Source of the DNA: Lytechinus pictus | Taxonomy: Eukaryota | Direction: 5' to 3' | DNA: 64,000 bases | NCBI RefSeq assembly: GCF_037042905.1 | Contig: NC_087251.1 | Location: 15,440,001 to 15,504,000 of the forward strand | Part shown: positions 1-64,000 of the stretch, in pieces | Layout of the letters: each line of letters begins with the position of its first letter | How positions within the stretch are numbered: the first letter of the stretch is position 1 | The notes under the pieces: generated by a model | The model's database searches: none | Seen by the model: only the letters and a program-made list of their open reading frames with translations | What the model was told of the DNA's origin: nothing | Translations under genes and position numbers: made by a program

Positions 1-981
1 TAATCATGAATCCTAGCACTGCATTATTGAAAAAAGGTTTTCATATGATAATGACTTGAGGAATCTGAGAGAATTATGATCATTCCTGGAAAGTTGATGT
101 TGGTTTTAGTCTTTACCTGTAAGGAGACGGTAGGGTGTAGTTATGTAAATATATCTTTTGTTTAAAGAATGATTGACATATGAACTATTTCTATGTTTGA
201 TAATTCATCATGATATTTACAAAGCTTTGATCTTTTCACTTCTAATATATTAATTCTTTATTTTATGGTATACATATCAAAATACTTTTTTTTAAATAGA
301 AACATCACAGAATTTCCTTTTCTTCAAGTTTAAGTTGAAAAGTTCCAATAAGAAAATGAAATCGGCAAAAGGAGTTTTGGTGATTAGGGTTGTGGTTATA
401 TATATTCATATTTAGGATTTTTATATCGTTCATTCATACAAAATTGCTCTGTTTTAGAAACCTATTTGAAATGCTTTTTTTGTTGCAGCCGGAGAAATGT
501 TGGGTTATTGTATTTACAATGTCATAAGCGTTCCCATAACCAACAGTGGTTTCCTAATGTTGATGCATTAAAAACAACAATACATGATATGTCCTTCATT
601 TTGTCCAGCAAGATGAGTAAAGTGTTCATAAGAAATGGCTAATGTGTTATGCAGTATTTAAATCGTATTTAAAGATGTAACAGAATCGATTGAAAATTAG
701 GAGCCTTATTAATCTACATGTCTTTGGTTTTTCTTTTTAAGTTAATTAATGGTGAAGAAAATGTGTACATAATGTACATGTATTCATGATAAAATGACCA
801 AGAGATTTCCCTGTTATTCCACTTTTCGATGTTTATTATCTTTAATTGATTTTGTATGTACCATTAGCAAGAGGAATAGTAAAATTAAACTTTAACTCCA
901 TCATTTTTGCATCAAATCATTATGTGTGTGTGGATGTGGGTGTGTGTGTTCATAATGTTCTGATACTTGTTACAGGGTTAA

Positions 982-1731
982 CCCTAACTAGGCCGGGCTT
1001 TTTTGGCTGTTCTGTGGCCGGGGGTTGATTCAACCCCCCCCCCCCCCCCTGAGATCTCGGCCGCCGGTCGTGCGAGCGCCGCAAAAATTTGCACGCTGGT
1101 AGTGTGGGAGGTAATCTACAAGGCTGTATGGTAAAATTTTCCAGAATATTAAGATTTTATTTTATATGAATTAATTATGCTAATTTATGCATAAATCATA
1201 CTTTTTGCTCTAATTCACTAAATAAAGCTCCTAGAATGCTAATTTTTGGTAAAAATATTCTTTGTAGCATTCTTAACAATCGCAATTGAAAAAAACTTCA
1301 GTTTGGAAATCAATTTCTTATGTATTTTATTGTTTTATGAATTTCTTATGTATTTCTTTGTTTTTCTTTGTTTTTTACACCAGATTTATTGCACAAACTT
1401 TTTGAAGCATATTTATGCTAAAATCAATTGATTTCAGCTGTTTAAAGCAAAAATAATCGTATCTTTATGAATAAGATGAGAAAACTCAATTTGCATTGAC
1501 TTTGTACACAAAATCACGTTTTGGAACAATTTTGGTCTGACATGCACTTACGAAATGTTGCTTAATTTCGGAACCGCGTACCCGGGCGTCGCAAATTTGG
1601 TCTTAAAAGATGCGCGAGACTTGAAAGTATAAACTCTCTGAGTGGCGCGGTAAAAAAAAATTTGCACGGTGAAATAATCGCAGAAAATGTTGAGGGGGGG
1701 GGGTGATTCAACCCCCCCGGTCACTTTAGGG
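982..1731. mobile_element. piggyBac-like non-autonomous element (TTAA TSD, CCCTAA...TTAGGG ends)
   Basis: TTAA at 978-981 and 1732-1735 with CCC/GGG termini. A related inverted, truncated copy lies at ~60124-60740. Confidence 0.75.
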
Positions 1732-2704
1732 TTAAGAATTAATAATTGCCAGTGTGAAAATGGTAGACAAAGAAATGAAAGATATACAGTAGGTCCAGAC
1801 AGACTTGAAGTTCTAGAAAATGGGTATTCTCCTAACGGATCAGAAAATGCCAGGTTATTTTGGCAGTGTAAAAGAAAATTTATTGTAATATTCCAGAAAA
1901 AAAATACATGCAAAAATCGTATCTAGATACTCATCAAAATCATAAGAACTTTTGCTGAGATTTTCCAAATTTATTGGTGTTCACTTAGTTTTGAGAACTT
2001 TCCCATCGAGCAAGTTCCAGAGGAAGCTTGTCACTTGGTTTGTTTGGCTGAGCTAAAGATTTTGAATTATTGTACATGATCTGGTATTCTGAGGCCTGAA
2101 CAATTTCTGGTATATTATCAGGTATTGTGGTGATCGAGTCTGTTTGAAAGAACCTTACCATAAAGAATGGGGATATCCCCTTTTTCTTTCTTCCCCCCCC
2201 CCCCTTTCTTTATATATAGGTGGGCCAGCTTTCCTGACCCTTTTTTTAATAATCTCTTACGAGCCCGAGTTGACGTTTACAAAGTGCGGCAAGTGAATGA
2301 TAAAGAGAAAGATACACAAAGAGCAGGAAGATATGGAAGAAAGAGTGATTAAAAGGAAATAGTGTGAATGATGGGGTGGTTAGTACGAACGATACACAGA
2401 GAAAAGAGATATATAGAAAGGAAATATCTGAATGACTGAAGGAAATTATGAAAGATAAAGAGATGTAAAGGTAAAGAATAAGTGAAGAATGAATGATGGA
2501 AGAACACAAGTATGTGGTCCAGATGGAATGGAAAAGTGAATGATAGAGGGGAAATGTCTGAATGGTACACAACAGAATAATTCCTGTCTTAGTCGACCAA
2601 ACATGAAAATCAATTACATAAACATGTCATAATGAATACCAAAATCAATGTTATACCTGGAACTTTTGCTTAACTGTATTGTACATGTGGTAATTCCAGT
2701 GTAT

Positions 2705-3350
2705 GTCTCGCCTGCATAGTAGCACGAGACAGGCGCCGTTTTTTCTACGGCAGCGGCGGCGTCGTCAAGTCCACCCCAGAAAAATGTTGATTATTTTGGA
2801 CAAATTTAGAGAAAAATCAAAATAGCATTTACGCTGAAAATTTCATCAAAATCGGATGTAAAATAAAGTTATGACATTTTAAAGTTTCACTTGTTTTTCA
2901 CAAAACAGTGATATGCACAATTCAGTGACATGCAAATGAGACAGTCGATGATGTCCTTCACTCACTGTTTTTGTTTATTATGGTTTGAATTATACAATAT
3001 TTCATTTCAACTTTTTGTTGGGGTCGACTTGTCCTTTAACCAAGGTTAAGTTTTTGTCTTCATAACTTAGGAAGTGTATGGACCTATAGTTAATGAAACT
3101 TGGACGTAAGTGTAATCATGGACCTACTAGGTCCATGGTGTAATCAAGTATCACTCATTAGCTTGCATTTGTTTCAGGTCACATAGTCGAGGTCAAAATA
3201 ATGTTGAAAACTTCACTGAAATGTCACCATAACCAAGAATATCAAGGACCTAATTCATGAGACGGTCATAATGGTTGTGAAGTATTCAGCAAATGGTTGA
3301 ATGTGATTTTATGTCACTTGGTGAATGTCAAAGGTCATAGGGGTCAATAA
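2705..3350 (+). mobile_element. Decayed HINE/Helentron-like element with a nested palindromic MITE remnant (~2765-3035)
   Basis: Starts gtctcgcctgcatag...cgagac...ggcggcgtcgtc, the reverse complement of the ends at 43866, 58049 and 59433; contains aggtca/atgaaacttgg unit remnants. Confidence 0.65.
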
Positions 3351-3927
3351 ACCAGTGATGTAAAAAAAAAAAATCAGCAAGATGATAGGATTTTGGATTT
3401 TTGCAGATAATTTTAAAATTATCATAAGTTATCAGAAATTAGATGAGTATAATTTCAGGTAACTGGTTAGTAAGGTAATTCCAGATCAATTAATTTGGAT
3501 ATAGACATTTTTTTTATCTTATTTATTATTCAAAAAAAGTTTAATTGCATGAGATGGTTACGGGATATCACAAATAATATAAGAAATTAAAAGTTTCTTA
3601 GTCAAGTTAACGAATTTAAGAGTTTATTATCAAATAGTAATGTGTTTTTAACTCTAGATTATGAAAATCGCTTTTATTTTTTGTCATTCTTTAGGATATA
3701 TTTTTTAAAGAAAATGGTTCAGTCGCTATATTCGCCCTGACCGAGGCTAAAGCTTAAAAAATAATATATTCGGGGATGTCGGTCCATGTTTCGGATGGGG
3801 GGGGGGGGGGTAAACAAAATATCCAAAGTTTTCGGCGGGGTCTGCGCGCCAAATTTTAACACAGAATTTTCGCACATGACTTGCATGAAATCGTAAAAAA
3901 TGACAATTTTTTGTTTTGGATGTTTAA

Positions 3928-4520
3928 AGGACAAGTCCACCCCAACAAAAAGTTGATTTGAATAAAAAGAGAAAAATCCAACAAACATAACACTGAAAAT
4001 TTCATCAAAATCGGATGTAAAATAAGAAAGTTATGACATTTTAAAGTTTTGCTTAATTTCACAAAACAGTTATATGCACATCCTGTTGGGTATGCAAATG
4101 AGGAGACTGATGACGTCATCCACTCACTATTTCTTTTGTATTTTATTATATAAAATAGGGAATATCCTATTTTTCTCCTCCTTGTCAAGTGAAACAACGA
4201 TTAATTCCTCCCTGAACATGTGGAATGGGCATTGTTTAATACTATATAATTCAGTCGAGTTGGTCCTTATTGTCAAATCTATAAAAAATGAAATATTGTA
4301 TAATTCAAACAATAAAAAACAAAAGAAATAGTGAGTGAGGGACATCATAGACTGTCTCATTTGAGTTGTGCATATCACTGTTTTGTGAAAAATAAGCGAA
4401 ACTTTAAAATGTCATAACTTTCTTATTTTACATCCGATTTTGATGAAATTTTCAGCATTTTGCTAGTTTGATTTTTGTCTATTTATTCAAATCAACATTT
4501 TTGTGGGGTGGACTTGACCT
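3928..4520. mobile_element. Palindromic MITE with TTAA TSD and AGG termini (Kolobok-like)
   Basis: TTAA|AGGACAAGTCCACCCC ... GGGGTGGACTTGACCT|TTAA with long internal inverted arms. Confidence 0.85.
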
Positions 4521-5232
4521 TTAATAATATAATGTCAAGTATACTGGTTTTATGGTGCTTTCCGATGCTTATTTATTTACTTAAAAAGTTTTCTGATATT
4601 TGAAAATATCGCTCCAGAGTCTTGAAAAGGAATGTTTCGCTCGTTTACTTGGCTAATGGAAAAAGTAACAACGCAAGCTCCCTTCTTAATTGTCCTCATC
4701 GTGAAATATAATCATGTGCCCTCATCCACATATAACACCGATTGGGTCCTGATCGATGGCTGCTATACACGAAGGTGAAATTGTTATAAAAAAAAAACTT
4801 TCTCAAGCATTTTGGCTATGTGACTTATTTTCTCGGTCGCTATAAGCTCCATTGCATAATATTAGAAACATTTTGAGGGACGAGGGACTAGCTGCTTGTT
4901 CAGATCAGTATTCTCCCACGTAGCCATTTCCATTGTATTGAATGAACCAGCGTTGAAAATTTTTCAAGCCCTCTTAAAATTTTTAGTCTAGAACCGTGCC
5001 TGACAATCACAACAAATATCTTATTTCATATGACCGGGAAATCTTCGGGTCTTGCGCCGCCCGCCCGCCTTGCCACCGAGTGAAGCCGGCGTGAAGGCGC
5101 CTTCAAACCACATACAAAGGTGAACTCATTCCGAGCTGGCGTCAATCCGGCAATTAATAAAAGGGAGGTGCAGGATATAGACATAAGTCGAGCTGCCTCT
5201 GACGCCGAGTTCAGCCCACTTTCAGCATATAT

Positions 5233-6986
5233 CAGTGGCGTACCCTGGGTCAAGGCATGTGGGGGGCACCAGCAAACATTTTGAGTCATTGAATGGGTGC
5301 GCGAAGAGCGCTCGATCAATTGCCAGGTATACTGACCTAATAGACACATTTTAAGGACTGTGCCATTAAACGATTATGTATCTCACTAATCAACTAATCC
5401 GAGCGCAAAGCGCGAGCTGAAAATCTTTTATATGCAGACCTAAAATAGGAACGTTATAAGCAAAAAAAATTGTAATCATGAATCGCACCTGTTTCACTTA
5501 AGAAACAATGCGAGCGCGAAGCGCGAGCTGAAATTTTCGTATATATATTTAAGGACTATTTTTTAGGGATTCATGAAGAGCATACGTATTTCACCATAGC
5601 TATCAAATGCTAGCGCCAAGTGCTTGCTTATTTTGTTAGAATTACACCTAAACGTATGAAGCACTTTTTGAAGTCATTGTAACCATAAACATAATACGTA
5701 TCTCACCAATCAAATATTGCGAGCGCGAGCTGAAAATTTTTGAAAATCAAACCTTGTTTATTCTAAGAAATGTTTGTAGGTGTTCACTAAGACCATACAT
5801 AATTTACTGACCAAATGATGCGAGCGCGATGCCCCAGCTGAAAATTTTGGATATTCAGACTATAAAAAGGGACATTATAAGAACTGTTAATCTTAGGAAT
5901 TTATGAAGAGCAAACATATCTCACCAATCCACTAATGCGAACGTAAGTACGTATTGGAAATGTTTTAAATTCAGACCTTAAAAGGGGGCAATCACTTTAA
6001 AGGTCAAGTCCACCTCCAAAAAAATTGATTTAAATCAATAAAGGAAAATCAGACAAGCATAATGCTGAAAATTTTCATCTAAATCAGATGTAAAATAAGA
6101 AAGCTATGACATTTTAAAGTTTCGCTTATTTTTCACAAAAGAGTTATATGCACAATTTAATCACAGGCAAATGAAAGAATAGATGATGTCCCTCACTCAC
6201 TATTTATTTTGTTTTTTATTGTTTGAATTATACAATATTTCATTTTTTCCAGATTTGACAATAAGGACCAACTTGAATGAACCATAAAATGTAAAACAAT
6301 GGCATTCTACATGTTCAGGGCGAAATAAATCTTTGTTTCACAGGACAATGAGGAGAAAATTTAATGTTTCATATAATAAAATACAAAAGTAACAGTGAGT
6401 GAGTGATGTCATCAGTTCCCTCATTTGCATATCGATCGGGATATGCGTATAACTATTTTGAGAAATTAAGCGAAACTTAAAAATGTCATAACTTTCTTAA
6501 TTTACATCCGATTTTGATGAAATTTTCAGTGTTGTGCTTGTTGGATTTTTCTATTTTTATTCAAATCAACTTTCTGTTGGGGTGGACTTGTTCTTTATGT
6601 AGTCATGAAAAAGAAGCATGTCACTGCATAAAACAAACGCGAAATGCAGGGAAATATATTGGGTATATATTGACTTTAAAACGAGATGATTCAGAACGTA
6701 CAACCATGGATCCTACTAGAACTATATTAGGATCCATGGTACAACAGGATTATATATCTAATTAAACAGACAATGCGAGCACCAGGAATGATGAACACAT
6801 AGGCCCTAAGCAAATTATGTTTCATAAAGTTATGAAAAATTAATATAATCATATAACATCACATGATATACAATAATGTCTTCTTCCTCCACTACGTTTC
6901 TCTTCCTTTCTCTCCTGTCTTTTTTCCCCCAAGCCCGCTTTTTTTTGCCAGCAGATGCCCCCCCCCCCCCCGTAGTAACACCCCTG
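5233..6986. mobile_element. hAT-like non-autonomous element (CAGTGGCGTA...TAACACCCCTG) with GCGAGCGCGAAGCGCGAGCTG internal motifs
   Basis: Termini and internal motif shared with 16418-17294, 20297-21027 and 51320-52035; no TSD found. Confidence 0.55.
6001..6594. mobile_element. Second copy of the Kolobok-like palindromic MITE, nested
   Basis: TTAA|AGGTCAAGTCCACC ... GGTGGACTTGTTCT|TTAT; homologous to 3928-4520. Confidence 0.82.
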
Positions 6987-7007
6987 TTTTTTCAGGCCTA
7001 CCACCCT

Positions 7008-10000
7008 TGGGTGATTCCTTATGTCGTACGGGACATTTAGAGAACATTTGACAGTTTTTCGACAAGAAATACAAAAAATATTCCAGTAACTAAAGGTGAT
7101 AATCAAGTACTACCAGAGTGTTAGGAAAACCATGCATGGACCAAGACTTAATTCACATCCTGTATAATACAGATTTAAAATAGCAATGTGTGGTACGGGG
7201 CGCAGAAAAAAGTGGCCTTTTTTTAAACCTCAAGTTTGTAGTCTAAAGTCTGTGAGTTGAACAGACAATTTTCATTAAAAAAACTGAACTCAAATTGATA
7301 TTCAATTACCCAAGAACAAACACATATATGAAAAAAAGCAAAATAAACATTCGTGAATAAATAAAGCAAATTAAAATTTTCGAGAACATTGTGGCGTACG
7401 GGACACTCAAAATGTGTCGTACGGACATCTCTAAATTGAAGCCAAACTTTCTTACTTTATATGTCCCTTTGACTTCTTCAATCACTTTATTTGGCTGATA
7501 ATAATGATGATCCTATCAAACTAAAGGCATTTATTATGTGTTAGATACCGCTATTGGCTGAATATTTCTATCACTATATCATAAACAAAATACTGTGTCG
7601 TACGGGACACTTGTGTGTTGTACAGACACTTGCGCGTGTTGTACTGGACAGCCTGTAAAAACTGAACTTTTATCAATCAGAAAAAGAGCATTGCCCCTAA
7701 ATTCTTCCTTTTTAATGAAAAGCCTTAAGTTGTCACTCGGGACAATATAATTAAGTAACCTCATTTTATCCGTTATATATATACAACTGGGAGCAATATA
7801 TCGTCATTTTTTCATGATGTGAAATGTACAATGGTTCACAGCATTTTTAAGAGCTAAAGAATTGAGGTTTTGTGTGAATTAAGTTAAATTTTAGTGAATT
7901 AAGTGATGATTTTCAATACACTTTTTAAACAATGAAAGAATGAAACTGTGTTTGTGTAAATTATGGGGCTAAGATGTTATGATTTTTCGTATAAATGAAT
8001 ATACACGATGTCACAACTGTCACTTGTAACTCCTCAAAATGTTTTTTTTTCTAAAGAAATGCGATTTTACTTTTTTAAACTTTTCTGCATTTCATGAAAT
8101 CATATGGTTTGTCTTATTTTCCAGATTTTTTTTACAAATTGAGAAAAGTAAGGAGTTTTAATAATGTATATAGAAAAAAATACTGATCATCAAGGAAGGT
8201 CCAAATAGGTGATTAATATGGAAATCGTTTTTTTTTTACATCTTATAATAATTTCACAATAGTATGCAAGAGGAAATCATCTTCCATGCTAGGATGAATT
8301 AATTATAAACGTTTTCTTTTCATGCTCAACGACCTGTGAAAATCACCAGTTTAGCTGAAGGGATTTACAAAAGAATAGGCTTACATGAAGTCGATTAAAA
8401 TGGTTAGAATCACCTATTTCATGTTCTATGGAGATTTAAAAAAATACCGTTTATCAGTTCACATAATGTCAAATCAATTGCTTAAATTAAAATAGGCCTA
8501 CTGTTTATATTTTCTGAATCCAAATCTTGCAATGAAATGCAGTATATATTGTGTGTCGTATACGGGACAACTTTTAATAGGACAATTCGTCCCTGTTTTC
8601 ACGAAGTGACGGATACGAGAAAAATCGCATTTTTTTCAATTTTGAGTTTTTTGCATTTTTGGAGATCTTTAATTCATATCTCGAACCTCAACAAGTTTCA
8701 GATCACAAAAATGTCTAATTACGTTGCTATGACAACAGTGCATACACGAAAATACCCAGATTAAGGATTTCTTGTTTTTACGAAGTGACGGATAAGCAGC
8801 CGTCAATTCGTGAAAATAAACGAATACGCTTCATCACTCAAGAGTTTTTTCACGAAGTGACGGAAGGCAAAGTCTGGAACAGCCGAAGACCATGAAATGG
8901 TGAGTTTTTTTGTAAATGTAGGAAAGGAAATCAATTTAATGCAGCTCTTTAAGTCATTTTGCGTAATTTCAACCCTTTTAAACGTCTCTGATCGCAAAAA
9001 TCCTTAAATTAACGTCCAATCTTTCCATACATTGCCCCACATATTCATTTTCGTGTCAGTGAAAATTGAATGGAGTATTGCGTGTCATTTTTTTGTCCTC
9101 AATTCAACTTGAATGTTAAGTTTAGTCAAACTAAAAGGGTAAGAATATTTTTCCAACATTAATCAAGACTAAATAGATTTAATGAAGGCTGAGGATTTGG
9201 TTAAAAAATCTACAGGGGCATTAGTTTAGGCCTAGATCTAGATTAATTTACACGAATTGCATTGCCATTGGACTCCAAAAGAGTCCAATGTTAACTCGTT
9301 ATGTTCTAACTTGTCTTCATAAGTGCCTAGTATTTGCAATAAATTTCCACAAAAAAAATCTGAAATAAATACATAGATTATATTGTCTTCCTTACTGTAG
9401 TGTTAGTTAACTCATCATCTAAATTCAGTAGTACTTTCAAACATATGTAATGGAAAGATACCCCCTCCCCAGGGGAGGGGGGGGATTTCTATAAATGACA
9501 GTGAGAATGCTGAGATCATGAATTAATTCAGTTAAGTTAGTGGCCAACCCATTTGTGCAAATAAGTTGAGTCCTTAGTTAAAATGAGGATTACTGGAGAT
9601 TTCTGTTTTAAATAAATCATCTCGAGTCAAGAGTCAGTCTACATCTAATGTAGATAGAGCTTTAAAATTTGTTGTTTGGTGGCCACACCCTCGCCCTTAT
9701 CTCTATGACATTTTACAGAAAATGAAAGAATCTACATAAATAAACTGCACCTCGGTTCTGATCATAATCATGATGAAGATATTTTCATTTCTTTTCAGAT
9801 GCAGTATATACAGTAAGCAATGTTTCAGAGAACAAATGAGAGAAGTCCTGGAACCAGTACACTTGCTATTTAACAATACAATTCCAGGTGAGAATTTTCA
9901 TAGTGTTATAATCCAACATGACATCCTGTCAGTATCAGCCATCCATTCATTTGCACTCATTACCAAAATTAATTTCAATTGCAAATCTAGTAAATAATGA

Positions 10001-13000
10001 AGTTATAAAAATATATTGACTCAAAGTTATAATAACCAGAAAATATTAATTTGGGAATATGTTAGCATTTAGCAGATACAAGTGTATTTCTAAGTTGTAA
10101 AAGAACATTATTTCTATTTTGACAAGTGCATTGTGTACTGCCCTAGAGCATTGAAATTTGACATGTAATCATATTTTCAGCTGAAACTTTCTTATAAATT
10201 GGAAACATTTAATTGGAATATTTGCTGTAAATATCAGTGGTAAATAGAGTATATAAAATATATTCTTAATAATCTTGTAGTACCATACTGACTGGGCAGG
10301 TTTTGTTTGGAAAGGGCAATTTAAAATATTGAGTCTGCTATCAATTCTACAAATTCGATATTGAATTGACAAAAAACTTTGAAAACAAACAGTTGATTTG
10401 TATATTATTTCATTCTACATACTTAGGTTGGATCCAGGAGCCAACATGCTTGTCAGGTGGGTCATTGATAATTCCCTGAGCACCGCAGATGTGATCTGAT
10501 TTGGTGACATGACAGTTGAATTGGTAGTGACTGGATTTTAACAGTGTGCCCTGGTTTGGAATTGTTGAAGTAACCAAACTAGAAACATCTTCTGAGAACT
10601 CTGACTGCGATTCTGATGATGAAACTCTGTCTACACTTGTGAAAAGTATGAAGGAATTGGCTCTGCCTCATGGCCTTTTAAGGCTCTCACTTAACTTTTT
10701 CTTTAGTTTCCAGCTGGGTAACTGATGCCAGTTTTAACTTTCTTGTGATTTTGACTTCAACATAAGTTTAGTTTTAGAGCAGTGTATTATATAAAGAAAC
10801 CATGTTGCTTGAACTAGTCTGTGCTCTTACAGTGATATAATTATGAACTCCTTCAAATATGTTTTATATATACAGTCAAATATAAAGTTCAGAATAGTCA
10901 TTTATCTGCTATCCTTACCACATGTTTAAATTGCTTATAAATACACATCGTCCGCATATGGATGCAGAAGAATTACCCTTCTTTATTCATTTTGTTTGGC
11001 ATGTTTTCATTTTGCTTGGTGCCATCTAAAAAAAAAAAATCCTGCATATGTCTACATTTTTGTAAAACAGAATGTTACTAGCTTTATTGTGCTTAAATGT
11101 ATTGTATTAATACTTCATACTTTCTTATAATAACATAACCATACAATTTAGACTGACATGCATTGTGAAACTCGATTGTTACAGGATATATTACTAGTAA
11201 GGGTGAAAATCATATTAAGTTTTCATGAATTCATTTTCAAAAGCCAGATGTGTTAATACAGACCCCCCCCCCCCTTCCATGAGGTAATTTTTTTTGGTCT
11301 ATCAGGGGTGTGAGAATTCTTAGCTGATTTCTGCTATTTTTGTTTTTTATTTTCAGCTTGATATCCCTTTTTGTGTACAATAGTTTGAGAGCTCATTCAA
11401 TTTCATCCCACCTGGTTTATGCAGTTTTACAGTTGATGTGTCATCATTTTATTCTAGAATTTTCTAATGAATGATATTCAGGAAAGAAATAATACATGAT
11501 TATTTTTAGCAGACATTTTACATTAGCTTGAGGTTAAAGATAGATTGCAGCACATGTTTTTCTGTATATTTGTAGTAAGAATTTAACTCATTTCTACATG
11601 ATCCCACTAATTCAAAGATGTTACTTGCTAAAATCGTGACAATTTATTGTAAAGTTTTCAGAGTTGGAACTAAGGTGTATTTTACTGTATCTTTCTGTTT
11701 TTGGACCCGGGCCATAATTTGCTATTAAAAAAACAAGTGTTTGATTGGAAAATGTATTGATGAGTGTATTTAGCCAATAACTTGAGAATGATGGAAAAAA
11801 TACAGATCTACTTAGTCATTCGTATTTTTATTACTGCATTTTTTTGTTGCTTTTGACGCTGTCGTTCGGGATTTTGATTATAAATTTGTTAATAAATGAT
11901 CCTGTTTGATATGAAGTTAAATAATTGATTTAAAATTATATTTCCATGTTTGAGTTTCATTAGTTGATACATGTAATTGTTTATTCAAAGGTTTACATGT
12001 TTCCTTTGGTAAAGATTATCTTTTAGCACAAGTAGACTTTTTAGTACTTGACAGTGTGTAAAAAGATGAAATAACTCTCAAGGCAACTGTGTCGACTGAT
12101 TTAATTATGACATTCTTAAAAAAAAAGTGCAGTGAATGTAATAAGTAATAGTGATTATGTTACTTCTATTTTGATGGAAAAGAAATATACCATTTTACTT
12201 GAATATGTGTATGTCAATACAAATAGACATAGAGAATACAACTTTCCTGCACCACTAGCATTGATTATATTCCAGTATTCTTGTGATGGAAAATTTATTC
12301 ATTTGACATTGGAATGTTTTGAATGTAGAGTAACTTATTGAATTTGGTACTAGTTAGCAATTCTGTATTTCAAAATGTGGCATTCACAGACTAGGATTGC
12401 TGATTGTGTTAAGCATATAAAATGACAAAATTCTGTCAATGTGTACCTGATAATTCACTTCTTATGCATTTCACAGTGCAATATTAGATTCTTTATAATA
12501 ATTATGAATGTCGTTGTGTTTGTTACTAGCGATTATGGTCTGATATATTATTGAATCAAAAATATATTTCCATTGTTAACATTGTATGGAATTGATATTT
12601 TAATGAATTTATTAAGCATAACCATTATCATAATGATTGACATGAAAAAAAGTTATATTTTACTTGTCTATTTGTCACTTGCTGCTATGGTTTCATATGT
12701 TATAAAATTAAAAGAGTTCTTCTAAATTTATTTACATTGCTAACTTTGTAGAATTTATTTTATATAGTTAGTATTTTCAATGATTTATGACAAGTCATAA
12801 CTCTTATTTTGCATGATAAAGGTATTTTAATATGATGTTCAGGAGAGAATACATGACTATTTTGATAAGGGAAAACTTGAGTAGAGAGAGAAAGAAAGGG
12901 AGCAAGAGTGGTTGTACTCGAAATTTGCTCGCTTTATTTTGACAAATTCTTATTCTTCTCATTTTTTGTTGTTGGGGGGGGGGGGGTGACAATCAGTCAT

Positions 13001-14513
13001 AATTTAACAATTCTTGTTGCCGTTTTGACAAGTTAGTTCCACATTTAGTTTTGTACCATTTTCGAGGTAATTAAGTCTCAAAGAATAATTTTGAATAGCT
13101 AACTCGGCCTTAACAGAGAATACCTTTAACATTATAAACAACATTTAAGAAAAACTTAATTGGGATTTCATATTTTCAGGGGGGTAGGGAGGTTAGTAAA
13201 CTGACAAATATGTGTAATGTCGCATTATCTACTCCAACGGAGTCAGTGCTTAATAGTCCTTTCTCAAACATAGAATTACAAAGACGAAATGTGTTGTATC
13301 TCTTGTAGTCATTTTATTCATATCCTGTTAGGAATTTTCCTTATATCAGAGTTCATCTCTCAAAAATGAAGATAATATTGAAATGAAATAGGCATAAGTA
13401 TAACACGTGTGTTAATTGGTCTTCCTGTTATTACTTGAAAAATGAAATCAAAGTATTTAAAGTGATTTTTTTTTATTAAAAGAAGTAAATGTAGGCCTAA
13501 TTGATCTGACATTTGAAATTGATTTTTCTTACAATAGCAAATAAAGAAATTATGTATATCTAGACCCTATTTATCGAATTGCATCGACAAGGCTATACGT
13601 GGGACTAAGGCGAAGCTTCTTCCCGTCACTTCGTAAAAACAAAATTGAAGCGCGTCCTTGAATTTCGGATTTTCACGAAGTGACGGTTATGCGCGCGGAG
13701 CACTATCCGTCACTTCGTGAAAATAAATCTAAGCGCGTACCGTAATATATTTTTTTCACGAAAATATGGTTCTGCTTACAGCTCATTATCTTCTTAAATA
13801 TTTAAGTAAAATGCAAATGATTGGTCTTGAATATTGTCCAGAATATGCCCAATACAAGGATATGACATATATCCACCCTGCATACGTGGAAGACGTTGAG
13901 ATTGAGGTCTAAACCTTTGAACGCGATTTACTCAAAACTAACTTTTTAAAAGTTGCGCGCTCATCCGTCACTTCGTGAAATAAGGGACGAATTATTGAAA
14001 AATGAAGGAAATTAGATCCTTATAGGATAAATCGATCTTCCATGGGTCAAAGATAGAGAAAACTGATATTGTAAGATTGCATCATCAAAGATAAAAGTGA
14101 AGGAAAAACTTTTGCATTTTCATGTGTCGTACGGGACGTTGCAAAAATAGGTTCGAAAAATCAGGGCTGCATACCCCTATTATGGATCATGAAAATGTAG
14201 ATATTATTTGGAACCATCAATGATACATTATTCTATTTACCTGCAATATTTTCAATATTCTCGTGCTTTGCCAACAATGGTTTCAGGCAGTGTTTGTACT
14301 TGACTATTTAATCAGCAAAATTTTTGAAAATTGAAATTCCATTGTCCCCCCCCCAAAAAAAATATATATATATATACCTGACTTCACTTTTAGTTAAAAT
14401 TCATTATTTTCATAAAATCTAGGTATCATAGCAAAACATTATACTACTTATGACTTATTGAAAGCATGTTGAAATTTATGATATTTTTGAAATTCTAGTG
14501 TGGAATCGCTCCC
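7008..14513. mobile_element. Outer repeat marked by direct GTCGTACGGGAC motifs, interrupted by the Sola1-like insertion (ends uncertain)
   Basis: Motif at ~7024, 7192, 7394, 7416, 7597, 8556 and again at 14126, after the nested element. Confidence 0.45.
8588..13989. mobile_element. 5.4-kb TIR element with AATT TSD (Sola1-like, non-autonomous)
   Basis: AATT|CGTCCCTGTTTTCACGAAGTGACGGAT ... ATCCGTCACTTCGTGAAATAAGGGACG|AATT; subterminal ACGAAGTGACGG repeats at both ends; no transposase ORF. Confidence 0.75.
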
Positions 14514-14788
14514 TTAAGATGTAAACGTGGCTTTTTGCATGTCTTGTATGACTTAATTCATTTAGTCGAGGGATAAGGCTTTTGTTTGATGAGATATCCA
14601 GGTGCAAAAATGCAAACGAAGCTGGCATATGCCACATAAGGCCCACTTGAAAAAAGCAGTTTGCATGCAGTTCCATTTAGCGTATGATCAGAAGAGGGTC
14701 ATCAATTTACTCAAACAGCAAGGTGGTTTAACATTAATGAGGCAAGCACCAACTTTGATGCCTTCATTAAAATCACGGACCTGATTAA

Positions 14789-15251
14789 CCCGGGGCCAGT
14801 CAAATATATTGCTGTACACACGCGTGACCAAAAAAAAAACGCGTTGAAAGGGATGTTTTTTCAATTTTGGACGCGGGCCGCGCGTGCACTCGTTAAGGGT
14901 ATCAAAGACACCGATTTTTTTTTTAAAAGGGGTTGTTTTGAAAGACTGGTCAATGGTCAATCGCTGGGTCAAACATATTTAGGGTATGTTTTTTTTCTCC
15001 AAAGCTTTCTTTTTAAGACTAGCCAAACGTGTTTAGGGTATGTTTTTTCCCCCAAGCTTTTTCCCCGGGGTCAAATTCTTCTTGTTTATAGGGGCCAAAA
15101 TGTGTAAATAAATCCCGTTAAAAACTTGTTTAGGGGGTTGTTTTGCACACAGAGAAAAACTCACTTAGGGCTATGCTTAGGGGGTATTTGGAAATAATTT
15201 GGCCACGCGTGTGTACAGCAATACATTTGACTGCCCCCCCCCCCCCCCGGG
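14789..15251. mobile_element. MITE with perfect 8-bp TSD CTGATTAA (CCCGGGG termini)
   Basis: TSD at 14781-14788 and 15252-15259; TIR cagtcaaatatattgctgtacacacgcgtg / cacgcgtgtgtacagcaatacatttgactg. Confidence 0.88.
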
Positions 15252-16417
15252 CTGATTAAATGCGTTAATTAATGGCTGGTAATCTTCCCTTTGTTGGGCA
15301 AGTACATTGTAATGAAACAGTTGAAATGCCACAATGACCTTCATAAATATTGCTCATTGATGTGTTAGTTCAGTCACCTGTCATAGTTTCTGCAACTTGT
15401 AAAGACATGGTTACATAATATCTCGCTTTGGAATTTGAGTATCCTAATTGAAGAAAGGAAGGGCCATTTTGAGAAAACTTACCCATGAGGTAATTCAAAA
15501 CCGGTCTATATATTAGGCTAGGATTTCTTCCAATGAATTTTACGTACAGGAGTGATCTGCTGTATGGCTTAGCACTGGATTACACAGTAGCAATCAGAGA
15601 GAAATGGGGAGAATTGGGGACGACAGTTGTAATATTCCACTTAGTTTGTAAATCAGCGACGTACATGAGCACATTGACTTTTAATCAAAATTTATTGTGA
15701 ATGAAATGCATGTAGGAAACTTGATATATTATAATGCCCGTTGACTTACATTAACGAAACTCGGGTTGAATAATTGAAAGTAGCCCACATGAAGTTGCTC
15801 TGGAACTTAATTAAGGAAGCTATATTCTGTAAGAATATTTGTCTTGAGATTAAAATTAGTTGTAAAACGTTAAATGAAATGAAACAATCTCCAATGTATA
15901 TTTAATAGTCTTTATAAAATTCTCACTTTCTGGCCAAAATTAAAAAGAGGAGTATTCTTTATAGCTAAGAAGACGGTATATATAGTGTTGGACACTGTGT
16001 TTCAGAGAGCGAATAGCAGATTTCACAAGATTAAGAAAAAAGTCATTTCTGGCCAAAAAAGGGGCAGGGGGCTCGTTCGAGATTCTGGTTATATCGGTAG
16101 ATATGAAACCTACTTATTCTTCTTATTCAGCTTATTCGTGTTAGTTCGTTATCGAAAATCTGAAAAATGCCCTTGTTCTTTGTCTGTTAATTCTCGAATA
16201 CATCCCAAATGAGGCCCGAATGAAATTTGTCGTGGCCACATTCGGGAGTATTTTGGACGGATATTCGGCTGGTTTTGAATATTGGCAAAACGAGCCGAAT
16301 CCCTCCCAAATTTTCTAGTATTCGGGGAGGGAGAAGAGAATACTCTCAAATCCTCCTGAATAGATTCGAGGAGCTCCCCGAATCAGGGAACGAATTGTTC
16401 CGAGCTATACTGAATCC

Positions 16418-17294
16418 CAGGGGCGTCGATCCATTTTTCAGATTGGGGGGGCAAAATCATGAATCAACGTTCCAAAGGCGCTCGATCGTACAAAACACCC
16501 CCCCCCCCACACACACATAGGCATATTATATATATATATATGTATATGTATATATGACTCATGAGATACAGACATGTATCTCACCAACAAATTAATGCGA
16601 GCGCTTTGCGCTCGCTGAATTTATTTTAGTATACTGACCTTAAAACTGGAAAAGCGTACCTGCAGGACTGTTTGTATAGTAACTCATATGGAGGATACAT
16701 ATCTCACTACACAGATTATGCGAGTGCCGAGAGCGAGCTGAAATTTCTTTATATTCTGGCCTGAAAGCTTGATATTCTAAGCATTTTTGGTACCAATGAT
16801 TAAGATTGGTATCTAAAAGAACAAATCTCTCTCTAACAGCTCGCATTTCTAAAGAGATGCGAGCGCGAAGCTCGAGCTGAAAATTTTGATATTTCGATCT
16901 GAAAAAATGACAGTTTAATGGACGTTTTTTTTTTAAAGAACAAGATATATATCCAACAAAAGATTATTGCAAATCGAAGCGGGAGTTATTTTAAGGGTTA
17001 GAACTGAAAACGGGACATTCTATTCACCTATTTAATCATGAAAAGTATGGGTTTTTGCTACAGAAATGATGCGAGCGCGAAGCGCGAGCTGAACATTTTT
17101 GTATTCCAATCTGAAAAGCGGAAATTTTGAGCACGATTTGAAATAGAGAACGAGTTGTGTATCTCAATCTCGCTTGCTGAACATTACAATCTTATTTTAT
17201 TTTTGCACATCCGGAATTATTGGGGGTGCAAAACGATATTTTTATTGGTGGGGCGATCGCCCCCCTGCCCCCCCCCCCAGGATCGACGCCTCTG
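16418..17294 (+). mobile_element. hAT-like non-autonomous element (CAGGGGCGTCGATCC...GGATCGACGCCTCTG)
   Basis: 15-bp TIRs; highly similar inverted copy at ~51320-52035. Confidence 0.8.
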
Positions 17295-19132
17295 GTTTAT
17301 GCTTACCACACAGAGAGATAAAAATAACACAGTTCGCAGACGATACGACGATATTTATTGATTCGATTAAATCCCTTCATAATGTTATGAAAGAGATAAA
17401 TAATTTCGGTAATATTGCAGGTCCAAAAGTAAATTGGAATAAGACAAAGATGTTAAAAATAGGGATATTTAACTTAGAAAGAAGCGAGTTCGATTTTACA
17501 GATGATCCTGTTAAGTATTTAGGAATATTTGTGGGAAAAAATGAAGAGCATAAACGAAAGCTAAATTGGGAAGGGAAAATTGAAAAGGTCAATAACATAT
17601 AAAAACATGGAAAATGAGACAGCTTACATGTTATGGTAAAATAATTATTATAAAATGTTTAATTGTGCCTCAAATCGTTTATGTTGGTACGGTTATTCCA
17701 ATGCCAGACTATATATGCAAGGGTTTACATTAGATAATATATTGCTTTTTATCATGTTTATGGAATTCAAAGCGTGAGAAAGTTAAACGTAATATTTGTG
17801 TCAGACCGATAGTTGAAGGTGGTCTTGGTATGATCGATCTATATTCGAAATCAAAATCACTTATATTGTCCTGGATAAATTCCTTTTTTAATAATTATGA
17901 TGCAGTCTGGAAAACACTTTTCTCGTTTTGGTTAAGTTACATAGGAGAAGTCCCCTACTGTTTTCAAATGAACTGTCATCCAAAACACATGTTAAAGCTT
18001 TGTCGAAAAAAGGGTTTACCAATGTTTTATATTGAATTTCTATATACATGGGCTCAATTACGTTATTTAGATGAGCAGAATGTTGAAAATATATATCGTG
18101 AAATATTATGGAATAATAGTAATATTACAATAAATGGACAACCTTTAAATTTTCAGGAATGGAAAGAAGCTGGTATTTTAAATGTTAAACAAGTTGTATA
18201 TAAAGGTAAATGGAAAGATATATCATTTTTTAGAAACTTTTTTGATGTTGATAATTTAGTATTTAGTTTTAGATTTTAAAATTAAAAATGCATTTCCTGC
18301 TCATTGGCTTGAAAAATAAGTATGATGAAAGAAAAACAAAATGAGTCTCCAGAAGAAGAAGAAATTGATACATCTGTTGGTGAACGTATTAATATAACTT
18401 GCACCAGAGCAAAACAATATTATGTGTTGTTTTTACAACAAAAGAAGGTTGATTTTTTGATATTCTGGACATCTGGGGAAAACAACTAAAATTGCCTGAA
18501 AATTTAGTTTGGAAAGATATCCTTCATTTCAAATTCAAAAAGATAAAAGATAACAGAATTAAGCAATTCAATTTCAGACTGTTACATAAGATATTACCTT
18601 CTAGAGACAATTTGTTCAAGTGGAAAGTTGTAAATACAAATCAATGCGAAATCTGTAATCAAATCGAGACCATTGGCCATATTCTGTTTTTTGCAAAGAG
18701 ATTAAAGTTTATTGGAAAATCATATCGAGGATGATTTATTTTATTTTCAAAGAAGAAATTGTGATAACTATGAAAACATTGTTAATTGGGTATAAAATAG
18801 ACAACCCAAAATTTGATCTTATTAATTTGACGATCAATGTTGCCCAGTTTGTAGTTTATAATCATTATGTAAAATGCAACCTTCAAAATCTAAATCATAG
18901 CAATAAGAGATTGATCACGGAATTTGTTTCATATTTGAAGTTTTATTTAAATCATTACGGATCTAAACAATTTTGTGTATTAGAGGTCAAGAAAATTATT
19001 GATATATTGTAATTCCTGTTATAAATATTATATCATTTGACTCTTGAAAAAAAAAGTTATTCCTATGTAAATATGTATATGTAAATATTTTGAAACAATA
19101 AATCCTCAAGGAAGAGGCAGAGAGAAAAACAA
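17295..19132 (+). mobile_element. 5'-truncated, frameshifted L1/Tx1-clade LINE (ORF2 RT C-terminal half + CCHC)
   Basis: EIKITQFADDTT RT motif, VKYLGI, GGLG, ILWNN, FRLLHKILP, CEIC...ETIGHILF knuckle across broken frames; AATAAA ~19097 and an A-rich tail. Confidence 0.9.
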
Positions 19133-19421
19133 ATACTGAATACATCCGAATCAGGCCATATTCGCGCACAATCAGTCCTTATTCGGAAAAATTTAGTTTT
19201 GGTGTAACCCTGGCTTAATAGGGGTTCTGTGTAGTTTTCAGAAACATACCAAAATGAACTATTTTTTTAATGGGAATTGGTTAAAGTAAGTTCATAATTT
19301 TATCAAAAATATTTTTTAAATTCATTTTCAGAGAAAAATACCAAAGGGAATTACTTCATGATTTCACCAAAAATCTGAAATTTTTCGTTCCTTTCTCAAT
19401 TATTCCTCAACAGATGATTAC

Positions 19422-21402
19422 CAGTGGCGTAACAGGCAGGGGGCAAGCTGCCCCCCTGGCGGATTTCACCGGGAAAAAAAAAACAGGAAAAAGAAAAAAA
19501 GAGAGAAAGGGAAAGGGAAAGAAAGATAAAGAAAGGAAAGGGGGAAATGGAAAGGGAAAAATGAAAAGAAAGGGAAAGAAAGAACATAAATAGGGAAAGT
19601 GGAAGGAAAGCGGGAAAAGGAAGGAAAGAAGAACATTGTAAGGAAGTACAAAATATCCTAAAATACTAATAAATTAGCATCATTAGCAAGAGAGGGATAT
19701 GAAATCAAAAGATATGTCTCAATGGCACGGGCAAGAATGGCGGGAAAATGGGAGAAAGAGGCAAAAAGAAACGGGAAATGAAGGTAGAGCCAAAGCCTAA
19801 ATTGGAAAATCAGAATATGAAGAAAAGGGACTAGAACACACCGGGCTGTCGAGGGTTGAAAAATATAAAGACCGGGAAGAGAGGTAAATGGCGTCTACTA
19901 TAAGTTTGCTTAACTGTATGCAAGTGCAATAATGGTCGCAATCAGGACAAAAAAAATCCTTATCCAAGAGTAAGCCAGGGGCTAGTTTTATCCCCCCATA
20001 TTATGTTCTAACCTACGTAAAGTTTTACGCTGGCTAGATTTATCGTAAAAAGCCTCTTAATGTTTACTTTGACTAAATTTCCAAAGCTACTACCACACAA
20101 TTAGAATTTAATGTAAAAATAATTTTAAAAGGCCAAATTTTTCTGGCTCGCTTCGCTCGCTTTTCTATATTGCTGCCTCAAAATATTTCGTTTAACTGCG
20201 TTGAAGTTGTGTTGTGTATGTACCCGCGATTTCATAAAAAAGTGGCCATCTGCAATATTTAAAATATCACGAAGTTCCGGGTGCTCCGCCCCAGACCAGT
20301 GGCGGCACCAAGGGGGGAGGCACGGGGGAATGAGTTGCCCCCCCCCCGAAATTTTGAAGAAAAAAAAGTGTAGTAAATGTTGTACTAAAGCTGCAATGTG
20401 CATCAAAACAGCTTTTTCGTTCTTCTAAATTTTGAAAATTTTCTAATCCATTCACTGTTAGCTCCCAACAATTTTTGTCCCTAAGATAAATCTTTCAGGT
20501 CATTATATAAAATTCAAAATGTCGCTCGCGCTACGCGCTCGCAGTAACTGTTGGCTTAAGTAAATTATCTGTTCACATGGGGCTTAAACATCCAATGTTC
20601 ATGTCAATATGCTTCTCGCGATTAGAGTGTTCATTATTCGTTTTAGCGAGATACACATCCTGCGTATTCATAATTTTCATAATTGAAAATTTTTTAGCTC
20701 GCGCTACCATCAATTGTTAATCAGATAGCTATCCAGTTCATGATTACAAAAAGTGCTCAGAACGTCCAGTTATCTCAATATATCAGAAATTTTCAGCTCG
20801 CGCTTCGCGTTTGCATTATTTATTTGGTGAGATATCATCTTCATGACCCAATGCAAACAGCTAATCCTTAACAGGTCCCTTTTCAAGTCAGTAGGGTCTA
20901 CATTAAAAAAATTAAGAAATAGCTCGCGCTTCTCGCTCGATTTTGAGAAATAGGCAAAATATTTGTGTGTTGCCCCCCCCACATTTTGTTTGCCTCCCCC
21001 TGGGTTAAAATCCTGCTGCCGTCATTGTCCCGGACCCGATCTGCATAGCACTGGCTCCCAAAAGTTCTACCAACCGAGAATAAAAAAGAAAATCTGAAAG
21101 AAAAGGAAAGGAAGATGTAAGATATGATGTTATTTTCTGAATACCATGTCAAAATCAATCTCAAAGTTAGATTCTCATGAAAAGATGATTTTTTTTTCTC
21201 TCTCGCTCGCTCAGGACTTATATTAAGCAACTTTTTGCTGGGTGCGCCATGATGTGCACCCCTCTTTTTTGTACTAATCACGCATTGAGCTTCGCCCTAA
21301 TGCTTGGGGCATAATGATAAAAAAATCCTGTTCATACCATGATATGACCGGGAGAATTTTGGCTCCCCCCCCCCCTGGCCACCGACCCCTGTCACGCCCC
21401 TG
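19422..21402. mobile_element. hAT-like non-autonomous element with perfect 8-bp TSD ATGATTAC
   Basis: CAGTGGCGTAAC ... GTCACGCCCCTG; TSD at 19414-19421 and 21403-21410; contains a purine-rich tract 19470-19640. Confidence 0.85.
20297..21027. mobile_element. Nested hAT-like element (CAGTGGCGGCA...TGCCGTCATTG)
   Basis: Degenerate 8-bp TSD CCCCAGAC/TCCCGGAC. Confidence 0.7.
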
Positions 21403-22290
21403 ATGATTACAACCCCGACTAATTGTTCAGAAAGGGTTTGGGAAAGTTTTACGACAAATCGTCAAATGGCAAGGTGTTTACGATTTTATTTAAAATATTA
21501 GGTCTAATAGTTCTCCTGTAATTGCTCATTCCTCTAAATTCGATTACAACCTCGACTAGTTATTTATATAGAGGTTGATCAGTTAGAAAAATAGGAAGAA
21601 TGAAAATATCGTTACTCCTTAGAGAAAATGTCAAAGGGAAGTGATTTTTATCAAACATGTTGAATCTTTGTCCTCTTTTTAATTTTCTTTTTGCCCTCTT
21701 CCAAACAACGATCTAAGCCCCCGTCACAGCCCCAATCAACTGTTCAGAGGCGTATGGGGGTATAAGGGTTTTCAGACAAACCAAAAAATCATCACTTTTT
21801 TTTGTTGAAAAATTGGCAAGTCTCTTTATTTTTCGTCTATTTATCTGAGAAAGAGTTTTCCATCCCTGATTCATTGTTTAGATCGGGGATAAGGCAGTTT
21901 ACAGAAAAAATCCCTCATCGTCAATTTTCAGAGAAATAGCAAGTTAGTTCATGATTTTGTTTATCAATTCTCCCTCAATCCAGAAAGGCGATCCAGAAAG
22001 GCGATTATAACTCCGCCTATTGTTTAGAGGGGCGTTTGGGGCAGTTATTCGACGAACCCCCAAATTCATAACTTTATTAAAAATACAAAATTGTCGTTCC
22101 TTTTGTATAGCCGATTACAACCCCGACTACTAGTAATTGTTTAGAGGGATTTTGGGAGATTTTTAAAAATTAACTTCCAAACCATCACTTTTTTAGAGAA
22201 ATGGCAAGGGGTTAATTTGTGATTTTATTTCAAAACAATTGTTTTTCCCGTTTTAAATTTGTCTATTATGCTCACAAACCCGAGTAGGTG
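21403..22290. repeat. Degenerate tandem repeat (~110-180 bp units, GATTACAACCCCGACTAATTGTT...GAAATGGCAAG)
   Basis: Unit starts recur at ~21405, 21542, 21725, 22001 and 22113; similar sequence lies left of the 19422 insertion. Confidence 0.6.
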
Positions 22291-23516
22291 TTCATTTGGC
22301 CCTTTGGAGACCAGGGGGGGGGGGGGGGGATGCACCTGTTATTACTAAGTAGACACATGCCTGTTTACAAAGCCCATTAAATGGGTTGGATTTCATGATT
22401 GGCGATGTAAGGATGTACATTAATTCAAAAGGCTATCAAAATTGCCAAAATCGGGAAGAGGGTATACTCATTAGTCACTCGCCTATATTAGTGCACATGT
22501 TGTGTGGAGAGGGTGTATATTTCAACATAACACATATAATATTTGAGATATTTTTTCCCTTTTATCCTCAGATTGAGGTTTTATTCACATATACAAACAA
22601 TAAAAAATTAAAGTTCAATTTAACAATGGAATCATTCTTTGAATATCACATATTTTCAAATTTCCAAACTTGCTTTTTTGTTTACATATACTTTCCAAAT
22701 AAACGATCATAGTGAGTCTGGAATCAACCCATAAAGAATTTGCATTGTATTTTTTTTTACCTTTGAATATGCTTTTCATACTGCAATAACACAAAAAAGA
22801 TTCATTATAACATAGCTGGAATTTTGCAAATCACAACCAATAATTAATGCCTTTTCATGAATGGAAATAAAAAATATAAATCTTTCTATAATCTGCCAAA
22901 ATAAATGAGCATGTATACAATATAGAAAAATTGATTTTAACTTTATCACAGATATTGCATATGTTGTTACTTACTACGACGTGACACTGAAATAGATTAT
23001 CTATTGAGTATAAAATCTTCAAAAATTTAAATCTAAATCCTGTTATCTACAATGGTATGCATCCTAAAATAAAAGACATGGTTCCAAATAAAGGAAACTG
23101 GCAATGAAAAAAAAATTGGACCAAATAGATACATAGCTGGTCTTCAGATATCTCTGCAAATAATATTGAATTTATCCTAGTCAAATAATCTTGACTTTTC
23201 TACTCCATTTATTTACTAATATTATTTTTTTTCTTCACTTTTTAAATTGAATAATTTTTCTAACTCATCTTATTTAAGCAATAGAGAGGAAAGACTTAAA
23301 TTTAGCATATTCTACATCAAATAAAGTTGAGGATAGATTTATTCACAATACTCTGTGCTATCCATTTACAATTTGCTATAACATCCTATACTCTTAGCAT
23401 ACCATGCTTCCATTTCTTAAATGTTATATTACTATTATTCCAAATGATTTCATTTTCAATGTTTTTTTTGTTTTTTTAACTTCAAATAAATCAATGTACC
23501 TTAACTTAGACCAGCT

Positions 23517-24029
23517 CCAAAGGGGGCCACTTCCATTGACGAGTGGATACCAGGCGCGACCATGGGGTTTCGAAAAGCACCCTAAACAAGTATTTTCCAT
23601 ATTTGTATTGGCGTGTGAAACCCTACCCTTAATAAGTATTGGAAACAAAATGGTACCCTTGACAAGTATTCCCTGAAATTCCAATGAAATTTTAATTGTT
23701 ATGTCACGGACGTCGGCTTTAATACCTTTACTTCCATTGCGTTTAGTACCGCCCCACCTCCCTCAAATCGGACTCCTAACACGTCGTGTTGGGGCAAAAA
23801 GTACATTCTTTATAAAGCATTTTTAATCTTTTTATACCCTCGCAAATTTGACCGTAAACACGTCACAGCTTTCCTAGCTAAATATATACCCTTTTTCAGT
23901 ATTTTAGTGCTTTTGACACCCTTATTAAGTAACGTACGTAACGTGCCCAATCTTGAAAAAGAGATCTTTTTAAAGAGTTTCTTTGTTCGTGCCTGGTATC
24001 CACTCGTCAATGGAAGCCCCCCCCCCCCG
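23517..24029. mobile_element. MITE with TIR CTTCCATTGACGAGTGGATACCAGGC and TSD (G)ACCAGCT
   Basis: 26-bp perfect inverted core; direct repeat gaccagct at 23509-23516 and 24030-24037. Confidence 0.85.
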
Positions 24030-24764
24030 GACCAGCTACAAAGAAAATCATGGTAAAAAATAGGTAGATTTGCTTTTATACAAAGATAATTCATATCCTT
24101 TGAGGATATATTGTTGTATTCAATACATACATGAATTCCATAAATCTTACTAATAACCAGTAATTAAAAAGAAATTTCCAACTAATTTGCTGTGCTCTAA
24201 TTGCTCATCCACAAAATCTTTAGTGTTTCAAACCTTCATTTGTTTTATTCATACAAACATTTCTTTTAACCTTTTTGTAGAATTCAAAATAAAAGCATAT
24301 ATCATTTTATTTAGAGATTTAATACAATTTTTGGGAACAATTATTTGAGACACCAACAAAGTTTTGATGATTAAAAAAAAAAGTTAGATTTCTTAGTTTC
24401 CAAACTTTACTAATATCATACTTTTCTAGTTTATTTTTTGCCAATTATAATCTTCAACTTTCTCATTTTTCCCAATATATATACCAAAGTATTTGATTGG
24501 ATCTTCAGTACATTTTATTTGTACGGGATAAATTTAAATATGGGTAAATGGAGTACTTCAATTTTACAATCATGTTTAATTTTCATTGCCAAAACTTCTG
24601 CAACAATAATTATAAAAAGTAGTGACAGGGGCACCACTTTTGATATGAAACGTTTCAGAGATCCAGCCATGATTTAAATATCTGTCCTTTTGCGTTGTTA
24701 TACTTCGATTAAATCCACTGAATGAAAGAATTTCCAAAATGTGATTTTTTGTTTAAAAGGTAAA

Positions 24765-25004
24765 ATTGGGTGATTTCAAGTCCAGTGTCGGCCTTGGTGT
24801 TGGCGTTGGAATTTGGATTGCTTCCCCTAGCTCCAAAACCTATTCTGAGTTTGTAAAACTGATCCAGATCACACTATTGACATCTCAACAACTAGTGAGT
24901 GACTTGTCAGGACCATCTTCATTTTATGTTTGGCTATATACTTGTGTTAAAATTGACCTAACACAAACACCAAAAGGTCAACACTGAACTTGAAATCACC
25001 CATT
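24765..25004. mobile_element. Small MITE (TGGGTGATTTCAAGT.CAGTGT / ACACTGAACTTGAAATCACCCA)
   Basis: ~22-bp inverted ends; immediately followed by a half-copy of the Kolobok-like MITE (~25005-25253). Confidence 0.6.
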
Positions 25005-25280
25005 ATTGTCAAATCTGTAAAAATTGAAATATTGTATAATTCAAAACAATAAAAAAGTGAGTGAGGGACATCATCAAATTTTTCATTTACATGTCAATGA
25101 GTTGTGAATAGAACTGTTTTGTGAAAAAAAAGGGGAACCTTTAAATGTCCTAACTTTCTTATTTTAAATCAGGTTTTGATGAAATTTTCAGTGTTATGTT
25201 TGATTTTTCTCTATTGATTCAAGTCAACATTTTTTTCGGGTGTACTTGACCTTTGTAAAAAAAAATGATTTAGGTCTAAT

Positions 25281-25606
25281 CATGGAGGTAAAAAAGAATG
25301 AAGTAAAAACTGAAAATTAGAAATGGGTAGCTTCATGAATAAAGAGGTATACTGCACATTTTGGTGGCGACCGGTGATGTTGCGAGTTTCATGCGAAAAG
25401 TAATTGGGAATATTTCCAATCTTATTTGATTACGAGACATATTGTATAAGAATTTCCCCTTGTTATTTGGTGACTGGCAAGAAAGTCTGACATTGTGAGG
25501 CAGGAATCTTTGTCTACAATCTGCAAAAAAAGAAAAGAAGTCCAATGAATCACCTGTCTACTGTGGCACAAGTAAGATGATACTCCTTTCTTCTTTTACC
25601 TCCATG
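25281..25606. mobile_element. MITE with CATGGAGGTAAAA TIR and 7-bp near-TSD (possibly P-superfamily)
   Basis: gtctaat|CATGGAGGTAAAA ... TTTTACCTCCATG|gtctcat. Confidence 0.6.
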
Positions 25607-26467
25607 GTCTCATAGTAAATTTCATCCAAATGGGGCCTGAAACTAGACTTTTAAGGTCACCTTACGAGTGGTCTAAATCATTAAATGAATACCCATGTTC
25701 AACTCCTTATAAAATTCCAGTAGTCGTAATGACGTCATAGCAAAGCAATTGCACCATTTGAAACTAATTTGACTTTAACTCAAAGGATGGTAATCCTCGA
25801 AAATGCGAGTTGCACTTGAAAACCACATGAGAGATTATTCTTTCATTTGACTCAGATTTCAATCAGTGTTATGTAAAAGAATATCTGACTGCAATTAAAA
25901 GGTCTTTGTTTTGCATTCATGCAGTGATCAATTTTTCTTCACTGTTGAAAAAAAAGGAAAAGAGATAAAGATGGTTAAAGGTTAAGCATTATTGCACTAC
26001 TGTGGCATTTCATCACATCAAAATGCTTTTTGAATGATTCATGAATAAGACCATTCAAGAAAAAAGGACCCCTAAATTTACCCAATGTTTGATGAAAATT
26101 ATAAACAAGCCAAATATACAAAGGGTCGGTATAATGGACGCAACATTGGGGGCCTTTTCTCGAATGGTTGGGTTACATGATAGCCCAAGACTTAAAAGTA
26201 AGGGTATGCATATGGATGAGCCAAACACGTTGGGGGGGCAACAGTTCTCTAGTACTATATTTTGCATTCAGAACCTTTTTTTGTAAGATTTATCATAATA
26301 AGCATACGTGCAGTTTAAAAATTCCAATCAGGTGTGCTTGCTAATTGTACTGATATGCGTTTTTAATAAATTAGCCAAACTCCAGTCTACAACTCTGCTT
26401 ACAAAATATAAAATTCGGTCCTACTTTTAAAGTGTGCGTATTTCATTTAGGATCAAACATTAATTAA

Positions 26468-26938
26468 AGGGATGGTCCAGGCTGGAATATTTATAAGTTA
26501 TTGAATTTTAAAGATTTGCATTATTCTGGTGAAATAATTCTAGGCATGTCTTTATGAATATTCATTAGGTGGGCTGATGGTGTCATATCCCCACTTGTTC
26601 TTTTGTATTTATATGAAATTAGGTTTATTAAAAAAAAAATTACCAAGAACTATACAATTTGATTGACAACTGATGAGGTGCATTAGTAATTTATTGCCGC
26701 AACTTATTTCATCATAATGGAGACACATTCACACATGAAAAAATGAAATATGTATGACTTCATGTAATGACATAAGAAAAAGGAAAGTGGGGATGTGACA
26801 TCATCAGCCTACCTAATGAACATTCATGACGTTGTGCATATAACTGTTTTCACAAAATATTGATAAACTTTAAAATTTTGCTCTGTGAATTTTACTCTAT
26901 TTACTTAGATATAAATATTTTCAGCCCGGACCATCCCT
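26468..26938. mobile_element. TTAA-flanked palindromic MITE (AGGGATGGTCC termini), just past the WDR81 stop codon
   Basis: TTAA|AGGGATGGTCCAGGCTG ... CAGCCCGGACCATCCCT|TTAA. Confidence 0.8.
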
Positions 26939-27015
26939 TTAATGATTACACTGACAAATCTGTAAAGAAGGTCTAGAATAAATTCACTGGACACTAAGTG
27001 GAAAAAAAATTCTCT

Positions 27016-27144
27016 TCATGCTAACAAGAAAATACTTCCATTGTCCGAAGCCACCAACATGAGTTTATTCAATGGTAGAACCGAAATGGCACCAATAGCA
27101 CCTTTAAATGAATCCGATCGTAGCTTGGAGCAAGAATAGCTGGC
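27016..27144 (-). CDS. WDR81: WDR81 last coding exon (ASYSCSKLRSDSFKG...ASDNGSIFLLA*)
   Basis: ttacag|..., 129 nt ending in TGA (27018-27016). Confidence 0.95.
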   Translation of the reverse strand, partial: ASYSCSKLRSDSFKGAIGAISVLPLNKLMLVASDNGSIFLLA

Positions 27145-27741
27145 CTGTAATTAAACACAAACAATTCCATTAGCATCAATCAAGTATATCACATGTTTAA
27201 ATTTGATCTGTCAAGAAGGTCTGATTAACAATTGAGTTGAACTAAGTTGAAAAAGGGTGTATAAGTTAGCATGGAAAATATCCAACAAAAATCAAACTTC
27301 TTAACATCTGGAACTTTCAAAATGCTACAGAAAACTTTCATCCGTTGGGAATGATAGATTCAATTTTTAAGCTTAAACCAACCTAAAGCTCGGCTCAAAT
27401 AACTAAGGTCGGTTGAAGCTTTTGATTTATCACAATGCTGTACCAGGATGAATGGCCTACTGCCATTGTCCAATGTTGATTACTGGTATCTTCCAAACAT
27501 ATACATATTTTTTAAAGGATGGTGGACACCAAGAAGATATCGTACAGATTTTGAAAAATTATTCATGTATTCACTTTTCTCAAACCCTATGAAACATGCC
27601 TCCTATCAAGAAAGTTAAATCACACAATCTAATAGGCGGGAAATGATACTTTGAACACATACCCTTGTGTAAATCAATAAAGTTGAATACTTATTTTACT
27701 TTTCTTTTGCTCCCGACGGGCTATAATGCAGAAACTCTCAC

Positions 27742-27842
27742 CTGGGAATTAACTGCTGTGTGGATGCCGATACGATTACCAAATGTAGCAGAGAGTATTT
27801 GCTCATCAGAGATACAGATGCAATGAATAGGCTCAGCAGCAC
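27742..27842 (-). CDS. WDR81: WDR81 coding exon 23 (AAEPIHCI...GNRIGIHT...)
   Basis: cttgaag|...|gtgaga; 101 nt, phase 1->0. Confidence 0.92.
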
Positions 27843-27905
27843 CTTCAAGGCAATAGAAACAAATATGTATATATTTCAAGCTCGCATCCCCATCGGCAAC
27901 TATTA

Positions 27906-28451
27906 CCCTTTTTACACAGGATTTTCTTAACCCCGGACTATCGCTAACCCCGTACTATCCTTAACCCCGTACTATTTTTTTTCCTTTTCACACATGCCAA
28001 ATTGTTATCGCTAACCCCGGATAAGGAATGCTTGCTTTTCACACACGAAACTCGCTAACCCCGGACTAGTGGTTTTTGTCGATCATTCGTAGTACAACTA
28101 CTTCACTCGTACCTTTTTACACACGCAATTTCCTTAACCCCGTACTATAGGTGGGGCTAAATTGCCATTTAGCCCCACCTATAGTACGGGGTTAAGCTTA
28201 GCCCACTTTCGTTTTACACTAGCGATCTTAACCCCGTACTATCGCTCTTAGCACCGCAATTGCTGGGATAACCCTGCTTTTTTGCAGGGCCAAATAATCC
28301 CGTACTAAAGGTGGGGTTAGCCCACTTTGCAAAAATGCTGTGTAAAAAGAAAGTGGGCTAAGCTTAACCCCGTACTATAGGTGGGGCTAAATGGCAATTT
28401 AGCCCCACCTATAGTACGGGGTTAAGGAAATTTTAGCGTGTGTAAAAAGGG
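27906..28451. mobile_element. MITE with TA flanks, CCCTTTTTACAC TIR and internal TAACCCCGTACTA repeats/hairpins
   Basis: TA|CCCTTTTTACAC ... GTGTAAAAAGGG|TA; decayed relative at ~31505-31890. Confidence 0.8.
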
Positions 28452-28773
28452 TATATGTTGTTTTTCAAGCAGCTACCCCTCTTTAATTCTATCCTGTACA
28501 TTAATGTTGCACACAGAGATTATGATTCCTTGCTTCACTATTATTCACATTTCACAGCATAGAAGCGATGGCTAGCCATTCTACCTATGAACATACTCTT
28601 ATCTGATTGGGGGGAAAAAAACACAAAAAGTTGTGTGATCATAGTACCCAGTAGAGGACCACTGCTATTTTATTGGACATTAACATATTTTTGAAATAAA
28701 GTAACCTGCATAACTTCACTTATCGATAAAAATCAGATAGTTAAAAGTAATAAGGGGGAATATAGTCACATAC

Positions 28774-28870
28774 CTCGAAAGTGACAAACTTTGGTTGAAT
28801 CCTCCTTCCAGAGAGTCATCGTGTGATCAACAGAGGATGTAAGAAAGGTATGATTGTTGTAACGCTTAAT
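28774..28870 (-). CDS. WDR81: WDR81 coding exon 22 (IKRYNNHTFLTSSVDHTMTLWKE...)
   Basis: tatccag|...|gtatgt; 97 nt, phase 0->1. Confidence 0.93.
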
Positions 28871-29042
28871 CTGGATAAAGGACAAAATAATAAAGAATGA
28901 GAAGAAATTGACAAAGGATCAATAAATACCAATGAATGAAAACTACTGGAAGGCAGTTATAAACAGATAGGTTTCGACACGAAAGAAAACTCCCGGTGAG
29001 AGTGTGGGATAGACACTTGGAGGCATTTCATGAATCAAATTG

Positions 29043-29237
29043 TTTTACCTGATTGCTAAGAAAGCATGAATGCTTGTAAGCAAGCAACCAGAGGACCGAT
29101 GGCTTAAGGTCCTCTCCGAAGGACCTGGTACTGAGGATTAATGCCTTACCAAAGGGCACTAGCGCACCAAGTGGGAATCGAACCGGGGTCACCGGAATAC
29201 GAATCCCCCGCTCTACCGACTGAGCTATCGCGCCTCC
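29043..29237 (-). mobile_element. tRNA-derived SINE (Thr-CGT-like head), inserted in a small MITE
   Basis: GGAGGCGCGATAGCTCAGTCGGTAGAGC (A box)...GGTTCGATTCCC (B box), then a non-tRNA body; near-identical to 40944-41141. Confidence 0.9.
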
Positions 29238-30134
29238 TTATGACTTTCATTCTGAGCCAATCAGATGCAAGGATTTCAGTGGCTTATGACGAGTCAGTTC
29301 AAATCAATTGATCCATGAAATACCCCCCCCCCCCCCCCCCCCCGATGTAGAATCTGAGCTTGACAAGTCTACCATGGAATGTATGATTTCATCTTCTTTA
29401 TACATTATCAATGACGAAAGAAAAATCCACCATCTGCAAGTATTACACAATTTAATGGAGCAGAAAGTGCTGATTTCGAAAACATATGAATAATTTTTCA
29501 ACATTAGAGAAACATTCTTATGTAATATCAATGAAACCTCACTTTCAGGTTTCATTTAATTTGATTAAGTGAAAAAAATATGAATTGGTATCCAATATGA
29601 TCTTGACCAAGTAACCTGAAATTATACCTGTTCATTAGTATAAAAATGGCTACCAATGACCGTTTAATGGAAAAAGGGGCTTAGACTTTCAAAATCATCA
29701 ATAATATACTTGCAATTACTGTTGACCTGAACACATGCCAAATGAACAGTATCAGTGACAGTAGACTTTAGTGCTTTATATCTAAGTTTCATGAAACAGA
29801 AAGACTTCACTTTCTAAGCCCTAGTCCTACATTTATTTTGAAAAATGCAACGTAAGGATTAACTGGCAAGAAAAAACCTCTCCCAACAGTTTTCACAAAC
29901 TTCAATGCCATTCTGAAATTATCAATAAAATGAGGAAAAATGTATTTGACTCTAAAAGATTTATTTCAGTTTGCAGATCTATTAACATCACAAGAATATG
30001 GCATTCAAATTACTTGAAGCAAATTGTAATGTCATCTTTAAGACTTAAAATTGAACCTGTTTTGCTTTTTGGGTTCTTTTCTTGATCAAAATGAAAGAAC
30101 AAAAAAAAGCAAATATATATAACTATGTATGCAC

Positions 30135-31090
30135 TGGACACTTGGATGTTCGACTCAATTCTAATTAGCATAAATTACTTCTGAGTTGAAAACGCAGCCC
30201 ACTAGCATACTATCACTTATTCGTGCCAGCTGAAAAAAGACAAATAGATAATAAACAAGGCCAGCATACAACATAAAGTTTATGAGGTGCTGTAGAATCT
30301 TGTGTTATGCATGTTTATTGTTACGTTGATGTGGCACATCATCACATGACTAGTCATATGCTGTTATTTGGGATTCTTCACACTGGCCTTGCTTGCTCAC
30401 TGCCTCAAGCAAAGTCGTTCTTATATACCCCAGCAAATGATAAGCTAACTTTTTGATAGTTAGTGAAGAAATCATCACGTCATGGTTTAACTTCCCAAAT
30501 ATCATGCATAAACATGATGTTTGACAATAGACATTAGTGCTATCCTCCAATAGAAGAGAAGAGGTGAGGATCTTTTATCATGCATTGCATTCATGAATCA
30601 AGACCAGGGTCCTGTTTCATAAAGGACCCTGGTCTTGATTTCATAAAGAAGTTACAACTGTTGTAACTTTGCCATAATGGCAACTACCATGGTAACAGGG
30701 CTCAGCAGCCAATCATAATCAAGGTTTCCATGGTAGTTGTCATAATGGCAAAGTTTACAACAGTTGCAAGTCATTTATGAAACGGGCCCCAGTTCAAAAA
30801 GGTATTCAAGCCTACGATGGCTAAACATGGCACCCTCTGCTACTTTGAATTTCAATGGTATGTCTACTAGTACTCAAAACAAATTATTAATATGTGCATC
30901 ACCTCCAGAAATTTGTCTAATAATAGTGGGACACTAAACCTCAATGAATGCATGATTGTTGCTAGGTCAGACAATGACTTTTTAGATAATTTTGAATATC
31001 ATGCATACTTTTGATACAAAGATGAATGCATGGCTCATAACTGTTGCTACGACAGGTGAAAAAAGTATAGATTAGCCATTGACACATTGA
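30135..31090. repeat. ~1-kb dispersed repeat, copy A (copy B at ~53915-54965)
   Basis: Colinear blocks such as ctaattagcataaatt..gagttgaaaacgcagcccactagcatactatcac and ctaaacctcaatgaatgcatgatt in both copies, same orientation. Confidence 0.85.
30607..30790. mobile_element. Short palindromic MITE (GGG.CC.GTTTCATAAAG termini; Harbinger-like)
   Basis: Same family as 34797-34954; absent from the paralogous repeat at 54.6 kb. Confidence 0.8.
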
Positions 31091-31340
31091 GCCCAGAGAT
31101 GGCTAAAATCAATCATCAGAAGCTGTTTATACCCTCACACTCTTATCTCTCAATCATTTTAGCTGTTTGTTGTAAGTCAAAGTTTCTACCCTCATTGATC
31201 AGTCCCTGTATCTTTATCCTAATTGGACACACCCATGTCTCTCACTCCACTCCCTTAATCTATTTTATTTGCCCCTTTTCCTATATTAAATTTCTTTTAC
31301 CACTAATAATTCCCGCCATCCATCTCTATCTCCCTCTCAC

Positions 31341-31480
31341 CTGGAGTATCTCGCCTTCATGAGCCCTCCATCCTCCCATCAGTAATCCAGTCCTAAGATC
31401 CACCATGGAAAGAACTCCTGATGAGAATCCTACACCTATGGTATAGCCGTCTTGACTGACAGCCATGCAACGTATCAAAC
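31341..31480 (-). CDS. WDR81: WDR81 coding exon 21 (LIRCMAVS...GFSSG...DLRTGLLMGGWRAHEGEILQ)
   Basis: cttaaag|...|gtgaga; 140 nt, phase 1->0. Confidence 0.94.
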
Positions 31481-32080
31481 CTTTAAGAAAGAATAGGCAA
31501 GGATTAAGCTTTTCAGACTAGCAACATTTCTTAACCCCTGGAGTATCCTTTTTTTGAGGGAGGGGGGGGGGGGTTCAGAATGTCTTTCTAACCTGATATA
31601 ATTTGATGAGCTGGGTGGGTTAAACCACCTTAACCCTCAAATCGAATATCAATGATTTTTCAACACAGCACATACTTAACGTAAGGTTTCAGACTACAGC
31701 TAATAGCATCGCAATAAGTCATCCAACCCTGCTTTTTAGCATGGCAAGATAATACCGTGCTAGCCCACTTTTGTGAAATTTAGTCTGAGACCAAAGTAAG
31801 TTAAGCTTAACACCAGAAAATTGATGGGGCTAAATGACCCCACCCCCCCCCCCCCCAAGGGTTAGGGGAAAAAAATGGAATTTGAAAAGCATATAAGTCT
31901 TGTATTGGTGAAAGTTTCCTAAAAGTACAAAATCAAACCATGCTGTGTAGTAAGATAGTCACACTTACATGCACACAAACTATTATGCATGGAAAATTGG
32001 GAAGGGGCAAGAACCTGAAATTAGGGTAAACAACATCTTTTGATATAGCTTAATGATTAAAAAAAAATGTTTGGGCTTAC

Positions 32081-32270
32081 CCAGTGGCCCTGAGGCAACC
32101 CTGATCTCTTGTTGGATACCGCCATGCCTGGTATCAATGAATCGGACACTGGAATCTCCAGAAGACACCACTAGACAAGGGCTAGGGGCAGGCATCACCT
32201 CCATGCAGCTGGGTGCACTCCGACTCAGATCATAACCACGAACTGCTGCTCCATTGATGGGGTCCCACAC
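32081..32270 (-). CDS. WDR81: WDR81 coding exon 20 (VWDPING...DSSVRFIDTR...)
   Basis: cctcag|...|gtaagc; 190 nt, phase 0->1. Confidence 0.94.
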
Positions 32271-32762
32271 CTGAGGAGGGTTTAAACAAAACGGGAAAAG
32301 GTAGCCTGTTCAATATACTGTATAAATCATTTAGTTAATAAACATAAGAATATTCGCAGTTCAAAGTTATCAATCTTGCAATTTATAACTTGCTTGCAAC
32401 AAAGAGTATACATTGCGGTAGTTAAAACTGATTGCAAACTGGTTCTTGTAATACTCCTTCAAACTCACAAGAAAATTAGACTCTTCAAAAACTTCATGAT
32501 CTTATATAGGTGTGGGTAGGATATTGTTAAAACTGATCCACTTATCATAACTTTACTTTAATGTTTGCATTTGATTGCAAAAGTTTCTCACAACACCTCT
32601 CCTTACTCACATGAACACTGCTACAATATGTCGAGACTCGAGAAACATCTCTAAACACAGCCTTAGGATGGCGAGGATATGCTGTTGACAAAATGTATAG
32701 GTCTATCACAAATTCAACAACTGATTATAACTTTATAGCTTGCAACATCCCCTAAAACTCAC

Positions 32763-32986
32763 ATGGACGTTGCCATCGCAGGAAGCCACAAGACGCTGAG
32801 ACTCAAGAAGCCTGACATCAAACACAGTCTTCCGGTGATGAGGGTAGGTCAGCTGACAGCTGGATTTGGAGGAGCCGTCACCAGAGTTACGTAGAGACCA
32901 GATCTTGACAGTTTTGTCCTTGCTAGCACTCAGGAAAGTATTCTCATTGGGCATCATACACAGGGCTTTTACACCGTTGGTATGTC
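32763..32986 (-). CDS. WDR81: WDR81 coding exon 19 (WD40: GHTNGVKAL...SASKDKTVKIW...ASCDGNVH)
   Basis: catgtag|...|gtgagt; 224 nt, phase 1->0; canonical GH...DxTVKIW WD repeat. Confidence 0.95.
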
Positions 32987-33718
32987 CTACATGGAGAGAA
33001 TAATGCATTAATATTAACTACAATTATTGCTAAACATCATCATAAATATATTATAGCAATAATAAAATATTGTATCATAATAATTATACCAAATTAAATG
33101 ATATCAACAGCAACAATGAAGGAAATAATGATTATAAACGATAATGATGAAGATAACTATAATGATACTGTACTAATGATAATAATTTATTTCATATAAT
33201 ATATCTAGAAATATGATATGATTGAATGGTGTTGAGTTTTATTGTAATAAATAGCAAGTTTCTTGCAATACTCCCTTACACCAACTTTGCATCAGAAATG
33301 AAAGGTGGCAACATTCCTTTGAATGAGTTCAATTAAGGTTTCCGGTCATTATCTTTCATGAGAAATTTCATACAGAGTACATGTCAGGTAATTACCCATT
33401 CGAAGGTCTTTTCCATTTAATAGACTGGTATCAATTTTTATGATCAACATAAGTTTACAATTTGTGTTTCCTCGCAAGGGAAGATTAATTCATTATCTCT
33501 TTGCACTATATCTCAAACTGCCTGAATCGGGTGACAGAATATCTGTTGATTGATCAGATATACAGCACACTGGCCAAGCCCAATTATGTAGGGATGTTAC
33601 AGTGATTTACACTGTTTTTTTACAGAGTCTGGTATCATTGAATTGTAATCTACTTCCCATGAAATATCAAGACAGAGTGAATTCAAGTTCTTACTACATT
33701 CAAAGACAGGGTACTTAC

Positions 33719-33778
33719 CTGTGAATGTCTGGAGTTTGATTTGACAGAAGTGCATTGAGTTGTCTTTATCCTCTCTTG
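33719..33778 (-). CDS. WDR81: WDR81 coding exon 18 (REDKDNSMHFCQIKLQTFT)
   Basis: cctacag|...|gtaagt; 60 nt, phase 1->1. Confidence 0.92.
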
Positions 33779-34512
33779 CTGTAGGAAATTGAAATATTTG
33801 AAGAAAAAAGAACACATTAAATAAGGATCTTCCAGATGAATGTAAAATGAAGTGCTGAGAGACTGTACATAGCTCGTGTCAATTGAGCTGTAAAACAGGT
33901 TTTAAAATTCAGATCCCGCACATGTATCTTCAAATAAAATAAATGTATTTCCACAACATGAAATCATTGCAAATTCCAAAAATAATACAAAAAGAAAAAT
34001 GAATTGCATATTTATGATGTGCCATACATCGTCAATAGGTTGAGCTGGTGGACTAATGGTGCAAATAATTTGACACTATATTTCATCAGTTTCATCAGTT
34101 TTACTTCTTCCCCGCCAAAACTAGTAATGAGCTTTACAACCCAGCGCACACTAAAAGATCCAATATGACATGATTTTCAACAAATCACACTTTGTAATAA
34201 ATAAAGTAGCAAGAAGTAAAATTATTTCATTTGATATTCGGCAAAAATGCTAGGAATACTAAAATTAGAATCCTGCCTCACTGCAAGCCTAGAGATTGGA
34301 GTAAAGTCAAATCATCTTAAAGGCTCAGCCGATGATTACGTCATTTTGCTTTGGAATTGAATTTGCTTTTATTCCTAAAGGGAGGCTTGAAATAGTCTGA
34401 AACTTCGATTTCAGTATTCATACCAATATTTAGGAATTTGAATGTTCATATCAAATGCTATTACAATTTCTGATCGTAAGGATCAAATGGAATATAGATT
34501 GTAGTGACTCAC

Positions 34513-34580
34513 CCAAGTATTGCTCCCAGTAGCTAAGCCAGGTACCCTTCAGAGTTCTTTTGCTTTTATTCATCTCCATC
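34513..34580 (-). CDS. WDR81: WDR81 coding exon 17 (MEMNKSKRTLKGTWLSYWEQYL)
   Basis: ttgatag|...|gtgagt; 68 nt, phase 2->1; conserved L.G.WL.YW motif. Confidence 0.92.
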
Positions 34581-34796
34581 CTATCAAAATAGAGATAAAT
34601 AAAATATGAATATCTTGTCTATATCCAGCTTCAAGTTGTAGTGACATGATACAAAAGTAGAAAAGTGACTGTGTAATTCAGTGAACTGGGGTTAAAACAA
34701 AGAAGATAGAACCCTTTGAAGGCATTAATCCTTGTTACCTGGGAGGAGGTGTTCATAGAGATGTTCATATTTTACACACAAATGGTGACCCGACTA

Positions 34797-34954
34797 GGGG
34801 CCCGATTTATAAAGAGTTACAACTGTTGTAACTTTGCCATTATGGCAACTACCATGGATACTTTGATTAAGATTGGCTGCTGAGCCCTGTTACCATGGTA
34901 GTTGCCATAATGGCAAAGTTAAAACAGTTGTAACTCCTTTATGAAACAGGCCCC
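34797..34954. mobile_element. Short palindromic MITE, second copy
   Basis: ggggcccgatttataaagagttacaactgtt ... aacagttgtaactcctttatgaaacaggcccc. Confidence 0.82.
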
Positions 34955-35142
34955 TGCTCTTGTGTTTATGAGATATTTACGTTTCCCATATCTTCACTAT
35001 CTACAATGTATATCTCTATGTGTGTCCTTCTACCTTTCTCCCTCACTCTCTTCCCCCCCCCCTTCCCTTCCCCTCTCCCTGTTCCCATTGCTAGCATGGA
35101 TATTGTTTGATTTTTTATCTTCTGATAAAAAAAAATAATCAC

Positions 35143-35335
35143 CTAGGACTTGTGTCTGAATTCATGGTTGTGTCCACCTCACCCTGCTGTGCGTTCTTTC
35201 CTTCGAGACCATTGTTACTATTCAATGCAGGGCTGGGTTCCTCTCCCCCGAAGGCTGGCTCTATCCTGTTCCCAATGACAGTCATGTGACCTCCAAACCC
35301 ACTCCTCCCGGTGCCCAGGCTCCCTGCTGTCTGAT
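35143..35335 (-). CDS. WDR81: WDR81 coding exon 16 (..GFGGHMTVIGNRIEP..)
   Basis: cttctag|...|gtgatt; 193 nt, phase 1->2. Confidence 0.88.
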
Positions 35336-36608
35336 CTAGAAGAGGAGACAGGATAGGGATATGATAACTTATAGGGGTGTTTCAAAGTACATTTAATGGA
35401 CTGGCTTGCTAATAATTCATATCAAGAAATCTATTACACAGCAAAGCAAGAATATCCATAAACTAATCTTAATAAAAAAAAGTTATCTAAATTATAACAA
35501 TGAAGAAACAAACAAACATGTGCACCTCCAAGGTAGTAATGATTGACAAAGTGATTCTTAAAACATTTTAAATACTGCAACTGATGGAGAATTTTTAATA
35601 TGGAATGTGAAAAGAGTGTGATTTTTGGAGAACCAGTTTTGTAAATCAACTAATTGAAATTCATCAAAATCTCATTAATGATATCATACCTGGCAGTACA
35701 GACAATGACCATGATCTCTCCTCACTCAAATATGAGACTGCAAAAACAAAATATATTAATGTACACTAACTGTCAATCACTAATAAATATGCAAGGTGTG
35801 TTAGAATTCCAATCTCTCACAACCCTTATTAAAAATAAAACATTCAATGTCCATTTCAGTCTAGTTCAACATCCTTATTCCTCTATGACCTAATGCATGA
35901 AATGTTTTCTCTGAATATTCATTCAAAATATACTGTTTTTTCAACACATTATTTGTGCTAAAAAGAACTTTGAAAAATGAAAAGCATCTCTTTAAAATTA
36001 CCCCCGACCTATGAAGAGATTATGATCAACAAGTCATGAGAAAATCTAACCTAAAATTTTGAAGCTTTTTTATTTTTCTTAACCTGAATTCATCAACTCT
36101 TTTCAAAGTGTGAAGCTATGACATTATTTTGGTAATTCATGCAGTAATCTCAAAGAGTACGCTCATTTATTTCATACTGATAATCATATTCATTGAAAAT
36201 GTGACACAGGGAGCAATGCAAAGATCTTCTAATCAATTGCAGGTAAGTTTCAGATTCTAAAATCAATCTTGCTCTTTTAATACAGTTAATGACTAATATC
36301 TAGGGCTACCTAGAGAAGAGTGTGAATGCAGGCATAATATGCTTATATATTCTGTTTTAGATATTTCCTCATCAAGAGGAATGGCTAATTACCAGATTCA
36401 GGGCTTTCTCATTAGTTATAGGCTATTTATTTGCTAGTTGTTCCAGTATCTTCCTATAAAAGCAGCTTGATGTACACTATGGGTAGTGACAACTAATTTT
36501 CTACTGATTGTTCTGATTCTTGAAACTGAAAAATATAGACTTACATCATCATATAGTTAAAACTGATCTATCAAATGCAAATATTTACATCTCCATAACC
36601 TTACTTAC

Positions 36609-36748
36609 CAGGACTATTGGCTGTACTTCCGTCGTCAGAGAAAGGGGATTGAATAGTCGGAGAAAGTTGGGTAGACATGGCCTTTTCATGCTTACTAGAC
36701 AAAGCCCAGATCTGCTCGTGGTTTTCTAGTATATTCTCCATGTAAATA
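36609..36748 (-). CDS. WDR81: WDR81 coding exon 15 (IYMENILENHEQIWAL...)
   Basis: catgtag|...|gtaagt; 140 nt, phase 2->1. Confidence 0.9.
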
Positions 36749-37254
36749 CTACATGAATTGAAAGAAAATTCAAAAGCTTCAATTAATATTATTCATGTGA
36801 AAGAGAAAAGAATTATATAAAAAGTCGGACATTAGTCTACCTGTTTTCAGGTGTTGTTGTCTGTGACACTAAACTGATTTTAATGCAAGCAGAAAAATAA
36901 GAGAAACATATCAATGGAGGTTTGAAATTACGTGTTCATAAGTAAGGCAGGTGAATGGATCAGCCTGTTAGTCAACAGAGTGGTATAGAATTAGCATGGA
37001 CTAGCTCTGGTGTGAACACCCCCTATAAGATCCCTCTCATAATTCTCATTTCTTTTATTAATATATTAATGACATTGAATGGACCTGCCTGTTAGCCGAC
37101 TGAGTGGGATATAAGCAGCATGGGCTATCTATGTTGTAAACACCCCCTGTATAAAGACACTGTCAAGTCTTCTAGCGACTTTCATTCGAATGGCTAAATT
37201 GCTCAGGGGGCAATCTGAAATGACTTGTTCATAAATAAATGACATTGAACGGAC

Positions 37255-37369
37255 CTGCCTGTGAGTCGACAGAGTGGAATGTAAGCGGCATGGGCTAGCT
37301 CTGGTGTGAACACCTCCTGCAAGACGCCTCTCATGTCTTCTAATGATGTAGACTCATCAATCTGAGCAC
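37255..37369 (-). CDS. WDR81: WDR81 coding exon 14 (AQIDES...LQEVFTPELAHAAYIPLCRLTG)
   Basis: cttgtag|...|gtccgt (weak donor); 115 nt, phase 1->2. Confidence 0.88.
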
Positions 37370-37628
37370 CTACAAGAGAAGAAAAAAATTAATTTCTACA
37401 TGTAATGAATGGTAGTGATATAGAACAAAGTCAAATACATTTTATATTGTGGAGTCATCAAAATCCAGACACTTAACACAAATTACATTTTTTTTTTTCA
37501 AATGCTATAAGAGTAATCTGGATGCATCTAATAAATAGAAAGAAAAGCAAGAAAACTATGCAATGCAATGTAAGGTTGGTAGGAAAATGCATGCAAGTTG
37601 GTCATACCCTACATTATATCTGCATTTA

Positions 37629-37844
37629 CAGTTGTGCTCAAAAGTGAGCCCCACCACAAAATGCATTCCTTCATGCTGAGTGTTGAATGTAGACAGCAAC
37701 ACTACATGGTTCGGCATAAACAGAGAAATAAACTTTATTGAATTTAATATTTCATCACAGTTACATATCTAAAACATGGCAGAACTGGAACACTTTAAAT
37801 ATGATCATTTTCTCATGGGTTTCACTAACTTTTGAGCATCACTG
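37629..37844. mobile_element. Tc1/mariner-type MITE (TA|CAGT..TGCTCAAAAGT ... ACTTTTGAGCA.CACTG|TA)
   Basis: CAGT termini with TA TSD. Confidence 0.75.
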
Positions 37845-38142
37845 TAAACAATTGTTTTTTTATGGTTAAACTGTGCAAAACATTGAGTTTAGCACAGGCT
37901 ATGGGTGTGGGCTGAAATAAACTGTCTCGAATGGACTGTAAAAAATGTTGTTTATAATGCACCTAAAAAATGGCGTTTGCTGTAAGTTATGGCAATCACG
38001 TGACAATAGCTTAATGTGATTTGATTAAGAGTCACAAGTACTACCTATGGAAATTAATGTACAGGAAATAATATAAAGCATTCCATGATGAATTTCTATT
38101 CCAACTGACTTGTCTCCATTGGGACGTTAACAAGTAACTTAC

Positions 38143-38337
38143 CAAAGCTGCTTGGTCTTGGTAACGACCCTGTACTATGTGGAGTAGTGCTTAAGTCTGA
38201 GGTTGAATCATTGGACTGTAATCTTGAATGAGGGACCACTGGAGATCCATAGACCAATTGATTGGTCTCATCATCAACATCAATCACCAGGTACTTATCC
38301 TCACTGTCTGTGCTCAGGGCCAGACTGCTCTGACGAT
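38143..38337 (-). CDS. WDR81: WDR81 coding exon 13 (RQSSLALSTD...PRPSSF)
   Basis: cattttag|...|gtaagt; 195 nt, phase 1->1. Confidence 0.88.
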
Positions 38338-39121
38338 CTAAAATGAATCAAAAGTACACACAAATTTTTTTTAGATTATCATCATTACGCTGCTCTTTTC
38401 TCTGAGAAATTAAAGCACTTGAAAGATGAATCTGACCTAAACAGATGAAGAGAAAATGTGACAACTCAGTAATTCATCCAAGTAACAACTGCTTCATGAA
38501 ACGATTTCAGAGTGCCCATACATCAGTAAAGGGCACTCGTGTCTGCTAATAGTACCAGTATCCAGCTCACATCCACTGAGTAATGAAAGGTGCAAAGATG
38601 TTTGAAACCACTGCAATGCTATAACCAAAGACTGTGAAATCATCTCTATGTGAATTACAAACTTCAAAAACTAATAGTACTTACTTTGAGATTCCACTTC
38701 CACAAGAGCAGTTAAAGAACTTTGAAAATAATAACAATAAAGACAGTGATCTAGTAGGATACAGCCACCTAGACATTATTAAGCAGACCAAAGTAATATT
38801 TTCACTGAATGTTATGTCTACACTGAACAATGATTCTTTTTAAAAACATTGCAGAGACATCCTACTCAGGTTGGATAGTAAGTTTCCATCAGGATATATC
38901 TACACAATCAACAATTCATGGAAAATGTAAAATGGATCACAAACAACAAATTGCAGGTTTTATCAGTGAATTTCCTTGATGACTGAAACCAGAGAAAACT
39001 GAAATTTGAAGAAAAAAAATGGAATTTACAAAACTGAATTTGAAAAATTGGGATGCCAATTAGGACAATAGGAATTTGAAATTTGGAAATTTTAAAGGAA
39101 AAAACAAATTTGGGTAAATAC

Positions 39122-39350
39122 CAAGGTTCTTGAAAGTTGAGGCACCCAGTTTGAAGCAGAGGAAGAATCGCTTGAGAATATCCTTCATGTGGTCTCTGGT
39201 CATCTCCCGACCAATACGCAGAGCGATGGCATTGAGAATGTCAACCAGCTTGAAGCAGATAACCGCCCTCGCTTCACTGCCACTGGGGAAGCTGATGCTG
39301 GTACAGGACATGATGTCCAGGAGAGGATGAATGAACTTCCCAAAGAGGTA
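39122..39350 (-). CDS. WDR81: WDR81 coding exon 12 (YLFGKFIHPLL...FPSGSEARAVIC...RIGREM...)
   Basis: gctag|...|gtattt; 229 nt, phase 0->1. Confidence 0.92.
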
Positions 39351-40070
39351 CTAGCATGAGAAGATTGGAAGAGAACACAGAACATTAAAAGCCCCAAGTC
39401 TAGTTATGATAAGACCAAAATGATTACTCATAGCTAGACACTGTAACTGTAAGACAAAATGAATTTGAATGCAAAGATTTAATGAGAAAACCAGAAAACT
39501 TCCATTGTGTTCAAACAGAAAATTTACAGGATCTGATTAAGCGCAAGGAACGGCGAAAAACATTTAGATGAAATGGCCCCCGGAGGCATTTTACTCCAAT
39601 GCTAACTCTCCGGAGACCAAATTCAGAGTTGCCCAGGGAGTTTTTCTTCTGTGAGAGTTATCTTTGAATCAACTTTGTTACTTAACAGTTAAACTACCCA
39701 AATGGATTACAGCATAACATTTTAAGGAGCAGTTTGTTGTTTAATGTATGATGAATGTTTTTAAAACATGCAGAAACTACTAACAATCAGATTTTCATCA
39801 CAACTTTATGGGGGAGGTTGTATGACTTAAAGTAATGCATAAGTGCCAATACACACATGAAATTACAAATGTCGTTTCAGTCATGAATATTCATTAATAG
39901 CGCATGTCCCCTAAGCATGACCTGCGGCCATATGTGATATACCGCACTCCACTAGGAATTTAAAAGAATTCTAAGTCATGTTTAAATCTTTGTGAAACAT
40001 CCCGAAGTTGTAAAATCTTCACAAACAAGAAACAAGGAACTGAAATTATTAATAGAATCGAGATCCTTAC

Positions 40071-40190
40071 CTGTAATTTCTGCATGAGGCTAGAGTCTGT
40101 AAGGTACGGCAGGACATGTCTGAGAAGGACTACAGAACAAATAAGACGGCCTTCCAGCTTGGCACTGACTTTCCTCTGAACTCTGCGGAC
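40071..40190 (-). CDS. WDR81: WDR81 coding exon 11 (VRRVQRKVSAKLEG...YLTDSSLMQKLQ)
   Basis: gatag|...|gtaagg; 120 nt, phase 0. Confidence 0.9.
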
Positions 40191-40698
40191 CTATCGCATG
40201 AGAATTCAATAATTCCTTCTCATTTCTCTGTTTTTTTTTTTTTATCCAGGATCAAAATTCTATACAGATGGTGAATGTGTTGGCAACAATCATGCAATAA
40301 CAGTGTGGTCTAACCTAGCACACACAATATAATTTGTGCTCATTAACAGATGGACAATGGAAACAGAACAAAATCACTATTTTACAACTCAGTCCTAGAT
40401 CTTATTGATTAATTTCTTACGATCAGTTGAGCACACAGACATGTGAGATTAAGTGTTGACTCTCCACAATCAATTAAATGAACCTGCTTATATTGTCCAC
40501 TGACAAGAAATGCCACTTTGTTTTTTTTCACTGGGAACCATTTCACCATGAGTGTTGTCTGTGATTTTCATCAATGAATTTGCTATTAGCCAATCAGATG
40601 TCAGGATTTTTCAGTAGCTTATAACATTGGTCGGTGAAAAAACGCATCATGAAACACTCCCCTGATCTGTAGAATCAGGTTTCCCTGAGTGGACTCAC

Positions 40699-40841
40699 TG
40701 TTTCTTTGATGTATGGTAGATACTGCTGGAAGATGAACTGGTCTCCATAAAGGACAGCAATATCTGTGAGGCACTTGAGAACAGGTTTGGAATTGATGTC
40801 ACCGGCAACTGATTTCTTTCCAATACAGACACTGGAGGTAT
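40699..40841 (-). CDS. WDR81: WDR81 coding exon 10 (..VAGDINSKPVLKCLTDIAVLYGDQFIFQQYLPYI..)
   Basis: gacctag|...|gtgagt; 143 nt, phase 1->0. Confidence 0.92.
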
Positions 40842-40943
40842 CTAGGTCAAAAGAAAAAGGGTAAGGACTGAAGACCGATGACTACTATACCAGAGGGGTG
40901 AGGGTATTTTTGTATTTAGCATTAAAGATGGTGGTGGTGGGGA

Positions 40944-41141
40944 TTTTTTTACCTGATTGCTAAGAAAACATGAATGCTTGTAAGCAAGCAACCAGAGGAC
41001 CGACGGCTTTAGGTCCTCTCCGAAGGACCTAGTAATGAGGATTAATGCCTTACCAAAGGGCACTAGCACACCAAGTGGGAATCGAACCCGGGTCACCGGA
41101 ATACGAATCCCCCGCTCTACCGACTGAGCCATCGCGCCTCC
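40944..41141 (-). mobile_element. tRNA-derived SINE, second copy
   Basis: Same head, body and A-rich tail as 29043-29237. Confidence 0.9.
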
Positions 41142-41920
41142 TAGGTGACTAGGCTTTCCAGAATTTTTTAAGTTCTTTTTTTTAATTATGGCATGAAGTC
41201 TGAGAGGGTTCTATACAATTATGTCTAAAATTTCAAACTCACAAGTTGTAAAAAAGGTCATAAAAATGCTGCTATCTTTGTGTCTTTTAGAATGATAGCA
41301 GGCATACAATGTCACATGGGCCAATATAACCCCCCCCCCCCTCCCCACCATGGCACCATCCCATCCTATTAAAAGATTGCTTCAATTCGAAAGCTATGGT
41401 TTGTATAAAACACATCATCGCAATGGTCAGATCATGCTTGGAAGATGTAAGATTTTTCAAAATCTTAAACTGAGATCAAATTATGGGAGTCAATAATGAG
41501 ATATTAAAAAGAAAAGATGAAAAACAAAAAGTTGAGTTCGAGATACACAAGAATACGTCATATAAAACAAAACAACTGAGAAAAAAAACAAGCATGTCTC
41601 ATCATAATCATATATTACAATTTACATTAGATTATTTTATCTTAATTTGAGCTTATGAAATGGTAGGAATTCTGAAGATTATATCAGTAGCATGTAACTG
41701 ACTAATGATGATAAGTTTTATGAAACATGGACCAATACAACAACAATCAATACCTCTTGACAGAGATGCAGGAATATGTTGTATTTACTTTTTCAAAGTT
41801 TTGTACATGGTGAAAAGAATTAAAAATATAACATTTTTGATAATCGCTGTGATTTAATTTCTCTCTATACTCTTCATTACAGACAGAAACAGAAAAAAGG
41901 AATTACTGTTCAGGTCTCAC

Positions 41921-43353
41921 TTATTTCATTTGAATCTACATCATCATGCATGTAGCAGTAGATCAGTTGCTCTGGCGTCATGTAGCACCCTGAGAGAGAC
42001 TCTAAAAGCTTTGGAGTAATGAAGCGAACTGTCAACGTTGGTCCTATACGGTGAGCTAGCCACATGATGCTCTCACTCGCAACATCACTTAGGCTCTTTC
42101 CAATTAGGGTGTTGACTTGATATAGTTTAGAGGACAACTGCTTCTTGTAGGTCCTCCTGTACTGGTCTGTGGCTTTGGTCTGACTTGTAAAGAGAAGGTC
42201 CTGTTCTTTGGTTTGCGAATGGGTACTGGGGGATGGTGATGAGGTAGATTTGCGTGAAGACACATCCTTTGAAGGAATTCTCTCGATGGTGGGCGAGCCT
42301 TCACCAGGCTCTTCTGATAAGGAAGGTAAATTCCCTGAGCTGATGGATGAGGTATCTGGCTCTTTCCCTAGTGACATGGTTTCACTGCCTTCACTGTCCA
42401 AAGGAGATGCCTGCTCACTTAAAGAGCTTCCATCATCTCCATTTTGAGACACCGGAACATCATCATCCTCCAGATTCTCCTTAACCTGGTCAACATCCTC
42501 CAACTCAATCTGCAACTTATCATTCATTCCTTGTTCGATAGTCCTCTCTTCACTGACTTCATCGCCTACTTCATCACCATCCTCAATTCCAAACAGTTCT
42601 TCATCAACAGACATGCCCTCTGTTCCATCAAGGAATGTCTCAGCCTCTTCCGCAGTATTACTCGCCCCTGAGGCCATTGTGGCAATGCAACTAGTTTGCT
42701 CATTAGCACCATGCATGAACATGGGGCATTGCTTCAGCCCATTTGTTGCTTCTGTGACATAATTCACCAAGGTGTTCAAGAATGGTTTGAGACCTAAGGA
42801 CATGATGACCTGAGAGAGAAAAGAATGCTGGAACAGCAGGAGGTAGTCTGGTGAAGTAAAATCAGAATCGAAGAGATGACCCAATGGAGCAAGCAACTCA
42901 TCCGTTGCTGCCTTTGGGCCAAGGTGTGCAGTGTACTTGCTGAACAAGGACAATGCTGCATATACAGCAGTGCTGCCTTCCTCAAAGAGACTCCTGATAT
43001 ATGGTAGCAGGATATCCCTTCCTTCCTCTGTGATGCCTTTGGTGCACTTGGGTAACCATTGTCTGGCTAGATGGACCATGTTCATGGCCTGATGGTCAGT
43101 GAGGTCCGTCTGATGAAGTTCCTGGTCATCCACCTGGAACCGCTGTAGATGAAGCTCAGAGAGAAACTGATGCAAGGACTGGAAGTACTGAGGAAATGAA
43201 ATGAGACCTGAGTGATGTTGAAGCAGAAGGCTGGGGCTTAGTGGTGGCAGGCCATTTTGACCACTTTCAAAGTATGCAGACTGCTCCCAAGGTAGGCATT
43301 CACCCAACGTTGTGTCCATTCTTAGCAATGTATGCACTATCTCTCTGAGTGGC
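41921..43353 (-). CDS. WDR81: WDR81 coding exon 9 (helical region + acidic/Ser-rich linker)
   Basis: 1433 nt within ORF 41910-43460; ttacag|...|gtgaga; GLPPLSPSLLL and WLAHRIGPTLT motifs. Confidence 0.95.
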
Positions 43354-43574
43354 CTGTAAGAGAGAAAAAAAATATATGTATATAATGGAAAAATGTACTT
43401 ACATAAAAAAAATAACGCAAGCATTAAAATTAAACTACAGACATATGGAATGAGATACAAACAAGTTTATCTTAATCAAAATTTATTTGTATTGATAGGG
43501 TAAATTACTTCTTAAATTTAATCAGTTTTCTCCTCTAAACATGATCCTATCCAAATTCAAGAATATGAATATAA

Positions 43575-43871
43575 ACAAGAGGAACACCTTCCTTCATTTA
43601 AGATTTTGATGTTGTTTACCCTAAGATGGTCTAAGTTCATTGACCCCCAACAATTACTTTTGACCTTGGTCATGTGACCTCAAACTCTGGCAGGATGTTT
43701 AGTAATACTTGATAACCATTATGTTTAAGTTTCATGAACTAGGCCCATATACTTTTTAAGTTATGATGACATTTCAAACGCTTAACCTTTGGTTAAGATT
43801 TGATGTTGACGACGCCGCCGTCAGAAAAGCGGCGCCTATAGTCTCGCTCTGCTATGCAGGTGAGACAAAAA
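43575..43871 (-). mobile_element. Short HINE/Helentron-like element ending about 12 nt from the exon 8 donor
   Basis: tgaccttggtcatgtgacct unit plus the terminal gcggcgcctatagtctcgctctgctatgcaggtgagacaaaa. Confidence 0.75.
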
Positions 43872-43883
43872 CTATTGATATAC

Positions 43884-44062
43884 CTTGGTAATTCCTGGTA
43901 TTCTGCTCCCACAACCCTCTGCAAATGTCTCCACCTTGATTCCAAGTCTGACCCGATTTGGCGGAACCTTAGTTTTGGGGCAAGGCATAACTCGGCGACA
44001 ATGCAGCCTATTGCTACCATATCCCTAGCAACAAGCTGCTGCCAATGGACTTGAGTTTCTTC
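43884..44062 (-). CDS. WDR81: WDR81 coding exon 8 (EETQVHW...RDMVAIGCIVAEL...ELP)
   Basis: aaacag|...|gtatat; 179 nt, phase 0->2. Confidence 0.92.
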
Positions 44063-44278
44063 CTGTTTGGATTGGAGAACAAATGAAAAGGCACTTAATT
44101 GAGGCTTGAAATATTAGTGGAACACATGGTATTACAGTCTGTATTTTTTCACTCCCTTGGGTATACAGCCAAGTTAATCAGGTACATAACACTATTTCTT
44201 TTCTCCAAGTGCAAATCAACTACTAGTATATCAAAAGATGCAAATGGTTAGTTTTATGCACTGGGGCCCAGGACTTAC

Positions 44279-44441
44279 CACTTTGTGAGTCACAGGTACA
44301 TCATAGCTTGACTTGGAAGTGAATGAGTAGAGTGATTCCAATTGATTGAGAGCAGAGAGTGGGTCGTATTCCTCAGGAAGGACAATGGTAGCAAGCTCTG
44401 GTCTGATCAGCCGCGAGTCAAGAGGCATGTCAGACTTGGGT
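44279..44441 (-). CDS. WDR81: WDR81 coding exon 7 (PKSDM...IVLPEEYDPLSALNQLESLYSF...)
   Basis: ttttacag|...|gtaagt; 163 nt, phase 2->0. Confidence 0.92.
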
Positions 44442-44829
44442 CTGTAAAATAAGTGTTTACGTGGCATTGAAATTCATTGCAAGCTCTTCATATCCAGTAG
44501 TTTATGAAGTGAGCAAAACAAAGAGACATGAGTGTCACATTTATCTCTTCCTCAATAACAATATTCCTTTGTTCTTTTTCTTCCTTTTCTTCTTTTCTAC
44601 TCTCTTTTCCCCCTTTGTCATTCATTATATAAATTGACACTGACATAAATCATTGTCATCTAAAACTATACTAGAAACGTTTGTATCTACAATGGCTCAA
44701 ATACACTCATATGGAGCATAAAATGATAGAAATTACAAATTTCAATCTCTGAATGGGAACAAAATTGATATGAAATGAATTCTAGGTCAAAGTCTCTTAT
44801 TTTACAGTGACCTTTTTCAAGGAAATCAC

Positions 44830-44999
44830 CTGAAAAAGGGCAGTTTCCTGATTGGATTTTTGCTAAGCTGTAGATCCTCTGCTGCTGAGTAAGAACCAGC
44901 CACATTCTGTGCCTCTGTGTTGAAAGACTGTGATCTGGCTCGTATTGCAGTTGCATCAGACTCCTGGAGATCACTACTCCTTTCACTTTCAGCAGAGGT
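44830..44999 (-). CDS. WDR81: WDR81 coding exon 6 (TSAESERSS...KLPFF)
   Basis: tttctag|...|gtgatt; 170 nt, phase 0->2, required to keep frame between exons 5 and 7. Confidence 0.8.
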
Positions 45000-46802
45000 C
45001 TAGAAAGAATAAATTTAGCAATATGTCCGACAGTTCATGCAATCAATACAGGCTTCCGTGATAGAAAATATTAGTTTGATTTTTAATAGGACCTCATCAA
45101 GAGTATTTTTGGTCAGAATTGTCAAAATTCAATTTGTTTTATTTCCTGGAAGAGAGCACTATTTTTTCTATGGATTTAAAAAATCTGAATGTGCTAATAA
45201 ATCCTAAAATGCTAGTTTTGAAAGTTTTTATCGATTCTATTTTGGGTATTTTATTGTAGATATAGTGTTACTTATTATTTTATAGGTTGTAATAAAATTG
45301 TCTGGCTTTGAGGGAAATGCCATATATATTTCCTGAACTAGTCACATATTGCCCGAGTCTTGACGAGGGCAATGTGGTTCTAATGAAGGAAATGTAATTT
45401 GGTATCTCGCGGAAATGAAAGCCAGCCTACATCTATATGATGTGTAATTCAAGATATCATTTGTAGCAATTTCTGTCTATTTACCTGTTGTTACATCTGA
45501 TTTCAAATTCAGGTTATTAGTGAACTTGGTGGAGTAAATGTGAAGTGAATACGGCGCAGGTTTGCATCATGAGTTTATAATCAATTAGCCAGACAAAATT
45601 CATGTTTATATCTTGTATATAAATGCCTCATTATATTTTTGGTGCAGACCTAGATAATTATTTCACTTTGACCTCACCACTCATGAACAGGGCAAGTTCT
45701 TGCATTGATTCTTCAATCAAATAACAATGAACAGGATGTGAGTAAGTGGTATGCCTTCTTCTTCTATGAAATTTCTATTGAATTTCAATCCTCTTTTTGT
45801 TCACCTTTGCCTAACAGTTGGGGGGGATCAAGTATGCTTCTATAGACTTACAAACTTTAATTCTTCCTCTCTCATAAGGAGCATTTTATGCAAGTGAACC
45901 TTGTATTTGATAGATTTGAAAATTGTTTTTGTTAGTGGGTTAGGAAATGAGTTGCATATAATTTTTTTCAATTTCAGAAGGGAGATTTTAACTGAAATTC
46001 AATTTCTGATGACCTTTTGTGGGGTTCGTGATGCCTGCCACATATGATTTTGACTAAGAGCATGAGATCTTGAAAGATAATAGCAGAGCTGCCAACTTTG
46101 CACAACCACAAAAAAAAATCATATAATGGCAAAAAAAGAGGAATTTGGGGGAAAATCCAACAAAAACAAAACAACATAACCTTTAAAAGTGATGAGAAAC
46201 CAAATGAAGAGAAAATAAATGAGAAACATGGGCAACAAATGAATAGTTGCATACCATGGATTTTAAGATGCTCCCATAGAAAATACAAGTTGAGAAATCA
46301 AAGTTATCTTTTAAAACTATAACTCCTGTGTCACCATTTTCAGGTATTAAAGTCAGATTTTTCCCCAAATCAAACAGGGAAACTGAAATGATTGTTACAA
46401 GAAGCAAAATTAATAAATATTGATTGTGTGTTCACAAATTAGTTCTGATTATTTTTACAATGAAATAATACTTCTTATATAAATTACAAATCAAGACTTC
46501 AGGGCAATTCCACATGGGCATTTGAACAATTTTCTATTCATATCTACAGCATTTTGGTAACCATGGTAACATAATTACCAGAAAATTGAGCCACTTTCAC
46601 AAAACAAAATTGCCTCATAAATAAAATATGCCACACACTTAAAAGTATATTCATGATCCTATCATGATTCCTGCTTGTATGCTTCATCCAAGGCTTTGAG
46701 TATTAATGACCATCAATCTAATTGCTTTTACTATAAATGTGAAGTAAGATGACCTATTTTTCTCATGTGTCATTGCCCTTCAACAACTACAAAAATTCTT
46801 AC

Positions 46803-47132
46803 TGTGAGGTTATCCTTGGTGTTAGGAGAGAGAGTGTCCATTGTATCCTGATCAGAGATGACTTTGCTATCGCTTCCTTCACTTCCTACAGACACATCCT
46901 GATCTGACCTTGAAACACTTTCCTCCTGGATGGTCACGTTGATGGATGATCCTGCATCTATCTGAGACCTCTCGATGTCCGGTCCCTCCATGGACATGTA
47001 GGGGGATGGAGAGAAGCGTTTGGGATGGGGCACATTGAAGAGCTGCACCACTCCATTGTTTGCCGGCAGCGTGTGTTGGTCAACCACACACAGCACCACG
47101 TTCTTAGCTCTTACTGCCGCTGTACCAGACAA
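46803..47132 (-). CDS. WDR81: WDR81 coding exon 5 (LSGTAAVRAKNV...QLFNVPHPKR; end of BEACH)
   Basis: tttccag|...|gtaaga; 330 nt, phase 0; BEACH terminal motif QLF..PHP.R. Confidence 0.95.
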
Positions 47133-47757
47133 CTGGAAATATTGGAGAAAAAAAATCATAATTAGTCATTACATTTTCTTTAAAAAATAAAGCACCTAAA
47201 CATGAATTCAAAACAGAGATTCTTTACATTATCTAAAGTGACCATGACAATCCATACTGCCTAAAATTTCTCTGAAGATAAAGGGCTAGACAAATGGTTA
47301 TGGTAATGCATCTGAATGGTGTTCCACAACGCTTTTCATAATATAGAAAAAGATTTGTTACAGTCTTCTAAAAAATATGAGATTTTATTCTTTCATTATT
47401 ATTACAGCTCCAAAGCTGAAGGTGTACTTAGTCCAATATCTTCTCCTGCAAGTTAGAGGATATTTGTTGTTGAATGTCAATGTAGATTGTACTTTCTATC
47501 AGCCCTCACAATAAACCCTCATGAGGGCACTTGAGGCATTATTACCTTCTTTTTCTTTGGCATAGAACCACTGCCAGTAATAGGGGCATTTCAACAGCAG
47601 AAAGGCAGGTGCAGTGGACAGTGGTCACCCAAGACAAGTCTTGATGCCTTGGGCTGTTGCAAGGGCAGATTTCATTCATATTAAAACCTCACATGAACCT
47701 GTGCATTCTCACTTTCCCAACGTGGATGACATCCTATATAAAGAATTCTCTTGATAT

Positions 47758-48194
47758 TAGGGCCGTTATCGTTGAGAATATTCTCTGTCGATATCATGCT
47801 AAAAATATGTTACCAATATCGATATCGATAATCAATACGCGTGCAGTCATGATGTTTGGATTGTCATGATCTCACCCACACTTCGCTATTGTGGGAGTGA
47901 GATCGTGTTTTGTGGCTAATATTCTGTATTCGTATTTTGTTGAGATTTTGGAGTAATTTCTGTTGCTGTTCTGTGCAGTTTGAGGAAAAATATGTTTTCC
48001 GTGATTTTCCTTTGAAAAGCCACTTTCAAAGGGCCGTTTCCTTGAATTCTTTGAAATCGCTGAAAATCACTGTGTCCCTACATTATAGCAGGTATTATCG
48101 ACAACGAGAGCAAGGTTAGCGATATCGCTAAGTGAAAAAAAACAAGCGACTATCGACAGGATTAGCGATAAAGACTTTATCGATAACAGCCCTA
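47758..48194. mobile_element. hAT-like MITE (TAGGGC.GTTATCG TIR; ATCGAT-rich subterminal repeats)
   Basis: tagggccgttatcg ... cgataacagcccta; no TSD seen. Confidence 0.65.
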
Positions 48195-48296
48195 TGAGCC
48201 CTACATGTATATGATTTATATGAAATTATTCTTTACAACTGGCACTTCAGTCATTCTGATAAGTGAAAACAAGCTTAGTCTACAATGATACCTTAC

Positions 48297-49496
48297 CTTG
48301 CAGCCAAAGGTAAGATCAATCCATCGATGAAGCCTCTCTGAGACATATGGACTTTCCAACACAGCTCTATGCTTCTGTACAAAGTCTTCTGGACCATTGC
48401 ACCAGGTGGGCACCTCCAGATCAGGCAGATCATCATGAATTGACTTAAAGATGGAAGCATCGGAGAAGAACTCTGGGATACATTCATCAGGTGTCCATCC
48501 TTGGAGCCGCTGCATGCTGGCTGGATACTCATTGGGCACCCATACTGATCGCACATGGGTCTGGAGCAGAGTCTTTGGTGTGCAACGTGCCTTGTAGATG
48601 TAGTAGGTGATTTCAGACAGGACATCAGAGATGTGGTGAGGGACCTGACCAGCAAGGTTGCTCCCGTGCTCCTCATTCAAGGCCTGCATCTGTAATGCAG
48701 ACTCATAGGTGAAGTCTAACTGATTGTCTCCTTTGTTGAGTCTATACTTGGATTTGGAGAAATCCCTGTAGCTGCCATTGGGTTGGGTGAAATCCATGAC
48801 CCAGGGCATGATTGGATGATGGTTGGGGTTGCCCATTTGACGATTGGCAAGACGATTAAGGATCATAAGATATTCATAGTTAGTGAGCTGCCCCATGGCC
48901 CATTTCTGCATAATTTCTGGTAATGCATCCATCTTTGGAACACACTTGAAACCACCACCTATTGCACATGGTTGATTTATATCTGTTTTGTCACTTTGCA
49001 CTTTAGTTTCATTTACTATTGCACCACGTTGACCTTCGGGCAAAGTTCTTTGAGTTCTTTGATTGCTCCCTACGAAGCTCAAGACATCATTCCACTTTGG
49101 TCCACAGAATTGCACCCAGAGTTTTTCATCAATGGTAAAATCAGACAGCGATACGTTCCCACATGACATGCCTCTTTGATGACAGTGACTCACTGCATGC
49201 AGCATTTGAAAGATGACAAATAGAACCTTACCATGGGAACCAGAGAGGGATGCAGGACTGAACATGGTCACATCCTGGACTGTGTGCTCGTGGTGAGGCT
49301 GAAGAAGGTACAAACAGTCTTTGGTGACTATGCAGCAGAACAAAGACACCATGTTGGAATGTTCTATGGCTTGAGACTGTGCAGTATTGGAAGATTTTCC
49401 AGCTGTCTTAGAAGCTGAATCTGACATGTCATTGATGGAGATAATTGGACATCCATACAACTGCTGGATTAAATCAATTACTGTTGTGGAATCAAC
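48297..49496 (-). CDS. WDR81: WDR81 coding exon 4 (kinase-like segment + BEACH domain)
   Basis: 1200 nt within ORF 48216-49523; ttacag|GTT...AAG|gtaagg; BEACH signature motifs. Confidence 0.97.
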
Positions 49497-49622
49497 CTGT
49501 AAATGCAAAGAAAATAAATACAATTAATTTACTACATTTTTCTCATTATATGAACTCCATCTCCACAACTGAGAGACGATTGATATGATAATTACGATGA
49601 AAACTAATTTGTCTCATATTAC

Positions 49623-49782
49623 CTGGTCTGATAATGAATGATGATATCGATTAAGCGTAGAAGATGTGTTGTGATAAGCTTCTTCCCACTCAGTTTGATA
49701 GATCTGTTTAGCCACTCTCTCCATGAATTCCATGAAACTGTTTTCATCACCCATTTTCATATCTATTTTGATCGGTGGTAGA
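49623..49782 (-). CDS. WDR81: WDR81 coding exon 3 (LPPIKID...FMERVAKQIYQTEWEEAY...SDQ)
   Basis: ttcctag|...|gtaata; 160 nt, phase 2->0. Confidence 0.85.
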
Positions 49783-50239
49783 CTAGGAAGAAAAAAATCG
49801 TATTAAAAACAAAACTGGATCAATTTATATAAAATGAAATAACATGATTTCATTTTCTATGTACTTTTGTAATTATTTTGTAAATCATTACTGTATTGAC
49901 AGTTATGGCACTTTGTTTGTTCAAAATATGTGGATATGTTTCACAATGGGCCATCCCCAGTGGCGGATCCAGGGGGGTGGCGCAGGGGGCGCGCGCCCCC
50001 CCTAATATTTGAGCGGCGCCAAAGGCGCCGCTCAAAAAAAAAAAAAGTAAAAGAAAGAAAAGGCGCTGCTTGAAAAAATAAAAATAAAGGAAAGAAAAGG
50101 CGCCGCTTAAAAAATATATACACTGATATAATATTAGCAACAGTAAGGAAAGACTATCCCCCAGCGAAGCACAATCATATTATCTTCCTTATCTTTTTTT
50201 TAACTACCCTTTTCCCAACAACTTCGCCTGTTGAAAATA

Positions 50240-50950
50240 ATCAGCACTGCGCTGCCTGCATATAACTGGCGCCAATCAAGAATAATCAGCGCCACCTTAA
50301 TCTAAATCGGCGCCAGACAAGAATAATCAGCGCCATTTGGTTATAAATCGGCGCCAGTCGAGAAAAATCGGCACTGCCAGAGTCTTAACCGGCGCCGATC
50401 AAGGATAATCTGCGCCACCTAAATCTAAATCGGCACCAGATAAAAATAATCGGCGCCATCTGGTTATAAATCGGCGCCGGTAAAGAAAAATCGACGCTGC
50501 CTGAGTTCTTAACCGGCGCCGATCAAGGATAATCAGCGCCACCTATATCTAAATCGTGGCTGGTCAAGAATAATCAGCGCCATCTGGTTATTAATCGGCT
50601 CTGCCCGAGTCTTAACCGGCGCCGATCAAGAATAATCAGCTCTACCTAAATCTAAATCGGCGCCGGACAAGAATAATCAGCACCACCTGGTTAAAAATCG
50701 GCGCCAGTCAAGAATAATCGGCGCCTCCTGGTTCTAAATCGGCGCCAGTCAATTATGAATTGCCGCTGCCTAAATCTTACGTGACGTCGGTAAAAATAAT
50801 CAGCACTACTTGTTCTAAATCGGTGCCGGTCAAGAATAATCAGCGTCCCCTGGTTCCAATAAATAGGCGCCGGTAAAATAATGAAGAAGGGCCTATTGCC
50901 AACCAAATCTAGATCGGCGCCGGTCAAGAATGATCAGCGGCACCTGGTTA
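50240..50950. repeat. 41-bp minisatellite (~17 units) with 3-mer higher-order structure
   Basis: AATAATCAGCGCCA...AAATCGGCGCC.G.CAAG units starting at 50281, 50322, 50363, 50404, 50445... Confidence 0.85.
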
Positions 50951-51319
50951 TACATTTTATTGTTGAATGGTCATAACAAAGCTTATCGCATGCCCTTACA
51001 GAGTGGACTGGGGCGGGGCAGTTGCCCACAGAATGACAGATGTCATGAAATCTTTAATTTATTTTAAAAATCCCAGAATCATACAAAAGCGTAGAGCAAA
51101 TCCTTTAATTTTGATCTTATTTTCCAATGCTTTAATAAAAAGAAGGTCAGTCACTTTTCTTCTTTACACATTCCACATTGTGCCACCTCTATGGCCTTTA
51201 GTTTAAGACAGCTACTATAGTGTTTTATGAAGATGATTCGATATTTTAGCCCAAAACTTTGCTAAAACCCGTTGCTAGTACCGGGAGTGTATAATTACGC
51301 AACCAGTCGTATATTGAGA

Positions 51320-51913
51320 TTGAGCTACACAACTCGTTCTTTATTTAAAATCGTGCTTAAATTATCCGCTTCTCAGATTGGAATATAAAAATTTTCAGCT
51401 CGCGCTTCGCGCTCGCATCATTTCTGTAGCAAAACCCCATACTTTTTATGATTAAATAGGTGAATAGAATGTCCCGTTTTCAGTTCTAAACGTCAAAAGA
51501 ACTCCCGCTTCGATTTGCAATAATCTTTTGCTGGATATAATATTGTTCTTTATTACAAACGTCCATTAAACTGTCATTTTTTTCAGATCGAAATATCAAA
51601 ATTTTATGCTCGTGCTTCGCGCTCGCATCTATTGTCTTTTTTTAGATATCCATCTTAATCATTGGTACCAAAAATACATAGAATATCAAGCTTTCTGGTC
51701 AGAATATAAAGAAATTTCAGCTCGCCCTCGGCACTCGCATTATCTGTGTAGTGAGATATGTACATGTATCCTCCTCATGGGTTACTACAAACAGTCCTAA
51801 ACAGGCACCTTTTTCCTGTTTTCAGGTCAGTATATTAAAAAATTTCAGCTCGCGCTTCGCGCTCGCATTAATTTGTTGGTGAGATATGTGTTTCTATCTC
51901 ATGAGTCATATAA

Positions 51914-51948
<35 letters not shown>

Positions 51949-52035
51949 AGTTTGTTTTGTGTGATATCGAGCGCCTTTGGAAAGTTGATTCATGATTTTG
52001 CCCCCCAAATCTTAAAAAAGGGATCGACGCCCCTG
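51320..52035 (-). mobile_element. Inverted, one-end-truncated copy of the 16418-17294 element
   Basis: Ends GGATCGACGCCCCTG at 52035; reverse-complement match along its length. Confidence 0.85.
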
Positions 52036-53500
52036 TGTATATATATATATACATATAGTAAAAAAAAACTTGTATCTCTATTAATATACAAAAGTATTGG
52101 CCTCATCGCAATAAAAGGGTTAATACACGAGATTTTGAAATCGCACATAACATGCATAATTTGTGTTACTTTTTGCTTGTTTCTTTCTTTAATAAGTTTT
52201 TCAATCTCTCTCTATATATGTTTTAGATTATATGTTTAAATTGATGTATATTTTCTGTTATAATGAAATATGTTTAAGTGGACTTCAGAGAATGGTCGTA
52301 CGCAGCAAGGGGGAAGGGGGGCACATTCGCGATCTGCTGTTGTGAAAAACAATTTTTTTCCTTAACATTTCATGAAAACTATGAAAAATATGCAAATGTG
52401 AGATGTGCACCAAATTTTCGAGTCTTGCCCCCCCCCCCCCCCCCCCGGAAATATTATCTGCGTGTGGTCATGCAAAATGGTATGACTGGAAATCCTACAT
52501 TTTGAAAAGAGCATTTGATAGGGTCAGATTTTACCCCTTTTTCAACATTTTCTTTTGGCGCCGGTGAAGTGCAAAAATATGTGCGCCGCTCGGCAGTGCA
52601 CCCCCCCCTTTCGCCAAAAGCTGGATCCGCCTATGATCCCTATCAAAAGCATGTTGTTCTTATTAGGCCTTTAAAAAAGTGTTATGTTTCCCTCATTCAA
52701 CCAACCGTAAAATGCAATTAAAAAAAAAACAGGGACACTTTTATTTTTAGCAGAGTGAGTGAGAAAGTGTCAGATTTTTTTGCTCAAATTTGTATTCAAT
52801 GGCTTTGAAAAAGCACTTTAATGTGTTTCAACATGTTTGACTGCATTAATAAATCATCCCATGAGTGGTTTTATTTGTGAAGTACAGCAGTAAAGGTATA
52901 AAAAAAAAACGACAGACTGACCCAACATTCTGCTTTTGGGCTTATGAGGGCAACAAAATATATTTTTAGGCCTTATTGCCACCCCTGCACTACATGTGTT
53001 CTACAACACGTTGTAGTTTAATAACATTGTGGAGATAAATGAAATGATGATATTGGTTCCTACTAGGTTGTGATTTTTTAGTTAATTATTATTGGGTAGA
53101 TGCAAATACCCTTCTTCATGTATCAAAAGAAAGGTAACATGATTGAGACCAAGAAAATTTTGAATCATGTTAATGAAACAAATTTTATATGATACCTGAC
53201 CCTGCAAGTAAACAAAATAATGAGCTAAAGAGCTATTTTTTTAATACAAGGACATTTTAATGTTTTAAAATTTGGTCGGTACAAGCATGGACTTGGTGAT
53301 TTTTAGATGTATTATTTGCATTGTATTACCCTTTGTGCTTTTACAAAGGCTGTTTTATCAACTAGGAAATAAACTTCAATACCTCATCAATACCAGTCAA
53401 GTTTGGCCTTCATTCAGAAGGATCAACATGTGATTCTCAAAAGGGGGTCAAACCAATATCATGCTAAATTCAAATGGAATAAAAAAGCAAATTCACTAAC

Positions 53501-53676
53501 CTTAAGGCCCCATTGGTGGGCTTTGTGATCCTGCAAACTGTTATCTTCTGCCATGGTTTTACAGCTTTGGAAAATATGATACTCCTACTGGTCGACGACC
53601 ATTTTGGGATGCTAGCATCTGAGGACGATGGAATGCTACCAGTTTTCTGAATGTGCCGTACCCATTTTTCATGGAC
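53501..53676 (-). CDS. WDR81: WDR81 coding exon 2 (VHEKWVRHIQ...PTNGAL)
   Basis: ttttatag|...|gttagt; 176 nt, phase 0->2, open frame. Confidence 0.8.
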
Positions 53677-53914
53677 CTATAAAATGATCAAATTAAAAAG
53701 ACACCAATGGCACTCATTGATCCAGATGATGATTTTTGTTTAAGACACAGACAAATATATATATATATATATACACACACATATAAATTGCCATAGCCTG
53801 GTGAATAGATAGAGCAGGGTGGTTTACAGGAAAGGAATGAAACAATGACGACATCTAAAATGAACCCAAAATGCAAGAAAAAAAGCAGATAGATAGATGC
53901 TGTACAGTTGTACT

Positions 53915-54965
53915 GTATGCACCTACAATCTAATTAGCATAAATTGCTTTTGAGTTGAAAACGCAGCCCACTAGCATACTATCACCTATTCATGCCAGCC
54001 GAAAAAAGGCTGACATAAATAGATAATAAACAAGGCCAGCATAAAGGTTAGCTGGGGTTTTGATGTGTGGTAGAGTCTTGTGTTGTGCATGTTTATTATT
54101 ATGTTGATGTGGTCACATCATCATGTAATGACATCATCATCACATGACTAGTCACATGTTGTTATGTGTTTCTTCACACTGGCCTTGCTTGCTCACTGCC
54201 TCCAGCTGATGAACGTGTGTGTGTATTTGAGTTTTGTCAGACGTGGATCAATCAGATATGATTATTTACGTCTGGGACAGACCTTTAACGTCACCATCCG
54301 AAAGACGTGACCAGGGCTCGAACCTCTGCATCAATTTGTAACTTCCCCGCATAGCTTGGATTACAGGCGCACGCCACAACGCCCAGTTGAACAAGCAAGG
54401 TCGCCACAACGCCCAGATGAACAAGCAAGGTCTTTCTTATATACCCAAGTACATGATGCGCAAACTTTTTTATAGTTAGTGAAGAAACCATCACACCATG
54501 GTTGAATCTCATGCATAAACATGTTGTTTGACAATAGACTTTATTGCTTTCATCCAATAGGCAGAGAAGAGACCTGTGAGAATCTTATCATGCATTCACT
54601 AATACAAATTAGGAATTCATTGCATAATTTGAATATATTTTTTTAATCCATAATGAACAGTCCACAAAGGTGTATTCATATCTTAACCTACAATGGCTAA
54701 GATGCAGCAAACTACTGTCTGGTTCATTGAATTTCAGTGGTATTCTTCCATTCCATTCATATGGATCTGTCTACCTAAAAGTACTCAAAACAAATGCCGA
54801 ATAATGAAATATGTGCATCACCTTTTGAATTTGTCTAGTTTAATAATGGGACTCTAAACCTCAATGAATGCATGATTCATGATTACTGCTAGGTCAGACA
54901 ATGAATCACCTGCATACCTTCGAGACAAATATGGATGCATGGTTTATGGCTGTTGCTAGGTCAGA
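53915..54965. repeat. ~1-kb dispersed repeat, copy B (hosts the 7SL-like SINE)
   Basis: Homologous to 30135-31090. Confidence 0.85.
54215..54387 (-). mobile_element. SINE with 7SL/SRP Alu-domain-like head, B box, Deu/Nin-like core and (CA)n tail
   Basis: Minus strand reads ACTGGGCGTTGTGGCGTGCGCCTGTAATCCAAGCTATGCGGGG...GGTTCGAGCCC...GTCTTTCGGATGGTGACGTTAAA...(CA)n; TGAAC direct repeats flank it. Confidence 0.75.
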
Positions 54966-55592
54966 CGAGGTTTGGTGAATGAATTTATAGATTCATTCAT
55001 ATATTAAAATACTAGGTTCGTTGACCTTTTGACCATGATCATATGACCTGAAACTGCAATCTGATCAGTGGTACTTGATTGCAGTTGTGTCCAAGTGTCA
55101 TGAAACAAGTCCATTTACTTTATTAAAGTTATAATGGCTCATCATAAACTTAACCTGGTTTAAGATTCCAATGCTGACGATGCCAGTTGCAATAATTTTC
55201 ATTAAAAAATAAATAAATAATGAAAATTTAAAAAACACATAAATACATAAGAAATTCTAAAAACAAGGAAATACATAAGAACATTTTGACTTTTGCAATT
55301 TTTCTTTGTAAAACCTATAAGATTACAAAAATGACATCTGAAAAAAAAATCAAAATCGTAAGTGATATTGGGTATTGAATATGCAAATGTTTTCAAAAAT
55401 ATATTTGTATATTTCATTCATAATAAAAAAGTAATTATTTCAGATTTTTTAATACCGGCTTGCAGTTTAGGTTGCAAAGAATGCGCCAGCCAAATTTCAG
55501 TGTGATCACACAAACTGCAGCTGAGATCAGAGGGGGGCATGATGCACCCCCACCCCACATCCTCAATACATCTCAAATAGCACAGTCCTTTA

Positions 55593-55752
55593 TACCTGTC
55601 ACATTTCCCCTATGGCGGCCGTACGGTGAGTTAAAAATAGCAGTTTTAACAGTTTTTGTACCAGGTACATATAGGTGGTTTGAATAAAAACGAATAAAAT
55701 GGCTGTTTTTTACTCATCGTACAGCCGAAATAGGGGAAATATGACTGAGGTA
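55593..55752. mobile_element. Short palindromic MITE
   Basis: tacctgtcacatttcccctatggcggccgtacg ... cgtacagccgaaataggggaaatatgactgaggta. Confidence 0.7.
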
Positions 55753-56289
55753 ATAAAGAAAAGACTAGCTACTTTTTATAACACACAGTAAATGAGTATT
55801 TAAGTATAGATCTGAATATTTCTTTTTTTTTTTTTTTTAGATAATTTTTAAAATATTTCAACTTATTTAGGTCCACCCCTTGAAAAAAAGCTCATTCCTA
55901 CAGTGACAATGTGACTGTTCGCGAGCCAAAGACAAAGGAACATTGTTAACATGTAATTTGAAAAAAATCCTCTACCGTAAGTCAAGTTGGGATACGTGAT
56001 GAACCAAAATTAATTTGTTGTCTAAAATGATTCTGCATATATCGCAAGAATGGTATTCAATGTCTATAATTACCTCTGTCACTTTTGAACTTTGACCCCT
56101 AAATCAAATTAGATCATTGTCACTCTATACATACTTGGACTGAAGTTAATCTGTAAAATAGTAGAGCACAAAAATGGGATGGAAAGCATAATGCCTCCAA
56201 CAACCCATACATGTGTACATGTACGGTGGGCAAAGGCATGAAAAAGCTAGATTCAATCAAGTTAATATTCAAAATGAAAATGAATTTAC

Positions 56290-56388
56290 CACAACTGCAA
56301 AGGTATTTGGATCCAGATTCTGCTGGATCTGGAATGGATCCAGGTTTAAGTCCTGAGACAGTTTGATGACTCCTTCCTCTTCTCCCAT
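56290..56388 (-). CDS. WDR81: WDR81 coding exon 1 (MGEEEGVIKLSQDLNLDPFQIQQNLDPNTFAVV)
   Basis: ATG at 56388-56386, donor GTAAAT, phase 0. Resembles the WDR81 N-terminus (..RDLSIDP.QL..VALV). An acceptor 13 nt upstream of the ATG implies a separate 5'UTR exon. Confidence 0.8.
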
Positions 56389-56778
56389 GATTGAGTAGAA
56401 TCTTTTGAAAAGATAGGAATAAGAGAGAAATGTCACTTAGAGTGAAAAGTCAGGCACCAAACTAAAATTCTGTGCCACATCTGATTTAATGGTAGCTTGG
56501 CGTAAAAATGAATTTGACCACTATTTTTACCTTATGAAATAAAAATGCTTTAAGAATCACAATGGGTCCATGTAATTAGGGTCTATATGCCTAATGCCTT
56601 GCTCAAATACTAAAATGAATTGTTTAAATTACTTTCTTCTAATTAAAAAATTAAAGTTTTTTTGGCTACATTGTTTTACTTTCCATCCGCACAGGGCTTC
56701 ACAAATATACGCTGAAAATTTACAGTTTTTGAGTGCTCTGCCTTCGATCTTAAAAAAAATCCTCAAGAATGTATTGAG

Positions 56779-58054
56779 CAAGTGGAATGCTCTGCCAGTC
56801 TCGCCTGCATTATGCTCTTCAATTTATCAGCAGTGCTTTGAAAACAACTAAGATGAATAATTATTCACAAAACACCATAATGAGATACTAGGTTCACTGA
56901 CCCTAAATAACCTTTGACCTTGTTCATATGACCTGAAACTCGTGCAAAATGATACATGATTACCCTATGTCCAAGTTTCATGATATATCTCCACAAACTT
57001 TTAAAGTTATGATGACATTTAAAAAATACCCCAACATGGCCAAAGTTCATTGACCCTAGATGACCTTGACCTTGATCATGTGACCTAAAACTTAAGCATG
57101 ATGATCAGTGATACTTGATTGCCCTTATGTCCAAGTTTAATAAACTAGGTCCTTATGATGACATTTAAAAAACTGAACCTAGGTTAAGATTTCAATGTTG
57201 ATACCCATAATATGAAAAAAGTTCACTGACTATAGATAACCTTTGACCTTGGTCATGTATGTAACCTGAAACTCATGCAAGATGATCAGTGATACTTGAT
57301 TACCCTCATGTCAATTTTTCATGAACTAGGTCCATATATTTTTATGTTATGTCTGATGACACTTCAAAAACTTAAAGGAGAATGAAACCCTTGAAACCAG
57401 CTGAATCCATATCAAAGAGAAAAATCAAAGAAACATAGTGTTGAAAGTTTGAGGAAGATTGAATGAATAATAAGAAAGTTATGAGCATTTGAATGTCGAG
57501 ATCACTAATGCTCTGGAGATCCTCCTATTGGCAATGCGACCAAGATCTATGATGTCACAGATGAACAACTCTCCCCTTTTGGACACTGAAAATATACCCC
57601 AAAACATCTCTTTTTGCTCATTCTAATCATGTGACAAACGATTCATCAATGATATAATGTTGTGAAACCTCTGTACTTGTCCTCTCATAAAGAGAACACC
57701 TCACCTTGTGATAGACTCTATAAAAGTGAGAATATAAGTGAAATAAGTACTAAAGTATAATGAGGGAGTTGTACGTGTGTGACATCACAGATCTTGGTCG
57801 CATTGCCAATTGGAGGATCTACATGGCATTAGTGATCTCGACATTCAAATGCTCATAACTTTCTTATTATTCATTCAATCTTCCTCAAACTGTCAGCAAT
57901 ATGTTTCTTTGATTTTTTTCTTTGATATGGATTCAGCTGGTTTCAAGGGTTTCATTCTCCTTTAACCTTGGTTAAGATTTCAATGTTGACACCGCCACCG
58001 CCATTGGAAAATCAGCGCCTATACTCCTGCTCTGCTATGCAGGCGAGACAAAAA
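56779..58054 (-). mobile_element. HINE/Helentron-like element with internal tandem units and a nested MITE
   Basis: caagtggaatgc..gtctcgcctgcat ... atgcaggcgagacaaaaa subterminal inverted repeats. Confidence 0.8.
57376..57961. mobile_element. Young near-perfect palindromic MITE with TTAA TSD (Kolobok-like)
   Basis: TTAA|AGGAGAATGAAACCCTTGAAACCAGCTG ... CAGCTGGTTTCAAGGGTTTCATTCTCCT|TTAA; ~190-bp arms. Confidence 0.9.
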
Positions 58055-58311
58055 CAGATCATAAATAAATTGAATTCAGTATTTTTTGTGACGAAAGGGA
58101 CATATGATAATGATATATCAATAATCAAAGACATTTTGGACTGTGTTACATGTTGCATAGTTGCACAGAATCAACAGGGTTTAAAATACATGAACATGTA
58201 GCTAGTAGTGGTCAAAACCACTCAACTGTACAAATGCCCCAAATATTTGATGCACATATCAAACTGCAAATATATATTAATATCATAATTACACAATAAT
58301 TGCTATTTAAA

Positions 58312-59438
58312 ACAAGTGGAATGCCTCTGGCCGTCTCACCTGCATCACGCGATTCAATATAGCAGCAGTGCTGATTTTGAAAACTACTATAACTCGCACA
58401 AGATGTTCAGTGATACTTGGTTAAGTACTCTTATTTCCACGTTTTATGAACTAGACCAATACACTTACATGTATAGAGATATGATGGCAATTCAACAAAT
58501 ACCCCCAACGTGGCCAAAGTTCTTTGACCTTACATGACCTTTGACCTTGATCATGTGACCTGAAACTCGCACAGGATGTTCAGTGATACTTGATTACTCT
58601 TATGTCCAAGTTTTATGAACTAGACCAACACACTTACATGTATAGAGATATGATGGCAATTCAACAAATACCCCCAACGTGGCCAAAGTTCTTTGACCTT
58701 ACATGACCTTTGACCTTGATCATGTGACCTGAAACTCGCACAGGATGTTCAGTGATACTTGATTACTCTTATGTCCAAGTTTTATGAACTAGACCAACAC
58801 ACTTTCAAATTTATGGCTGTAATTCAACAAATACCCCAATTTGGCCAAAGTTCATTGACCCTAAATGACCTTTGACCTTGATCATGTGACCTGAAACTTG
58901 CACAGGATGTTCAGTAATACTTGATTACTATTATGTCCAAGTTTCATGAATCAGATCCATAAACTTTCAAAGTTATGATGGTAATTCAACAGATACCCCC
59001 AATTCGGCCAAAGTTCATTGACTCTAAATGACCTTTGACCTTGGTCATGTGACGTGAAACTCATGCAGGATGTTCAGTGATACTTGATTAACCTTATGTA
59101 TAAGTTTCATGAACTAGGTCTATATATTTTCTAAGTTATGATGACATTTCAAAAACTTAACCTTAGGTTAAGATTTTGATGTTGATTCCCCCAACATGGT
59201 CTAAGTTCATTGACCCTAAATGACCTTTGACCTTGGTCATGTGACATGAAACTCAGGCAGGATGTTCAGTAATACTTGATTAACCTTATGGCCAAGTTTC
59301 ATGAACTAGGTCCATATACTTTCTAAGTTATGCTGTCATTTCAAAAACTTAACCTCAGGTTAAGATTTGGTGTTGATGCCGCCGCCGTCGGAAAAGCGGC
59401 GCCTATAGTCTCACTCTGCTATGCAGGTGAGACAAAAA
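58312..59438 (-). mobile_element. Full-length HINE/Helentron-like element with ~5-6 tandem 160-180-bp units
   Basis: SubTIRs gtctcacctgcat/atgcaggtgagac, (GCC)n microsatellite, A/T-run flanks; 169-bp period at 58452/58621/58790. Confidence 0.85.
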
Positions 59439-59543
59439 CTCTTGAAATAGACCTACATTGTGGAGAGCATTCAAGCATAATTGTTTAAGTTATTCATCTT
59501 GGAATACCCTTACCAATGCCAAAGCTCAATCACATTAATTATA

Positions 59544-61237
59544 GGGGAGACCGGGGTTAGTTGGAACATGGGGTAAGTTGAAACATTGTAATTTTCTTTA
59601 ACGTCTTTAAATAAATTTCTGCAATACTGCCCTCAATTTATTGTCATTATCAACAGCCATCCACCATATTACAGACAACACATATGCAACAAGCCTGGTG
59701 AAGTTAGAAAGGAATTTTTGTTTTTTGACCTTCTGAGTAATTTTTTTCTCTTTCAGAAATGTTTGATTATCTCAGAGAAGTGTATAGATCAAGTTGGCCA
59801 GTTTAGGGGTATAATAGACACTTATACCAAGCTACAAAATGAGGTTATTAATATGCTATGGTGAAGTCCCTTTTTTGAGCTGTAAGCTTATAAACGTCAA
59901 ATGGGCCTCCGGGGTTAGTTGGAACAAAATTGAAGGGGCTAGTTGGAACATGTTCCAACTTACCCAAAACATAATTATGAATAAAAACATTGGATATGAG
60001 AAAAAAATATATAAAGTATTTCACACTCTTCTGAACATGTATTGTATACCATGCTTGTTTTGTTTATCAGTTAGGTCTGAGTGTGCATTTAAGGCCTATT
60101 GTAGGCCCCTAATGCAATATTAACCCTTATCAAACTGGGGGGTCAATTTGAGCCCCCCCCCAAGAAAATTGTCACTACGCCGTCGCACGAAATGTTTTGA
60201 CTACACTGCTCGCTGACTTTTTACTTTCAAGTCTTGCGCATCATTTGAGACCAAATTTGCGATGCCCGTGAGTGCAATTTTGAAATTACGCAACATTTTG
60301 TATGTGCATGTTCGGACCCAAAATTGTAAAAAAAAACGTGATTCCATGTACAATGTCAATGCAAATTGTGTTTTTCAACCAAAAGTCATAAATGTATGAT
60401 TATTTTTTTACTTTTGTTGGTTCAAATAGATTCATTTTATGCTATTTATGATCGGAAAAGAGTCCCGACAAAGTTCATCAGAAAAAACAAAGGTTCGAAA
60501 AAACAAAAATACAAATAAAAAAAACATAAAATACATAATTATATTTTTTTCAATTTTTTGTGGATATTTGTTATAAATGTGAAAAATGATACTCTAACCA
60601 AAAATTAGCATTCTACAAGCTTAATAATTAGAGTTAAAGGCAAAAACATACACACAAAAAAACAAATTTAGGGCAAATTTCATATGCTTATTTGCATAAT
60701 TAATGAAAAAAGTATAAACAATTAATTTTTGTCTTATAAATTTGATGCAGAAGTACATGAAATTGCTGATACATGTAGTACAATTAATTGCATGTAAAAT
60801 CAAACGCACCCAAATATGTGGAATTCTACTACACAGTCTGCTTGCGTGAGTGGCTGTATAATAGAAAACATAAAGTTCAACGAATCCACACTTAAATATT
60901 TTGAACTTGAATAAAATAAAGCAAGTAGGCTAAAACCATGTAATATTACAGTTTTAAGTAGTTTTAGTATAATTCTTAATTGACCATGCAGTGTTCCAAC
61001 TTACCCCATACCATGTTCCAACTTACCCCGTATTGGGGTAAGTTGGAACGTTTGCGATGGTCTTGTTCAAGGTGGATTTTTTCAGTAACCATAATAGAGT
61101 TTAAAAATTTTATGGGGTACATTTGAAGCCCTTAGATATATGCTTCAAGCTGATATATTGATTGTTTCTCGAATAAAATCTATTTGGATTTTACAGCCAT
61201 TTTTGTCAAAAATGTTCCAACTAACCCCGGTCTCCCC
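59544..61237. mobile_element. Tc1/mariner/pogo-type non-autonomous element with TA TSD and a nested piggyBac-like fragment
   Basis: TA|GGGGAGACCGGGGTTAGTTGGAACAT ... ATGTTCCAACTAACCCCGGTCTCCCC|TA (26-bp perfect TIR) with subterminal repeats. Confidence 0.88.
60124..60740 (-). mobile_element. Truncated inverted relative of the 982-1731 piggyBac-like element
   Basis: TTAA|CCC start; caagtcttgcgcatc..gaccaaatttgcga..gtgcatg..ccaaaattg matches the reverse complement of ~1530-1625. Confidence 0.7.
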
Positions 61238-61284
61238 TACTTTGTAGTGGATTCCTTTTATTCCTAATAATAATAGTGGTTGCT

Positions 61285-61315
61285 TTAATATAATAATAAT
61301 AATAATAATAATAAT
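61285..61315. repeat. (AAT)n microsatellite
   Basis: taataataataataataataataataat. Confidence 0.9.
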
Positions 61316-62515
61316 ATGAACATTTGTAATGCGCCGGTATCCATCATAAAAAGATGCTCATGGCGCAATATACATGTATATAGGGCACAGGTCCCTTTTG
61401 GTGCTCACAGCGCTTCAAGAAAGTAAATATACACATGAACAATGATTGAAATAAAATAGAAAGATAAAGAGAAAAGAAATGTGAATTTACCTGAACACAG
61501 CATGCTGTATTTTGGTAGGCCGATTGAATGGTTAATGAGAGAAGAAACTTAAAACTTGATAAATATACCATGTGATAGGTGTGTGCAAGGGAAAGTAATA
61601 TTTACGTTATGCAAAAAATGTAATGTCTTATTTTCTGTAATATCCAACCTAATAACTGATTTATATGCAGTCAGCAAAAGTTTACAAAGCTACTTGTAGA
61701 TTTATTGTGGAGATATAAATGCTTAGAAGTGGAGTTTATGCATCTTAATATAAAAGTAAGTAGCTTACATTCATGCAATAACTATTAAAACTGAGCAACA
61801 AGTGATCCTAGGAAACCTTCTGAATGTAAAAAATAGATAATCATAATCTTGTCCATTCCAATGGATTTTATCAATTATCGGCATTATGATTAGAGACCGA
61901 TGCAATTCTTCAATTCAAGTTGCAATGCAACATGTTTTTTCTGGTCAATGTCGAAAATGCAGAAGTTTCCTTTGGCATTAGCTTCAGAACAGCAACAACA
62001 CGATTAATGATGAAAACCTCATAATATGAGCCCTTTCGTGTTCTTACTGAATGAGGCATACAACTTAAGTTAGTGTGCGGTAACATATGACAGGGCAGGG
62101 GCCACAGAACAGACTCTTGAAAGTGGGGGAACTGACATGGAAAAATCACAAATAGATGGTAATTTTCACATTTTTTTACCCCCCCCCCCCAAACTAATAA
62201 TTCAGTTCTTGAAAGTTGAATAAAAAGTTAATCTAAAAATGTTACTCAACACAAAAAAGTTAGAACAATAAGTTAAGCCTTAGGGCTAGTTGTGCCCTAT
62301 TTGTGATTGTTTAAGGCCCTAATATTATTTAGCATATTTTTGGTTAACCCAGGGAGCTCCCGCCCGCTGCGCGGGCGGGAGCCCAGGGGCTTACCGTGTA
62401 TTTGACCATAGTCACCGGACTAGGGTGATTTATGGTCTAAATATTTCTTCAAATGAATTGTGAAAACAGAAATGTGTAGAATTACCACGATTATATGGAT
62501 GAAGGTCTAACGAGT

Positions 62516-62657
62516 GTTACAAATTGATGCAGAGGTTCGAGGTTCGAGCCCTGGTCACGTCTTTCGGACGGTGACTTTAAAGGTCGGTCCCAGACGTAAA
62601 TAATCATATCTGATTGATACACGTCTGACAAAACTCAAATACACACACACACACACA
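62516..62657 (+). mobile_element. 5'-truncated copy of the same SINE
   Basis: gttacaaattgatgcagaggttcg...gtctttcggacggtgactttaaaggtcggtcccagacg...aaatacacacacaca. Confidence 0.85.
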
Positions 62658-63339
62658 TTGCCGTGTCACGTGACAACCAGTATTAAACGAGAATGTGCAC
62701 AACCCTATGGCGACAAAATTTGCCGCAAAAGTTGAGCAAGTTCTGGACAAAAAGGCTTCAATACCCCAAGAAAAGACCAGGCGAGTAGGCCTACTATTTA
62801 TACATTTTTTCAATTTAGTAATATCTAGAGTCTAATTTAAGAACATATTTCGTCATGGAGCTCCATGGTAAGATCAAGTAATTTAAGTCCAACATTTAAT
62901 TCGCGTGCACTCACTTTTTTAACACAGGAATTAATAGCCTTGGGCTTGGCCTTGGTGCTTAGAGTGCCTGGGCCTGGGTTAATTTTTTGTGTGATTTATT
63001 CTGAGTAATTGTTGAATTTAAGTTGGCAGTGACTAAGAGTAAGACGTGAAAATATTAATTTTCAGTATGCCATCACATCCTAATAATAGTAAATTTTTAA
63101 TTAGGGTCTATAGCGTTTGAAGTTTTTGCCTGTAACGTAAATTAGACAAGTCAAGTGCTTTGACTTTGGACAAAGAAGTCAAAGGCACGCACTGAATAAT
63201 TGACACCCACGGATTTCAACACGTCGGACTGAGCTGAAAAAAAAGTTAAAACAAAACCATTTTTATCCCCAAGTTCACGCCCGATTCACATACAATTTTA
63301 GCATTCCTCATACACAACAAGATCAGAATTCACAGTTAC

Positions 63340-63480
63340 CGAATAAAATTACAAACGAAATGGCGAAAATATCTTATAAAGGCTAATACGAACCGAGCCT
63401 TAGTTTCAGTCTCGAGAAGTCAAAGTGGGCCGTGTTGATGTTTTGCAGGCGGATATCGCATAAATTTGCATATCAATAAC
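63340..63480 (-). promoter_or_regulatory. Putative non-coding first exon / promoter region of WDR81
   Basis: Minus-strand donor-like CG|gtaact at ~63339 and locally raised CpG content; coding exon 1 needs an upstream UTR exon. No transcript evidence. Confidence 0.35.
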
Positions 63481-63717
63481 CGGTACCCGATACCTAACTT
63501 GAGCACAGAAAAGATTCAATCTCGGTCATTATTTTAACTATTACAAAACAATTCGAAAACATACTTGATAATCAATTCACAAATTTTCTTCTAAAAAGTA
63601 AAATATATCGATATATTGCATCGATTGTCGAATCCGCAGTCGGAAAATAAATTTAATGCCGAAAAACTTTTTACTAACTACAATATTTCTTTGATTCCGA
63701 CTTGGCGGAGATATAAG

Positions 63718-64000
63718 TGTAAGCCGCGCGGTTTATAATCGGTCGTGCGGGGTGTCTCAGTCGCCACTGTCCCTGTGATTGACCGCTCGAGTGTAGGCAA
63801 TAAAGGTGCTCCTCGTGGTCTCGGTCCTGTGGCCCTAACTGTAGGTGTAACCAAACCTGTCGCTACCCACTCCTTTCCTGTAGAGGTTCTCCCGATGCTT
63901 CAGCGCTCGGTTGCAGAGCCTTGTCCCCAGCTCTCCTAGAGGGTTCCAAATCGGGTGTATTCTCCGTGGATAGGCGTCCTCATCTCTGTTGTCCAGTACT
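63718..64000. mobile_element. Possible edge of a retroelement (abrupt GC-richer block starting TGTAAG), runs off the window
   Basis: Composition shift, TG start and AATAAA at ~63798; no diagnostic domain. Confidence 0.3.

Follow-up and report, generated by a model that had tools for sequence, protein, structure and literature searches.

A sea urchin SINE family combining a 7SL RNA-derived head, a B-box linker and an (AC)n tail

The window, by which we mean the whole 64,000-nt stretch of DNA analysed here, carries a WDR81 exon at 48219-49523 on the minus strand. This exon is 99% identical to Lytechinus pictus WDR81-like and 85% identical to the Strongylocentrotus protein. The host, which the first-pass annotation had taken for a probable echinoderm, is thus a camarodont sea urchin. 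On the same strand we observed a SINE copy of 173 bp, including its AC tail (Table 1). Its first base is 54387 and its last is 54215, the final C of the AC run. Direct reading of the sequence reproduced the boundaries and strand given in the first-pass annotation.

The element is a three-part composite of a 7SL 5' domain, a linker with a tRNA-type B box and a LINE-type tail. The head contains the helix 2 strand pair, helix 3, the U-turn and helix 4, and an A-box-like 11-mer lies inside it at element positions 12-22. The linker measures ~33-35 nt (element positions 47-80). Its B box, GGTTCGAGCCC, occupies 54314-54324 on the minus strand (position 64 of the consensus), ~50 nt downstream of the A-box-like element. 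The tail module opens with CGTCTTTCGG and closes with (AC)5 at 54215-54224; across family copies the tail ends range from (AC)4 to (AC)12. Both the B box and the (CA)n tail reported in the first pass are therefore present. The SINE consensus does not contain TTTT. The A-box-like 11-mer starting at position 12 and the B box at position 64, together with this lack of TTTT, form an arrangement consistent with a Pol III internal promoter. The overall plan of the element is SINE1-like at the 5' end and, at the 3' end, like that of the usual invertebrate SINE2.

Table 1. Features of the SINE, its insertion site and related sequences in the window
Feature	Position	Strand	Basis or remark
Complete SINE copy	54215..54387	(-)	Read directly; 98-99% identical to 39 other single-locus copies scored; in one alignment with a further 55 full-length copies
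7SL-derived head, 5' domain of SRP Alu domain	54341..54387	(-)	RF00017 match, host 7SL prefix, MFE fold
Linker with tRNA-type B box	54308..54340	(-)	Sequence
Tail module, ~93-95 nt, presumed LINE-recognition part	54215..54307	(-)	Invariant across subfamilies
5-bp direct repeat (target-site duplication), 3' copy	54210..54214	(-)	5' copy at 54388-54392
30-bp tandem duplication of 5' junction	54401..54430	(-)	2 mismatches
Paralogous copy of host repeat, without SINE	30160..30586	(+)	Flank alignments
Second SINE copy, older subfamily with two GTTCGAG units, 5'-truncated	62516..62657	(+)	BLAST

The sequences flanking the SINE align at ~80% identity to window positions 30160-30410 and 30406-30586, and the two alignments meet at 30406-30410. 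This agrees with the SINE-free paralogue that had been placed at ~30400. Another 12 bases are missing from the paralogue at the insertion site, which is therefore not a clean empty site. The flanking direct repeats described earlier are present as a 5-bp pair, which by itself is weak evidence. At the 5' junction we observed a tandem duplication that had been overlooked, made up of 13 nt of flank and the first 17 nt of the element. The flank is single in the paralogue, and the duplication arose after insertion. The second copy in the window, already suspected at 62516, is 91.9% identical over 135 nt (BLAST). With its start at element position 45/46, it has none of the 7SL head.

We compared the head with the Rfam model of metazoan SRP RNA (Metazoa_SRP, RF00017) using Infernal. 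The head aligned to model positions 1-44 with a score of 29.6 bits (E = 4e-6, for the 331 bases searched in a sensitive scan of 54150-54480), and older family copies scored 31.9-34.9 bits. The alignment covers helices 2, 3 and 4 and the U-turn; helix 3 and the U-turn had been recognised in the head at the first pass, as had its likeness to 7SL. A scan of the whole window at Rfam gathering thresholds gave no match. The gathering score of Metazoa_SRP is 70, and the element falls far below it because just 44 of the 299 model positions are present. The other Rfam matches in 54150-54480 were a weak one to the Alu-derived mir-1268 model and one chance hit. The minimum free energy (MFE) fold of the head has the same two hairpins as the 5' end of host 7SL. 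By predicted folding energy, neither the head nor the whole element was more stable than shuffled sequences (z = +0.18 and -0.21), a comparison that is uninformative because true host 7SL 5' ends are likewise no stabler than shuffles.

The host genome (811.7 Mb in 368 contigs) contains seven full-length 7SL genes scoring 272-283 bits. Six of them start alike, and the seventh (locus L007, contig 12) differs at position 3. The L007 gene is also changed at the base that pairs with position 3 in helix 2. The SINE has both changes, and L007 is the only one of the seven genes to share its position-3 base and helix-2 partner. From the first base of the RNA, the L007 gene is identical to the young SINE consensus over 31 nt and to one family copy (L008) over 34 nt. 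Against the Rfam metazoan consensus, 34 of 44 aligned positions of the head are identical. The first-pass annotation had named a head matching the host 7SL no better than chance as grounds for rejecting its proposal, and the 31-34-nt identical prefix refutes this. The better fit to host 7SL than to generic or mammalian 7SL argues for a birth inside the sea urchin lineage and against contamination, and it supports the independent origin in an echinoderm lineage that had been suggested. These sequence comparisons indicate that the head, 46-47 nt long, originated as a copy of the 5' end of a 7SL RNA gene of the host itself.

We did not observe 7SL similarity beyond the head. Beyond position 47, 69-848 of 1,000 dinucleotide shuffles matched host 7SL as well as the element did. 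In older copies, Infernal attempted a helix-5-like stem across a 221-position deletion, which added ~5 bits and included several non-standard pairs. Of the two parts expected of SINE1, the element has the 5' part derived from 7SL RNA and lacks the 3' 7SL region. SINEBase describes SINEs as interspersed elements shorter than 1 kb with at least 100 copies, and asks for at least 60% identity to tRNA, 5S or 7SL RNA over at least 60 nt, with exceptions if Pol III transcription has been shown (PMC3531059). At 173 bp, with 1,420 head and 1,371 tail places spread across contigs, the element falls within these bounds of size and number; its 7SL similarity spans 46-47 nt only, short of the 60-nt overlap. 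The earlier description of the element as Alu-like holds for the 7SL 5' head and was overstated for the rest, since the element has no equivalent of the 3' 7SL segment that Alu, B1, Urop and the hagfish SINE retain. The element is not a full Alu analogue.

To size the family, we searched the genome with the element and obtained 1,661 first-look candidates. All 40 of the single-locus matches scored were 98-100% identical to the window copy and shared its first base; five further matches sit in one tandem array. A head 24-mer, chosen with the inserted base that sets it apart from 7SL genes, was found with up to 2 mismatches at 1,420 places on all large contigs, compared to 0 for the reversed control. 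This figure is an undercount because a common subfamily has a 2-nt deletion within the head pattern. A tail 24-mer was found at 1,371 places (control 0). The family is thus a young, abundant sea urchin SINE of roughly 1,400 copies. Near-identical words of the element also occur in sequencing runs under three organism labels from 10 studies, and the family is therefore not peculiar to one sample.

The head is a regular part of these copies. It was carried by 56 of 56 aligned full-length copies, with the same first base in 53. When exact-tail places on contig 1 were taken in order (21 places in 20 regions), 16 bore the head and 5 were 5'-truncated. A consensus drawn from 29 young copies matched the 16 head-bearing copies at 85-98% identity. 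The 5'-truncated copies of the family began within 3 nt of the first base of the tail module. All 12 loci inspected behind weak genome-wide Rfam matches belonged to the same family (92-95% identity). A search for any other head in front of the body gave only 47 places without the usual 6 nt (control 5), with no common upstream 15-mer; about a dozen of these were head-bearing copies with small indels. The first-pass annotation had allowed that its element might be a one-off chimera, or that other full-length copies might begin with a tRNA head. The ~1,400 head-bearing copies refute the former, and no example of the latter was found.

Subfamilies differ in a limited number of places. Older copies (~92%) have two tandem GTTCGAG units and young copies have one. 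The differences within the head are indels in the loop of helix 4, whereas helix 3, the U-turn and the helix 4 stem are unchanged. The tail module is invariant across subfamilies.

The family shows the hallmarks of retroposition, namely a defined 5' end, a repeat tail and target-site duplications. We examined exact flanking direct repeats in 37 copies and found repeats of 6-13 nt in 10 and of 4-5 nt, a length near chance level, in 13; no exact repeat of at least 4 nt was found in the other 14. Such short, variable target duplications fit LINEs other than L1. Published sea urchin SINEs are paired in one tabulation with CR1/L2 LINEs, which are tail-reading (table, PMC3747384). We searched for a LINE partner in the host with a tail pattern preceded by four non-SINE bases, and this pattern occurred at 0 places genome-wide. 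A looser tail pattern occurred at 69 places. Among 30 loci from the looser pattern we did not observe a LINE with the element's tail; 22 of the 30 had unrelated upstream sequence, with no common LINE-like region. A survey of the genome with Pfam RVT_1 returned 12,239 first-look candidates. A reading frame of the Penelope-like RT/GIY-YIG type adjoins one SINE copy; we considered it as a partner and took the juxtaposition for a chance insertion.

We also assessed where the B-box segment may have come from. A B-box-like, T-arm-like segment lies 20-50 nt past the terminator in six of the seven host 7SL genes, and ARAGORN found no tRNA gene at the seven loci. The older form of the SINE linker aligns with the 7SL 3' flank with 26 matches in 33 columns. 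For four flanks, only 0-11 of 1,000 shuffles were as good; for the other three, 75, 137 and 779 were. With the B box left out, 16-99 of 1,000 shuffles were as good for those four flanks. Among 100 listed genomic contexts of GGTTCGAGDCC, tRNA-type ones gave ~12 of 19 matches by eye compared to 13 of 17 for the flank. The SINE may thus have been born by a deletion inside a 7SL locus that joined the 5' domain to a downstream B-box element, which we regard as an attractive hypothesis only. Equally, it may have arisen when 7SL sequence fused with a tRNA-derived SINE, the route suggested for the hagfish element (Kojima 2020, PMC7245038).

These observations suggest how the element may be propagated. 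RNA polymerase III would start at the base that matches the 7SL start, using a promoter formed by the A-box-like element in the 7SL head and the B box ~50 nt downstream. As the consensus lacks TTTT, transcription could continue into the flank. A tail-specific LINE would supply the reverse transcriptase that recognises the tail, and this LINE would then insert copies of the RNA elsewhere, flanked by short target duplications of variable length. Like the homologous 46-nt domain of Alu, the head may in addition bind SRP9/14 and deliver the RNA to ribosomes. We consider it very probable that the element is a young sea urchin SINE with a 7SL head, a B-box linker and an (AC)n tail, transcribed by Pol III and mobilised by a tail-specific LINE, the Pol III and LINE parts being deduced from its structure.

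The 7SL head may have a role beyond transcription. A 46-nt 5' Alu domain is described as associating with SRP9/14 and as necessary for Alu retrotransposition (Moldovan, Yin and Moran 2024, PMC11760393). The host genome contains an SRP14 exon; a family search of the host for SRP9 gave no match, which does not show absence. An extra role of the head in SRP9/14 binding and ribosome docking is credible from its sequence, although we place it somewhat short of an even chance. Slightly ahead of it, and about evenly balanced in our judgement, stands the alternative that 7SL sequence contributes nothing but a promoter and start site, placing the A box at the proper spacing from the B box, with no part for SRP9/14 binding or for ribosome docking, which a LINE that reads the tail directly may not need. 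In its favour, the element combines a canonical B box, absent from 7SL itself, with an extended and conserved tail such as LINEs of the tail-recognising kind use, and it has no counterpart to the 3' strand of the Alu domain; the listed pairing of sea urchin SINEs with tail-reading CR1/L2 LINEs (PMC3747384) points the same way. Against it, the captured stretch of 7SL runs to the end of the 46-nt SRP9/14-binding Alu domain and does not stop just after the A box at position 22. The stem letters of positions 23-46 are moreover kept in all subfamilies, an argument that is weak with three or four subfamilies.

The other alternatives concern what the element is and whether it is new. An ordinary tRNA-derived SINE whose 5' end came to resemble 7SL by chance or A-box convergence would explain the tRNA-like B box and its surroundings; a prefix of 31-34 nt identical to a host 7SL gene from the same first base cannot be chance, ARAGORN found 0 tRNAs in the window, and no Rfam tRNA match appeared in 54150-54480 at E up to 10, which makes this explanation highly improbable. 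We likewise rejected assignment to the tRNA-headed SINE2 class, as the head is not recognisable as a tRNA (ARAGORN, Rfam) and only the B-box/T-arm-like segment is tRNA-like. Still less credible, to the point of being negligible, is a one-off chimera, a 7SL retropseudogene or primate Alu contamination. The head does resemble Alu, and the Alu-derived mir-1268 model matches weakly, but the resemblance goes no further: the element has neither poly(A) nor a full-length 7SL body, the head is closer to host 7SL than to the metazoan consensus, and it recurs at its 1,420 places on all large contigs. A 7SL retropseudogene of the P7SL type was set aside because the element has only 7SL positions 1-46 and an (AC)n rather than a poly(A) tail. 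A weightier prospect, although we think it rather unlikely, is that the family is already catalogued in Repbase as a sea urchin 'SINE2' or in Dfam, with its 7SL head overlooked or recorded, in which case novelty alone would fall. Repbase SINEs of Strongylocentrotus are all labelled tRNA-derived (SURF1/SINE2-4c_SP, SINE2-1 to -8_SP), a tRNA-type B box could prompt such a label, and near-identical words under three organism labels take the family beyond one sample. Against this, statements in Kojima 2020 (PMC7245038) and Kosushkin et al. 2024 confine 7SL SINEs to supraprimates, shrew mole and hagfish, and full-text searches of the literature yielded no 7SL SINE from an echinoderm or other invertebrate.

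Kojima 2020 (PMC7245038) presents the hagfish family as the first evident 7SL SINE outside Euarchontoglires, and Kosushkin et al. 2024 count three independent origins, in supraprimates, shrew mole and hagfish. In these papers, each new origin is termed unexpected and the 7SL SINEs of all three groups are described as keeping a 3' piece of 7SL. The first-pass annotation had mentioned hagfish and amphioxus as hosts of such reports; the hagfish report exists, the full-text searches gave no report for amphioxus, and shrew mole is also named. Alu, B1 (SINE1) and Urop of the shrew mole resemble the sea urchin element in having a head from the 7SL 5' end with the same first base and in keeping helix 3, the U-turn and helix 4, to which SRP9/14 binding has been attributed. 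Whereas they are built of 7SL alone (5' and 3' parts with a central deletion), end in poly(A) and depend on L1 for movement, the sea urchin element has 46-47 nt of 7SL without a 3' part and adds a B box and a ~95-nt (AC)n tail.

The closest parallel is the hagfish SINE1-1_EBu, which the description in PMC7245038 presents as likewise young and independent, 7SL-headed and found outside mammals. It too is a composite of a 7SL head and a non-7SL body and tail with a microsatellite end, mobilised by a non-L1 LINE (as we propose for the sea urchin), and its copy number, given as 2,363, is of the same order. By that account, its head has both 5' and 3' 7SL regions, unlike the sea urchin SINE, and its tail matches an identified RTE LINE; the host here is an invertebrate. 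The left unit of tree shrew Tu type II, cited in Kosushkin et al. 2024 as of dual 7SL and tRNA origin, is also a promoter unit that joins 7SL-derived and tRNA-like sequence, but it forms part of an L1-dependent SINE of two or three units. The 46-nt minimal 5' Alu domain described in PMC11760393 is homologous to the sea urchin head (model positions 1-44, ~46 nt); it is an engineered deletion of human Alu in HeLa cells, while the sea urchin head is known from sequence. Sea urchin SINE2 families listed in PMC3747384 (SURF1/SINE2-4c_SP, SINE2-3_SP, SINE2-8_SP) share the host group, a tRNA-type B box and a CR1/L2-type tail. They are listed there as tRNA-headed, compared to the first 46 nt of 7SL here, although this family could still coincide with one of them.

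Alu is the most successful mobile element of the human genome. Independent origins of 7SL SINEs are extremely rare, and the sea urchin family would extend them to invertebrates. In its boldest form, our interpretation would make this family the first SINE of 7SL origin in an invertebrate, the fourth case of an independent origin, and a natural SINE with a 'minimal Alu domain', in which exactly the 46-nt SRP9/14-binding domain was captured and docks the RNA at ribosomes and the element hijacks a non-L1, tail-specific LINE, with a possible birth by deletion at a 7SL locus; that all of this should hold together we consider unlikely. Sea urchin embryos are an easy system for RNA injection and biochemistry. 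The family would amount to a natural experiment in which evolution kept just the first 46 nt of 7SL, the piece reported in PMC11760393 to be required for Alu mobility and bound by SRP9/14. It poses the question of whether the 5' Alu domain is useful to SINEs generally, even with LINEs other than L1, or is just a convenient Pol III promoter.

In six of the seven host 7SL genes, the terminator is followed 20-50 nt downstream by a conserved segment resembling a B box and T arm, which reads GGTTCGAGTCC and is flanked by a stem (L001-L006). No tRNA gene was called at this segment. It could serve the 7SL genes as a TFIIIC site on their downstream side, or be the relic of a tRNA-derived element. On contig 10, each of three tandem 7SL genes had an old SINE copy (79-87% identity) ending ~35 bp upstream, and this copy and the 7SL gene were evidently duplicated as one.

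Genome-wide, a discrete class of 5'-truncated SINE copies was found, starting no more than 3 nt from CGTCTTTCGG, the first bases of the 95-nt tail. A search for SINE tails without the usual upstream SINE sequence returned 69 places in the genome, 28 of which showed unrelated sequence, CG and then TCTTTCGG. These truncated copies could result from processing of the RNA or from a stop of the reverse transcriptase, or they could represent an independent mini-element.

Within the window, the SINE lies ~5 kb from the exons of WDR81. We also observed a pair of open frames containing a motif (FADD) like that of reverse transcriptases, and they look like a LINE fragment; the end of this fragment showed no similarity to the SINE tail. 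A further segment, ~635-780 nt past the SINE 5' junction, matched eight places at 56.9-59.4 kb (69-79% identity) and one more elsewhere in the window. These matches suggest a local tandem or dispersed repeat.

Features and example loci (L, locus cut from the host genome; G000:C, genome and contig)
Feature	Location	Strand	Remark
WDR81 gene exons	window 41910-49523	-	BEACH and WD40; 99% identity to Lytechinus pictus protein
LINE-like frames	window 17147-18279	+	
Repeated segment	window ~55022-55167		matches at 56877-59367 and 43657-43816
5'-truncated SINE copies	L064, L065, L067, L079, L088, L093		examples
SINE copies with common flanking repeat	L083, L092, L062; flanks of L018, L032, L084		
Old SINE copy near contig 10 7SL genes	L001 876-1049 and 1289-1462; L005 1293-1466; L006 1314-1466		
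Penelope-like frame	L077, G000:C1:28894792-28897821		
SINE array	L030, G000:C18:3952125-3953141		

The flanking sequence common to several SINE copies was a repeat of ~130-230 bp, whose units include GTTATTCAACAT...GTGGGGTCTTTG. This satellite-like repeat may be a preferred target of the SINE, or the SINE may travel inside it. At another locus, we observed a Penelope-like open frame of 502 aa with reverse-transcriptase and GIY-YIG endonuclease motifs. This frame continues directly into a slightly truncated SINE copy, which is probably a chance insertion. Elsewhere, six SINE units formed a head-to-tail array, and a SINE dimer, ~190 bp apart, was found again at five loci (L039-L043). The array and the recurrent dimer are therefore tandem or segmentally duplicated repeats seeded by the SINE family.
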